In this document: one piece after another, positions 1 through 31,822 of the stretch
How the letters are laid out: every line of letters begins with the position of its first letter
Numbering within the stretch: position 1 is the first letter of the stretch
Source: a virus
Reading direction: 5' to 3' (one strand)
DNA length: 31,822 nt
Virus genome (UHGV): UHGV-0094578
Program-made: the position numbers and the translations under genes
Notes under the pieces: model-generated
Seen by the model: the letters and a program-made list of their open reading frames with translations, nothing else
Database searches by the model: none
Told to the model about the DNA's origin: nothing

Positions 1-40
1 TTATCAATAAGTTACGTTAGTTAATATCTGTGAGTGTTCG

Positions 41-50
41 GCAGTATTTC
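41..50. other. candidate attL core (GCAGTATTTC)
   Basis: Exact 10-mer shared with 27080-27089, abutting the int stop codon (50-52). Flanks do not match, so the core would be short. Confidence 0.3.
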
Positions 51-1090
51 TAAGCTGTCGCGACATCTTTGCGACATTTTAAGGGGTTAAGTCGCACGGC
101 ATCTTCAAGGTGGCTTGGGGCGAAATGGGCATAACGCATTGTCATAGTGATGTCAGCGTGGCCGAGAATTTTTTGCAGAACCAGAATGTTTCCGCCGTTC
201 ATCATAAAGTGGCTGGCAAATGTATGGCGCAGTACATGGGTAAGCTGGCCGGAGGGGAGTTCAATGCCTGCACGTTCCAGAGCAGAGCGGAAAGCGTTGT
301 AGCAGGGCTTGGGGAACAGAGCGCCTTTTGTTTCAGGTAATTCGGACAGAAGTTCATCATCAAGGGGAATTGTTCTGTTGCGCTTCCCTTTGGTTTTGAC
401 GAACGTGACTTTACCCCCGGCGATCTGGGAGCTTTTCAGCGTTGCCGCCTCATTCCACCTTGCGCCGGTAGCAAGGCAGATTTTGACAACTAATTCTAGG
501 TATTTAACTTTACTTCGTTTGCATTCCAGTAAAAGCCGATCAATTTCTTCGGTAGTGAGGAAAGCCATTTCGATTTCATCAGTACGATACTGTCTGACGT
601 TTTCTAGTGGGTTGGGTGCTGACCATTCACCAATCCGTTTCAGCTCGTTGAACATAGCCAGGAAGTAAGCATGTTCAAGGTTCATAGTTTTCGGGGAAAC
701 CTTAGATACTCTGTTGGTACGGGCATAATGCCCATCCAGCCTTTTAGCGCGGTAGGCTGTGAACAACTGGGCATTAAATTCTGTAGCCAGCGGGAATCCC
801 ATGCATTCCGCCGCCCAGGTCATAGCATTTTTACGCTTTTCGCCATTGCTCAAAGCTACGCCGTGGCGTTCATACCACATTGTTATCAGATCTATTAAAG
901 TTCGCTTGTCCTTCCCTTCACCCAGCCACGGAGCTGCGTCTACTTTCTGAAGCGTATGGTTTTCGAATGCCAGGGCTTCCCCTTTCGTGGCAAATTTTTT
1001 ACGTATACGCTTCCCGTTCTTGCCATTACTGCGGTTGACGGTGTAGAAGTCGGCGATCCATTCGCCTGTAGGAAGTTTACGAACGCTCAT
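50..1090 (-). CDS. int: phage integrase, tyrosine recombinase (P2/186 Int-like)
   Basis: 346 aa; HVLRHTFAS (HxxR box) and C-terminal MRYAHF tyrosine region; sits at the element edge next to the repressor gene. Confidence 0.9.
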   Translation of the reverse strand: MSVRKLPTGEWIADFYTVNRSNGKNGKRIRKKFATKGEALAFENHTLQKVDAAPWLGEGKDKRTLIDLITMWYERHGVALSNGEKRKNAMTWAAECMGFPLATEFNAQLFTAYRAKRLDGHYARTNRVSKVSPKTMNLEHAYFLAMFNELKRIGEWSAPNPLENVRQYRTDEIEMAFLTTEEIDRLLLECKRSKVKYLELVVKICLATGARWNEAATLKSSQIAGGKVTFVKTKGKRNRTIPLDDELLSELPETKGALFPKPCYNAFRSALERAGIELPSGQLTHVLRHTFASHFMMNGGNILVLQKILGHADITMTMRYAHFAPSHLEDAVRLNPLKCRKDVATA

Positions 1091-1091
1091 T

Positions 1092-1673
1092 TTATTTTAT
1101 CGTCAGAACAACGCGGCCTATGATTTTTATGTCGTCAATTCCGCAATCAAATGCCATACCAACACCGCTAACTCTGACTTTTCGTACCGGAATCCGTGTA
1201 AGAGTGCGGACGCTTGTTTTTCCTTCAACTTCAACCAACCAATCATCGTCATAAACTTCAGAATAAGACTGGTCAACAATGTACTGAACAAGGCCATCCA
1301 GAACACAAATCGGTTGTTGCGGTAAGGGCTTACCAGGCAGGAAGATGACTTTATCAAGCATAAGTGTGCCAGCGTCATAGAGTTGGCCATCAACAATCTT
1401 GCTGCGCGGTATTTTGAGTATGTCTAATTCATCATCATTAAATTTACGTCCCTGTCCTGTCGCCAGCCACTCCAGATTAGCGCCTGTTTCGGCTACACAT
1501 TTCACGACAATGTCTGCCGGGAAAACTCCACGCTTGTAGCGTGAAGAAAGAGAACTGGCTGCCATGTCCAGATGTTCCGCGAGCTGTAACTTCTGCGTAA
1601 ATCCGTAAGCCTCGATCACCCTGTCAAGAATCGGTGTGCTATCTACGTTTAGGTCGATTTTAAATGTGCTCAT
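1092..1673 (-). CDS. cI: CI-type immunity repressor (phage 186 CI-like)
   Basis: ORF in track begins at GTG 1715; first ATG at 1673 gives MSTFKIDLN..., about 194 aa. Transcribed divergently from the apl/cII operon, as in the 186 switch. Resemblance to 186 CI is by recollection. Confidence 0.8.
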   Translation of the reverse strand: MSTFKIDLNVDSTPILDRVIEAYGFTQKLQLAEHLDMAASSLSSRYKRGVFPADIVVKCVAETGANLEWLATGQGRKFNDDELDILKIPRSKIVDGQLYDAGTLMLDKVIFLPGKPLPQQPICVLDGLVQYIVDQSYSEVYDDDWLVEVEGKTSVRTLTRIPVRKVRVSGVGMAFDCGIDDIKIIGRVVLTIK

Positions 1674-1708
1674 AGCGAATCCATAAATCTCGGTTCGAGA
1701 AATTAAAA

Positions 1709-1737
1709 TTGACACTTCTCGAAACGCGAATTAATCT
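1709..1737 (+). promoter_or_regulatory. candidate rightward early (lytic) promoter pR
   Basis: TTGACA (1709-1714), 17-nt spacer, TAATCT (1732-1737), upstream of apl/cII. A convergent leftward promoter for cI is expected nearby but could not be placed confidently. Confidence 0.4.
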
Positions 1738-1768
1738 GGCTCCATATTTCGAATGTTGCCTTATATAA

Positions 1769-1786
1769 CCCTGTATTGCCGTACAG
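1769..1786. promoter_or_regulatory. operator-like inverted repeat CCTGTA-N6-TACAGG in the cI/apl switch region
   Basis: Perfect 6-bp arms; its core also reads CTGT-N8-ACAG (1770-1785). Confidence 0.35.
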
Positions 1787-1808
1787 GTTAACTTGTGGAG
1801 TTTGCCTC

Positions 1809-2030
1809 ATGCGTCCGAACATTACAATCATCATCCCAGAGCCATACCTGCCTTTAGACGAGTATTGCCGCCGTACTGGTACCAACAAAGAAACCGCCAG
1901 GAACCTGATCGAATACGGGAAATTACCTATTAAGCCGAAGGGTAAGCAGAAGAAAGGCTTGGTCGAAGTCAACATGGCCGCGCTCACTATTCAGGCGTTA
2001 AGCGAATGTGACATTTCGCTTAACGCGTAA
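1809..2030 (+). CDS. apl: Apl/Cox-like excisionase and transcriptional regulator
   Basis: Small basic protein, first gene of the rightward operon directly opposite cI. ATG at 1809 chosen over the track start at 1776. Family call rests on position and size. Confidence 0.6.
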   Translation: MRPNITIIIPEPYLPLDEYCRRTGTNKETARNLIEYGKLPIKPKGKQKKGLVEVNMAALTIQALSECDISLNA

Positions 2031-2060
2031 TCCATCCTACGGATTAGGGAGAGGCAAACA

Positions 2061-2564
2061 ATGTTTGATTACCAGACCTCTAAACATGCGCACTTTGATG
2101 CGGCTTGCCGAGCATTTGCAAGTGAGCACAATCTTGAAGATGTGGCCGCTGCCGTTGGTATGAGGCCGCAGATCCTGCGCAACAAACTGAACCCAGCACA
2201 ACCGCACCGCCTGACCTGTGATGAGCTTTTGGCTATCACGGATTACACCGAAGATTCGCGTTTGCTTGATGGGATGTTAGGTCAGATTAACTGCCTTCCA
2301 TCCGTGCCGGTGAACAATGCCACAGAAGGCAACATGCAGTTATGCGCACTGAGTGCCACAGCCAGTGTGGGCGCGATTGCTGGGGAAGCCGTATCAACTG
2401 GCTATATGACTGCCGCCCGCCGTACTCAAATTCTGGATCGTGCCCGCGATGCAATCCGTAGCTTATCCGTGCTGGCTTATACCGTTGAAAGCCGGATTCA
2501 CTCTGCGCCTGTTTTGGCCGCTGCAGTGGATCTGGTCACAACCAACGCCACCGGCCTGATGTGA
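2061..2564 (+). CDS. cII: CII-like lysogeny establishment regulator (186 CII family)
   Basis: 167 aa, second gene of the early operon, Shine-Dalgarno GGGAGAGG before the ATG; order cI/apl/cII matches phage 186. Confidence 0.75.
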   Translation: MFDYQTSKHAHFDAACRAFASEHNLEDVAAAVGMRPQILRNKLNPAQPHRLTCDELLAITDYTEDSRLLDGMLGQINCLPSVPVNNATEGNMQLCALSATASVGAIAGEAVSTGYMTAARRTQILDRARDAIRSLSVLAYTVESRIHSAPVLAAAVDLVTTNATGLM

Positions 2565-2573
2565 GGGAACACC

Positions 2574-2747
2574 ATGAAAGCGTTTGTCACTTACCTGAAA
2601 AAAGAATCACCAGCCATGCAGTTGCCGAGTGGTTCAACGGGCTGGATAGAACTGCCAAACGGTCAGCGCTGGAACCCTGGTCACATGTACAAATTCAATG
2701 GCCAGCAGCCGCGCCGCCCGTGGTGGCATCGTCTGATGGGACTATAG
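2574..2747 (+). CDS. small hypothetical protein (57 aa), absent from the ORF track
   Basis: ATG 2574 preceded by GAGGGA, stop TAG 2745-2747 lies 9 nt before the next ATG; occupies the position of 186 fil-type small genes. Confidence 0.45.
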   Translation: MKAFVTYLKKESPAMQLPSGSTGWIELPNGQRWNPGHMYKFNGQQPRRPWWHRLMGL

Positions 2748-2755
2748 GGGGCGTT

Positions 2756-3184
2756 ATGGCGATTAGCCAGGAACAGCAAAAGCGCGGGCTGGAGCATTTA
2801 AAACAGATCCGCCGCAAATACTTCAACGAAAGCAGCGAGGCCGCTGAATGGTGGGACAACCTAACACCGGAGTGGCGCGGCGTGGTGCTTCATGCTGCTG
2901 CGGTTACTTCTGGTTCAGGGGCATTTAAAGCCCACTTAAGCAAATGTTGCTGGCGTGAGATTTATGAACGCCTGGGCTATCGGGACATGATTCAACTGCG
3001 CCAGGGCATTTCACGGGCGCGGTTAACGTTTGAAGGTTTCGGCAGTTTACGTGACAGCGATTTTTCAAAGCGCACCGCGAACCGCCCGATCAAAAAGGCA
3101 CATCCAATTTATAGCAGTAGTGGGGTACAGATGGTGATTGCACCTCATATCGTCCATAAGTTCCAGCAACAGGGGAATCACTAA
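2756..3184 (+). CDS. hypothetical early protein (142 aa)
   Basis: Track ORF 2561..3184 trimmed to ATG 2756 with AGGGGG Shine-Dalgarno; the upstream part overlaps cII and the 57-aa ORF in other frames. Confidence 0.6.
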   Translation: MAISQEQQKRGLEHLKQIRRKYFNESSEAAEWWDNLTPEWRGVVLHAAAVTSGSGAFKAHLSKCCWREIYERLGYRDMIQLRQGISRARLTFEGFGSLRDSDFSKRTANRPIKKAHPIYSSSGVQMVIAPHIVHKFQQQGNH

Positions 3185-3585
3185 TGACCATTATTTCCGT
3201 TGAGGGTAAATCGTTGGGGGCTGAACTGGCTGTGTGGGGTGTCCCGCATAACTACGCTGTAGCGTTTACAGAGAAAAGCACCAGTAAAAATGGCCGCATC
3301 GCTTTGCATCCGTTCTTCTTCAATGACACCGAGCACATGACGAATCCGCGTCACTGGTTGGCGATCAATGCCGCTTTCTGGTGCTGTGTGTATCGCGAAG
3401 CGGAAAGCAAAGAAGCCCAGATAGAAGCGCTGGCGGGGATTCGTGCGATTTTCTATACAGCCGGGGCGCTGGGAGTTGGCGAGATAAAAGCGCTGATCCA
3501 GGAGTGGTGGCGGACAACCTATGAACTGCACCTGATTCCGGTACCGAACTACTCAGCTGCCACAGTACACCCCACTTTTCACTAA
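3184..3585 (+). CDS. hypothetical early protein (133 aa)
   Basis: ATGA start/stop overlap with the preceding gene; phage-like composition. Confidence 0.65.
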   Translation: MTIISVEGKSLGAELAVWGVPHNYAVAFTEKSTSKNGRIALHPFFFNDTEHMTNPRHWLAINAAFWCCVYREAESKEAQIEALAGIRAIFYTAGALGVGEIKALIQEWWRTTYELHLIPVPNYSAATVHPTFH

Positions 3586-3652
3586 TTAACCGCCTGAATT
3601 TTTGGGCCATGTTTCAAGTGGCCGGGGATTCTTTTGCCTTAAGGAAACCAAA

Positions 3653-3886
3653 ATGCATATGACACGTCAGGATTTACCCGCAACAAAATCAGTCACTGAC
3701 CTGCTGGCAATGCTCACCAAAGCCACGCAGGAAGGTAAAGCCGCTGCTGCTGATTTGTGTTCCACCCGTCTGAATAAGCTGGCCACCCATGCAGCCAATG
3801 AAGGTTTAAGCGCAACGGAAATCGTTGAGTTGATCCGCGAAGAAGCCGCGGCGATTTGCAGCAAAGGCGGTGCGGCATGGCAATAA
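3653..3886 (+). CDS. hypothetical early protein (77 aa)
   Basis: ATG 3653 after AAGGAAACC; its stop overlaps the dam start. Confidence 0.5.
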   Translation: MHMTRQDLPATKSVTDLLAMLTKATQEGKAAAADLCSTRLNKLATHAANEGLSATEIVELIREEAAAICSKGGAAWQ

Positions 3887-4737
3887 AAACTCCGCTTAAA
3901 TGGGTGGGCAGCAAAGCCCGCCTTATGCCTAAGCTGCGTCCGCACCTTCCAGAAGGTAAACGCCTGGTTGAACCGTTCGCAGGTTCCTGCGCTGTCATGA
4001 TGAATACGGATTATGACGAGTATCTGATCGCAGATGTGAATCCTGATCTGGTTAATCTTTATAAGGCGATGGCGTATCACACTGATGCGCTGCTGAATGA
4101 GCTGGAGATCCTGTTTACTGCCGGTTCGTTAGGTGATGAAGAAAGCCGTGCCATTTTCTATTACGCAGTGCGTGATGCTTTCAATCTTTCTAGTGGTAAG
4201 GTCGGTTCTGAATCTGTTGAAAATGCTGCGCGTTTCCTGTACCTGAATCGCCACTGCTTCAATGGCCTGTGCCGGTATAATCGCCGAGGCCAGTTCAACG
4301 TCCCGTTCGGTAAGTATAAAAAGCCTTATTTTCCCGCTGATGAAATCCGTGCCTTTGCTGAAAAAGCGAAACGCGCAACGTTCATTACTGCCCACTATTC
4401 AGAAACGCTCGATTTGGTTCGGGACGGGAATGACGTTGTTTACTGTGATCCGCCTTATCTGACTGAAAGCGACAATTTCACCGCTTACCATGAGCGCGGT
4501 TTTTCGCACATCGTCCAGGGGAGGCTGGCGCGTAAATTGCGCCGTCTGGCCAGAAAAGGTGTGCCGGTTGTGGCCTCTAATGCAGATCTGGAAATGGTGC
4601 ATTACCTGTACGCCGGATTTGAAGCCGTTCGCATTAATGCCCCACGTAGTGTTGGTGCCGCAGCTGCAAGCCAGAAAGTTGCCGCAGAGTTAATTCTGAA
4701 GTCGCCGCTTGATTCTATAGCGATGGCCTGCGCATGA
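3877..4737 (+). CDS. dam: DNA adenine methyltransferase (Dam family, N6-adenine)
   Basis: DPPY catalytic motif (VVYCDPPYL) and N-terminal PLKWVGSKARL SAM-binding region. ATG 3877 with AAGGCGG Shine-Dalgarno (track start 3856 is TTG). Confidence 0.9.
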   Translation: MAIKTPLKWVGSKARLMPKLRPHLPEGKRLVEPFAGSCAVMMNTDYDEYLIADVNPDLVNLYKAMAYHTDALLNELEILFTAGSLGDEESRAIFYYAVRDAFNLSSGKVGSESVENAARFLYLNRHCFNGLCRYNRRGQFNVPFGKYKKPYFPADEIRAFAEKAKRATFITAHYSETLDLVRDGNDVVYCDPPYLTESDNFTAYHERGFSHIVQGRLARKLRRLARKGVPVVASNADLEMVHYLYAGFEAVRINAPRSVGAAAASQKVAAELILKSPLDSIAMACA

Positions 4738-6755
4738 CTCCTGTCGCCAATGGCCAACATCACGCCGTCGATACCTGGCGGCGTGAAACGTTCGCACCGG
4801 GTACACCTACAGACGCCACGATCACTGAGCGCCGCCTGTGGGCGGTTAACCCGCAGGATTACGAATGGTGCTCACAGTACCTTCATGAGATACCCGACTG
4901 GTTAGCCGGGTATTTTGGCCGTCGTTACGAAAAGCTGTTTGCTGGTCGTGACGGGCGTTGTCGTGCCAATACATTCCTGCGCCAGACTATCGGCGGGAGT
5001 GTATTGCCACGTCTGCGCAAAGTGGCTGCGCGTTACTCGCTGGCCGCTGACGCTGCTGATCTTACTTTTGGTAAGTCGCTGGAGCGCTTGCCGTCACTAG
5101 ACCGTCCTGATCTTAAAAAACTGGCTGGCCAGGTATCTGGCTGGATTTCCCAGTCACTTTATGACTTCACCGAACAGTTTGACTCCAGCACTGACGACGC
5201 CAGAGAGCTGCATCGCCGCACCTTGGAATCATACCGCCATCTTTGCGCGGGTTGCCTGATGCTGAATAACCAGCCGCCGTACTGGGCTGAACATGAGGCC
5301 AATGAAGGTCAACTGGAAATGCGTAAGGCGGAATCCGGGATACTGCGCATGATGGCGCCGGAATGGTGGTACCTACGTCTTAAACGTGCGCGTGATATGC
5401 AGCGCGAACATATGGCCATCGCGGTGGGACAGGTACAAAAAGCGGCCAGCGCTTATGTATCCCGCAAAACACTGGACGAATGGATAGACCAGAAAAAGCG
5501 GAATCTGGAGTTCTTTAAAAAGTTTGATCTGCTGAATGATGAGGGGCTGCGCATTGCACTGGACAGCATGGTGCACCGCAGCGTTGCAAATCCGGCGATC
5601 CGTCGATGTGAACTAATGGTAAGAATGCGAGGGTTTGAAGATATGGCCAATGAAGAAGGGCTGGCCGGTGAGTTTTACACCATCACCGCGCCATCACGTT
5701 TCCACGCAGTGCACAGCAAAGGTGGCTTTGTATCGCAATGGGATGGATGTACACCGCAGGATACCCAGCGCTATTTATGCGGCGTATGGGCAAAAGCACG
5801 CGCAGCGATCTCGCGTGCGGGTATTCATGTATTTGGGTTTCGGGTTGTTGAGCCACACCATGACGGGACACCGCACTGGCATATGTTGCTTTTTATGCGT
5901 CTGCAGGACGTGGACACGGTACGCGATATTCTTTGCTATCACGCCAGAATTACCGATTCTGAGGAACTGCAATCTGAAAAGGCGCTTAAGGCACGTTTTC
6001 ACGTTGAAGCTATCGATCCCGACAAAGGTTCAGCCACGGGCTACATCGCGAAATACATTTCAAAAAATATTGATGGTTTTGCGTTGGATGGTGAGCAGGA
6101 CGAAGAAACCGGCGAAAACCTGCGTGATATGGCTAAGTCCGTTTCTGCATGGGCTTCACGCTGGCGCATTCGTCAGTTTCAGCAGATTGGTGGTGCGCCG
6201 GTAACCGTCTGGCGTGAGCTGCGTCGGTTGCGGGATCTGGTGCTGACAGATCGCAGAATGGATGCGGTTCTGGCCGCTGCTGATGTTGGCGATTGGGCTG
6301 CATACACCCAAGCACAGGGTGGCGCACTGATTGCCCGCCGTGATCTGGTTGTTCGTCTGGCCTATGAAATTACGGAACAGGGCAACGAGTACGCAGAGGA
6401 CGTGCAGCGCGTACAGGGGGTTTATTCTCCTTTGGTTCCTGATTCGGAAGTTTGCACCCGTCTGGTTAAGTGGCAAAAGGTTGCGAAGTTGGCCGAAGCG
6501 CCAGCGGAGGCGGGGTTTTCTGGCGGCAACGCCGCCCCTTGGAGTTCTGTCAATAACTGTACGGAGGGGGGAATCCTCAGACGGTTAAAACTGGAATTAT
6601 GCAGCCGGGGTTTTAACGGTTCTAATGAAGAAATAGCCATTCTCTTACGGGGTAGTGGTTTGATGTTTGGCCAAGGGGGACTGGTTTACCGTAATGGGTG
6701 GCTTAAAGAGATTCAAAACGAGCCATTAAACGAGTTATGGCCGGGGTGGGTCTAG
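4734..6755 (+). CDS. A: replication initiation endonuclease, rolling-circle type (P2 gpA / 186 A family)
   Basis: 673 aa; HUH motif PHWHMLLF and tyrosine motif YIAKYISK; ATGA overlap with dam. Confidence 0.9.
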   Translation: MTPVANGQHHAVDTWRRETFAPGTPTDATITERRLWAVNPQDYEWCSQYLHEIPDWLAGYFGRRYEKLFAGRDGRCRANTFLRQTIGGSVLPRLRKVAARYSLAADAADLTFGKSLERLPSLDRPDLKKLAGQVSGWISQSLYDFTEQFDSSTDDARELHRRTLESYRHLCAGCLMLNNQPPYWAEHEANEGQLEMRKAESGILRMMAPEWWYLRLKRARDMQREHMAIAVGQVQKAASAYVSRKTLDEWIDQKKRNLEFFKKFDLLNDEGLRIALDSMVHRSVANPAIRRCELMVRMRGFEDMANEEGLAGEFYTITAPSRFHAVHSKGGFVSQWDGCTPQDTQRYLCGVWAKARAAISRAGIHVFGFRVVEPHHDGTPHWHMLLFMRLQDVDTVRDILCYHARITDSEELQSEKALKARFHVEAIDPDKGSATGYIAKYISKNIDGFALDGEQDEETGENLRDMAKSVSAWASRWRIRQFQQIGGAPVTVWRELRRLRDLVLTDRRMDAVLAAADVGDWAAYTQAQGGALIARRDLVVRLAYEITEQGNEYAEDVQRVQGVYSPLVPDSEVCTRLVKWQKVAKLAEAPAEAGFSGGNAAPWSSVNNCTEGGILRRLKLELCSRGFNGSNEEIAILLRGSGLMFGQGGLVYRNGWLKEIQNEPLNELWPGWV

Positions 6756-6769
6756 CAGGGTAAATATGT

Positions 6770-6785
6770 GAAATGCATGCATTTC
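6770..6785. promoter_or_regulatory. perfect 16-bp palindrome GAAATGCATGCATTTC
   Basis: Seen directly, 15 bp downstream of the A stop; no U-tract follows, so more operator-like than terminator-like. Confidence 0.3.
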
Positions 6786-6837
6786 TCAGTAGATGGAAGG
6801 AAATTAAATTTCACTATTCGTGCTTTACGGTGTACGG

Positions 6838-6859
6838 TATACTGGATACTTATCCAGTC
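6838..6859 (+). promoter_or_regulatory. SOS-box-like operator overlapping -10-like hexamers
   Basis: TACTGGATACTTATCCAGTC (6840-6859) fits the LexA consensus TACTGT-N8-ACAGTA at 15 of 20 positions with invariant CTG/CAG and an AT-rich spacer. TATACT at 6838-6843 overlaps it. Lies 22 bp upstream of the 6881 ATG. Confidence 0.4.
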
Positions 6860-6880
6860 ACTATTGCTTGTGGGGGCTAA

Positions 6881-7087
6881 ATGGATCTTTTGGAGGCGTC
6901 GGCACAGCTGGAACGCATTGAGTTATTAGCTAAAATTGCCCATGATTACGAAAGTAACCAGAGAGAAAAAACAATCGCTTTGGCCTGGATTGGAGAACTT
7001 GCGGAAGAGGTTCACAAAATGGTTAGAAAGGAAGGGAAAAGCCCTCATTCTGGGGGCTTTTTAGGCAGCGGGAGTCACTTTCAGTAA
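6881..7087 (+). CDS. small hypothetical protein (68 aa), possibly SOS-regulated (position of 186 tum)
   Basis: ATG 6881 with GGGGG Shine-Dalgarno; sits between A and the cos-proximal region, where 186 carries LexA-controlled tum. No sequence-level identification. Confidence 0.5.
   Translation: MDLLEASAQLERIELLAKIAHDYESNQREKTIALAWIGELAEEVHKMVRKEGKSPHSGGFLGSGSHFQ
7037..7061. terminator. candidate bidirectional terminator hairpin between convergent genes
   Basis: AAAAGCCC / GGGCTTTT stem (7037-7044, 7054-7061) around a 9-nt loop, A-run on one side and T-run on the other, at the 3' ends of the 68-aa ORF and ogr. Confidence 0.4.
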
Positions 7088-7330
7088 ATCTAATGCTACC
7101 TGGCGCTGAGCGGGAGAAAGTGCACTCAGTATTTTTTGCACCACCGCATCACCCGTTTTAGCGCTGGGGCTGAGAGTGTGGGAAAATGTCAGATTCATAA
7201 CAAATGTGTGGCCACATTCAACATCTGAACAGGCGCAGTAAATATCTGCAATTTGCCGATGCTTCCTGTTCGTTTTACGAATAACAGCCTTTGAGCCGCA
7301 TTCCGGGCATTCGATTTTCAGAACTCGCAT
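7061..7330 (-). CDS. ogr: Ogr/Delta-family zinc-finger late gene activator
   Basis: C-x2-C-x22-C-x4-C spacing (CPEC...CSDVEC followed by GHTF), the spacing I recall for P2 Ogr. Start ATG 7330 puts the finger at the N-terminus; an ATG at 7384 would be ATGA-coupled to the portal stop. Confidence 0.8.
   Translation of the reverse strand: MRVLKIECPECGSKAVIRKTNRKHRQIADIYCACSDVECGHTFVMNLTFSHTLSPSAKTGDAVVQKILSALSPAQRQVALDLLKVTPAA
7102..7125. other. candidate cos-like element
   Basis: GGCGCTGAGCGGGAGAAAGTGCAC resembles the P2 cohesive end as I recall it (GGCGAGGCGGGGAAAGCAC) and is followed by a T-run; lies downstream of the portal gene but inside the ogr 3' coding region. Confidence 0.25.
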
Positions 7331-7380
7331 ATTCCATGCTCCAGCTGTTAAATGAAGCATGGATTTTAGCCAGTTTCGCA

Positions 7381-8442
7381 TCATGCCGCACCTTTATCTA
7401 TTGATTCTATGTAACTTAAATCAAAGTTTAGGTGCAACCTTTCCGGTATTTCGGGATCGTTGTTAACGGCCAGCATGAAACGGCGCTGGATGGGGGCAAT
7501 TTCGCTTTTCTTATAAATGCGTTCAGCCTTTTCAACATCCCCCAGTCCGGCAGTGTTCTGCGGGACAATACCGGCGAGGCCGGCAGGGAAACGGTGCGCG
7601 TTCAGAATGTCCTGTGCGCTGATGTTCTTGATGTTGGCAAATTCATCCTTAGCAGAAATATCACCCATTTCAATGAACTTGATGGCGTCGCCGTCTCCGC
7701 CGGGAATGTTGACAAGGATGGTGGAGAAGTTCCCGATCCCTTTGCTGTCACGCAGCTGCTGTTCAATTTCTTCCTCCATTTCGTCCGTCATGCTGGGATC
7801 GCGGGTATAAAGAATTCCGCCTGTGTGCGCACCGTTGTGGTAGTAGCGGCGTCGGAAAATGACCGCTTCACTGTTAAGTAACGCGGAATGCACACCGCCG
7901 ATGTAGTCCGGCAGTCCATAGATATGCTGTTGCGGGTCATACATTTTGATAAAGATAATATCTTCTTCTGGCCATATCTGCGGTTCCCCTTCCTGTAACA
8001 CTACGTAGTCACCGGGCTTATCCAGGGCGTTATCTCTGACTTTGCGGCGGCGTATATACAGACCGGGTAAGGGTTCAAGTGCGATCACGTCTCCCCAGCC
8101 GTTACGAATTTTGGCAATCGCAATATCCCCAAAGGTTATATAGTTATACGCTGCCGCTTCCAGCTGGTCGTGAATAAGTCCGCCACCCAAGTAATCTGAA
8201 ACAATCATGTTTTTGCGGGCGTGAATGATGCCGCCGTGCTGACCGTTAAGATTAATCAGCTGTGCGAGTGCCAGCCGGTCAATCGGCTGGGTGAAGTGAT
8301 CGGCGGCATTGTCGTACCAGATATCACGGTAATCTGTGCCGGTAGTCAGAACCGGTTCAGGTTTGCCGAATGTGATAATGCTCATCTTTTTTGATTTGTC
8401 GCCGCGCTGGTCGCGCTTAACAAAGCGTTTCTTTTTACTCAT
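7381..8442 (-). CDS. portal protein (P2 gpQ-like)
   Basis: 353 aa, AAGGAAAGAGG Shine-Dalgarno; start overlaps the stop of the upstream large terminase gene; P2-type head-gene order. Confidence 0.85.
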   Translation of the reverse strand: MSKKKRFVKRDQRGDKSKKMSIITFGKPEPVLTTGTDYRDIWYDNAADHFTQPIDRLALAQLINLNGQHGGIIHARKNMIVSDYLGGGLIHDQLEAAAYNYITFGDIAIAKIRNGWGDVIALEPLPGLYIRRRKVRDNALDKPGDYVVLQEGEPQIWPEEDIIFIKMYDPQQHIYGLPDYIGGVHSALLNSEAVIFRRRYYHNGAHTGGILYTRDPSMTDEMEEEIEQQLRDSKGIGNFSTILVNIPGGDGDAIKFIEMGDISAKDEFANIKNISAQDILNAHRFPAGLAGIVPQNTAGLGDVEKAERIYKKSEIAPIQRRFMLAVNNDPEIPERLHLNFDLSYIESIDKGAA

Positions 8443-10214
8443 GCAGCCTCTTTCCTTACACCCCAGCGGGATTTAGGTTTGTTTTCATAGTTAAGGGGTT
8501 CGTTATGCAGACCGTGGGCAATCGCCCAGAACGCCTCCGCGTGGCCAGTATCCTGGCTGCGGTCAGCGACAAACGTCATGGCGTTGCCGCTTTGTGTGGT
8601 GGTTCGGCGCACAGACATAAAGCTGGCAGCGATCTCTTTCAGGTTTTTATCCCACTCAATACGCTGGCTTTCCACCACGTCTACCGCTTTCAGTACCAGT
8701 TGATTTTTGGTGTTCAGGTCGTAACGAATAGGGACGGCCACGCGCATGGCAAAATGCTGAATGTTGTCAAAAACACCCTGGCCAATGCCGGTAACGTCCA
8801 CACCCAGATAAGTGAAGTTGTATTTTTTAAACAATTGCTCGATCTGTTTTGCTTGGTACCGGAAGTTCATGCCTTTCCAGTAAATCACCTTCAGAACGCG
8901 GAATTTCTCCACGGCGAGTATCGGCGGCGCGATGATGACAAAACAGGACAAATCACCGCTGCGAGCCGGGTCAAAGCCACCCCATACCGACCTGCCACCA
9001 AATGGCCGCGCTGCATCAGGGTTGTGATCCTGCCAGGTGTCGATTTCAACACCGCAGGCTTCCAGATCGGAAAAGCTGAAAACGGAATCTTTGCTGTCAA
9101 CGAACACGCACATATAGAGCATGTTAAAAGTGGCGTCGTTGTAGCGATTGCGAAGTTTCTCGATGTTCGCCAGGTTGAAACCGCCTGCAATGGCATCTTC
9201 CATCGTAATGACGTAGCGCCATTGCCCATCCGGGCAGAGTCGCCCGCCGTCACGCATTTCGTTAAAGGACGGAAACTTAATGGCCGCACGTTTTTTACTG
9301 CCCTGTTTCCACTCATCGCCCGTCCAGAACGGGTAAGCCTGGTGCGTTTTTGCCGATGGCGTTGAAAAATAGGTGGTGCGCCACTTGTCATGTGTGGCCA
9401 TTGCACTGGCCACTTCGTTAAGTTTTGCAAAGTTTGGCACCCAGAAATATTCGTCACAGTACAGGTGGCCACTGTAGGACTGGGCGGTGTTTTTGTTGGT
9501 GGAGAGAAAACGCAGTTCTGCGCCGTTGCTTAAGCGGATCGGGTTGCCGGTTAGCGTAATACCGAAATACTGCTCTGCAATATTCACGATGTAAGACCGG
9601 AACACTTCAGCCTGTGCCTTTGACGCTGACAGAAAGATTTGCGGATCGCCGGTCATCACCGCATTTTCAAACGCTTCAAACGCAAAATACCAGGTCGCAC
9701 CGATCTGGCGGCTTTTCAGGATGTTCCTGACAAGCTGGCCAATGTTATTGCGCAGGTGTTTCTGATATTCAAAAAGATGTTCCTCAGCCCATGCGTCAAA
9801 GTCCTCCTGCGTCAGCGACGTAATATCGTTTTTCTTGTATTTCCGTTTGCTGCGTGGTTCGTCGTCATTGTTGCCCCGCGCAGCTGCTTGCCCGGAACTC
9901 TGACCGCTGGCCATTTTCTCTTTGTGTTTATTACTCTGCGCACGCAGTTTCGTGGCATGAGCAATGAGCATGTCCATTTCTTTCAGGTCGAGATCGGTTT
10001 TGTTATCGCGGCTGGCCAGCAGCTGGTAACGGCGTTCAATTGCTTCCTCTGTGCTTTCAAAACTGAGCAAATCCGCCCAGCTGTATTTCTCCGCCCAGTA
10101 GTAAATGATCCGCGCATTCGGCAGATTTAATTCAGATGCGATTTCCTTTGGCGTATAGCGGCGCAGATAAAGTGCGCGAACAACGCCTTTTAATTCTTCA
10201 GAGTATTTAGCCAT
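8439..10214 (-). CDS. terminase large (ATPase) subunit (P2 gpP-like)
   Basis: 591 aa, divergent from the scaffold/capsid operon exactly as P and O are in P2. Confidence 0.9.
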   Translation of the reverse strand: MAKYSEELKGVVRALYLRRYTPKEIASELNLPNARIIYYWAEKYSWADLLSFESTEEAIERRYQLLASRDNKTDLDLKEMDMLIAHATKLRAQSNKHKEKMASGQSSGQAAARGNNDDEPRSKRKYKKNDITSLTQEDFDAWAEEHLFEYQKHLRNNIGQLVRNILKSRQIGATWYFAFEAFENAVMTGDPQIFLSASKAQAEVFRSYIVNIAEQYFGITLTGNPIRLSNGAELRFLSTNKNTAQSYSGHLYCDEYFWVPNFAKLNEVASAMATHDKWRTTYFSTPSAKTHQAYPFWTGDEWKQGSKKRAAIKFPSFNEMRDGGRLCPDGQWRYVITMEDAIAGGFNLANIEKLRNRYNDATFNMLYMCVFVDSKDSVFSFSDLEACGVEIDTWQDHNPDAARPFGGRSVWGGFDPARSGDLSCFVIIAPPILAVEKFRVLKVIYWKGMNFRYQAKQIEQLFKKYNFTYLGVDVTGIGQGVFDNIQHFAMRVAVPIRYDLNTKNQLVLKAVDVVESQRIEWDKNLKEIAASFMSVRRTTTQSGNAMTFVADRSQDTGHAEAFWAIAHGLHNEPLNYENKPKSRWGVRKEAA

Positions 10215-10268
10215 GCGGATAATTATGCCGTGGCTGTGATGAAAAAACGGTGGTGTTAATTCGTGTCT

Positions 10269-10293
10269 GTTCGGTAAAGCGTTATAACCGAAC
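10269..10293. promoter_or_regulatory. dyad GTTCGGT-N11-ACCGAAC in the divergent late promoter region
   Basis: 7-bp perfect arms centred between the terminase start (10214) and scaffold start (10376); candidate late-activator binding site. It does not match the P2 TGT-N12-ACA pattern. Confidence 0.35.
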
Positions 10294-10375
10294 TGTTCAG
10301 AATAAAGCGTAATGCGGTGGCGGTTTTATTTGGCAATAATTGATTTGCAGCGTCAGGGAGTGGAACAGGGGGGAT

Positions 10376-11179
10376 ATGTCACATTTAAAAACTGACTGGC
10401 TGTGTGTTGCTACTGAAGGGGATACCGTTGATGGCAGGGTAATTAAACGGCAGTGGATCATTGATATGGGGGAAACCTATGACTATAGCCACTATGTCGC
10501 TTTAATCTGGCCAGAACATGAGGATGATTGCGGGAATTTTGGTGAAGTGCTGGAAGCCACCTGGAATGATGGTGAAGATGGACAGGCACGGTTATATGTC
10601 AGCCTTTGCCCGAATATGCGTCTGATTTTCGCAAATCATGAAGATCAGCTTTTGTTCTTCTCCATTGAGCCGGAAGATAACTGGCGCGGTAGCGGGCGTA
10701 CTTACCTGAAAGGGCTGGCGGTAACAGATACACCTGCCAGCGTTGGCACCACACGGCTGCGCTTTAGTAGTCGGCGCAATAAATTAACAAAGCAGGGATA
10801 TTACAGCTGTGTAATTTCCCGCGACGGAAAAATTAAACAGGAAGCAAGAATGAAGAACTGGCAGAAACTGTTTGGTATTAAGCCAAAGTTTGAAGATGAA
10901 ACGCCGCAGGATAATCTTGCTCCGGATGAAGATAAATTACAGGCGCTTGCCAATGTGGTGAACGATCTGGAAGCGCGAGTGGCGAAAATTGAAACTCAAC
11001 TGAATGACGTTCAGGGTGATATTGACACAATTGCTGAAGTGGTGGATACGCAGGAATTTGCGGCAATTCGCGATAATGCAAAAGAAATCGTAACCCGCTT
11101 TAACGAACTGGGTAATAAAAACACCCGTACACCGGGGCGTACTATAAAAGATAAAGCCGGGAAATTTAATTTCCTGTAA
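10376..11179 (+). CDS. capsid scaffolding protein (P2 gpO-like)
   Basis: ATG 10376 after a G-rich Shine-Dalgarno (track start 10340 is TTG); N-terminus ...ATEGDTVDGRVI... resembles the gpO N-terminus by recollection. Confidence 0.8.
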   Translation: MSHLKTDWLCVATEGDTVDGRVIKRQWIIDMGETYDYSHYVALIWPEHEDDCGNFGEVLEATWNDGEDGQARLYVSLCPNMRLIFANHEDQLLFFSIEPEDNWRGSGRTYLKGLAVTDTPASVGTTRLRFSSRRNKLTKQGYYSCVISRDGKIKQEARMKNWQKLFGIKPKFEDETPQDNLAPDEDKLQALANVVNDLEARVAKIETQLNDVQGDIDTIAEVVDTQEFAAIRDNAKEIVTRFNELGNKNTRTPGRTIKDKAGKFNFL

Positions 11180-11241
11180 TTCGCTTTATTGCTAATTAGC
11201 CCAGAATATATTTTTAAATCGCTTAATTGCGAGGGAGTTTT

Positions 11242-12264
11242 ATGCACCTTAATAATAGTGCGCGGGATTTACTGGATAAATATTCGGCGGGGATGGCGCA
11301 GCAGTTTGGTGCGCGTGATACCAGTCGATATTTTTCCCTGAATGACCCACAGGAAAATGCGCTGCGTCTTGCGTTGCTGGAGTCCGTCGAGTTCCTGAAC
11401 ATGATCACCTGTCTGGATGTTGACCAGCTGAGTGGCCAGGTGATCTCTGTCGGTTCCTCTGTGCTGCATACCGGCCGCAGCGAAAATGGCCGTTTCATTC
11501 GTCAGGTAGGCGTTGACGGTAATGACTATTCCCTGGTTGAAACAGACAGCTGTGCCGCGTTGCGCTGGGATCTGCTTTCTGTCTGGGCAAACGCCGGTAA
11601 GGACGAAAACGAGTTTTACAACCTGGTACAGGCATTCACCACGCAGGCTTTTGCGCTGGATATGTTGCGCATTGGTTTTAACGGTAAAAGTCGCGCGAAA
11701 ACCACTGATCCGGAAACTAACCCGAACGGCGAGGATGTGAACGTTGGCTGGCATGAGCGTATGAAAACGCTGCTGGGCGGCAATCAGATTATGACGGATG
11801 CCGTGGTGCTTGATGAGGCCGGGGATTACAAATCACTGGATGCAATGGCGTCCGATCTGATTAACGCCAAAATCCCGGCACAGTTCCGCAATGACCCGCG
11901 TCTGGTTGTTCTGGTTGGTGCCGATCTGGTCGCAGCTGAACAATACCGACTGTATCAGGCAGCAGACCGTCCGACTGAAAAAATCGCGGCGCAGATGCTG
12001 GGAAGCACCATTGCTGGCCGTCCGGCTATTATCCCGCCGTTTATGCCGGGTAAACGCATGGTGGTTACGCCGCTTTCTAACCTGCACATCTACACCCAGC
12101 GCAATACCCGTATGCGTAAGGCGGAGTTTGTTGAAGATCGTAAGCAGTTCGAAAACAAATACCTGCGCAATGAAGGTTACGCGGTGGAAGTGCCGGAGCT
12201 GTATGCGGCTATTGATGAATCCGCTGTGACAATCGGCAAAGTCTCCGAACCGGTGGAGGGTTGA
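11242..12264 (+). CDS. major capsid protein (P2 gpN-like)
   Basis: ATG 11242 after GAGGGAG; internal segments (GFNGKSRAKTTDPETNP, GDYKSLDAM, DPRLVVLVGADL) parallel P2 gpN as I recall it. Confidence 0.9.
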   Translation: MHLNNSARDLLDKYSAGMAQQFGARDTSRYFSLNDPQENALRLALLESVEFLNMITCLDVDQLSGQVISVGSSVLHTGRSENGRFIRQVGVDGNDYSLVETDSCAALRWDLLSVWANAGKDENEFYNLVQAFTTQAFALDMLRIGFNGKSRAKTTDPETNPNGEDVNVGWHERMKTLLGGNQIMTDAVVLDEAGDYKSLDAMASDLINAKIPAQFRNDPRLVVLVGADLVAAEQYRLYQAADRPTEKIAAQMLGSTIAGRPAIIPPFMPGKRMVVTPLSNLHIYTQRNTRMRKAEFVEDRKQFENKYLRNEGYAVEVPELYAAIDESAVTIGKVSEPVEG

Positions 12265-12267
12265 TAA

Positions 12268-12969
12268 ATGGCACTTTCCCCCGCGCAGCGTCACAGCCAG
12301 CGTATTGCGATGGAACAAAAGCTGAAGCGCAGCCAGGCACTGGAAACCACGGAAAGTATGCACCTGCTGGTCAGGGCGCTGGAAACTGATGTGGAATATA
12401 TTCGAAGTCTGCCTACCATCGCCGAGCGCGTCGAGGACAAACGCAATGTGCTGTTGCCGCGCTGGGTTCCCACTGTGGAAGCCTATCTGGAGAGTGGCCA
12501 GGAGTATGCAAATCCGGTTTTCGCCTGGTGTGTTATCTGGCTGTTTGACGTGGGCGATCTGGATAAGGCGCTGGACTGGGCTGACATTGCTATCAGCCAG
12601 CAGCAGGCAACCCCGGATCGGTTACGCAGCAATTTTCCCACTTTCGTGGCGGATACGATGCTGGCATGGGCGCAGGAAACCGCAGGGCGCGGGGAAAGTG
12701 TGGAGCCTTATTTCACCCGCACGTTTGAGCGGGTGGCAAACACCTGGCGACTGCATGAGCAGGTGACGGCCAAATGGTTCAAGTTTGCCGGTCAGGAGTT
12801 GCTACGCAATGACGATGGCCAGAAAACGGCGGCGGGTGTGGATGATATTGAAACGCTGGAAAAAGCCGATCAGCTGCTGGCTATTGCAGAAAAACACTAC
12901 TCAAAAATTGGCGTCAAAACGGCGCGGCAGACAATTGCCGCCCGTATCCGAAAACTGACTCAAGGGTAA
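12268..12969 (+). CDS. terminase small / endonuclease subunit (P2 gpM-like)
   Basis: 233 aa directly after the capsid gene; call by synteny and size. Confidence 0.7.
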   Translation: MALSPAQRHSQRIAMEQKLKRSQALETTESMHLLVRALETDVEYIRSLPTIAERVEDKRNVLLPRWVPTVEAYLESGQEYANPVFAWCVIWLFDVGDLDKALDWADIAISQQQATPDRLRSNFPTFVADTMLAWAQETAGRGESVEPYFTRTFERVANTWRLHEQVTAKWFKFAGQELLRNDDGQKTAAGVDDIETLEKADQLLAIAEKHYSKIGVKTARQTIAARIRKLTQG

Positions 12970-13065
12970 AGACTACCGCAAGCCAGGCGGACGCGGTGGA
13001 GGGCAGAACACCTTGTGTGTAACTGCGCCGTGGAAACCGGCCAGTCCGCCTTTTTCGGGGGATTT

Positions 13066-13518
13066 ATGTTTAGCGGAAAGCCGCTGGATTATCAGGATGA
13101 ACCGCTGTCCAATAACGGATTCTGGCCAGATCTGAATCTGAAGGATTTTCAAGCGCAGCGGTCACTACCGCCAGATATTGACGCTGACACCATCAGCCAG
13201 GCGTTGCTTGCAGCGGTGGCGGAGGTGAATGCGGAGCTGGAAAACGTGGAGTCCAGTTGGATAGCGAAAGGCTACACGCTGGCGGCAGAGGTACCAGGTG
13301 TAAAAATGGGCGGACTGAACAGCCTGTGCGCCCAGTATATGAAGGCCGTTTTTGCCAGGGCAAAAGCGGATCTGCTGGGGGAGTTCGCCACTATCGGGCG
13401 GCGCGATACTCATCCGGGACAGGAAAGTATGGAAACCCGAGCGGGGTTACTGGCTGAAGCATCGGTGGTGATCCGCCGTATGAAAGGGCTGAAACGGGCA
13501 ACGGTGAAAAAAGTATGA
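13066..13518 (+). CDS. head completion/stabilisation protein (P2 gpL-like)
   Basis: ATG 13066 after GGGGGA; follows the small terminase as in P2. Confidence 0.75.
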   Translation: MFSGKPLDYQDEPLSNNGFWPDLNLKDFQAQRSLPPDIDADTISQALLAAVAEVNAELENVESSWIAKGYTLAAEVPGVKMGGLNSLCAQYMKAVFARAKADLLGEFATIGRRDTHPGQESMETRAGLLAEASVVIRRMKGLKRATVKKV

Positions 13519-14021
13519 GCCAGACGCAGATCCAAAGCCTGACCACATTTTTTAAAGATAACGTCCCGCCCCGTGCGATGCAGTCATTTGACAGTGTGCT
13601 GGATGAGATGAAGTTCATTCCTGCGGCGAAGGATTACGGGCTGGGACAATATCGCCAGGCGGTTATCCGATATGACGCGGTTCTGAGCTGGGAGCGTTTC
13701 CCGTATCGCCTTTGCCCGCCGCCGTTGCTTATGTCCTTACTGGCTGCGTGGCTGGATGATGCTGACAGGGAACTACTGGATGAAGTGGGGCTGAGTGAAG
13801 CTGAACCTGACTGGGATGTGTCGGTGGAGGATGAGGAAGTGGCCACTGTGGTGCTGACTGTTCCGATGGTAGAAGAACTGGTGATCAGGCAGGACGAAAA
13901 AGGGGCTATTCCGTGGCGGGGTGAGCGCTGGTCACTGGTTGAACCTGAAATCTGGACGGCACTGACCGCCAGTATTTACAGCGTGGATGAGGCCGGTGCG
14001 CCGGTGGGGGATAGCGAATGA
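13515..14021 (+). CDS. putative head-tail joining / tail completion protein
   Basis: ATGA coupling to gpL; acidic 168-aa protein; function inferred from position only. Confidence 0.45.
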   Translation: MSQTQIQSLTTFFKDNVPPRAMQSFDSVLDEMKFIPAAKDYGLGQYRQAVIRYDAVLSWERFPYRLCPPPLLMSLLAAWLDDADRELLDEVGLSEAEPDWDVSVEDEEVATVVLTVPMVEELVIRQDEKGAIPWRGERWSLVEPEIWTALTASIYSVDEAGAPVGDSE

Positions 14022-14725
14022 TTGCCGGTGGCGAGCTGAATAAAAAACAGCTGGCCGAATTGCGCAAGGCACTGGCCAGCATGGAGCTGCCGCCGAGAAA
14101 ACGGCAGCGTCTGATCTGGCGTCTGGCCAAATATGGCGTGATTGCTGCGGCAAAACGGCATGTGCGCAATCAGGAATCCCCGGATGGTCAGAAGTGGCCG
14201 GGACGTAAGACAAAACGCAAAGGGAAGATGCTGCGCAACCTGCCAAAGCTGCTGCATATCCGTGAAATGCCAGAAATTCAGGCTGTGCGGATCTATTTAC
14301 AGGGTGGTGGATACCGGAACGGGGAAGCGCCGGTACCAGCCGGAACGGTGGGGTACGCGCAACAAAACGGAATGCGCGTAAAGGTCAGCCGCAGTAATCA
14401 GCCACGGAAGGCAGAGGCCGGGAAAATGGCGACGCCTGCCCAGGCCAAAAAATTACGGGCGCTGGGGTACCGGGTGAAAACCGGTAAGAGATGGAAAAAG
14501 CCCACACTGGGCGAAATCACCAAAACTATGCCATACAGCCAGGCGGGGCTGCTGATTCGAAAACTCAGTAATAAAGCCGTGATAACCAGCTGGACAGTGG
14601 ATCTTCCTGCTCGTGTGTTTCTGGGCATGAATGATGATGAATTTGACAAGGCGCTGGCGCGTCAGCTTCAGGCCATAGGCTTTGGCTGGGACGTTAAGGC
14701 GCAGGATATTAAGGGGAAAGCATGA
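14018..14725 (+). CDS. putative virion morphogenesis / tail completion protein
   Basis: ATGA-coupled 235-aa basic protein; position only. Confidence 0.45.
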   Translation: MIAGGELNKKQLAELRKALASMELPPRKRQRLIWRLAKYGVIAAAKRHVRNQESPDGQKWPGRKTKRKGKMLRNLPKLLHIREMPEIQAVRIYLQGGGYRNGEAPVPAGTVGYAQQNGMRVKVSRSNQPRKAEAGKMATPAQAKKLRALGYRVKTGKRWKKPTLGEITKTMPYSQAGLLIRKLSNKAVITSWTVDLPARVFLGMNDDEFDKALARQLQAIGFGWDVKAQDIKGKA

Positions 14726-15849
14726 CCTGGCCAATTGTGACCGTAAACCAGGTAAATCAGCTGATGGGCGAAACCAATGAAGTGGAACGCACACTGCTGT
14801 TTATCGGTTCGGGTACCAAAAATGTGGGGAAAACGCTGGCGGTGAATGCCCAGAGTGATTTTGATTCACTGCTGGGCGAGGAAGATAGCCCGCTGAAAAA
14901 TGATGTTCTGGCTGCGCTGGCGAACGCTGGTCAGAACTGGTGGGGATTCATTCACGTCCTGCCAGCTGACGCGGAGGCGGACGCCTGGGTGAAAGCGGTT
15001 CTGGCCGCGCAGGTGGTGTGCTCTGTGGAAGGCGTGGTGCTGTCTGACGTTGTGACCGCTAAAGCGCAGGTAAATCAGGCCGTGACGTTACGATCCACCA
15101 TGATTTCAAAGTATGGCCGCTGGGTGTGGTTCATTCTGGCCGCACAGGGAATGCAGGACGAAGAAGCCCAGGCGGATTATCTGGTACGCATGGCCACCCT
15201 TCAGGATGGTATTGCAGAAAAGTCGGTTCAGTTGGTTCCCCGTCTGTGGGGAAATGAACCGGGTGTGCTGGCTGGTCGCCTGTGTAGCTGTATGGTGACT
15301 ATTGCAGATAGTCCGGCGAGAGTTAAAACCGGTGCACTAATGAATCTGGGCAGTGACGAAATGCCGGTTGATGGTACCGGAGAAGTTCTTGAGTTGGCCA
15401 CGCTTCAGGCGCTGGAAGCACAGCGTTTCAGTGTGCCAATGTGGTACCCGGATTATGACGGTTTTTACTGGTCTGATGGCCGCACGTTGGACGTTGAGGG
15501 CGGCGATTATCAGTCGATTGAAACTTTGCGCGTCGCGGATAAAGCTGCCCGCCGTGTTCGTTTGCTGGCTATCAGTAAAATCGCTGATCGTTCGCTGAAT
15601 AGCACGCCAGGAAGTATCGCCGCACATCAGACACTGTTCGCCAGTCCACTGCGCGAAATGTCTACTGCGGCCAGCATTAATGGGGTGTCATTTCCCGGAG
15701 AAGTGAAGCCGCCGCAGGATGGTGATGTGTCCATTGTCTGGAAGAACAAAAAGGCAGTTGATATTTACATTGTGGTACGCACCTGGGAAGTGCCACTGCA
15801 AATCACCATCAGCCTGTTACTGGATGCCAGTCTGGAGGCTATAGCATGA
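14722..15849 (+). CDS. putative tail sheath-like structural protein
   Basis: 375 aa, coupled to the neighbours, followed by a ~150-aa gene; a sheath/tube pair by order and size. Not P2 FI-like in sequence as far as I can judge. Confidence 0.45.
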   Translation: MTWPIVTVNQVNQLMGETNEVERTLLFIGSGTKNVGKTLAVNAQSDFDSLLGEEDSPLKNDVLAALANAGQNWWGFIHVLPADAEADAWVKAVLAAQVVCSVEGVVLSDVVTAKAQVNQAVTLRSTMISKYGRWVWFILAAQGMQDEEAQADYLVRMATLQDGIAEKSVQLVPRLWGNEPGVLAGRLCSCMVTIADSPARVKTGALMNLGSDEMPVDGTGEVLELATLQALEAQRFSVPMWYPDYDGFYWSDGRTLDVEGGDYQSIETLRVADKAARRVRLLAISKIADRSLNSTPGSIAAHQTLFASPLREMSTAASINGVSFPGEVKPPQDGDVSIVWKNKKAVDIYIVVRTWEVPLQITISLLLDASLEAIA

Positions 15850-16301
15850 CCAAACGTATTTCAGGTATGTCGTTTGACACTTATATGGATGGCGAACTGA
15901 TCCATATCGAGAAAATTACGCTCGATATTACGGATAACAGCGTTGCCGCCCAGACGCGTGGCGTCCCTGATGGGTATGTGGATGGCGATGTTGCCGCTGA
16001 AGGGGAGATTGAAGTCAGTTCAAAAACACTTCAGGTGCTGACAGCCAAAGCCCGCGCAGCGGGTTCATGGCGCGGACTTCCACCACTTGATTTTCTTTTC
16101 TATGCCAAAGCCAGTAGCGAAGAAATGAAGGTGGAGACGTTCGGCAATAAATTACAGGTCAGCAACCTGCTGGATATTGATCCGAAGGGGGGCGGCGTGA
16201 CCACGCACAAAATCAAATATTTCGTGACCAGTCCTAAATTCGTCAACATTAACGGTGTGCCGTATCTGGAAGCGGAAGCTACAGAAAACCTGATCGGATA
16301 A
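15846..16301 (+). CDS. putative tail tube protein
   Basis: 151 aa, ATGA-coupled to the sheath-like gene. Confidence 0.45.
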   Translation: MTKRISGMSFDTYMDGELIHIEKITLDITDNSVAAQTRGVPDGYVDGDVAAEGEIEVSSKTLQVLTAKARAAGSWRGLPPLDFLFYAKASSEEMKVETFGNKLQVSNLLDIDPKGGGVTTHKIKYFVTSPKFVNINGVPYLEAEATENLIG

Positions 16302-16311
16302 GGACATCGCA

Positions 16312-16614
16312 ATGCAAGAACATGAAAAGAGTCTGTATTCACTGCTAGTTATTGGGGGATTGATTGCTGTCGGCAATGTGCTGAACAGTAATGACCCGAT
16401 TACGCCCCGCCTGTTTGCTGGCCGTGTGATCCTGGGCAGTCTGGTTTCTGTGGTAGCAGGGACGGCGTTGATTCAGATCCCGGATGCCAGTCCGCTGGCC
16501 ATTCAGGGGCTGGGGGCTGCGTTAGGGATCGCTGGGTATCAGGCGGTGGAAGTGTGGCTGCGCAGGCGTGCTATGGGAAAGCAGGATGGGAGCAAAAATA
16601 ATGACTCTGAGTGA
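16312..16614 (+). CDS. holin
   Basis: 100 aa with three hydrophobic segments and a charged C-terminus (RRRAMGKQDGSK); immediately precedes the endolysin. Confidence 0.6.
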   Translation: MQEHEKSLYSLLVIGGLIAVGNVLNSNDPITPRLFAGRVILGSLVSVVAGTALIQIPDASPLAIQGLGAALGIAGYQAVEVWLRRRAMGKQDGSKNNDSE

Positions 16615-16942
16615 AAAACAGCAATTGTTTACTGTCATGGTGGCCAATCTGATCCACTGGGCAGAAGAACATGGCTACCGACTGACATTCGGTGAGGTTT
16701 ACCGTACACCAGAACAGGCTGCGCTGAATGAGAAGAAAGGTAGTGGTATTTCTAACAGTCTGCACACCCAGCGGTTGGCTGTAGATTTTAATTTGTTCGT
16801 GAATGATCAGTACAAAACTCGCACAGAAGATTATCTGCCGCTGGGGGAGTTCTGGGAATCTCTAGGTGGAGTCTGGGGCGGGCGCTTCAAATCCAGGCCG
16901 GATGGCAATCATTTCAGCCTGGAACATAACGGGGTGCGCTAA
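16601..16942 (+). CDS. endolysin, peptidase M15-type (L-alanyl-D-glutamate endopeptidase-like)
   Basis: ATG 16601 after GGATGGGAG; SLHTQRLAVD resembles the SxHxxGxAxD zinc-binding signature, plus a C-terminal DGNH. Confidence 0.7.
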   Translation: MTLSEKQQLFTVMVANLIHWAEEHGYRLTFGEVYRTPEQAALNEKKGSGISNSLHTQRLAVDFNLFVNDQYKTRTEDYLPLGEFWESLGGVWGGRFKSRPDGNHFSLEHNGVR

Positions 16943-17280
16943 TGAGCTGCGGGCAGTGGCTGATTGTGGTAGCGCTGGCGTTTGTCTGGGGCTGGCTTAC
17001 CGCAGATTGGCGGCGAGATAGCCTGGAACTGGCAATTAATAGCGCGGCACAGGTAGCAGGCAATGAATCACGGAAGGTGATGCAGGGTATCGCCAGTGAT
17101 TCGGCCAGAAAGCTGGAAGATAAACTGGAGGCGTTAAGAAATGCTCAACCACTTGAGATCCGCACTGAAGTGCTTAAGCCCGTTTTTACCAGTCGTTGCC
17201 TGTCTGATGAGTTTGTCAGCATGTACAACCATGCCGCAACCGGTACCGAACGTGCGTTATCAGGAAAATCTGAAAACTAA
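16942..17280 (+). CDS. Rz-like inner-membrane spanin
   Basis: N-terminal transmembrane helix (WLIVVALAFVWGWL), coiled-coil-like remainder, directly after the endolysin. Confidence 0.6.
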   Translation: MSCGQWLIVVALAFVWGWLTADWRRDSLELAINSAAQVAGNESRKVMQGIASDSARKLEDKLEALRNAQPLEIRTEVLKPVFTSRCLSDEFVSMYNHAATGTERALSGKSEN

Positions 17281-27079: not shown

Positions 27080-27089
27080 GCAGTATTTC
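27080..27089. other. candidate attR core (GCAGTATTTC)
   Basis: Direct repeat of 41-50, 47 bp after the last tail gene, overlapping the 3' end of the flanking acetyltransferase gene. Confidence 0.3.
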
Positions 27090-27684
27090 ACTTGTTGTGT
27101 AGTTCAGAATAGTTAGAGGTGGAGTGCGTATCAAGCGGTAGTAGTTGTGCGGCTCTGCGGGTTATAAAGACACTATTGGCAGGAATGTTTCGGTTAACGA
27201 ATGACATAGCACCAATTGTCACGTTATCACCTATGGTCAGATCATCACCGATGATGCATGAATTTGCACCAATCTCGACATTGTCTCCGATCCTGATGGC
27301 TTTGATTCCTTCAACTGTTTTTAATCCAATGGTTGTGTTTTGTCGGATACGAACATTTTTGCCAATCACAGCCTGGGGACAAATGACTATTCCAACGAAA
27401 TGATAAATTTTGAATTTTTCCCCGATCTGAGCCCCCAATCCAATATCAGTATTGTATTTTGAAACAAGTCTCCGGTGGATTCTTCGTGCCCACTTAATAC
27501 TTGATTTCCCTCCCTGACAGTAAAGGCAATTCGCTATCCTCCACCAACACATGAATCTGTGTCCGGGTTGTCTCCAGCAACGTAGTATGATTCTCCTCCA
27601 GGAGAATTTTTTACTACTGTGCAGTATGTCCGCGCACAACAACTTCTTCATATCCTCATAATGAGACTTTTTGTTGTTACTCAT
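27088..27684 (-). CDS. hexapeptide-repeat acetyltransferase (serine O-acetyltransferase / WcaB-like fold)
   Basis: 198 aa; left-handed beta-helix repeats (IGDNVEIGANSCIIGDDLTIGDNVTIG); AGGGAG Shine-Dalgarno; AT-rich. Confidence 0.8.
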   Translation of the reverse strand: MSNNKKSHYEDMKKLLCADILHSSKKFSWRRIILRCWRQPGHRFMCWWRIANCLYCQGGKSSIKWARRIHRRLVSKYNTDIGLGAQIGEKFKIYHFVGIVICPQAVIGKNVRIRQNTTIGLKTVEGIKAIRIGDNVEIGANSCIIGDDLTIGDNVTIGAMSFVNRNIPANSVFITRRAAQLLPLDTHSTSNYSELHNK

Positions 27685-28356
27685 AAATTATTCTCCCTAG
27701 TAATCCTGAGGATTATCGTAGCATGAGAATGATCTGATTTTCTGCCTATAATATTAAGTTATGTGGTCGGAACTGATAATTGGCTACTTAATCCCAAATA
27801 ATTAGTTGAATTACTAACAAAACATCTTTCTTATCTTGTCATAGACGTCGTCTGACGGTTTATTAACCCTTTAATAACAAACCTAACTTGGTCACTAAGT
27901 ATAAAAGATCAGAATTGTAGCGTTGTGCCGGTATGGTGATATGGCGACAAAATAAATCCTTCGCAGACAAAAACGGCACTACACCGCACCCGCCTGCGGT
28001 TTCTGGTTCTGGAAAATTTTTCAGTTTTATTTTTGTACAAATTAGACCGTCAGACTGCACCATTGCTGGCGGTTTTGTGGAGAACAGAAACTGAAATGAT
28101 TGAAAGGAGTTTCATTTTTTTTCAGTAAAAGGATCTGTGAATGTTTGTTGATGATAGGTAACTGACAGAAAATCAAAGAGAAAGTGAAAATTAAGTGAGA
28201 TGTAAAGATCTAAATGTTTCGTGTGCGATTAGAAACGAAACTCCAGTGACATTAGGTGTGACATGGATAGCGCTATTGACTTTGGATGATCAGAGATTGA
28301 AAAACTTACATGTAGATTGATGTTGGGGTACTCTAAAGAAAATTCATTTTTGTACG

Positions 28357-28956
28357 GTGGTAATCGTGAGTTGGGTGGATGTCCTTTCTTTTTTTGAAAA
28401 AATTTTACCTGCATTTGTTGGGTTTGTTGGCGCTTGGGCTGGTAGTCGGTGGGGGGTGACAAAATTTAAACGAGAAAAATACTGGGACGCAAAGGTCAAA
28501 GCATACGAAACCGCATTAAACCATTTTGAACAAATTGCCTTTTGGGGACGCTGTAATTATGCGCAGACTTATTGTGCCGTTACCGTTGGTGATCCTAGTC
28601 TTCACATAAATACTTTTCATGAGTCAATGCGAAATTTGGCTCAATTAGAAATTACAGCTTTTGTCTATTTTGATAGTAAATTTATTGGGTTGATTAAAGA
28701 GTTCAGACATAAGATTGAAAGTATCTATGTTAATGATTTAGATGATTTGAAAGGGGAGGATAGTCACGTTCAGTATGACGGATACGCTAGAATTCAATAT
28801 GAAATAGGAAATGTTGCCTATGATGCTTTAAATTATTTGAATAAACAGGCCTATCAGGATATTGGAGGAAAATCTCAGTGGTATGGGCAGTTATGGGAAC
28901 TGATAAAGAAAAAAGTGAAAAAGGATTGGGAAAACTATAGGGAAAATATTAAATAA
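28357..28956 (+). CDS. hypothetical membrane-anchored protein (199 aa)
   Basis: N-terminal hydrophobic helix (ILPAFVGFVGAWAG) then a soluble Lys/Glu-rich domain. Start uncertain (GTG at 28357 or 28366; no ATG for about 90 codons). Confidence 0.5.
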   Translation: MVIVSWVDVLSFFEKILPAFVGFVGAWAGSRWGVTKFKREKYWDAKVKAYETALNHFEQIAFWGRCNYAQTYCAVTVGDPSLHINTFHESMRNLAQLEITAFVYFDSKFIGLIKEFRHKIESIYVNDLDDLKGEDSHVQYDGYARIQYEIGNVAYDALNYLNKQAYQDIGGKSQWYGQLWELIKKKVKKDWENYRENIK

Positions 28957-29254
28957 GCTGGTAAATGAGTGGTGATATTTATCATTGAATAAAATTACGT
29001 TATTTCAAATAACTAATTGTATTAATTACTAAATGCCTTTAAAAATATTGGGTTTTGTTTGCATTTGGTGCGGTTATAGTGGAAATGCAAACCATCATAT
29101 AAAGCCCGCGTAACCGAACGGGCTGTTCTACGTTTTTTTAATGAAATTATGTTATTGCTTCAGCTTCCTTGTGATTAGAAGGGATCAAAGACCACATTTC
29201 CTCATGATCCGACTGTGACCGTTTGGAAGTATACACCGGCGTGAACTTGTTTTT

Positions 29255-29708
29255 CTAAATAGTATTGCAGGGGATATTCTGAAGCACCAATGAATGCGCA
29301 CCTATGGATACATTGTCGCCTATCGTAATCTTACCGCCGAGAATGGAAGAGTTGTATCCAATATCTATATGATCACCGATGATAATTATCGGATCGTAGC
29401 TATCAGTGCGTAGACCTATTGTGATGCCTTGCTTCAGGTTCGTGAAATCATCAATCACACAATTGTCCGTAATCACAATACCGTTCAGATGAGCAATGTT
29501 TAAACTCTTGCCGATTTTGCAGGATACTTACACCGGTGCATGAGGCAGTTTTCAATTCTGCGGGCAATGCGCTTTTTGAGCTTACTATTTTGGTCATAGT
29601 GTCATGACGCAATATGCCACCGGAACAAGAAGTGCCTCTTCTGGTTGTGTCGGGTTCGAAGTAACGCTTTATGCCATGAAAAGGCTTTGTCATGGTCATT
29701 GACTTCAA
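29255..29708 (-). pseudogene. degraded paralogue of the hexapeptide acetyltransferase (frameshifted, C-terminally truncated)
   Basis: Track ORF 29255..29476 (...GITIGLRTDSYDPIIIIGDHIDIGYNSSILGGKITIGDNVSIGAHSLVLQNIP) aligns by eye with residues of the intact enzyme at 27088..27684. The upstream part (29451..29708) is in another frame. Confidence 0.55.
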
Positions 29709-30139
29709 GGCGGATGCTTTCTTTAAGATGGTCGTAGGAAGTCATGTAGCTATCTTGACTAAAATGCCAAAAAAGGGGCTATAAATTAGTATATGAAAAT
29801 TGTTCATTCATCGAATCTTGATGACCTACTAACAGTACCTGATTGTTAATGTTGAAGCATGGAATGTGACCCTGAGCAGGCGGTGTTACGATTTCTAAAG
29901 AAGGAATTATAATAGTATGATTTTTAATCAAAACCTAGAGCGTTTATGTGGGGCGAACAACAAACAAGCGATACTTAGCTAATAGTTTCATAATCAATTA
30001 TGTTGCAAAAATCAGAGGCATATCGCGTTAAGCCGAAGAATTGCCTTGCGAAAGGGATTTGACACTGGACATAACTAACCTATTGAAATTAATATTATTC
30101 ACTATGCGTTATTTTACTAAATAAATCAGGTGCATTCAT

Positions 30140-31171
30140 ATGTCAAAACGAATTGTATTCTTCAATCATAAAGGTGGTGTAAGTAAAACAACATCAGTTT
30201 ACAATCTTGGATGGATGCTAGCTAACCAGCATAGAGTCTTGGTTGTAGACGGCGACCCTCAATGTAATCTTTCAAGCTTAATTTTAGGGGATGGTTTCGA
30301 AGAATATTATACGAATCCATTAACCCAAAAGCAGAACTTGAAGGATGGCGTTGCAGTCGCTTTCAAAGGTAAACCACAACCAATAACACCTATTACTTGT
30401 GTATCACCTGATAGAACTGCTAATCTTTTTTTATTGCCTGGGCATGCAGATCTTTCTGCTTATGAAGCATCATTAACTTTTGCACAAACATCAGGAAATG
30501 CTTTAGCAACCTTACAAAACCTACCGGGAGCATTTTCGGAATTAATAAGGCTATGTGAAGAACGCTATAATATCGATTATACGCTTATTGATTTAAACCC
30601 GGGGTTAAGTTCAATCAATCAGAACCTTTTCTTAAGTGCAGATGCTTTCATCATACCAACAAATCCAGATCCATTTTCAATCATGGCTATTGATACATTA
30701 AAAGATGTCTTGCCACGATGGATGGAATGGAAACAAAATAATCTTGATTTTTTTGAAGACAGTGCATATCCACTGAGAAACTCGCAAACAAAATTTTTAG
30801 GTATGCTGATCCAGCGATTTAATATAAGGAAGGGAAGAGCGGCAAGACCGTATCGAGATAACATCGCGGAAATCAAGCGTAAGGTCGTCGAAGATCTTGT
30901 TCCTCGTTTGCAGACTGTAGGAATGGCATTAAATTTGAATCAATATCCTCAAGAATTGCTTGATAATAACTTTTGCTTGTCGGAGATACCTGATTTTCAG
31001 GGACTTTTACCAAAGTCTTATGCGGCTGAAGTGCCTGTTTTTGCCCTTCGTGATGAAGATATTAATGAGACCGGGCCAGTTTTTGAACAGATGGCTGCAA
31101 AAAGAGATATGTTTAAAGCTCAATTTGAAGAATTATCTGAAATAATACTTAGGACTCTTGAAAATGTCTAG
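30140..31171 (+). CDS. ParA/MinD-fold P-loop ATPase with C-terminal extension
   Basis: Deviant Walker A NHKGGVSKTT, Walker A' VLVVDGDPQCN, Walker B-like YTLIDLNPG; 343 aa; AT-rich. Confidence 0.8.
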   Translation: MSKRIVFFNHKGGVSKTTSVYNLGWMLANQHRVLVVDGDPQCNLSSLILGDGFEEYYTNPLTQKQNLKDGVAVAFKGKPQPITPITCVSPDRTANLFLLPGHADLSAYEASLTFAQTSGNALATLQNLPGAFSELIRLCEERYNIDYTLIDLNPGLSSINQNLFLSADAFIIPTNPDPFSIMAIDTLKDVLPRWMEWKQNNLDFFEDSAYPLRNSQTKFLGMLIQRFNIRKGRAARPYRDNIAEIKRKVVEDLVPRLQTVGMALNLNQYPQELLDNNFCLSEIPDFQGLLPKSYAAEVPVFALRDEDINETGPVFEQMAAKRDMFKAQFEELSEIILRTLENV

Positions 31172-31772
31172 AGCTCATATAATTTTCAAAAAAAATATTG
31201 AGGAGGCGAAGCAGCTAAACGCATTACATACATATTTGTCTAATAACATACAAGTGCCTATGTCACATGATGATATTCTGCGCGCGCAATTAGTTAACTG
31301 TGTAAGCGCTTTTGATAAACTCATTCATGATTTAATACTTGATGGATTGACAGATATGTATGTAGGTAAGAGACAGCAAACTCCTAAATTTTTAGGTGAA
31401 GTGTTGCCGTTAAATGTGTATTTTAAATTACAAAATGCAACTATGCCGCCACCGGAGTATCATTTTCGTGAAGCGATGCGAGCAAAACTTAAAACAATTT
31501 CTTATCAGGAACCTTCGAAAGTCGCTGAAGGCTTGGCTTATATATGGGATGAGGGGCAGAAATGGGTAAAAATAGCTCAAGTAATGGGTTCTAAAGATGA
31601 TTTAGTAAAAAAACAACTTAAACTTATAGCAGTAAGGCGAAATGCAATTGTGCATGAGGCTGATTTAGACCCTGTAACTCATCAAAAACTTAGTATTGAC
31701 TCAAGAATGGTTACTGATAGTTCAAATTTCTTGGAACAATGCGGCGATGCAATAGAAAGTTTGGTATCTTAA
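31164..31772 (+). CDS. hypothetical protein with HEPN-like R-x4-H motif (putative RNase effector)
   Basis: ATG 31164 overlaps the ParA-like stop (31169-31171) with AGGA Shine-Dalgarno; motif RNAIVH at residues 161-166 of the track ORF (DNA 31638-31655). Confidence 0.5.
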   Translation: MSRAHIIFKKNIEEAKQLNALHTYLSNNIQVPMSHDDILRAQLVNCVSAFDKLIHDLILDGLTDMYVGKRQQTPKFLGEVLPLNVYFKLQNATMPPPEYHFREAMRAKLKTISYQEPSKVAEGLAYIWDEGQKWVKIAQVMGSKDDLVKKQLKLIAVRRNAIVHEADLDPVTHQKLSIDSRMVTDSSNFLEQCGDAIESLVS

Positions 31773-31786
31773 CAACTTGAAATCTC

Positions 31787-31818
31787 GTGTGAGGCTGCAT
31801 AAAAATGCAGCCTCACAC
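31787..31818. terminator. strong hairpin downstream of the two-gene module
   Basis: GTGTGAGGCTGCAT / ATGCAGCCTCACAC 14-bp perfect stem with AAAA loop, 15 bp after the stop; no U-tract visible before the window ends. Confidence 0.35.
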
Positions 31819-31822
31819 AAAT

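Follow-up and report, generated by a model that had tools for sequence, protein, structure and literature searches.

The 186-type switch is a textbook model of transcriptional interference between face-to-face promoters, and its current description contains only DNA-binding proteins (CI, Apl and CII) and polymerase traffic. In coliphage 186, the interval between pR and pL is filled by Apl operators, which read TTGCCA/TGGCAA at a spacing of 10-11 bp, and proteins of the Apl family bind direct repeats as monomers (PMC7498355). Protection by CI reaches beyond the pR operators into poorly defined sequences over pL, about 60 bp further to the right (PMC3675496), and the interference at pL has been attributed mainly to a sitting-duck mechanism (PMC6593788). 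The 186 record describes no RNA stem-loop at pR-pL, the word 'hairpin' occurs 0 times in PMC7498355, and a literature search for a hairpin in 186 or P2-type switches returned no description of one.

The window analysed here, i.e., the whole stretch of 31,822 nucleotides from virus genome UHGV-0094578, represents a 186-like prophage of E. coli (Peduoviridae) and has its cI/apl switch region at positions 1674-1808. The initial annotation had placed a lysis-lysogeny switch at this position, and the domains of CI, its identity to the 186 repressor, the Cox/Apl-family first gene, CII and Fil confirm it as a switch of the 186 type. The cI repressor gene (1092-1673, - strand) encodes 193 aa from an ATG at 1673 and is read leftward, with int downstream (50-1090). 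Its assignment is based on the list of open reading frames, on two Pfam domains (Phage_CI_repr, PF07022, at 6.4e-23; Phage_CI_C, PF16452, at 3.5e-31) and on 45% identity to 186 CI. The rightward operon on the + strand opens with an apl-like gene (1809-2030; 73 aa) of the Cox-like excisionase/repressor family, followed by cII (2061-2564, + strand; Pfam PF06892, CP76) and fil (2574-2747, + strand; Pfam PF10893). The order int-cI/apl-cII-fil, the type of CI and the family of the first gene are thus as in 186. The Apl-like protein itself is a point of difference: it falls in phrog_575 at E = 1.5e-27, as does 186 Apl at 2.8e-9, and BLASTP finds no direct similarity between the two. Among relatives of the prophage, Apl is 81-100% conserved. 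In 45 of the 49 distinct leaders, the Shine-Dalgarno sequence of apl, GGAG (1797-1800, + strand), starts 12 nt 5' of the ATG, and the GGAGTTTGCC found there is nearly invariant in the alignment of relatives.

Two predicted promoters face each other across this region. The pR-like promoter (1709-1737, + strand) has a -35 TTGACA (1709-1714), a 17-nt spacer and a -10 TAATCT (1732-1737), with a predicted start near A1744. TTGACA-N17-TAATCT lies where the initial annotation placed it, but its description as near-consensus was overstated: the -35 matches at 6/6 positions and the -10 at only 3/6 (T1, A2, T6); a strict consensus promoter scan called neither this promoter nor its leftward counterpart. 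The hexamers, TTGAC(A/T) and TAA(T/C)CT, are kept in several immunity classes while the spacer differs, a pattern that fits a rightward pR counterpart. The pL-like promoter is predicted at 1799-1827 (- strand), with a -35 TTGTAA (TTACAA on the + strand, 1822-1827), a 17-nt spacer, a -10 CAAACT (AGTTTG on the + strand, 1799-1804) and a start near 1792-1793. We infer its position, and likewise its activity, from offsets identical to those of the annotated 186 pL (-10 at ATG-10 to -5 and -35 at ATG+13 to +18 of apl) and from invariant synonymous sites: codons 5-6 of apl, ATT ACA, are unchanged in 92/92 distinct coding sequences, and every synonym is in use at the other Thr and Pro codons. Between the two predicted start sites lie about 49 bp, compared with 62 bp in 186.

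The sequences around pR carry the putative CI operators (1684-1733), an inverted repeat of TTCGAGAA (1694-1701) and TTCTCGAA (1716-1723) that flanks the -35 and forms part of a longer pair of arms (1684-1701, 1716-1733). Another TTCGAA is found at 1748-1753. CI would bind these operators by analogy with the 186 annotation. Typing of immunity by clusters of the CI N-terminal domain at 60% identity was uninformative, with 72/96 sequences in one cluster, and we therefore defined immunity types by clustering the pR/operator DNA. In the relatives, changes of immunity class track the stretch 1684-1733 and not the palindrome that lies further downstream. CI would thus exert its effect through the operators that surround pR and not through the palindrome.

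Pairing at the palindrome among relatives

The palindrome had been described as a perfect inverted repeat. This is correct for its 6-bp arms, CCTGTA (1770-1775) and TACAGG (1782-1787), but not for the 6-nt centre, TTGCCG (1776-1781), which is non-palindromic. The resulting stem-loop (1770-1787, + strand) lies inside the predicted overlap, roughly 50 bp, of the face-to-face promoters. Counted from the predicted starts, it occupies about +27 to +44 of the RNA from pR and about +7 to +24 of that from pL; the apl Shine-Dalgarno sequence begins 9 nt 3' of it. Taken as a single sequence, the palindrome is not beyond chance. The match to CTGT-N8-ACAG at 1771-1786 is the only exact one in the window, where 0.58 are expected by chance and at least one occurs in 49 of 100 shuffles, and a 6+6 inverted repeat is unremarkable (11 inverted pairs in 261 nt). 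Its significance therefore comes only from the comparison with relatives.

This comparison shows that the pairing is kept while the sequence changes. At least four Watson-Crick pairs among the five inner pairs are present in 108 of 120 distinct relatives, and these 108 carry 24 distinct 5-bp stem sequences: CTGTA/TACAG itself is found in only 13 of them, the others having, e.g., CGATA, GGATA, GAGCG, GAATG or GAACT. Pairing reaches 91.9% in the 120 distinct sequences, compared with 61.6% +/- 1.2% in shuffles. In a set of 49 distinct sequences, double changes occur in all seven pairs, 84.8% of the cells are paired (63.1% in shuffles) and 80 cells show double changes (26 in shuffles), a number reached by 0/500 shuffles; since the sequences are phylogenetically related, all these shuffle statistics overstate independence. 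Controls at slid positions gave 16-39% pairing. The 24-mers were anchored by best pairing, with GU+ and GU- scored equally, a procedure that leaves some bias towards pairing, and the unanchored approach agrees with it: RNAalifold applied to an unanchored MAFFT alignment returned the same helix, with compensation in all five pairs. The stem position is fixed, the loop starting 33-35 nt 5' of the apl ATG in nearly all relatives. The hairpin is missing in 12 of the 120 distinct relatives and is thus dispensable in some backgrounds.

Could the palindrome simply be functionless and due to chance? Inverted repeats of this size are common, as seen above, and the whole pR leader folds no better than its shuffles (z = -0.04). 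Pairing held through 24 stems, at a fixed position and in 108 of 120 distinct relatives, makes this explanation scarcely credible.

The mismatches that are tolerated in the stem differ between strands. The 540 cells of the five inner pairs comprise 531 Watson-Crick pairs, 8 G-T/T-G on the + strand, 0 A-C and 1 other mismatch, the + strand G·U cells representing about six lineages; wobbles of both kinds are found in the two outer pairs. With about -7 to -8 kcal/mol, the hairpin is weak; it averages -7.4 kcal/mol on the + strand and -6.6 kcal/mol on the - strand, with shuffles at -2.2; among 45 informative sequences, the + strand is the more stable in 31 and the - strand in 14 (Wilcoxon p = 0.002). 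In RNA of the + strand, a U1776-G1781 wobble can close a UGCC tetraloop, and the composition of the loop fits such a closing pair: position 6 is G in 32/49 hairpin copies, compared with 4/49 for the corresponding base that follows the upstream copy of the operator. The wobble pattern and the stability bias fit + strand RNA, with about six independent wobble events behind them.

Since either strand of an inverted repeat can fold, the element might also have a role in leftward RNAs or in single-stranded DNA. Hairpins close to the 5' end are known to stabilise mRNAs, and antisense systems typically use loop-loop contacts; the hairpin, 6 nt from the predicted pL start, might stabilise the 5' end of the pL (cI-int) transcript or act as a kissing-loop partner of the overlapping pR and pL RNAs, and the - strand also folds into a hairpin. 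These leftward roles are improbable given the strand data, because the inner-pair wobbles become A-C mismatches on the - strand and weaken the hairpin in about six lineages, the G at loop position 6 helps only the + strand and the - strand is the less stable one in 31/45 informative cases. The - strand 120-mer does fold better than its shuffles (z = -2.4), mostly through the inverted repeat of the CI operators and not through the palindrome hairpin.

Several other structures were considered in and around the leader. A scan of 1500-2200 against Rfam gave no match up to E = 10. An intrinsic terminator was rejected because the hairpin has no U-tract (its tail reads TTAACTTGTGG), and none was called in 1500-2200. 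A long-range pairing of CTCC(R) (1740-1744) with (Y)GGAG (1796-1800) was set aside: R/Y covariation is confined to some of the relatives, and the pR start is probably downstream of CTCC. A direct repeat between 1773-1788 and 1862-1880, the latter inside apl, was treated as a chance match, since synonymous sites of apl are unconstrained there (TAT 62, TAC 29).

Operator-like motifs in the loop

The initial annotation had judged the palindrome more likely to be a CI or an Apl operator. This stands in part for the centre, which resembles an Apl-type operator, and fails for the arms, which behave as neither. On the + strand, TTGCC occurs at 1756, 1776 and 1802 with weak intermediate units, and the candidate Apl/Cox-type repeats (1756-1807) comprise TTGCCT (1756-1761), a weak TAACCC (1766-1771), the loop TTGCCG (1776-1781) and TTGCCT (1802-1807). 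The relatives have two to four tandem ATTGCCnnnn units of 10 bp that end at the hairpin, and their alignment shows ATTG(C/A)C conserved in two registers 20 nt apart. The loop-type motif matches the 186 TTGCCA at 5/6 positions. As judged from these motifs, the centre of the palindrome, but not its arms, looks like an Apl-type operator. One unit of this Apl/Cox-type array falls on the loop, which would explain why the loop sequence is conserved while the stem is free to change if paired. In the attachment region, no clear array of Apl motifs was found in the 167-bp mntS-int interval of L002; in the window, which ends 49 nt past int, no cluster of them is conspicuous elsewhere.

The arms follow neither of the two proteins. 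CCTGTA/TACAGG arms are found with at least seven pR/operator classes, up to six arm types occur within one class, and the identical Apl protein WP_001247709.1 is paired with both CCTGTA and CCGATA arms. The stem sequence is therefore independent of both the CI operator class and the Apl protein, and this, with the compensated changes, contradicts the assignment of the arms to a CI or Apl operator.

More elaborate versions of such an assignment can be proposed. In one, the arms would be poorly defined CI contacts through which a CI wheel wraps the pL DNA and represses pL together with pR. The palindrome lies in the zone equivalent to the CI protection in 186, and the two repressors are 45% identical. 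Its arms, however, do not resemble the TTCGAG/TTCTCG repeats at pR, their type is independent of the pR/operator class, and identical arms are found in a prophage whose cI/pR module is different, the mosaic junction lying near 1751; moreover, a protein site would not prefer G-T over A-C mismatches on one strand. A weak CI site of this kind is thus quite unlikely. In another version, the arms belong to the Apl operator and the whole 18-mer is a protein site. Here the Apl-type motif of the centre and the Apl operators that fill the pR-pL interval of 186 are set against the habit of the Apl family, which uses direct repeats as monomers and not palindromes (PMC7498355), against the different arms found beside an identical Apl protein and against the freedom of the arms, which take 24 forms while Apl is 81-100% conserved. 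We give very little credence to an 18-mer bound by Apl.

Shared with 186 are the offsets of the predicted pL hexamers from the apl ATG and the operator-like TTGCC repeats with helical-turn spacing between the promoters, whereas the motif reads TTGCC on the + strand here and TGGCAA at the 186 pR-pL. 186 has a different inverted repeat of its own, with 9-bp arms and 25 nt between them; the analysis of 186-clade switches covered seven sequences. An analogous stem may exist in 186.

Possible roles of the proposed leader stem-loop

We consider it rather likely that the palindrome represents a stem-loop of the pR leader RNA that acts in cis and has not been described before, built around an Apl/Cox-motif loop, and neither an SOS box nor a CI operator. 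The palindrome would be the DNA image of an RNA stem-loop with a stem of 5-8 bp and a loop of 6 nt, or of 4 nt if U-G closes it. The stem-loop would be transcribed from pR and act in cis on this transcript, standing in the 5' leader of the early-lytic apl-cII-fil message, 9 nt upstream of the apl ribosome-binding site. A conserved stem-loop in the promoter overlap suggests a layer of control at the RNA level that is absent from current models of the switch and whose targets could be the dosage of Apl, the stability of the message or pausing by the polymerase.

Comparable elements are the small hairpins of phage leaders, such as lambda boxB/nut, and the stabiliser or insulator hairpins of 5'-UTRs. 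The most likely mechanism, which we advance tentatively, belongs to the latter kind: the leader structure would set the expression of apl by shielding the message from decay or by insulating the ribosome-binding site. In the first case, the hairpin could protect the message from 5'-end-dependent decay after a cleavage in the AU-rich leader upstream; in the second, it could keep the leader further upstream, which varies between immunity modules, from affecting the apl ribosome-binding site. The switch hairpin differs from 5'-UTR stabiliser hairpins in lying away from the primary 5' end (about +27), a point contrary to a stabilising role.

Second comes the possibility, which we regard as doubtful, that the polymerase pauses about 10 nt beyond the hairpin and that the nascent structure stabilises this pause. 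Such a pause would park the polymerases from pR on the -10/+1 region of pL and strengthen transcriptional interference. Pause-enhanced promoter occlusion has been described at lambda PR/PRE, with pauses at tR1 (PMC6593788), and the likeness to it is one of geometry only: the nascent RNA of a lytic promoter would be structured just upstream of a convergent lysogenic promoter, and a polymerase putatively paused at that distance would cover the -10/+1 of pL. The two differ in that the hairpin has no U-tract and the pyrimidine-G step resembling a pause site is conserved only in part. With a pyrimidine before GGAG in no more than 29/45 leaders, this step brings no real support for a pause. Were pausing nonetheless to enhance occlusion, the lytic promoter would gain an RNA-encoded grip on the lysogenic one.

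More broadly, the nascent stem-loop might exert co-transcriptional control, either by this parking on pL or by a nut/put-like modification of the polymerase that lets it read through early terminators; we hold this to be rather unlikely. If it were true, a single 18-nt sequence would be both a protein operator (for Apl, as DNA) and an RNA signal. The hairpin resembles those of the lambda boxB/nut type in its covarying stem of 5-7 bp, its short conserved loop and its place in an early transcript leader. It is unlike them in being single-copy in the window and in having a loop for whose conservation the operator motif in the DNA is already sufficient reason. A covariance model built from the 49 sequences finds only 1767-1790 in the window (E = 6e-5; next best E > 1), and this single copy weakens the idea of a nutL/nutR-like pair. 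To our knowledge, the hairpin has no N-like partner.

SOS input

The initial annotation had left open a direct SOS input into the switch. LexA bound to CTGT-N8-ACAG between pR and pL would tie the switch directly to DNA damage. The core is exact, with CTGTAT and GTACAG half-sites at 1771-1786 as in the LexA SOS box (TACTGTATATATATACAGTA), and the palindrome is the third best site of the window in a scan by heterology index (HI), computed with an approximate matrix based on 27 published SOS boxes of E. coli. A LexA site would fall in both predicted transcribed leaders, where the bound protein could be a roadblock. Yet the centre is GC-rich and the flanking TA of SOS boxes is lacking. The HI of 12.0 lies outside the range of these 27 boxes (0.9-11.2, leave-one-out), and about one site with as good an HI occurs per shuffled window, just as the core itself is within the chance expectation given above. 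Among the relatives with the stem, those scored with variants other than CTGTA/TACAG (present in 13/108) have HI values of 27-41. A much better LexA-like box, TACTGGATACTTATCCAGTC, lies elsewhere, at 6840-6859 (HI 6.3). A LexA box at the switch palindrome is accordingly very improbable, and a direct SOS input there looks like a false lead.

As far as the sequence allows one to judge, SOS input most likely enters instead through this box and a Tum-like gene, at 6840-7087. In switches of the 186 type, SOS induction passes through tum, an antirepressor gene that LexA represses and that lies downstream of the replicase gene; the candidate box and gene would correspond to it. The box is 22 nt upstream of an open reading frame of 68 aa that resembles the N-terminal part of 186 Tum (34% identical across 32 aa; pairwise E = 2e-6) and sits where 186 has p95/tum.

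The switch region and its promoters

The window comes from a 186-like temperate phage integrated in E. coli, whose immunity and early region lies at its left end. The int (50-1090) and cI (1092-1673) genes lie on the - strand, and a 73-aa apl-like gene (1809-2030), cII (2061-2564) and fil (2574-2747), followed by a P2/186-type replicase gene, lie on the + strand. CI has both 186-type Pfam domains (45% identity to 186 CI), and CII and Fil match their Pfam families. The 73-aa protein had no match in a Pfam search and BLASTP found no similarity to 186 Apl, but both proteins belong to PHROG 575 ('Cox-like excisionase and repressor'), which the window protein matches strongly. RefSeq labels the Apl/Cox-like first gene of the lytic operon in E. 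coli as 'hypothetical protein' or 'regulator' (e.g., WP_001247709.1). Gene order, domains and PHROG 575 thus bear out the initial annotation of 1674-1808 as a switch region: it is the cI/apl intergenic switch, and a member of the 186 kind. The same region was found in 32 of 5426 complete E. coli genomes, and the nearest named phage is ESSI2_ev015 (Peduoviridae, Quadragintavirus; 76.5% identity). Two genes at the right end form a low-GC (34-38%) cassette (30140-31772) encoding a ParA/MinD-like AAA_31 ATPase (343 aa) and then a HEPN RiboL-PSP protein (204 aa); the pair may be anti-phage or toxin cargo, with a single, weak match in PADLOC (PDC-M28B, 2.9e-7).

The near-consensus rightward promoter proposed earlier has its hexamers and 17-nt spacer on the + strand (-35 TTGACA, 1709-1714; -10 TAATCT, 1732-1737) and a perfect -35, but the -10 matches TATAAT at only 3/6 positions and a consensus scan made no call. 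Taken alone, neither this motif nor the downstream palindrome exceeds chance (CTGT-N8-ACAG occurs once in the window for 0.58 expected). The comparison of relatives does support pR, the rightward early promoter: TTGAC(A/T) and TAA(T/C)CT are retained in several immunity classes while the spacers between them are quite different, as would be expected if repressor operators lay within and beside a promoter. The inverted repeats TTCGAGAA/TTCTCGAA flanking the -35 are probably these CI operators. Several E. coli prophages (L002, H69-H74) match the window at 96% identity from ~1751 onward, sharing the palindrome and apl but carrying a different cI gene and pR/operator region, so the immunity module recombines just downstream of the pR start. 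CTCC(A) at 1740-1744, just past the -10, complements (T)GGAG (1796-1800) of the apl Shine-Dalgarno and probably precedes the pR start; the flanking bases (R/Y) co-vary in some relatives (CTCCG with CGGAG) and not in others.

By homology with the annotated pL of 186 (-10 at ATG-10 to -5, -35 at ATG+13 to +18, start at ATG-16), a pL-like promoter would face pR on the - strand, with -35 TTGTAA (1822-1827), 17 nt, -10 CAAACT (1799-1804) and a start at ~1792-1793. The apl codons 5-6 (ATT ACA) bearing this -35 are invariant in 92/92 distinct coding sequences, and all synonyms are used at Pro and other Thr codons nearby. With a pR start near 1744, the two transcripts are predicted to overlap by about 50 nt.

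A covarying stem upstream of apl

The initial annotation described the palindrome as a perfect inverted repeat, which holds for its 6-bp arms (CCTGTA, 1770-1775; TACAGG, 1782-1787) but not for the centre (TTGCCG, 1776-1781), which is not palindromic. Relatives gathered via the Apl-like protein from E. coli genomes, GTDB species genomes and IMG/VR reveal that these arms are a conserved covarying stem. Among 49 distinct loop-anchored 24-mers (the first set), each of the seven pairs has changes on both sides, 84.8% of the cells are paired (63.1% in shuffles, 16-39% in slid-register controls), and there are 80 double-change cells against 26 in shuffles, a value reached by 0 of 500 shuffles. RNAalifold, applied to the 72-nt leaders aligned by MAFFT without anchoring, returned this helix too and showed compensation in each of its five pairs. 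In the larger set pairing is 91.9% (61.6% +/- 1.2% in shuffles), and in 108 of 120 distinct sequences four or more of the five inner pairs are Watson-Crick. These 108 carry 24 different 5-bp stems (e.g., CTGTA/TACAG, CGATA/TATCG, GGATA/TATCC, GAGCG/CGCTC, GAATG/CATTC, GAACT/AGTTC). In almost every relative, the loop start lies 33-35 nt upstream of the apl ATG. The stem is absent from the other 12; in two of the hairpin-less loci, L196 and L197, its place ~60 nt upstream of apl (locus ~250-285) is taken by three direct repeats of 11 bp, TATTGAGTAG, which look like an operator array without a stem. Part of the hairpin, GTATTGCCG..TACAGGT (1773-1788), recurs inside apl as GTATTGCCGCCGTACTGGT (1862-1880), probably by chance, given the free variation at synonymous positions of that stretch.

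Both strands of an inverted repeat can pair, but a G-T combination is tolerated, as G-U, only on the strand whose RNA has it. Among the 540 cells of the inner five pairs (108 hairpins) there are 531 Watson-Crick pairs, 8 G-T/T-G on the + strand, no A-C and 1 other mismatch; the 8 wobbles come from about six lineages. The anchoring weighted the two wobble types equally. The two outer pairs contain wobbles of both types as well as mismatches. Loop position 6 is G in 32/49 hairpin copies, but the corresponding base following the upstream operator copy is G in only 4/49. This is consistent with a tetraloop closed by a U-G pair in the + strand RNA, a pair also predicted for the window's own hairpin. 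Mean predicted stability is -7.4 kcal/mol on the + strand and -6.6 on the - strand (-2.2 in shuffles), with the + strand hairpin the more stable in 31 sequences against 14 (Wilcoxon p = 0.002, uncorrected for relatedness). Together, wobble, loop G and stability favour the rightward pR transcript as the carrier of the stem, on few independent events.

Candidate protein sites in the arms and loop

The arms do not behave as a protein operator, and this reading was rejected. CCTGTA/TACAGG accompanies seven or more pR/operator classes, and a single class can include as many as six arm types, so arm type is independent of CI operator class; the prophages sharing sequence from ~1751 carry the window's arms with another cI/pR module. 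Likewise, an identical Apl protein (WP_001247709.1) is encoded alongside either CCTGTA or CCGATA arms. CI of 186 makes poorly defined contacts over pL (PMC3675496); nothing found here links the arms to CI specificity. What survives of the suggested CI or Apl operator is the centre, which resembles an Apl operator.

Among hairpin-bearing relatives the loop is conserved (TTGCCG 45, TTGGCG 27, TTGCTG 9, TTACCG 6, others), as is ATTG(C/A)C 20 nt upstream of the loop copy, and many relatives have 2-4 tandem 10-bp units ATTGCCnnnn, the last at the hairpin. Apl operators are 6-bp direct repeats spaced by one helical turn (PMC7498355), annotated in 186 as TGGCAA at pR-pL and TTGCCA at attP, 10-11 bp apart. 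The loop therefore reads as one unit of a putative Apl/Cox-type array, with motif matches on the + strand at 1756, 1766 (weak), 1776 (loop) and 1802. The array expected near att was not found in the mntS-int interval of L002 or in the rest of the window.

Direct SOS input through LexA, also raised initially, did not hold up. We scored sites by a heterology index (HI; lower is better) with an approximate matrix of 27 E. coli SOS boxes from the literature. The 20-mer at 1769-1788 has an HI of 12.0, compared with 0.9-11.2 for known boxes (leave-one-out), and shuffled windows contain about one site as good. Since other arm types score 27-41 and CTGTA/TACAG is kept in only 13/108 distinct relatives, LexA cannot be what conserves the stem-loop, and the comparison removes this reading of the palindrome; LexA may bind the CTGTA variant weakly. 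The best LexA-like site in the window, TACTGGATACTTATCCAGTC (6840-6859, HI 6.3), overlaps TATACT (6838-6843), a -10-like hexamer, and is followed after 22 nt by a 68-aa ORF (6881-7087; phrog_698, unknown function). This ORF is weakly similar to the N-terminal part of Tum, the 186 antirepressor (pairwise E = 2e-6, 34% identity over 32 aa). Box and ORF are placed as p95/LexA/tum in 186, just after the replicase gene, so SOS input is most likely indirect, as in 186, entering at 6838-7087.

Possible roles in the pR leader

We infer that the stem-loop acts in cis on the pR transcript, where it would span ~+27 to +44 (~+7 to +24 on the predicted pL RNA). It lies 9 nt before the apl GGAG, which itself starts 12 nt before the ATG in 45/49 leaders. 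The hairpin-apl and hairpin-pL distances are fixed and the leader upstream of the hairpin varies among immunity classes. Our tentative first choice is a leader element setting apl expression: it could insulate the apl ribosome-binding site from an upstream leader that varies between immunity modules, or shield the mRNA once the AU-rich leader further upstream has been cleaved. Second, and rather unlikely, is a pause some 10 nt past the hairpin and stabilised by it. It would put pR polymerases over the pL -10/+1 region, by analogy with the pause-enhanced occlusion at lambda PR/PRE (PMC6593788), but the pyrimidine-G step is only partly conserved (29/45 leaders). The + strand bias makes roles on leftward RNAs, or as a kissing-loop partner, less likely. 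The window has no second copy, which weakens the case for a nut-like role. A terminator is excluded because there is no U-tract.

The stem-loop matched no Rfam family, and no mention of it was found in the 186 record or the 186-type switch literature searched. The stem-loop adds a possible RNA layer, testable with compensatory mutants, to a well-studied protein-only switch model. The pR-pL inverted repeat of 186 itself differs: GCAATTGAT/ATCAATTGC (L006, the 186 locus, 2070-2112; record 23069-23111) has 25 nt between its arms and encloses the Apl operators. In six relatives, several changes are compensated (G:C to A:T, C:G to T:A), but the set of seven sequences is too small for a judgement, and part of the compensation is explained by the palindromic operator TTGCAA. 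Further downstream, GGCCA-N9-TGGCC followed by GGGGATTCTTTTG (3607-3640) lies just before the next early gene; a terminator scan made no call there, and the element sits where 186 has tR1, which is anti-terminated according to the 186 record.

Follow-up and report, generated by a model that had tools for sequence, protein, structure and literature searches.

Organization of the Locus

The window, that is, the whole stretch of DNA analysed here, comprises 31,822 nt of UHGV-0094578. Judged from gene identities assigned with Pfam and PHROG, it is a 186-like (Peduoviridae) prophage with a 186-type lysogeny switch. On the minus strand, an integrase gene (50-1090) adjoins the gene of a 186-type CI repressor (1092-1715; Pfam Phage_CI_repr and Phage_CI_C), which is the predicted target of the antirepressor discussed below and in which Pfam matches no cleavage (Peptidase_S24) domain. 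The plus strand carries an Apl/Cox-like gene (1776-2030), a 186-type CII gene (2061-2564), a Dam methylase gene (3856-4737) and the gene of replicase A (4734-6755; Pfam Phage_GPA, E 3e-104). The latter is the upstream neighbour of an ORF of 68 codons (6881-7087, plus strand), whose last 27 nt overlap the convergent ogr/delta late activator gene (7061-7384, minus strand; Pfam Ogr_Delta, E 1e-19). The portal (7381-8442) and terminase (8439-10214) genes lie beyond, both on the minus strand.

The 68-codon ORF begins with ATG, and a candidate Shine-Dalgarno element read from the sequence, GGGGG (6872-6876, plus strand), ends 4 nt before it. A G-rich stretch occupies the same place in all relatives. 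Codons 1-53 (6881-7039) form the conserved core. The gene order around the ORF is repeated in 64 related loci. Moreover, the ORF had been proposed by synteny to occupy the place of tum in phage 186, past gene A and toward the packaging genes, and the annotated 186 record has tum in this same position: there, gene A is followed by the promoter p95, whose -10 element a LexA site covers, and then by tum and orf97.

Further features of this region deserve a mention. The window's sole ogr/delta-type gene closes the P-Q operon, flanked by the 68-codon gene on one side and the portal gene on the other, unlike in P2, 186, Fels-2 and E. coli HS, where it follows gene D. Its ORF has 107 codons in the window, and gene callers sometimes choose an internal methionine that leaves 89 aa. 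A 22-bp palindrome with the abutting halves TGTGAAATGCA and TGCATTTCTCA (6767-6788) begins 12 nt past the stop codon of gene A and is partly conserved in close relatives. Just downstream of it, these relatives have a promoter-like pair, TTGTCA-16-TAAATT, whose -35 hexamer overlaps the right arm of the palindrome; the TTGTCA hexamer reads TTCTCA in the window.

A Match to the LexA Operator

Upstream of the ORF lies a candidate LexA (SOS) operator, TACTGGATACTTATCCAGTC (6840-6859, strand-neutral), which has the CTG-N10-CAG layout and a heterology index within the binding range of E. coli-type LexA boxes. A repeat finder reports the dyad arms ACTGGATA (6841-6848) and TATCCAGT (6851-6858), each of 8 nt, spaced by 2 nt and 100% complementary; the dyad that had been called near-perfect is thus a perfect 8+8 palindrome. 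The resemblance of its CCAG right half to the uvrB box, noted in the sequence-only reading, is confirmed by the listed uvrB sequence, AACTGTTTTTTTATCCAGTA (PMC12527982 Table S1). The distance between box and ORF, given there as 22 bp, needs a small correction, as 21 nt separate the box from the ATG.

For scoring, we re-derived the heterology-index (HI) matrix from 140 pairs of sequence and HI value of E. coli K-12 (PMC12527982 Table S1). The resulting matrix is symmetric and fits exactly (rmse 1e-5), and a higher HI denotes a weaker box. Scored with this LexA matrix, as had been suggested as a check, the site at 6840-6859 has an HI of 8.36 and is the best site of the window; 0.0067 sites with an HI of 8.36 or lower are expected by chance in 31.8 kb and one is observed, the runner-up in the whole window having an HI of 14.26. 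The value is close to those of the E. coli boxes lexA-2 (8.32), uvrD (8.80) and ruvAB (9.19) in the PSOSP supplement (PMC12527982), and experimentally validated boxes up to an HI of at least 9.37 are listed as LexA-binding in Table S3 of the same source. A search of the window for the LexA consensus with up to 3 mismatches returns no match because the site at 6840-6859 has 5 mismatches.

The dyad CCCTGTATTGCCGTACAGGT (CCTGTA...TACAGG; 1769-1788; HI 14.26), situated between cI and apl, is likelier to serve as a phage operator than to be bound by LexA.

A Predicted, Rearranged p95-Type Promoter

The promoter region of the 68-codon gene aligns with p95 of phage 186, which is annotated as SOS-dependent and as having its LexA site over the -10 element (annotated 186 record). 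The hexamer TTCACT (6810-6815, plus strand) aligns with the annotated -35 element of p95, TTCACA, and with TTCACA in relatives, and is therefore our candidate for the -35 element of an SOS promoter equivalent to p95. Between this hexamer and the LexA box lies a 7-bp tandem duplication, TACGGTG followed by TACGGTA (6826-6839, plus strand). It appears as a 7-column insertion unique to the window in an alignment with six relatives and 186, and it is restricted to this lineage, being missing from all of the 80 or more relatives; an identical copy occurs in the loci L010 and L173-L176, in which the 133 nt upstream of the gene are identical.

The second copy of the duplication provides a candidate -10 element, TACGGT (6833-6838, plus strand), 17 nt after the -35 hexamer, while TATACT (6838-6843, plus strand), at 22 nt from the -35 hexamer, is an alternative. 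TTCACT/TACGGT is the best-scoring pair in a crude sigma-70 scan with a matrix of consensus frequencies. By this matrix, the pair scores 7.34, compared to 8.64 for the TTCACA-17-TACTGT pair of relatives and 9.44 for p95 of 186, and 7.34 corresponds to about the 90th percentile among 110-nt tiles of the window. A standard sigma-70 promoter scan finds no promoter in this region, and its criteria would equally miss the documented p95 with its -10 element TACTGT.

In relatives, the promoter consists of TTCACA and TACTGT at a spacing of 17 nt, and the left box arm doubles as the -10 element, which agrees with the annotation of p95. A T-to-G change in the window box also abolishes this ancestral -10 element (TACTGT to TACTGG), and the duplication shifts the box 7 bp downstream, which puts the former -10 position at 24 nt from the -35 hexamer. 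Promoter activity would hence depend on the duplicated TACGGT, which matches only 3 of the 6 consensus positions. As a result of the duplication, the box is predicted to lie over the transcription start instead of the -10 hexamer: provided that TTCACT/TACGGT is used, the start would be at about 6845 and the box would span about -5 to +15, still a repressing position.

The Product Is a Homolog of the Antirepressor Half of Tum

The protein, left unrecognised in the sequence-only reading, turns out to be a homolog of the antirepressor half of Tum. In a BLASTP alignment (E 2e-6), its residues 10-41 share 34% identity and 69% positives with 186 Tum residues 11-42, and over 48 aa it is 33% identical to Fels-2 STM2728 and the 62-aa protein of E. 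coli HS (E 3-4e-9). The ORF matches PHROGs 698 (E 1e-21), 8554 (E 7e-13) and 1993 (E 3e-3), and the N-terminal 70 residues of 186 Tum match the same three families. The 62-aa proteins of Fels-2 and E. coli HS fall into PHROG 698. PSP3 TumA matches PHROG 1993 only, and this family is its only connection to the ORF product, BLASTP finding no similarity between the two. Pfam and NCBIfam contain no model that matches the ORF, and neither yields a DinI match. Furthermore, tblastn with the C-terminal part of Tum and with DinI detects no DinI homolog in the window, nor within 4 kb in 87 related loci.

An AlphaFold2 model based on an alignment of 29 sequences places helices at residues 3-21 and 27-53 (pLDDT around 90) and leaves residues 56-68 as a disordered tail. 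The product is thus modelled as a two-helix hairpin. A PDB sequence search and Foldseek searches against BFVD and PDB return generic helical hairpins only, with E above 0.09. The gene is under purifying selection, with a median pN/pS of 0.12 for codons 1-45 in unsaturated pairs. Together with the conserved length of the protein and the confident hairpin model, this speaks for a genuine coding gene.

In a large protein database, the family comprises 63 clusters at 90% identity with lengths of 37-115 aa, mostly 66-68 aa, and an exhaustive profile search gives 77 clusters at the 50% level, nearly all of 45-112 aa. Members stem from Escherichia, Citrobacter, Salmonella, Pluralibacter, Raoultella and Cronobacter and are called 'hypothetical' where they are named. 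M1, D2, L4, E11, R12, E14, A33, L34, I37 and E39 are invariant throughout, 186 Tum included. When the ORF is compared by tblastn with 50,697 phage records, only one unannotated Salmonella phage matches, which suggests that sequenced phages barely sample its subfamily. Of the E. coli RefSeq genomes listed (H8-H27), only about one in two has a PGAP call for the orthologous 68-aa gene, and the remaining ones have an interval between A and ogr without a gene call.

The Predicted Operator Is Conserved Across the Family

We examined the upstream regions of genes for relatives in 87 loci (seven from genomes and 80 viral), 86 of which include upstream sequence. A LexA box with the CTG-N10-CAG layout is present in 84 of the 86, with HI values of 0.5-8.4 (median 2.9), and it ends 15-29 nt (median 22) ahead of the start codon. 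In the 83 loci other than the window, the HI values range from 0.5 to 8.0. The best HI found elsewhere in each related locus of about 8 kb is usually above 17. The 32 distinct boxes agree completely or almost completely at positions 1-6, 8, 14 and 16-19 and differ freely at the central positions. The arms carry about 2 bits of information, the centre 0.1-0.9 bits and the flanks 0.3-1.2 bits. Conserved arms around a variable centre are the pattern predicted by selection for LexA binding and not the one predicted for an RNA hairpin or a phage-specific operator.

Two loci have no intact box. In L015 (3920-4003), unrelated sequence has taken the place of the promoter together with the left box half, and about 10 nt are inserted between the box arms in L083 (3920-4003).

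The box of the window is the weakest, having the highest HI of the 84 family boxes (the box of relatives is TACTGTATGTATATCCAGTT for comparison). It alone has G6 and C20, and C15 occurs in three boxes including that of the window. The changes at positions 6 and 15 are mirror-symmetric and result in CTGG...CCAG, as in the ruvAB box. This variant is not confined to one phage: promoter and gene recur in identical form in at least four other prophage contexts and in 23 contigs, and several of the prophages differ in CI and the accessory genes. In two of these contexts, CI is just 76% identical to that of the window.

A Terminator Within the Coding Sequence

The 3' part of the ORF contains a GC-rich hairpin, AAAAGCCCTCA ttc TGGGGGCTTTTT (7036-7062), preceded by an A-run and followed by T5, which has the features of a bidirectional intrinsic terminator. 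The predicted folding energy is -16.5 kcal/mol on the plus strand and -10.9 kcal/mol on the minus strand. Read on the minus strand, the hairpin comes directly past the ogr stop codon (7061-7063), and on the plus strand it is located inside the 3' end of the ORF, with the U5/T5 tract ending 23 nt ahead of the ORF stop codon. Hence, one hairpin is predicted to end both the single-gene tum-like operon and the convergent P-Q-ogr operon. The hairpin and the A-run are kept in relatives, but a strong T-run on the plus strand is confined to the window and a small number of them; a strict terminator scan of the relatives likewise finds a plus-strand terminator in few of them. Both the terminator and the overlap with ogr seem to have shaped the variable, disordered tail of the protein. 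Given the position of the hairpin, the tum-like transcript could be a non-stop mRNA, and its product could hence be tagged by tmRNA.

The Tum-Like Gene Follows the Phage Backbone Rather Than CI

A mirror-tree test intended to back CI as the target did not do so. In this comparison of pairwise distances, covering 64 loci with full gene sets (L092-L171) plus the window and residues 1-45 as the TumA core, the Mantel r of the core is 0.93 with CII, 0.87 with Ogr, 0.86 with Q and 0.84 with A. It amounts to 0.49 with the C-terminal domain of CI, 0.37 with the N-terminal domain of CI and 0.30 with Apl. Once A, Ogr and Q are regressed out, a partial r of 0.01-0.09 is left for the two CI domains, and CII alone retains a sizeable one (0.51). 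Moreover, TumA cores that are at least 97% identical are paired with CI proteins whose identity falls to 38% in the N-domain and 30% in the C-domain. The 64 loci thus provide no sign of TumA-CI coupling, and co-variation does not support a specific pairing or allele-specific recognition. As the TumA core tracks the backbone and not CI or Apl, the int-cI-apl block appears to be exchanged independently of the SOS module.

CI is nevertheless the probable target of the 68-aa product on the strength of homology, the main weakness of this assignment being the missing co-variation. Since 24 CI positions are invariant across the compared set, the product might recognize a conserved surface of CI. The Gifsy antirepressors, which act on non-cognate repressors (PMC3121763), set a precedent for a TumA-CI relationship that leaves no co-variation.

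A Model for SOS Induction and Its Alternatives

We consider it quite probable that this region serves a 186-like temperate phage as its module for SOS induction, in which LexA controls a TumA-like antirepressor of CI. A compact SOS-inducible antirepressor had already been envisaged in the sequence-only reading, and the score of the box, the promoter that aligns with p95, the tum position, the homology to Tum and the conservation of the box in 84 of 86 loci all favour it. In an undamaged lysogen, host LexA bound at 6840-6859 would cover the predicted start of a weak promoter and keep the gene silent. Upon DNA damage, activated RecA would bring about self-cleavage of LexA, and the 68-codon gene would be transcribed. 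The product, a putative two-helix hairpin, would then bind CI and keep it off its operators, which would allow the lytic promoter to fire. As CI has no matched cleavage domain, an antirepressor would be required for SOS induction. The module would be a single-gene operon, without a fused DinI, tumB or orf97, and would end at a terminator that it has in common with the convergent late operon.

Three other explanations have to be weighed against this model. The changes T6G, A15C and A20C together with the 7-bp duplication might have damaged operator and promoter, so that the gene is unrepressed or untranscribed and belongs to a decaying remnant in a prophage that is non-inducible or leaky. The rank of the box as the weakest of 84, its singular G6 and C20, the lost ancestral -10 element and the disturbed spacing to the -35 hexamer speak for such decay. 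However, an HI of 8.36 is inside the range of validated LexA-binding boxes (up to 9.37, PSOSP Table S3), both arm changes preserve the mirror symmetry of a CTGG...CCAG box as in ruvAB, the duplication restores a TA...T hexamer at the exact spacing of 17 nt from the -35 element, and the ORF is intact. Furthermore, the recurrence of the identical 133-nt upstream region and gene in at least four prophage contexts and 23 contigs argues against a decaying relic or a recent inactivating accident, and we regard decay as unlikely. A product that is induced by SOS and acts on RecA, LexA, cell division or a phage regulator such as CII instead of CI would fit the lack of co-variation with CI, the strong correlation with CII (r 0.93, partial r 0.51) and the fact that neither a fold or sequence match nor the database names, all 'hypothetical', indicate a function. 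Yet the product is homologous to the Tum half to which antirepressor activity has been assigned, the window CI would need an antirepressor for lack of a matched cleavage domain, and the window has no other candidate gene behind a LexA box, while the correlation with CII may reflect shared backbone ancestry; a role apart from CI is accordingly quite improbable in our estimate.

The palindrome itself could also serve another purpose, either as the operator of a phage protein or as an RNA hairpin that acts as terminator or attenuator after gene A. The plus-strand segment 6836-6863 does fold at -8.7 kcal/mol (z -2.7), but a T-run and a compensatory pattern are missing, conservation across the family is limited to the arms contacted by LexA, and an Rfam search matches no family. 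As the site fits the LexA matrix and the orthologous site in 186 is the LexA operator of p95, a function other than LexA binding is very improbable.

Returning to the LexA-controlled antirepressor, its mechanism is an ordinary one with nothing new to it, and the weak box, the duplication, the lack of co-variation with CI and the internal terminator are modest leads. They can be combined into a bolder proposal that we hold to be doubtful, namely that TumA hairpins are generalist antirepressors directed at an invariant feature of 186-family CI proteins and that this lineage has re-tuned its switch by a symmetric weak box, the duplication and the internal terminator. If TumA hairpins are generalists, the int-cI-apl immunity module could be exchanged without changing the SOS module. 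If the switch has been re-tuned, the terminator in the ORF could yield a tmRNA-tagged, short-lived antirepressor.

With the preferred reading, a 'hypothetical' family of about 60-70 aa receives a name and a function that can be tested. PHROGs 698, 8554 and 1993 all bear the label "unknown function", and members of the family occur in many prophages of Escherichia, Salmonella, Citrobacter, Klebsiella relatives and Cronobacter. The reading predicts that the prophage is SOS-inducible via an antirepressor, which bears on predictions of prophage induction. Moreover, the family offers 32 distinct natural LexA boxes, all in a constant position, as a ready series for relating operator strength to induction.

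Comparison With Known Systems

The combination of a non-cleavable repressor with a small antirepressor whose gene follows a LexA box also characterizes the Gifsy GfoA/GftA and N15 AntC systems (PMC3121763). These differ from the window in gene order and repressor families, and our comparison found no sequence relationship to them.

A close counterpart is the p95-tum SOS operon of phage 186 (Lamont, 1989; Brumby, 1996; Shearwin, 1998; as cited in PMC7708051 and PMC3121763). Both loci have the gene past gene A behind an alignable promoter with a TTCACA-type -35 element and a LexA box, the N-terminal roughly 45 residues of the products are homologous, and the CI/Apl/CII switch is of the same type. 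However, the 186 gene encodes a Tum of 146 aa whose fused C-terminal half is DinI-like, contains internal starts and precedes orf97, whereas the window has neither a DinI part nor orf97. By the same matrix, the p95 box has an HI of 1.49 and lies over the -10 element, compared to an HI of 8.36 and a location over the predicted start site in the window. The window module is therefore not 186 Tum proper, as it has no DinI-like C-terminal domain and no adjacent tumB.

Tum has the appearance of an antirepressor fused to DinI (Lemire et al., PMC3121763), and in Fels-2 and PSP3 the two halves are separated by a stop codon (Lemire et al., PMC3121763), with the antirepressor activity of PSP3 residing in the upstream half-gene (PMC3121763). 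In the PSP3 record, the gene of 60 aa is named tumA with the remark 'similar to 5' end 186 tum; UV induction of prophage', and the next gene, tumB, encodes a DinI homolog. A literature search on 'TumA' returns unrelated papers only. Fels-2 and E. coli HS share the split tum arrangement of PSP3, the box of HS being TACTGTAAATATAAACAGTG. In the HS prophage (DuoHS), deletion of tum or a non-cleavable lexA abolishes induction by mitomycin C, the supplements leaving the deleted ORF unspecified (PMC12055606). PSP3, Fels-2 and DuoHS resemble the window in encoding a stand-alone protein that corresponds to the N-terminal half (60-62 aa) behind a LexA box past gene A. They differ in having a separate DinI-family gene immediately downstream, which the window and 87 loci of its subfamily lack within 4 kb, and the window gene is directly followed by the convergent ogr gene instead. 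Taken together, ORF and box are, as far as homology and synteny indicate, a module of the Tum/TumA class in a version with one gene and no DinI part, which is common among 186-like prophages of enterobacteria and unannotated in databases.

Follow-up and report, generated by a model that had tools for sequence, protein, structure and literature searches.

The gene at positions 7061..7384 (minus strand) of the window, i.e., the whole 31,822-nt stretch of viral DNA (UHGV-0094578) analysed here, is best read as the late activator that is standard for its lineage: it would be expressed as the third cistron of a leftward unit P-Q-ogr, encoding terminase, portal and activator, and would drive its own synthesis through a conserved dyad. 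We give this reading a probability of about 0.65. The gene order, portal followed by ogr, is the rule for the HP1/K139/ESSI-2 branch and has been described before; the finding is real but ordinary. Gene, family and position are already known, from RefSeq annotation and from descriptions of K139 and Smhb1, and as a discovery they carry little weight. They do correct the expectation, based on P2 and 186, that ogr is found at the att/int end of the genome, and the analysis supplies a possible operator for the HP1-like branch, together with a candidate layout of its late promoters. These candidates could help to predict late regulons in Enterobacterales, for related prophages as well as for tail-gene clusters and possible satellites.

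The ogr product and its place on the prophage map

According to the list of open reading frames and their translations, 7061..7384 (-) encodes a protein of 107 aa that begins MMRNWLKSMLHLTAGAWNMRVLKIECPECGSKAVIRKTNRKHRQIADIYCACSDVECGHTFVMNL. Residues 25-71 match the Pfam family PF04606 (Ogr_Delta) with an E-value of 9.7e-20 and 70.7 bits, i.e., 44 bits above the gathering cutoff of 26.3 bits and covering profile positions 1-47 of 47, and the product also matches PHROG 603, 'transcriptional regulator' (3.4e-41). The zinc-ligand cysteines C26, C29, C52 and C57 are spaced C-x2-C-x22-C-x4-C, and no other cysteine column is invariant when the protein is aligned with P2 Ogr, 186 B and eight further homologues. 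The Ogr/Delta identity and the cysteine spacing given in a preliminary description of this DNA are confirmed by the Pfam match and the translation, and the product of 7061-7384 (-) is a genuine Ogr/Delta-type C4 zinc-finger protein. A fifth conserved cysteine, C50, is found within the motif YCAC.

In being a small C4 zinc-finger protein with this spacing, encoded by a P2-like phage, the window Ogr resembles P2 Ogr, 186 B and P4 Delta, and its size (89 or 107 aa, depending on the start codon) fits the range of about 70-110 aa found for Ogr/Delta proteins of P2-like phages and P4-like satellites. It is only 21-23% identical to P2 Ogr and 186 B, and differs from both in having a basic N-terminal extension of 18 residues and in its longer C-terminal tail. 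For P2 Ogr, zinc binding, late activation and contact with the C-terminal domain of the RNA polymerase alpha subunit are known (PMC3152322). Homologues of the window Ogr are present in 140 phage records; a sequence search of the PDB returned no solved structure for any relative, and no second Ogr-like gene was found among the window ORFs scanned.

The gene map of the window reads int-cI-cox-cII-...-dam-gpA | ogr-Q-P | O-N-M-L-R-S-sheath(DUF2586)-tube(HP1 Orf24)-holin-...-J-I-H and is colinear with the Kappa prophage, ESSI-2 and YenM324. It thereby has the order int-cI-cox-cII-...-rep | ogr-portal-terminase | scaffold-capsid-...-HP1-type tail, and the window is an HP1/K139/ESSI-2-type P2-like prophage (Peduoviridae). 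The int gene, at 50-1090, is located 6 kb from ogr. The leftward late unit starts with the gene for the terminase large subunit (gpP homologue, 8439..10214, -; Pfam Terminase_6N, Terminase_6C and Terminase_5), which is followed by the portal gene (gpQ homologue, 7381..8442, -; Pfam Phage_portal, E 9e-18) and by ogr. Facing it is a small convergent ORF (6881..7087, +; PHROG 698, E 9.5e-22), the last of the early rightward operon, which overlaps the 3' end of ogr by 27 nt and is present in most relatives. An inverted repeat AAAAGCCCTCA/TGGGGGCTTTT at 7037..7061 folds with -16.5 kcal/mol on the plus and -10.9 kcal/mol on the minus strand, in each case with a U-rich tract behind it, and forms a bidirectional intrinsic terminator common to ogr and the convergent ORF of the early operon. 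Between gpA and ogr, the conserved ORF and the terminator take up the 300 bp, which leaves little room for a cos site there.

The portal-ogr junction and the translated form

The coordinates bear out the claim that ogr is located directly 3' of the portal gene, on the same strand and at the end of the terminase-portal unit. The portal stop codon TGA (7383-7381) overlaps the ogr start codon ATG (7384-7382) as ATGA (7381..7384, -), and an equivalent junction, ATGA, TGATG, TTGA or TAATG, is found in every relative. Synonymous diversity falls in the last 12 codons of the portal gene, which contain the ogr ribosome-binding site AAGGTG. The overlap suggests that translation of ogr is coupled to that of the portal gene.

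Two start codons are available. The long form of 107 aa (7061..7384, -) is the one in the ORF list and its translation and the one matched by Pfam and PHROG, and the same 324-nt form is annotated by PGAP in E. coli. The alternative is a core ORF of 89 aa that starts at Met19 (MRVLKIECPEC..., 7061..7330, -). The 18 codons that separate the two starts (7331..7384, -) and specify a basic extension are probably translated. Their frame is open in 82/82 relatives for which the match reaches residue 1, with the consensus M-x-x-K/N-R-L-K-S-R-H-x-L-T-A-G-A/E-W-N, and leucine codons in it vary synonymously (TTA/TTG/CTG/CTT at codon 12, CTA/TTA at codon 6), while the LKS and L-T-A-G motifs are retained out to phages of Yersinia and Salmonella. 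The same 54 nt were also considered as a promoter; TTGACA/TTAACA is present, no -10 element is found at a usable spacing, and the segment was read as coding.

Several observations would nevertheless fit a reading in which only the 89-aa protein is made, the upstream 54 nt are a spacer and the ATGA overlap is incidental. Canonical Ogr, B and Delta begin 3-7 residues ahead of the first cysteine, an architecture that the Met19 form shares. Codon 19 is start-capable in 66/66 distinct relatives (ATG; GTG in L068/L069), a purine-rich GGAG-like element is located upstream of it in nearly all of them (GGAG at 7342-7339 ahead of the ATG at 7330 in the window), and the RefSeq annotation of phage ev239 uses the short form. 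The extension of the window has in addition three private, non-conservative substitutions (R5W, R9M and H10L). On the other hand every relative keeps an open frame with a start codon abutting the portal stop, and the synonymous leucine changes and the far-reaching conservation of the two motifs speak against this reading too. Furthermore, R9M (AGG>ATG) and H10L (CAT>CTT) complete the stem of an 11-bp RNA hairpin at 7333..7363 (-), which sets the window apart from the ESSI-2-like phages; it folds with -23 kcal/mol (z -4.2) as against -11.4 and -10.2 kcal/mol in relatives (z about 0) and is restricted to the window and an identical contig (L009). As the internal GGAG is buried in this hairpin, independent initiation at 7330 is disfavoured in the window, and we regard exclusive synthesis of the short form as rather unlikely.

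A candidate operator and the transcription of ogr

Midway between the divergent P and O genes is a perfect dyad, TTCGG-N13-CCGAA (10270..10292). It forms the centre of an imperfect palindrome of 51 bp (10256-10306) and has no second exact copy in the window. It is retained in ESSI-2, YenM324 and Kappa as well as in about 60 IMG/VR relatives, i.e., across phages of Escherichia, Cronobacter, Yersinia and Vibrio. Kappa has it as AATTCGGATAT-N6-ATATCCGAAATT between terminase and scaffold, in a single copy in the entire prophage, and Haemophilus phage HP1 has a related dyad, CGGATA-N8-TATCCG. On its left a -10-like CATAAT (10222..10227, -), matching the consensus at 5/6 positions, is separated from the dyad by 42 nt and from the terminase ATG by 7 nt, and may be part of the leftward late promoter; both spacings are invariant in ESSI-2, YenM324 and the loci of the window clade, and the first is 43 nt in Kappa. 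On its right a -10-like AATAAT (10335..10340, +), again 42 nt from the dyad, may belong to the rightward late promoter of O-N-M-L and the tail genes. Neither has a -35 element. A dyad upstream of late promoters that lack a -35, common to divergent P and O, is the layout of the Ogr family, and we propose TTCGG-N13-CCGAA as the operator of the Ogr subfamily to which the window protein belongs.

The proposed operator differs from that of P2 in sequence and probably in position. For P2 a single 'activator binding site; pO, pP promoters' is annotated, at a distance of 55-56 bp from each start site, and P2 Ogr binds inverted repeats near -55 and needs the RNA polymerase alpha subunit (PMC3152322). 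The P2 operator TGT-N12-ACA, which was considered here as well, has six exact matches in the window as compared to 8.4 expected, none of them in an intergenic late-control region. Because it is absent from the P-O region, we infer the DNA recognition of the window Ogr rather than transfer it from P2; membership of PF04606 stands, and the missing P2 operator lowers only the probability that the window protein shares the DNA specificity of P2 Ogr. Other operators of the family also deviate from that of P2, e.g., TGTTGT-N13-ACAACA in RSA1 and RSY1. If xATAAT is the -10 element, the centre of the dyad (TTCGG-N13/14-CCGAA) would be near -66, about 10 bp or one helical turn further from the start than the -55 of P2, and the terminase mRNA would be leaderless, which is unusual. 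With an alternative T-rich -10 the dyad would be placed at about -56 on the O side and about -49 on the P side. A further near-palindrome within a baseplate gene (19969-19995) has no such promoter layout downstream and is not convincing; a degenerate scan of the whole window gave 4 matches as compared to 1.9 in shuffled sequence. The accessible literature provided neither a late-promoter consensus for the HP1-like branch nor a transcript, start site or binding assay for the clade of the window.

Most likely, Ogr recognises the dyad and brings RNA polymerase to the promoters on either side of it, in the way that P2 Ogr acts through the alpha subunit at its single shared pP/pO site. The ogr gene is probably transcribed together with P and Q, as the third cistron of a leftward late mRNA, and its translation coupled to that of the portal gene. 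In activating the leftward P promoter Ogr would therefore drive its own synthesis, in a positive-feedback latch; in P2 and 186 an equivalent feedback would arise late in infection by read-through from the tail operon. In agreement with co-transcription, no terminator-like site was found on the minus strand between the terminase start and ogr. Convergent early transcription that stops at the shared terminator could delay the onset of the late phase. If the sole promoter of an activator gene depends on the activator itself, there is a start-up problem. The earliest Ogr molecules are probably due to basal activity of the leftward promoter, which replication would amplify, or to a weak promoter inside P or Q that escaped detection.

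P2, 186 and probably HP1 deal with the start-up problem by a separate promoter in the gap ahead of the activator gene, and the window ogr might likewise depend mainly on a promoter of its own that does not need Ogr and is located within the 3' portion of the portal gene (or in the terminase gene), as a functional counterpart of P2 Pogr or 186 pB. The place of ogr behind the portal gene would then be no more than a feature of the map, and co-transcription with P-Q a minor late supplement. Such a promoter would provide the start-up source that the activator requires. Promoters are annotated in the gaps of 65-80 nt that precede ogr in P2 and B in 186, the gap in HP1 contains a sigma-70-like candidate (TGTACA-16-TATAAT; 10/12 matches and a TG extension), and gaps of 45-75 nt are found between portal and ogr in F108, ev239, phi3 and UFJF_PfPro. 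In C5a an opposite-strand gene separates portal and ogr, and a separate ogr promoter is therefore likely to be ancestral. Two shallow minima of synonymous diversity in the portal gene, at codons 226-243 and 268-279, may also be counted in its favour. The window ogr, however, overlaps the portal gene by 4 nt, as do its closest relatives or in an equivalent way, and with this zero gap a promoter of the kind of P2 Pogr or 186 pB would not fit in. A sigma-70 consensus scan of 6600-10500 on both strands, crude as it is, gave no promoter-like site (at least 9/12 consensus matches) where 4.7 were expected. Inspection by eye of the last 120 nt of the portal gene gave nothing better than a TAGAAT that lacks a -35 and is private to the window (CAGAAT in relatives). 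From one subclade to another the 3' ends of the portal genes are highly divergent, apart from the ribosome-binding site that immediately precedes the ogr start, and in a synonymous-constraint scan of the portal gene, of modest power with 71 distinct sequences, only the last 12 codons stand out. We regard an embedded promoter as the main source of ogr as rather unlikely. Repression by CI, as of 186 pB, was considered too; the cI-cox region and the regions between P and O and upstream of ogr share 8-mers at chance level only.

The dyad also recurs away from portal genes. Xenorhabdus tail-gene clusters have it, together with the promoter layout, beside ogr homologues (CCGAA-N40-GCAATAAT in loci L131, L133, L136 and L137), and altogether 7 exact matches were found in 6/27 non-portal loci, where about 0.8 would be expected by chance (the rate in shuffled window sequence, 0.18 per 31.8 kb, scaled). 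One may speculate that the ESSI-2-like clade has lost the ogr promoter and makes Ogr only as a coupled cistron, in a pure feedback latch set off by the basal activity of one bidirectional and possibly leaderless control region with a non-P2 operator about one helical turn further upstream, and that activator and operator have been reused as a pair in Xenorhabdus tail clusters, in orphan Proteus loci beside lysis genes and in loci resembling P4-type satellites. This extended scenario is tentative; if true, it would set apart, among Ogr/Delta proteins, a group with a DNA specificity of its own. It is highly improbable that the gene encodes a zinc-ribbon protein with another role, such as Lar-like restriction alleviation or early/lysogeny regulation, as could be argued from a sub-threshold match to Pfam Lar_restr_allev (E 3.6e-4, 21.2 bits against a cutoff of 28.6, other zinc ribbons being weak too), the absence of the P2 operator, the identity of only 21% to P2 Ogr and the homologues found as orphan genes beside host genes in Proteus, since the Ogr_Delta match is full-length and far over its cutoff, the scanned ORFs hold no other Ogr-like gene, homologues are linked to late genes (tail or lysis genes, with the same dyad, in Xenorhabdus; lysis genes in Proteus), and others are located beside P4-alpha-like primases in satellite-like loci, where Delta-like late activators are expected.

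Position of ogr among P2-like phages

The portal-then-ogr order is found in 80/80 of the closest IMG/VR relatives and in 53/80 species-dereplicated enterobacterial genome loci, the latter from a scan built on an alignment of six closer sequences. It is also found in described phages of at least 10 genera (ESSI-2, YenM324, SW5, ev239, K139/Kappa, F108, HP1/HP2, phi3, C5a and UFJF_PfPro), and PGAP annotates the same gene at this position in 29 E. coli genomes. In K139 and Smhb1 the ogr homologue has been placed between portal and replication endonuclease (PMC8537503). In HP1, HP2 and phiCTX the cos site adjoins attP and does not follow the portal gene (PMC2771037); on the circular map of HP1-like phages, ogr and cos would have swapped places.

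In P2 and 186 the activator gene is the last of a late operon, on the same strand and directly after tail gene D, and shares the terminator of the operon; the notes on the two terminators read 'for ogr transcript and F operon' and 'pB and late promoter'. Birkeland et al. (1991) reportedly found that P2 ogr is transcribed together with the F operon, to which the RefSeq feature notes also point. Since P2 ogr and 186 B both end late operons, such a terminal place is the norm for the activators of this family. As stated in the preliminary description, both genes adjoin attP/int. That description had also implied that a late activator inside or at the end of the operon it activates would be unusual; the terminal position stands, whereas the oddity does not, because the position is shared by the whole branch, the activators of P2 and 186 are operon-terminal as well, and cos and ogr appear to have been exchanged. 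It had allowed that the position would be unremarkable if many related phages shared it along with a documented independent promoter; many relatives do share it, while no such promoter was found for this position in the accessible literature. What differs here is the operon, terminase-portal (P-Q) rather than the F operon with tail gene D, and the missing gap. P2, 186 and the HP1-like phages would thus follow one logic, with the activator as the terminal gene of a late operon.

The closest described relatives are the ESSI-2-like phages, whose Ogr proteins (Cronobacter phage ESSI-2 ADX32403.1, Escherichia phages ESSI2_ev015/040/129, E. coli WP_012602735.1) are 86-92% identical to that of the window and which share the flanks (gpA ... 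ogr-Q-P | O), the dyad and the 4-nt or an equivalent portal overlap. A 1.8-kb region comprising ogr and portal is 95% identical in nucleotide sequence between the window and the ESSI2_ev phages. The homologue of K139/Kappa, kp19, is 57% identical over the core; unlike the window Ogr it has no N-terminal extension, and it is separated from the portal gene by a small extra ORF (kp20) and a 70-nt gap. More distant are HP1, HP2 and F108 (orf17), where an ogr-like ORF with 38-41% identity to the window Ogr follows the portal gene at a distance of 45-80 nt and is closed by a terminator that faces the early region, i.e., the annotated T31 terminator just past the ORF in HP1 and an equivalent bidirectional terminator at the end of orf17 in F108.

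The expectation from P2 and 186 that the gene is located at the att/int end has left it unannotated in HP1, HP2, phi3 and KS14. In the HP1 record it is in addition split by a frameshift, and the ESSI-2 record labels it only 'hypothetical protein'.

Position of ogr behind the portal gene

The ogr gene (7061–7384, minus strand) encodes a 107-aa product that matches the Pfam Ogr_Delta profile over its whole length (E 9.7e-20, 70.7 bits; cutoff 26.3), with PHROG 603, "transcriptional regulator", as a second profile match. The zinc-finger pattern C-x2-C-x22-C-x4-C of the preliminary description is made up of C26, C29, C52, and C57, the only cysteine columns without variation when the protein is aligned with P2 Ogr, 186 B, and eight further homologues; a further conserved cysteine, Cys50 (YCAC), was absent from that description. 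Also correctly described was its location immediately behind the portal gene, with both genes on the minus strand; the TGA of portal gene Q (7381–8442; Pfam Phage_portal) overlaps the ATG of ogr in an ATGA. The large terminase gene P (8439–10214, minus strand) lies further upstream, completing an ogr-Q-P block.

The surrounding genes identify the window as a P2-like phage of the HP1/K139 type, colinear with the Kappa prophage. Between int (50–1090, minus strand) and gpA (4734–6755, plus strand) lie a CI-like repressor gene followed by cox-like, CII-like, and dam genes, and gpA is followed by a small conserved ORF (6881–7087, plus strand). Beyond the ogr-Q-P block, the plus strand carries, in order, O, N, M, L, R, S, sheath (DUF2586), tube (HP1 Orf24), holin, endolysin, tail chaperone, tape measure, J, I, fibre, HP1 ORF34, and spike. 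Among named phages, the nearest are Escherichia phages ESSI2_ev015/040/129 (95% nucleotide identity), Cronobacter phage ESSI-2, Yersinia phage vB_YenM_324, and Salmonella phages SW5/SI7. Past the last tail gene, a conserved ORF of PHROG 2154, function not assigned (27088–27684, minus strand), and an AT-rich stretch at 28980–29160 with a terminator-like hairpin near 29100 are candidate places for cos and attR. At the far right end, genes for a ParA/AAA_31-type ATPase (343 aa) and a RiboL-PSP HEPN-domain protein (204 aa) overlap (30140–31772, plus strand); they may be accessory or defence genes, within the prophage or flanking it.

The preliminary description implied that the placement of ogr is remarkable and proposed comparing it across P2-like prophages. 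The portal gene abuts ogr in all 80 of the IMG/VR relatives compared (the closest 80 of 288 matches), and the same order is found at 53 of 80 loci from species-dereplicated genomes of some 25 Enterobacterales genera. With the same orientation as the portal gene, an ogr homologue comes immediately after it in ESSI-2, YenM324, F108, SW5, ev239, and UFJF_PfPro, follows it with one small ORF intervening in Kappa/K139, and follows it unannotated in HP1, HP2, and Pseudomonas phi3. An opposite-strand gene is inserted between the two in Pseudoalteromonas C5a, and Burkholderia phages phiE202 and KS14 have the alternative placement of ogr in the early region. Among the complete genomes of E. coli, 29 of 5,426 carry the region; the eight E. 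coli entries listed annotate a "phage portal protein" and an "ogr/Delta-like zinc finger family protein", while the 324-nt ogr that overlaps the portal gene is the form called by PGAP in the record inspected. A homologue between the portal and replication endonuclease genes has been described for K139 and Smhb1 (PMC8537503). The idea of a remarkable placement is therefore not supported: a large phage lineage has this arrangement as its ordinary one, both annotated and published.

The contrast drawn with P2 and 186 holds for map position and fails for the oddity it implied. In the RefSeq records, P2 ogr comes right behind D, a tail gene of the same strand; its own promoter falls within a gap of 81 nt, and the annotation of its terminator reads "for ogr transcript and F operon". 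186 B has the identical arrangement: CI represses its promoter pB, and its terminator serves "pB and late promoter". There too, therefore, the activator is the last gene of the late operon that it switches on. In HP1-like phages cos adjoins attP and is not behind the portal gene (PMC2771037); judged from the maps, ogr and cos have effectively swapped slots on the circular map.

Ogr-like genes lack annotation in several reference phage records: HP1 (L005, NC_001697) 3427–3719, HP2 (L093) 1459–1755, phi3 (L008) 3438–3758, and KS14 (L007) 3474–3773, the L-numbers denoting compared loci. The HP1 record has this gene broken into two overlapping frames, with the first zinc knuckle in 3427–3597 and the second in 3492–3719, explained by a frameshift or else by an old error in sequencing; the HP2 ORF is intact (86 aa). 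Two contigs named "MAG: Bacillota bacterium" (L095, JAEWTL010000126.1) and "MAG: Bacillales bacterium" (L135, JAVBKE010000012.1) have portal-ogr proteins 92–97% and 63–66% identical to those of the enterobacterial prophage in the window, respectively; their labels are probably due to mis-binning or contamination.

Expression of ogr

The intergenic gap is zero in the ESSI-2 clade, whereas HP1 has a good promoter candidate between portal and ogr, and a stop/start junction (ATGA, TGATG, TTGA, or TAATG) is kept in every relative. An 18-codon extension (7331–7384) precedes an internal ATG at 7330 (Met19), which has GGAG ahead of it and opens the canonical core MRVLKIECPEC. The extension is probably translated, because in the relatives it has an open frame, is basic, and varies synonymously at Leu codons. 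As Met19 and its GGAG are also conserved, a long and a short isoform are possible. Synonymous diversity is lowered in the last 12 portal codons, consistent with a ribosome binding site for coupled translation of ogr, and the diversity scan gave no other footprint of constraint in the portal gene. Three changes in the extension (R5W, R9M, H10L) are private to the window and to contig L009, which is identical to it. Through two of these changes (AGG>ATG, CAT>CTT), an mRNA hairpin that covers the internal GGAG (7333–7363, minus strand) gains its full, perfect 11 bp, with a fold of -23 kcal/mol (z -4.2) compared to about -11 (z about 0) in the relatives; this hairpin might throttle internal initiation.

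No sigma-70-like site was found on either strand of 6600–10500, where dinucleotide shuffles gave 4.7 ± 2.2, which suggests that spurious promoters are depleted across the terminase-portal-ogr unit. Immediately past ogr, a hairpin (7037–7061) with a U-rich tail on either strand reads as a bidirectional terminator common to ogr and the convergent early operon. F108 has an equivalent at the end of orf17, and HP1 has the annotated T31 terminator just beyond its ogr-like ORF.

A candidate operator between P and O

The P2 operator TGT-N12-ACA has no exact copy between the divergent genes P and O. This region carries a perfect dyad, TTCGG-N13-CCGAA (10270–10292), which forms the centre of an imperfect palindrome of 51 bp and has no second exact copy in the window. 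The dyad is kept in ESSI-2, YenM324, Kappa, and about 60 IMG/VR relatives, and occurs only once in the entire Kappa prophage; HP1 has a related dyad, CGGATA-N8-TATCCG, at the corresponding place. Hexamers resembling a -10, neither with a -35, lie 42 nt from the dyad on the P side (CATAAT, 10227–10222, minus strand) and the O side (AATAAT, 10335–10340, plus strand), a spacing of 42 nt in ESSI-2 and YenM324 and 43 in Kappa. P2 likewise has a single annotated "activator binding site; pO, pP promoters", 55–56 bp from both transcription start sites. Ahead of terminase, the spacing CATAAT-N7-ATG (10212–10227, minus strand) does not vary among the window, ESSI-2, YenM324, and most of the IMG/VR relatives. 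With xATAAT as the -10, the centre of the dyad would be near -66 and a leaderless or nearly leaderless terminase mRNA is predicted, compared to a 23-nt leader in P2.

The most economical reading is that this Ogr subfamily uses the dyad as its operator. Two divergent late operons, P-Q-ogr and O to the tail genes, would be under its control and Ogr would boost its own synthesis through positive feedback; in this reading, the exact points where transcription starts and the origin of the first Ogr molecules are uncertain. The end-of-late-operon logic of the placement is that of P2 and 186, with the difference that here the activator shows no promoter of its own to prime late transcription. A second sequence resembling the dyad, the near-palindrome GTTTGGCTA-N9-TAGCCGAAC (19969–19995, plus strand), is located in the gene for the DUF2590 baseplate protein, close upstream of the J homologue. 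The -10 layout seen at the P and O promoters is missing there, and the resemblance may be due to chance.

The activator and dyad outside portal loci

Five Xenorhabdus loci (L131, L132, L133, L136, L137) have an ogr homologue (64–73% identity) upstream of HP1-type tail genes R-sheath-tube, with no portal gene found within 2.5 kb upstream of it; they look like tailocin-type clusters. In four, the dyad is followed by CAGAAT...TTTTATT...GCAATAAT, spaced as in the O-side promoter of the window; in L132 the dyad is present with a spacing one base shorter and a slightly different hexamer context. The five loci lend independent support to the dyad as operator.

Twelve Proteus loci from 11 species (L143–L152, L154, L155) have an ogr homologue and no portal gene upstream. 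In the three examined (L143, L144, L151) its neighbours are phage genes for holin and endolysin, on the opposite strand, and host genes (MFS transporter, dihydroxyacetone kinase); L144 has the dyad, 168 nt upstream of ogr. This homologue may be a domesticated regulator of a lysis cassette. The same Ogr subtype is found downstream of a P4-alpha-like DUF927/Toprim primase in Enterobacter (L153) and Kosakonia (L169), and probably also in L161 and L170. Such loci look like P4-type satellites with a Delta-like activator matched to helpers of the HP1/ESSI-2 type. In L169 ogr is followed by a reverse transcriptase gene, possibly a neighbouring defence gene.

Follow-up and report, generated by a model that had tools for sequence, protein, structure and literature searches.

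RemAIN, encoded by the Gifsy-1 prophage of Salmonella Typhimurium 14028, is a validated anti-phage system (Sargen & Helaine 2024, Cell Host Microbe 32:2063; PMC13043305, PMC12724215, PMC9879122, PMC12409363). As set out in these reports, it comprises an ATPase, RemA (termed "ParA-like" in PMC9879122), an immunity protein, RemI, and an HEPN anticodon nuclease, RemN (PMC13043305), and it blocks both phages and rival prophages (PMC13043305, PMC9879122, PMC12409363). Its nucleotide sequence is, according to Kurasz et al. (PMC9879122), known only from a minority of Salmonella genomes. The Gifsy-1 prophage of S. Typhimurium 4/74 encodes GiPD474, a single-gene ParA/MinD-like (AAA_31) defence protein (Bosma et al. 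2025, PMC12724215) that on its own makes several tailed phages plate less well, including in E. coli (PMC12724215). A dyad of a ParA/Soj-like ATPase and an HEPN protein was predicted computationally as a toxin-antitoxin system (Anantharaman, Makarova, Burroughs, Koonin, Aravind 2013; PMC3710099), with the HEPN RNase as a toxin under the control of the ATPase. No experimental study of a two-gene ParA-HEPN family was found in the literature.

The window considered here, a stretch of 31,822 nucleotides, carries near its right-hand end two co-oriented genes, the first for a ParA/MinD-fold ATPase (gene 1) and the second for an HEPN-fold protein (gene 2). An earlier note on this DNA had presented the pair as a candidate undescribed module and had not recognised it as a named system, a view that does not survive comparison, since the ParA/Soj-HEPN dyad architecture was predicted in 2013 (PMC3710099) and RemAIN has been both named and validated. 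The predicted dyad sets a SIMIBI/ParA-type ATPase gene beside a solo HEPN gene encoding Rx4-6H, as is found here, but its HEPN component is assigned in that work to the 'MAE_18760' family, whereas gene 2 is assigned by Pfam to 'RiboL-PSP-HEPN', which is kept separate in PMC3710099 and described there as fused to L-PSP and in an operon with ParB.

Judged by its described architecture, RemAIN resembles the ParA-HEPN pair as a validated and named relative in kind. It is, like the pair, prophage-encoded in a strain-variable accessory region, and, compared by description, both start with a gene for a ParA-like P-loop ATPase and end with one for an HEPN nuclease, putative in the present case. RemN (220 aa) and the gene 2 product (202 aa) are alike in size, a likeness of size only and again taken from the description, while RemA is given as 279 aa against 343 aa, with insertions, for gene 1. 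As described, RemAIN has three genes and needs the 102-aa RemI between ATPase and nuclease, whereas the pair has an 8-nt overlap and no conserved third gene; it occupies a lambdoid immunity region, and the pair the attR end of a P2-like prophage; and it occurs in a minority of Salmonella genomes, while the pair spans many phyla. A RemI-like small gene between ATPase and HEPN genes is absent from the 71 intact pairs, 58 of which overlap (29 by an identical 8-nt ATGnnTAR) and the others of which are at most 11 nt apart. The arrangement of an ATPase followed by proteins of ~100 aa and ~220 aa was not seen among the best 80 gene 1 relatives in IMG/VR, and a tblastn search of phage records with gene 2 gave no Salmonella match at E <= 10.

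GiPD474 resembles gene 1 as a ParA/MinD-fold ATPase encoded by a prophage, a kinship known here at the shared-family level only. It is about 360 aa long, with sequence beyond the core; it works alone, without an HEPN partner, adjoins CI/Cro/CII regulators, and has the Walker A sequence GGVGKT (residues 29-34) where gene 1 has GGVSKT (12-17). HepS (Gifsy-1) and Tha (S. aureus phage 80-alpha) are solo prophage HEPN abortive-infection RNases without an ATPase partner; they sense phage tail proteins by themselves, and their HEPN families differ from that of gene 2. In the HEPN-MNT type VII toxin-antitoxin systems (such as SO_3166/SO_3165 and the Legionella HEPN-MNT) the toxin is AMPylated by its regulator, a minimal nucleotidyltransferase, whereas here the regulator is a ParA-fold ATPase; the partner of gene 2 has no match to a nucleotidyltransferase (NTP_transf) family, and gene 2 exceeds the HEPN-MNT toxins by about 70 residues. 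A check of the pair against PADLOC-DB 2.0.0 (2023) gave no system match, with nothing for gene 2 at E <= 1 and, for gene 1, only residues 3-39 (the P-loop) aligned to PDC-M28B.

Two overlapping genes and their products

Gene 1 (30140..31171, plus strand; ATG at 30140, stop TAG at 31169-31171) encodes a ParA/MinD-fold ATPase of 343 aa with internal insertions, and gene 2 (31164..31772, plus strand) a stand-alone HEPN-fold protein of 202 aa, a putative RNase effector. An alignment of homologues favours the ATG at 31164 as the start of gene 2 over an upstream TTG at 31158. The two genes share 8 nt (ATGTCTAG, 31164..31171, plus strand), the start of gene 2 being set inside the stop of gene 1, so that their translation is coupled. 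A promoter-like site (TGGACA-18-TAATAT, 30066..30095, plus strand) lies 45-75 nt 5' of gene 1 and is at the level of the consensus; since such sites are no more numerous in this region than in shuffled sequence, it is a candidate only. A perfect hairpin of 14 bp with a 4-nt loop (31787..31818, plus strand) starts 15 nt past the stop of gene 2; its arms (31787-31800 and 31805-31818) are 100% complementary, with a folding z-score of -9.4, and it is not called as an intrinsic terminator by a terminator scan because no U-tract follows it. The pair sits in DNA of 37% GC, the GC content dropping after position 27000 from about 0.52 to 0.35-0.41, and no RNA families were found in 26800-31822. The overlap, the hairpin closing the gene pair and the AT-rich setting had all been read correctly in the earlier note.

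The gene 1 product adopts the three-dimensional fold of ParA/MinD and matches Pfam AAA_31 (1.5e-25). The ParA/MinD signature listed in the earlier note (NHKGGVSKTT, DGDPQ, YTLIDLNPG) is present in the translation. Its deviant Walker A with the signature lysine (NHKGGVSKTT, residues 9-18, 30164..30193, plus strand) is invariant among 28 close homologues, in which the Walker A' motif DPQCNL (VDGDPQCN, with C42 invariant) and the Walker B motif IDLNPG (LIDLNPG) are also conserved; all three are invariant or nearly so, and the ATPase motifs are intact. There is in addition a conserved basic loop at residues 225-241. The excess of about 80 residues that had been pointed out is real, and is placed in internal insertions (~50-95 and ~195-285) with no terminal domain, while the C-terminal stretch EIPDFQGLLPKS..VPVF looks like the element in which ParA proteins usually end.

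Gene 1, with its genuine ParA fold and its deviant Walker A unimpaired, brings to mind a DNA partition or positioning system, in which the ATPase would segregate or position its element, or else a cargo of the cell, and the HEPN-fold protein would serve as a non-catalytic adaptor replacing ParB. The fold and the deviant Walker A with its signature lysine are shared with the ATPases of ParABS and type I partition, and some gene 1 relatives in viral contigs, with ordinary genes of the phage beside them, could serve in partition. The pair nevertheless differs from ParABS in having no ParB and no parS, in having an HEPN partner whose invariant Rx4H motif would be needless in a mere adaptor, and in being carried by a chromosomally integrated prophage. 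No NCBIfam profile matched above its cut-off, the partition models falling far short (ParA_partition 49.6 vs 180; SopA 16.6 vs 725). Within 27000-31822 there is no parB, tandem repeat or repeat array, and outside the acetyltransferase genes no repeat family with more than two short copies, in keeping with the earlier statement that a parB-like partner and centromere-like repeats are missing; nor is a ParB-type or other centromere-binding gene a conserved neighbour at 80 loci, where the HEPN gene is the only conserved partner. A partition locus was rejected as highly improbable, since ParB and repeats are missing, the carrier is integrated and the partner bears an HEPN catalytic motif.

The gene 2 product has an all-alpha HEPN fold with a four-helix up-down core, assigned with confidence. 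It matches the Pfam profile PF18735 (HEPN_RiboL-PSP) with 37.4 bits, above the gathering cut-off of 28.4, residues 12-200 aligning to profile positions 4-188 of 191. PF18735 is present in all 120 of the gene 2 homologues listed, and the modest score of gene 2 itself marks it as a divergent branch. The predicted catalytic motif, RRNAIVHEAD (R158 R159 N160 ... H164 E165 D167; 31635..31664, plus strand), contains an Rx4-6H element, R159-NAIV-H164, located where the last core helix begins and within an RRNxIxHExD block, and R158, R159, N160, I162, H164, E165 and D167 are invariant across 28 gene 2 homologues of 42-81% identity. The HEPN fold suspected from the R-x4-H motif RNAIVH thus holds, as does the motif, now seen to lie within an invariant block; its numbering as R161/H166 does not, having been counted from the TTG, and from the ATG at 31164 the residues are R159/H164.

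Strict pairing across many phyla

Among about 100,000 species genomes, 332 contain relatives, and a profile search returned about 740 clusters at E <= 1e-10, the phyla represented being Proteobacteria, Cyanobacteria, Bacteroidota, Firmicutes, Spirochaetes and others. In 79 of 80 species genomes, drawn from at least nine phyla, and in 17 of 18 IMG/VR viral contigs, the HEPN gene is immediately preceded by the ATPase gene in the same orientation. The two genes are therefore a strict module, which bears out the idea that they are tightly coupled and, with neither ParB nor repeats, no partition locus. The identities of ATPase and HEPN protein co-vary (r = 0.81), and in 70 of 71 pairs the ATPase is the more conserved of the two, which is unusual for a fast-evolving phage sensor. 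No conserved third gene emerged at the 80 loci when up to three neighbours per side (426 proteins) were clustered; particular clades have their own upstream genes (Uma2 or YhcG nucleases, DUF4112 or a methyltransferase), none of them general. When 130 neighbours were scanned with Pfam and PADLOC, those in the 80 genomes were mostly ordinary or housekeeping genes, with few defence or mobile genes, and with so heterogeneous a picture an enrichment in defence islands is not demonstrated.

Regulator first and toxin last, with translational coupling, is the order typical of toxin-antitoxin operons, and the prediction published in 2013 covers exactly such an architecture (PMC3710099). The pair could accordingly be a classical toxin-antitoxin or addiction module, with the HEPN RNase as a constitutive toxin and the ParA-like ATPase as an antitoxin acting by binding or phosphorylation (Anantharaman et al. 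2013), and with the stabilization of its carrier prophage, plasmid or islet as its main role; its occurrence as a solitary two-gene insertion in varied contexts, conjugative plasmids included, agrees with this. Two loci are hard to fit with an essential ATP-dependent antitoxin, as one has a frameshifted ATPase (L031) and the other a dead P-loop (L051), while both keep an intact HEPN motif; being only two, they give a weak hint that the RNase may not be constitutively lethal. Post-segregational killing would, moreover, be of little gain to an integrated prophage. An addiction module as the main role is for these reasons considered rather unlikely, but many toxin-antitoxin systems act as abortive infection, so that this explanation overlaps with a defensive one and does not exclude it.

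Carriers and the cargo slot

The carrier is an att-bounded, P2/186-like prophage of Escherichia marmotae, located between mntS and mntR and bordered there by an 11-bp direct repeat. As attR it has the 11-bp core GCTATATTATA, which lies at window-equivalent 31971, slightly past the end of the window. The earlier note had placed the pair beside a prophage; it lies instead within the att-bounded prophage DNA as cargo, and not in flanking chromosome. The AT-rich variable cargo region (27034..31822) runs from the last tail/baseplate gene, which ends at 27033, to attR, and contains in order an acetyltransferase gene (27088-27684, minus strand), a segment common to sibling prophages (27945-28183), an ORF of 199 aa without known family (28357-28956, plus strand), an acetyltransferase pseudogene (29197-29761, minus strand) and the ParA-HEPN pair (30140-31772, plus strand), which adjoins attR. 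In sibling prophages at the same site, the stretch from the acetyltransferase gene to attR holds other cargo or is without any: in one E. coli prophage the slot holds an ABC ATPase that matches PADLOC HEC-04 at 3e-33 and is itself a defence candidate, and in another it is empty. None of 5,426 complete E. coli genomes contains the DNA of the pair.

Other mobile elements carry the pair independently. In Pantoea ananatis the pair follows gpD/ogr of another P2-like prophage, and in Pf5 and WX-TY, which are Pf filamentous phages of Pseudomonas, it fills the slot where Pf4 has a reverse transcriptase and an ATPase; the HEPN gene in Pf5 of PA14 is shortened to 175 aa. Conjugative plasmids of Burkholderia (B. 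glumae) also bear the pair, and in one prophage contig it stands immediately after ShosTA (ShosA and ShosT each at about 2e-92). A variable prophage cargo slot and carriage on other mobile elements make a genomic context that favours defence, as had been proposed.

That temperate and filamentous phages carry the pair would also suit a regulator in the service of the prophage, one that controls the life cycle of its carrier or competes with co-resident prophages (e.g. by blocking lytic growth after SOS induction, as RemAIN does) and acts less against incoming lytic phages. A paralogous ParA-like clade, which in lambdoid prophages, P22-like ones among them, is encoded directly 3' of the CI repressor, points the same way. 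Next to most of the 80 genomic copies, however, no phage genes can be recognised, and such a role seems improbable; it differs from defence in its biological target and not in mechanism.

Proposed mode of action

The pair stands as a candidate defence module. Its most plausible function, and one considered probable, is that of a RemAIN-like abortive-infection module, self-contained, horizontally mobile and of two genes, carried by a P2/186-like prophage as cargo to the benefit of the lysogen. RemAIN, GiPD474, HepS and Tha serve as precedents for it. The HEPN protein would be a metal-independent RNase effector, its likely targets being tRNA anticodon loops or mRNA, as for RemN, HepS, PrrC and RnlA. 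Through translational coupling the ParA-type ATPase would be made first and in a fixed ratio to the HEPN protein, which it may then bind, forming an ATP-dependent switch that keeps the RNase off in healthy cells. Upon phage infection the ATPase would release or activate the RNase, and translation arrest and abortive infection would follow, by the logic of RemAIN minus its separate immunity protein.

The usual inputs of ParA proteins are nucleoid DNA and partner peptides; in this pair the ATPase surpasses its effector in conservation and has the invariant Cys of DPQCNL and the conserved basic loop. A further-reaching proposal, which can be offered only tentatively, is that the ParA-HEPN dyad constitutes a distinct two-component immune system of many phyla, without an immunity protein, in which a ParA-type ATP switch turns a signal of infection straight into activation of an HEPN nuclease acting on tRNA or mRNA. 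If so, ParA-fold ATPases would form a general class of immune regulators, linking the pair with RemA and GiPD474. Should the pair protect against phages, it would show how an RNase can be controlled by a ParA-type ATP switch, and it would be a compact and very widespread addition to the defence repertoire, with carriers that include P2-like prophages and the Pf filamentous phages of P. aeruginosa, among them Pf5 in PA14, a model strain. The cargo slot of the prophages inserted between mntS and mntR is in itself a small natural 'swap site', and its other occupants, proteins of 411 aa and 199 aa without known families, are further candidates.

The ParA-HEPN gene pair

The GC fraction of the window falls from ~0.52 in the prophage body to 0.35–0.41 beyond 27000. 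Gene 1, encoding a ParA/MinD-fold ATPase, extends on the plus strand from an ATG at 30140 to a TAG at 31169–31171 (343 aa), and gene 2, encoding a HEPN-fold protein, from an ATG at 31164 to 31772 on the same strand (202 aa). The two share 8 nt (ATGTCTAG). A TTG slightly further upstream (31158) was rejected as the start of gene 2, since homologues start at the ATG position. Fifteen nucleotides past the gene 2 stop is a perfect 14-bp inverted repeat with a 4-nt loop (31787–31800 and 31805–31818; folding z-score -9.4), which is not followed by a U-run and draws no call in the terminator scan. The ORF list and the sequence confirm the arrangement described in the earlier note, two co-oriented, overlapping genes closed by a 14-bp hairpin, and all the motifs it quoted are found, RNAIVH being R159-x4-H164 when counted from the ATG.

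The gene 1 product matches the Pfam families AAA_31 (1.5e-25) and CbiA (4.4e-13), and its deviant Walker A (NHKGGVSKTT), Walker A' (VDxDPQCN) and Walker B (IDLNPG) motifs are invariant, or nearly so, among homologues. The best PDB match of the family profile is 3pg5 (DIP2308), an uncharacterised 361-aa structural-genomics protein (2.6e-29). The protein is longer than typical partition ATPases by about 80 residues, as had been noticed; the extra length is located in internal insertions, and the C-terminal EIPDFQGLLPKS..VPVF is like the element that normally ends ParA proteins. Two features are unusual, a cysteine and a basic loop. Where gene 1 has DPQCN, the canonical ParA sequence is DPQGN. 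The cysteine in this switch motif (DPQCNL), C42 (window 30263–30265), is invariant, and C87 and C279 are also conserved. A basic loop at residues 225–241 (window 30812–30862; QRFNIRKGRAARPYRDNI) is strongly conserved and includes residues 230–233, where the pLDDT of the structure model is below 50. The three cysteines and the loop are candidate interaction or regulatory sites.

The gene 2 product matches PF18735 (HEPN_RiboL-PSP) along its whole length (37.4 bits, cut-off 28.4), and its structure model is very confident (pLDDT 94.1), so that the HEPN identity, on which the earlier note had staked its reading, holds. Residues R158, R159, N160, I162, H164, E165 and D167 are invariant among 28 homologues of 42–81% identity, as is an N-terminal cluster, S48-D51-K52-H55-D56; the protein looks catalytically competent. 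It is 100% identical to a protein annotated in Escherichia marmotae. Searched with a profile, 1.84 billion cluster representatives yield 1383 relatives at E ≤ 1e-3, 743 at 1e-10 and 240 at 1e-30; almost all are stand-alone proteins of ~200 aa.

Co-inheritance of the two genes

The HEPN alignment was run against one genome per species (100,044 species), and the best 80 of 332 relatives were analysed. These loci span Proteobacteria, Cyanobacteria, Bacteroidota, Firmicutes, Spirochaetes, Acidobacteria, Chloroflexota, Actinomycetota and others. The pairing, the conservation of which had been raised as a question, is strict: 79 of the 80 have a gene 1 homologue immediately before the HEPN gene and in the same orientation, the sole exception being cut off at a contig border, and on IMG/VR viral contigs an ATPase gene precedes the HEPN relative in 17 of 18 cases. 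Conversely, 23 of the best 80 viral-contig ATPase relatives have a member of the HEPN family immediately downstream, an arrangement that persists to 35% ATPase identity. The junction overlaps in 58 of 71 intact pairs, in 29 of these by the 8-nt ATGnnTAR seen in the window, and the rest are at most 11 nt apart. Identities of the two proteins to those of the window co-vary across the 71 pairs (r = 0.81), with the ATPase more conserved than its partner in 70 (mean 56% vs 41%). This higher conservation suggests a conserved contact for the ATPase (DNA, the nucleoid or a host factor, for instance) and not a phage protein that varies.

Clustering of up to three neighbours per side found no conserved third gene in the 80 loci. 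Immediate neighbours are mixed: housekeeping genes are numerous, and alongside them occur some Uma2 nucleases, transposases and methyltransferases, one Cas7d and a few PADLOC candidates. A partition function for the pair, with gene 1 as its ParA, is essentially excluded by this absence of a third gene, by the integrated state of the carrier prophage, and by the NCBIfam partition, MinD and BcsQ models, every one of which scores far under its curated cut-off against gene 1.

In several cyanobacteria and methanotrophs (loci L036, L038, L040, L045 and L022), the pair is directly preceded, at a distance of 45–75 nt and in the same orientation, by a gene for a Uma2-family PD-(D/E)xK putative endonuclease. 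Either chance, in genomes rich in Uma2, or a third component specific to certain clades could account for this. One other genome (L012) has a YhcG PDDEXK nuclease gene at that position.

Prophage cargo slot and other carriers

The window is a P2/186/HP1-like prophage (integrase, CI repressor, gpA, baseplate J, HP1 ORF34). Host genes mntR, ybiR, ldtB and ybiT lie downstream; upstream, beyond the integrase (50–1090), are mntS and genes of the sulfatase, OmpX-type (Ail/Lom), EamA and ferritin/Dps families. An 11-bp direct repeat, GCTATATTATA, has one copy 48 bp before the window begins and the other at window-equivalent 31971, with no further copy within the window, and E. coli chromosome homology resumes at the right copy. 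The pair had been placed beside the prophage; given these flanking repeats, it is instead inside the att-bounded element, as AT-rich, attR-proximal cargo.

Sibling prophages are present in 50 complete E. coli genomes. All three inspected are inserted at this same site, directly upstream of mntR, and their homology with the window stops at the last tail gene, beyond which the cargo differs. In EH09-18-41 the cargo is a serine acetyltransferase gene alone; MFDS1019527 combines an acetyltransferase with a 524-aa ABC ATPase that matches PADLOC HEC-04 (3e-33) as well as ATPase-Toprim models; the cargo of MFDS1016424 encodes a 411-aa protein with no Pfam or PADLOC family. The slot in the window (27034–31822, and on to window-equivalent 31971) carries an intact hexapeptide-repeat acetyltransferase gene (27088–27684, minus strand, 198 aa) and a 199-aa ORF with a hydrophobic N-terminus (28357–28956, plus strand), which is also called as a gene in identical contigs and has no Pfam or PADLOC match. 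On the 5' side of the pair is a second hexapeptide-repeat acetyltransferase copy, a pseudogene (29197–29761, minus strand) now reduced to short ORFs, which shares 81% identity with an intact counterpart, the serine O-acetyltransferase gene of MFDS1019527. As this pseudogene precedes it, the pair shares its slot, between acetyltransferase and attR, with the HEC-04-like ATPase of the sibling. The two acetyltransferase copies suggest that recombination among the cargo regions of prophages has exchanged cassettes. A ~240-bp segment (27945–28183), 84–90% conserved amid the differing cargo genes of all three siblings and matching no Rfam family, could be a regulatory or recombination site. Overall, the mntS-mntR prophage cargo slot looks like a small defence hotspot.

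In Pantoea ananatis, the pair (81% and 91% identity) lies past gpU-gpD-ogr of a different P2-like prophage, and a further copy from an enterobacterium stands amid chromosomal genes as an islet of just the two genes. Thirteen Burkholderia plasmids, most typed conjugative, also carry it. It is present as well in phage WX-TY (PV296014) and in the filamentous Pseudomonas prophage Pf5 (AY324828), where it is flanked by Pf core genes on one side and, on the other, by the att site at the record end. The Pf5 region corresponds to the Pf5-specific genes PA14_49010-49030, where Pf4 has reverse transcriptase PA0715 and ATPase PA0716 (PMC3820363). In Pf5 of P. aeruginosa PA14 (2977–4528 of extracted locus L004), the ATPase ORF is a full 343 aa, the record annotating a shorter Orf317, and the HEPN ORF is unannotated and truncated to 175 aa with loss of the last helix; the WX-TY version is a full 202 aa. 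Direct tests of the pair are feasible, among other settings in the Pf phages of P. aeruginosa. On prophage contig IMGVR_UViG_640753022_000005 (2106–6672 of locus L114; also L113), two conflict modules adjoin at the end of the prophage: ShosTA (ShosA and ShosT each ~2e-92 in PADLOC) and, no more than ~620 nt further on, a divergent ParA-HEPN pair with 36% and 29% identity.

Known systems and a proposed mechanism

The pair is translationally coupled with the ATPase first, strictly co-inherited, free of a third gene, and found as prophage or mobile-element cargo in a position common with defence-type genes. The earlier note had put the pairing forward as a candidate undescribed module. It is not a system of a new kind: a prediction of its architecture dates from 2013, and RemAIN, which is similar in composition, received its name and validation in 2024. 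Anantharaman et al. postulated an ATPase-HEPN dyad to be a toxin-antitoxin with the ATPase as antitoxin; the HEPN protein of that dyad was assigned to the MAE_18760 family, which may or may not be the family of gene 2 (HEPN_RiboL-PSP by Pfam); their table treats 'Ribo L-PSP-HEPN' as a separate family (PMC3710099). RemAIN is encoded in Gifsy-1 of S. Typhimurium 14028 (STM14_3218-3220; 840, 309 and 663 bp), with an ATPase described as ParA-like and no ParB (PMC9879122); it has anticodon-nuclease activity (PMC13043305) and stops both co-resident prophages and incoming phages (PMC12724215; PMC12626290). The window module is similar in composition, RemA and RemN being compared by description, but is missing the immunity gene, and a permissive tblastn of gene 2 against phage records gave no Salmonella match. 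A literature search found no experimental paper on the two-gene ParA-HEPN family, and PADLOC 2.0.0 has no model for it. Reading the pair as a candidate module for defence or abortive infection is reasonable, and its context and the precedents now lend that reading more support; the module is best described as an immunity-gene-less, very widespread candidate variant of ATPase-controlled HEPN RNase modules.

In such a module the two proteins would form a complex, and an ATP-dependent dimer switch of the ATPase would govern the RNase. Infection would flip the switch, and cutting of tRNA or mRNA would lead to translation arrest, as with RemN, HepS, PrrC and RnlA. The HEPN protein may itself help in sensing, like HepS and Tha, which are solo prophage HEPN abortive-infection RNases. 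A role mainly in prophage-prophage competition, as reported for RemAIN, is improbable, and would change the target while keeping the same mechanism. A pure addiction (toxin-antitoxin) role, as postulated for the 2013 dyad, is plausible if on the unlikely side, and overlaps with defence. Two natural variants have apparently inactivated ATPases: in Rhodomicrobium sp. (4189–5826 of locus L031) the gene is frameshifted past residue ~272, and in Pandoraea capi (6977–8612 of L051) Walker A (NYTAGISITS) and Walker B (LINVPAG) are degenerate. As the HEPN motif RRNAIxHE stays intact in both, a triggered effector fits better than a constitutive toxin; being two in number, they are weak evidence that the RNase is not lethal by default.

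GiPD474, a single 361-aa ParA/MinD-like protein of Gifsy-1 in strain 4/74, shields Salmonella and E. coli from several tailed phages (PMC12724215). A paralogous clade of long ParA-like proteins, with 33–34% full-length identity to gene 1 and the same FFNHKGGVSKTT motif, is encoded without a HEPN partner directly downstream of a CI-type repressor, in the position of lambda rexAB, in P22-like ST160/SE1 and ~20 IMG/VR prophage contigs (L166–L193). In Salmonella phage ST160 (NC_014900 11482–13035; 3021–4574 of L087), a DUF3024 gene lies between CI and the ATPase gene, and its product matches the PADLOC candidate PDC-S43 (2e-41).
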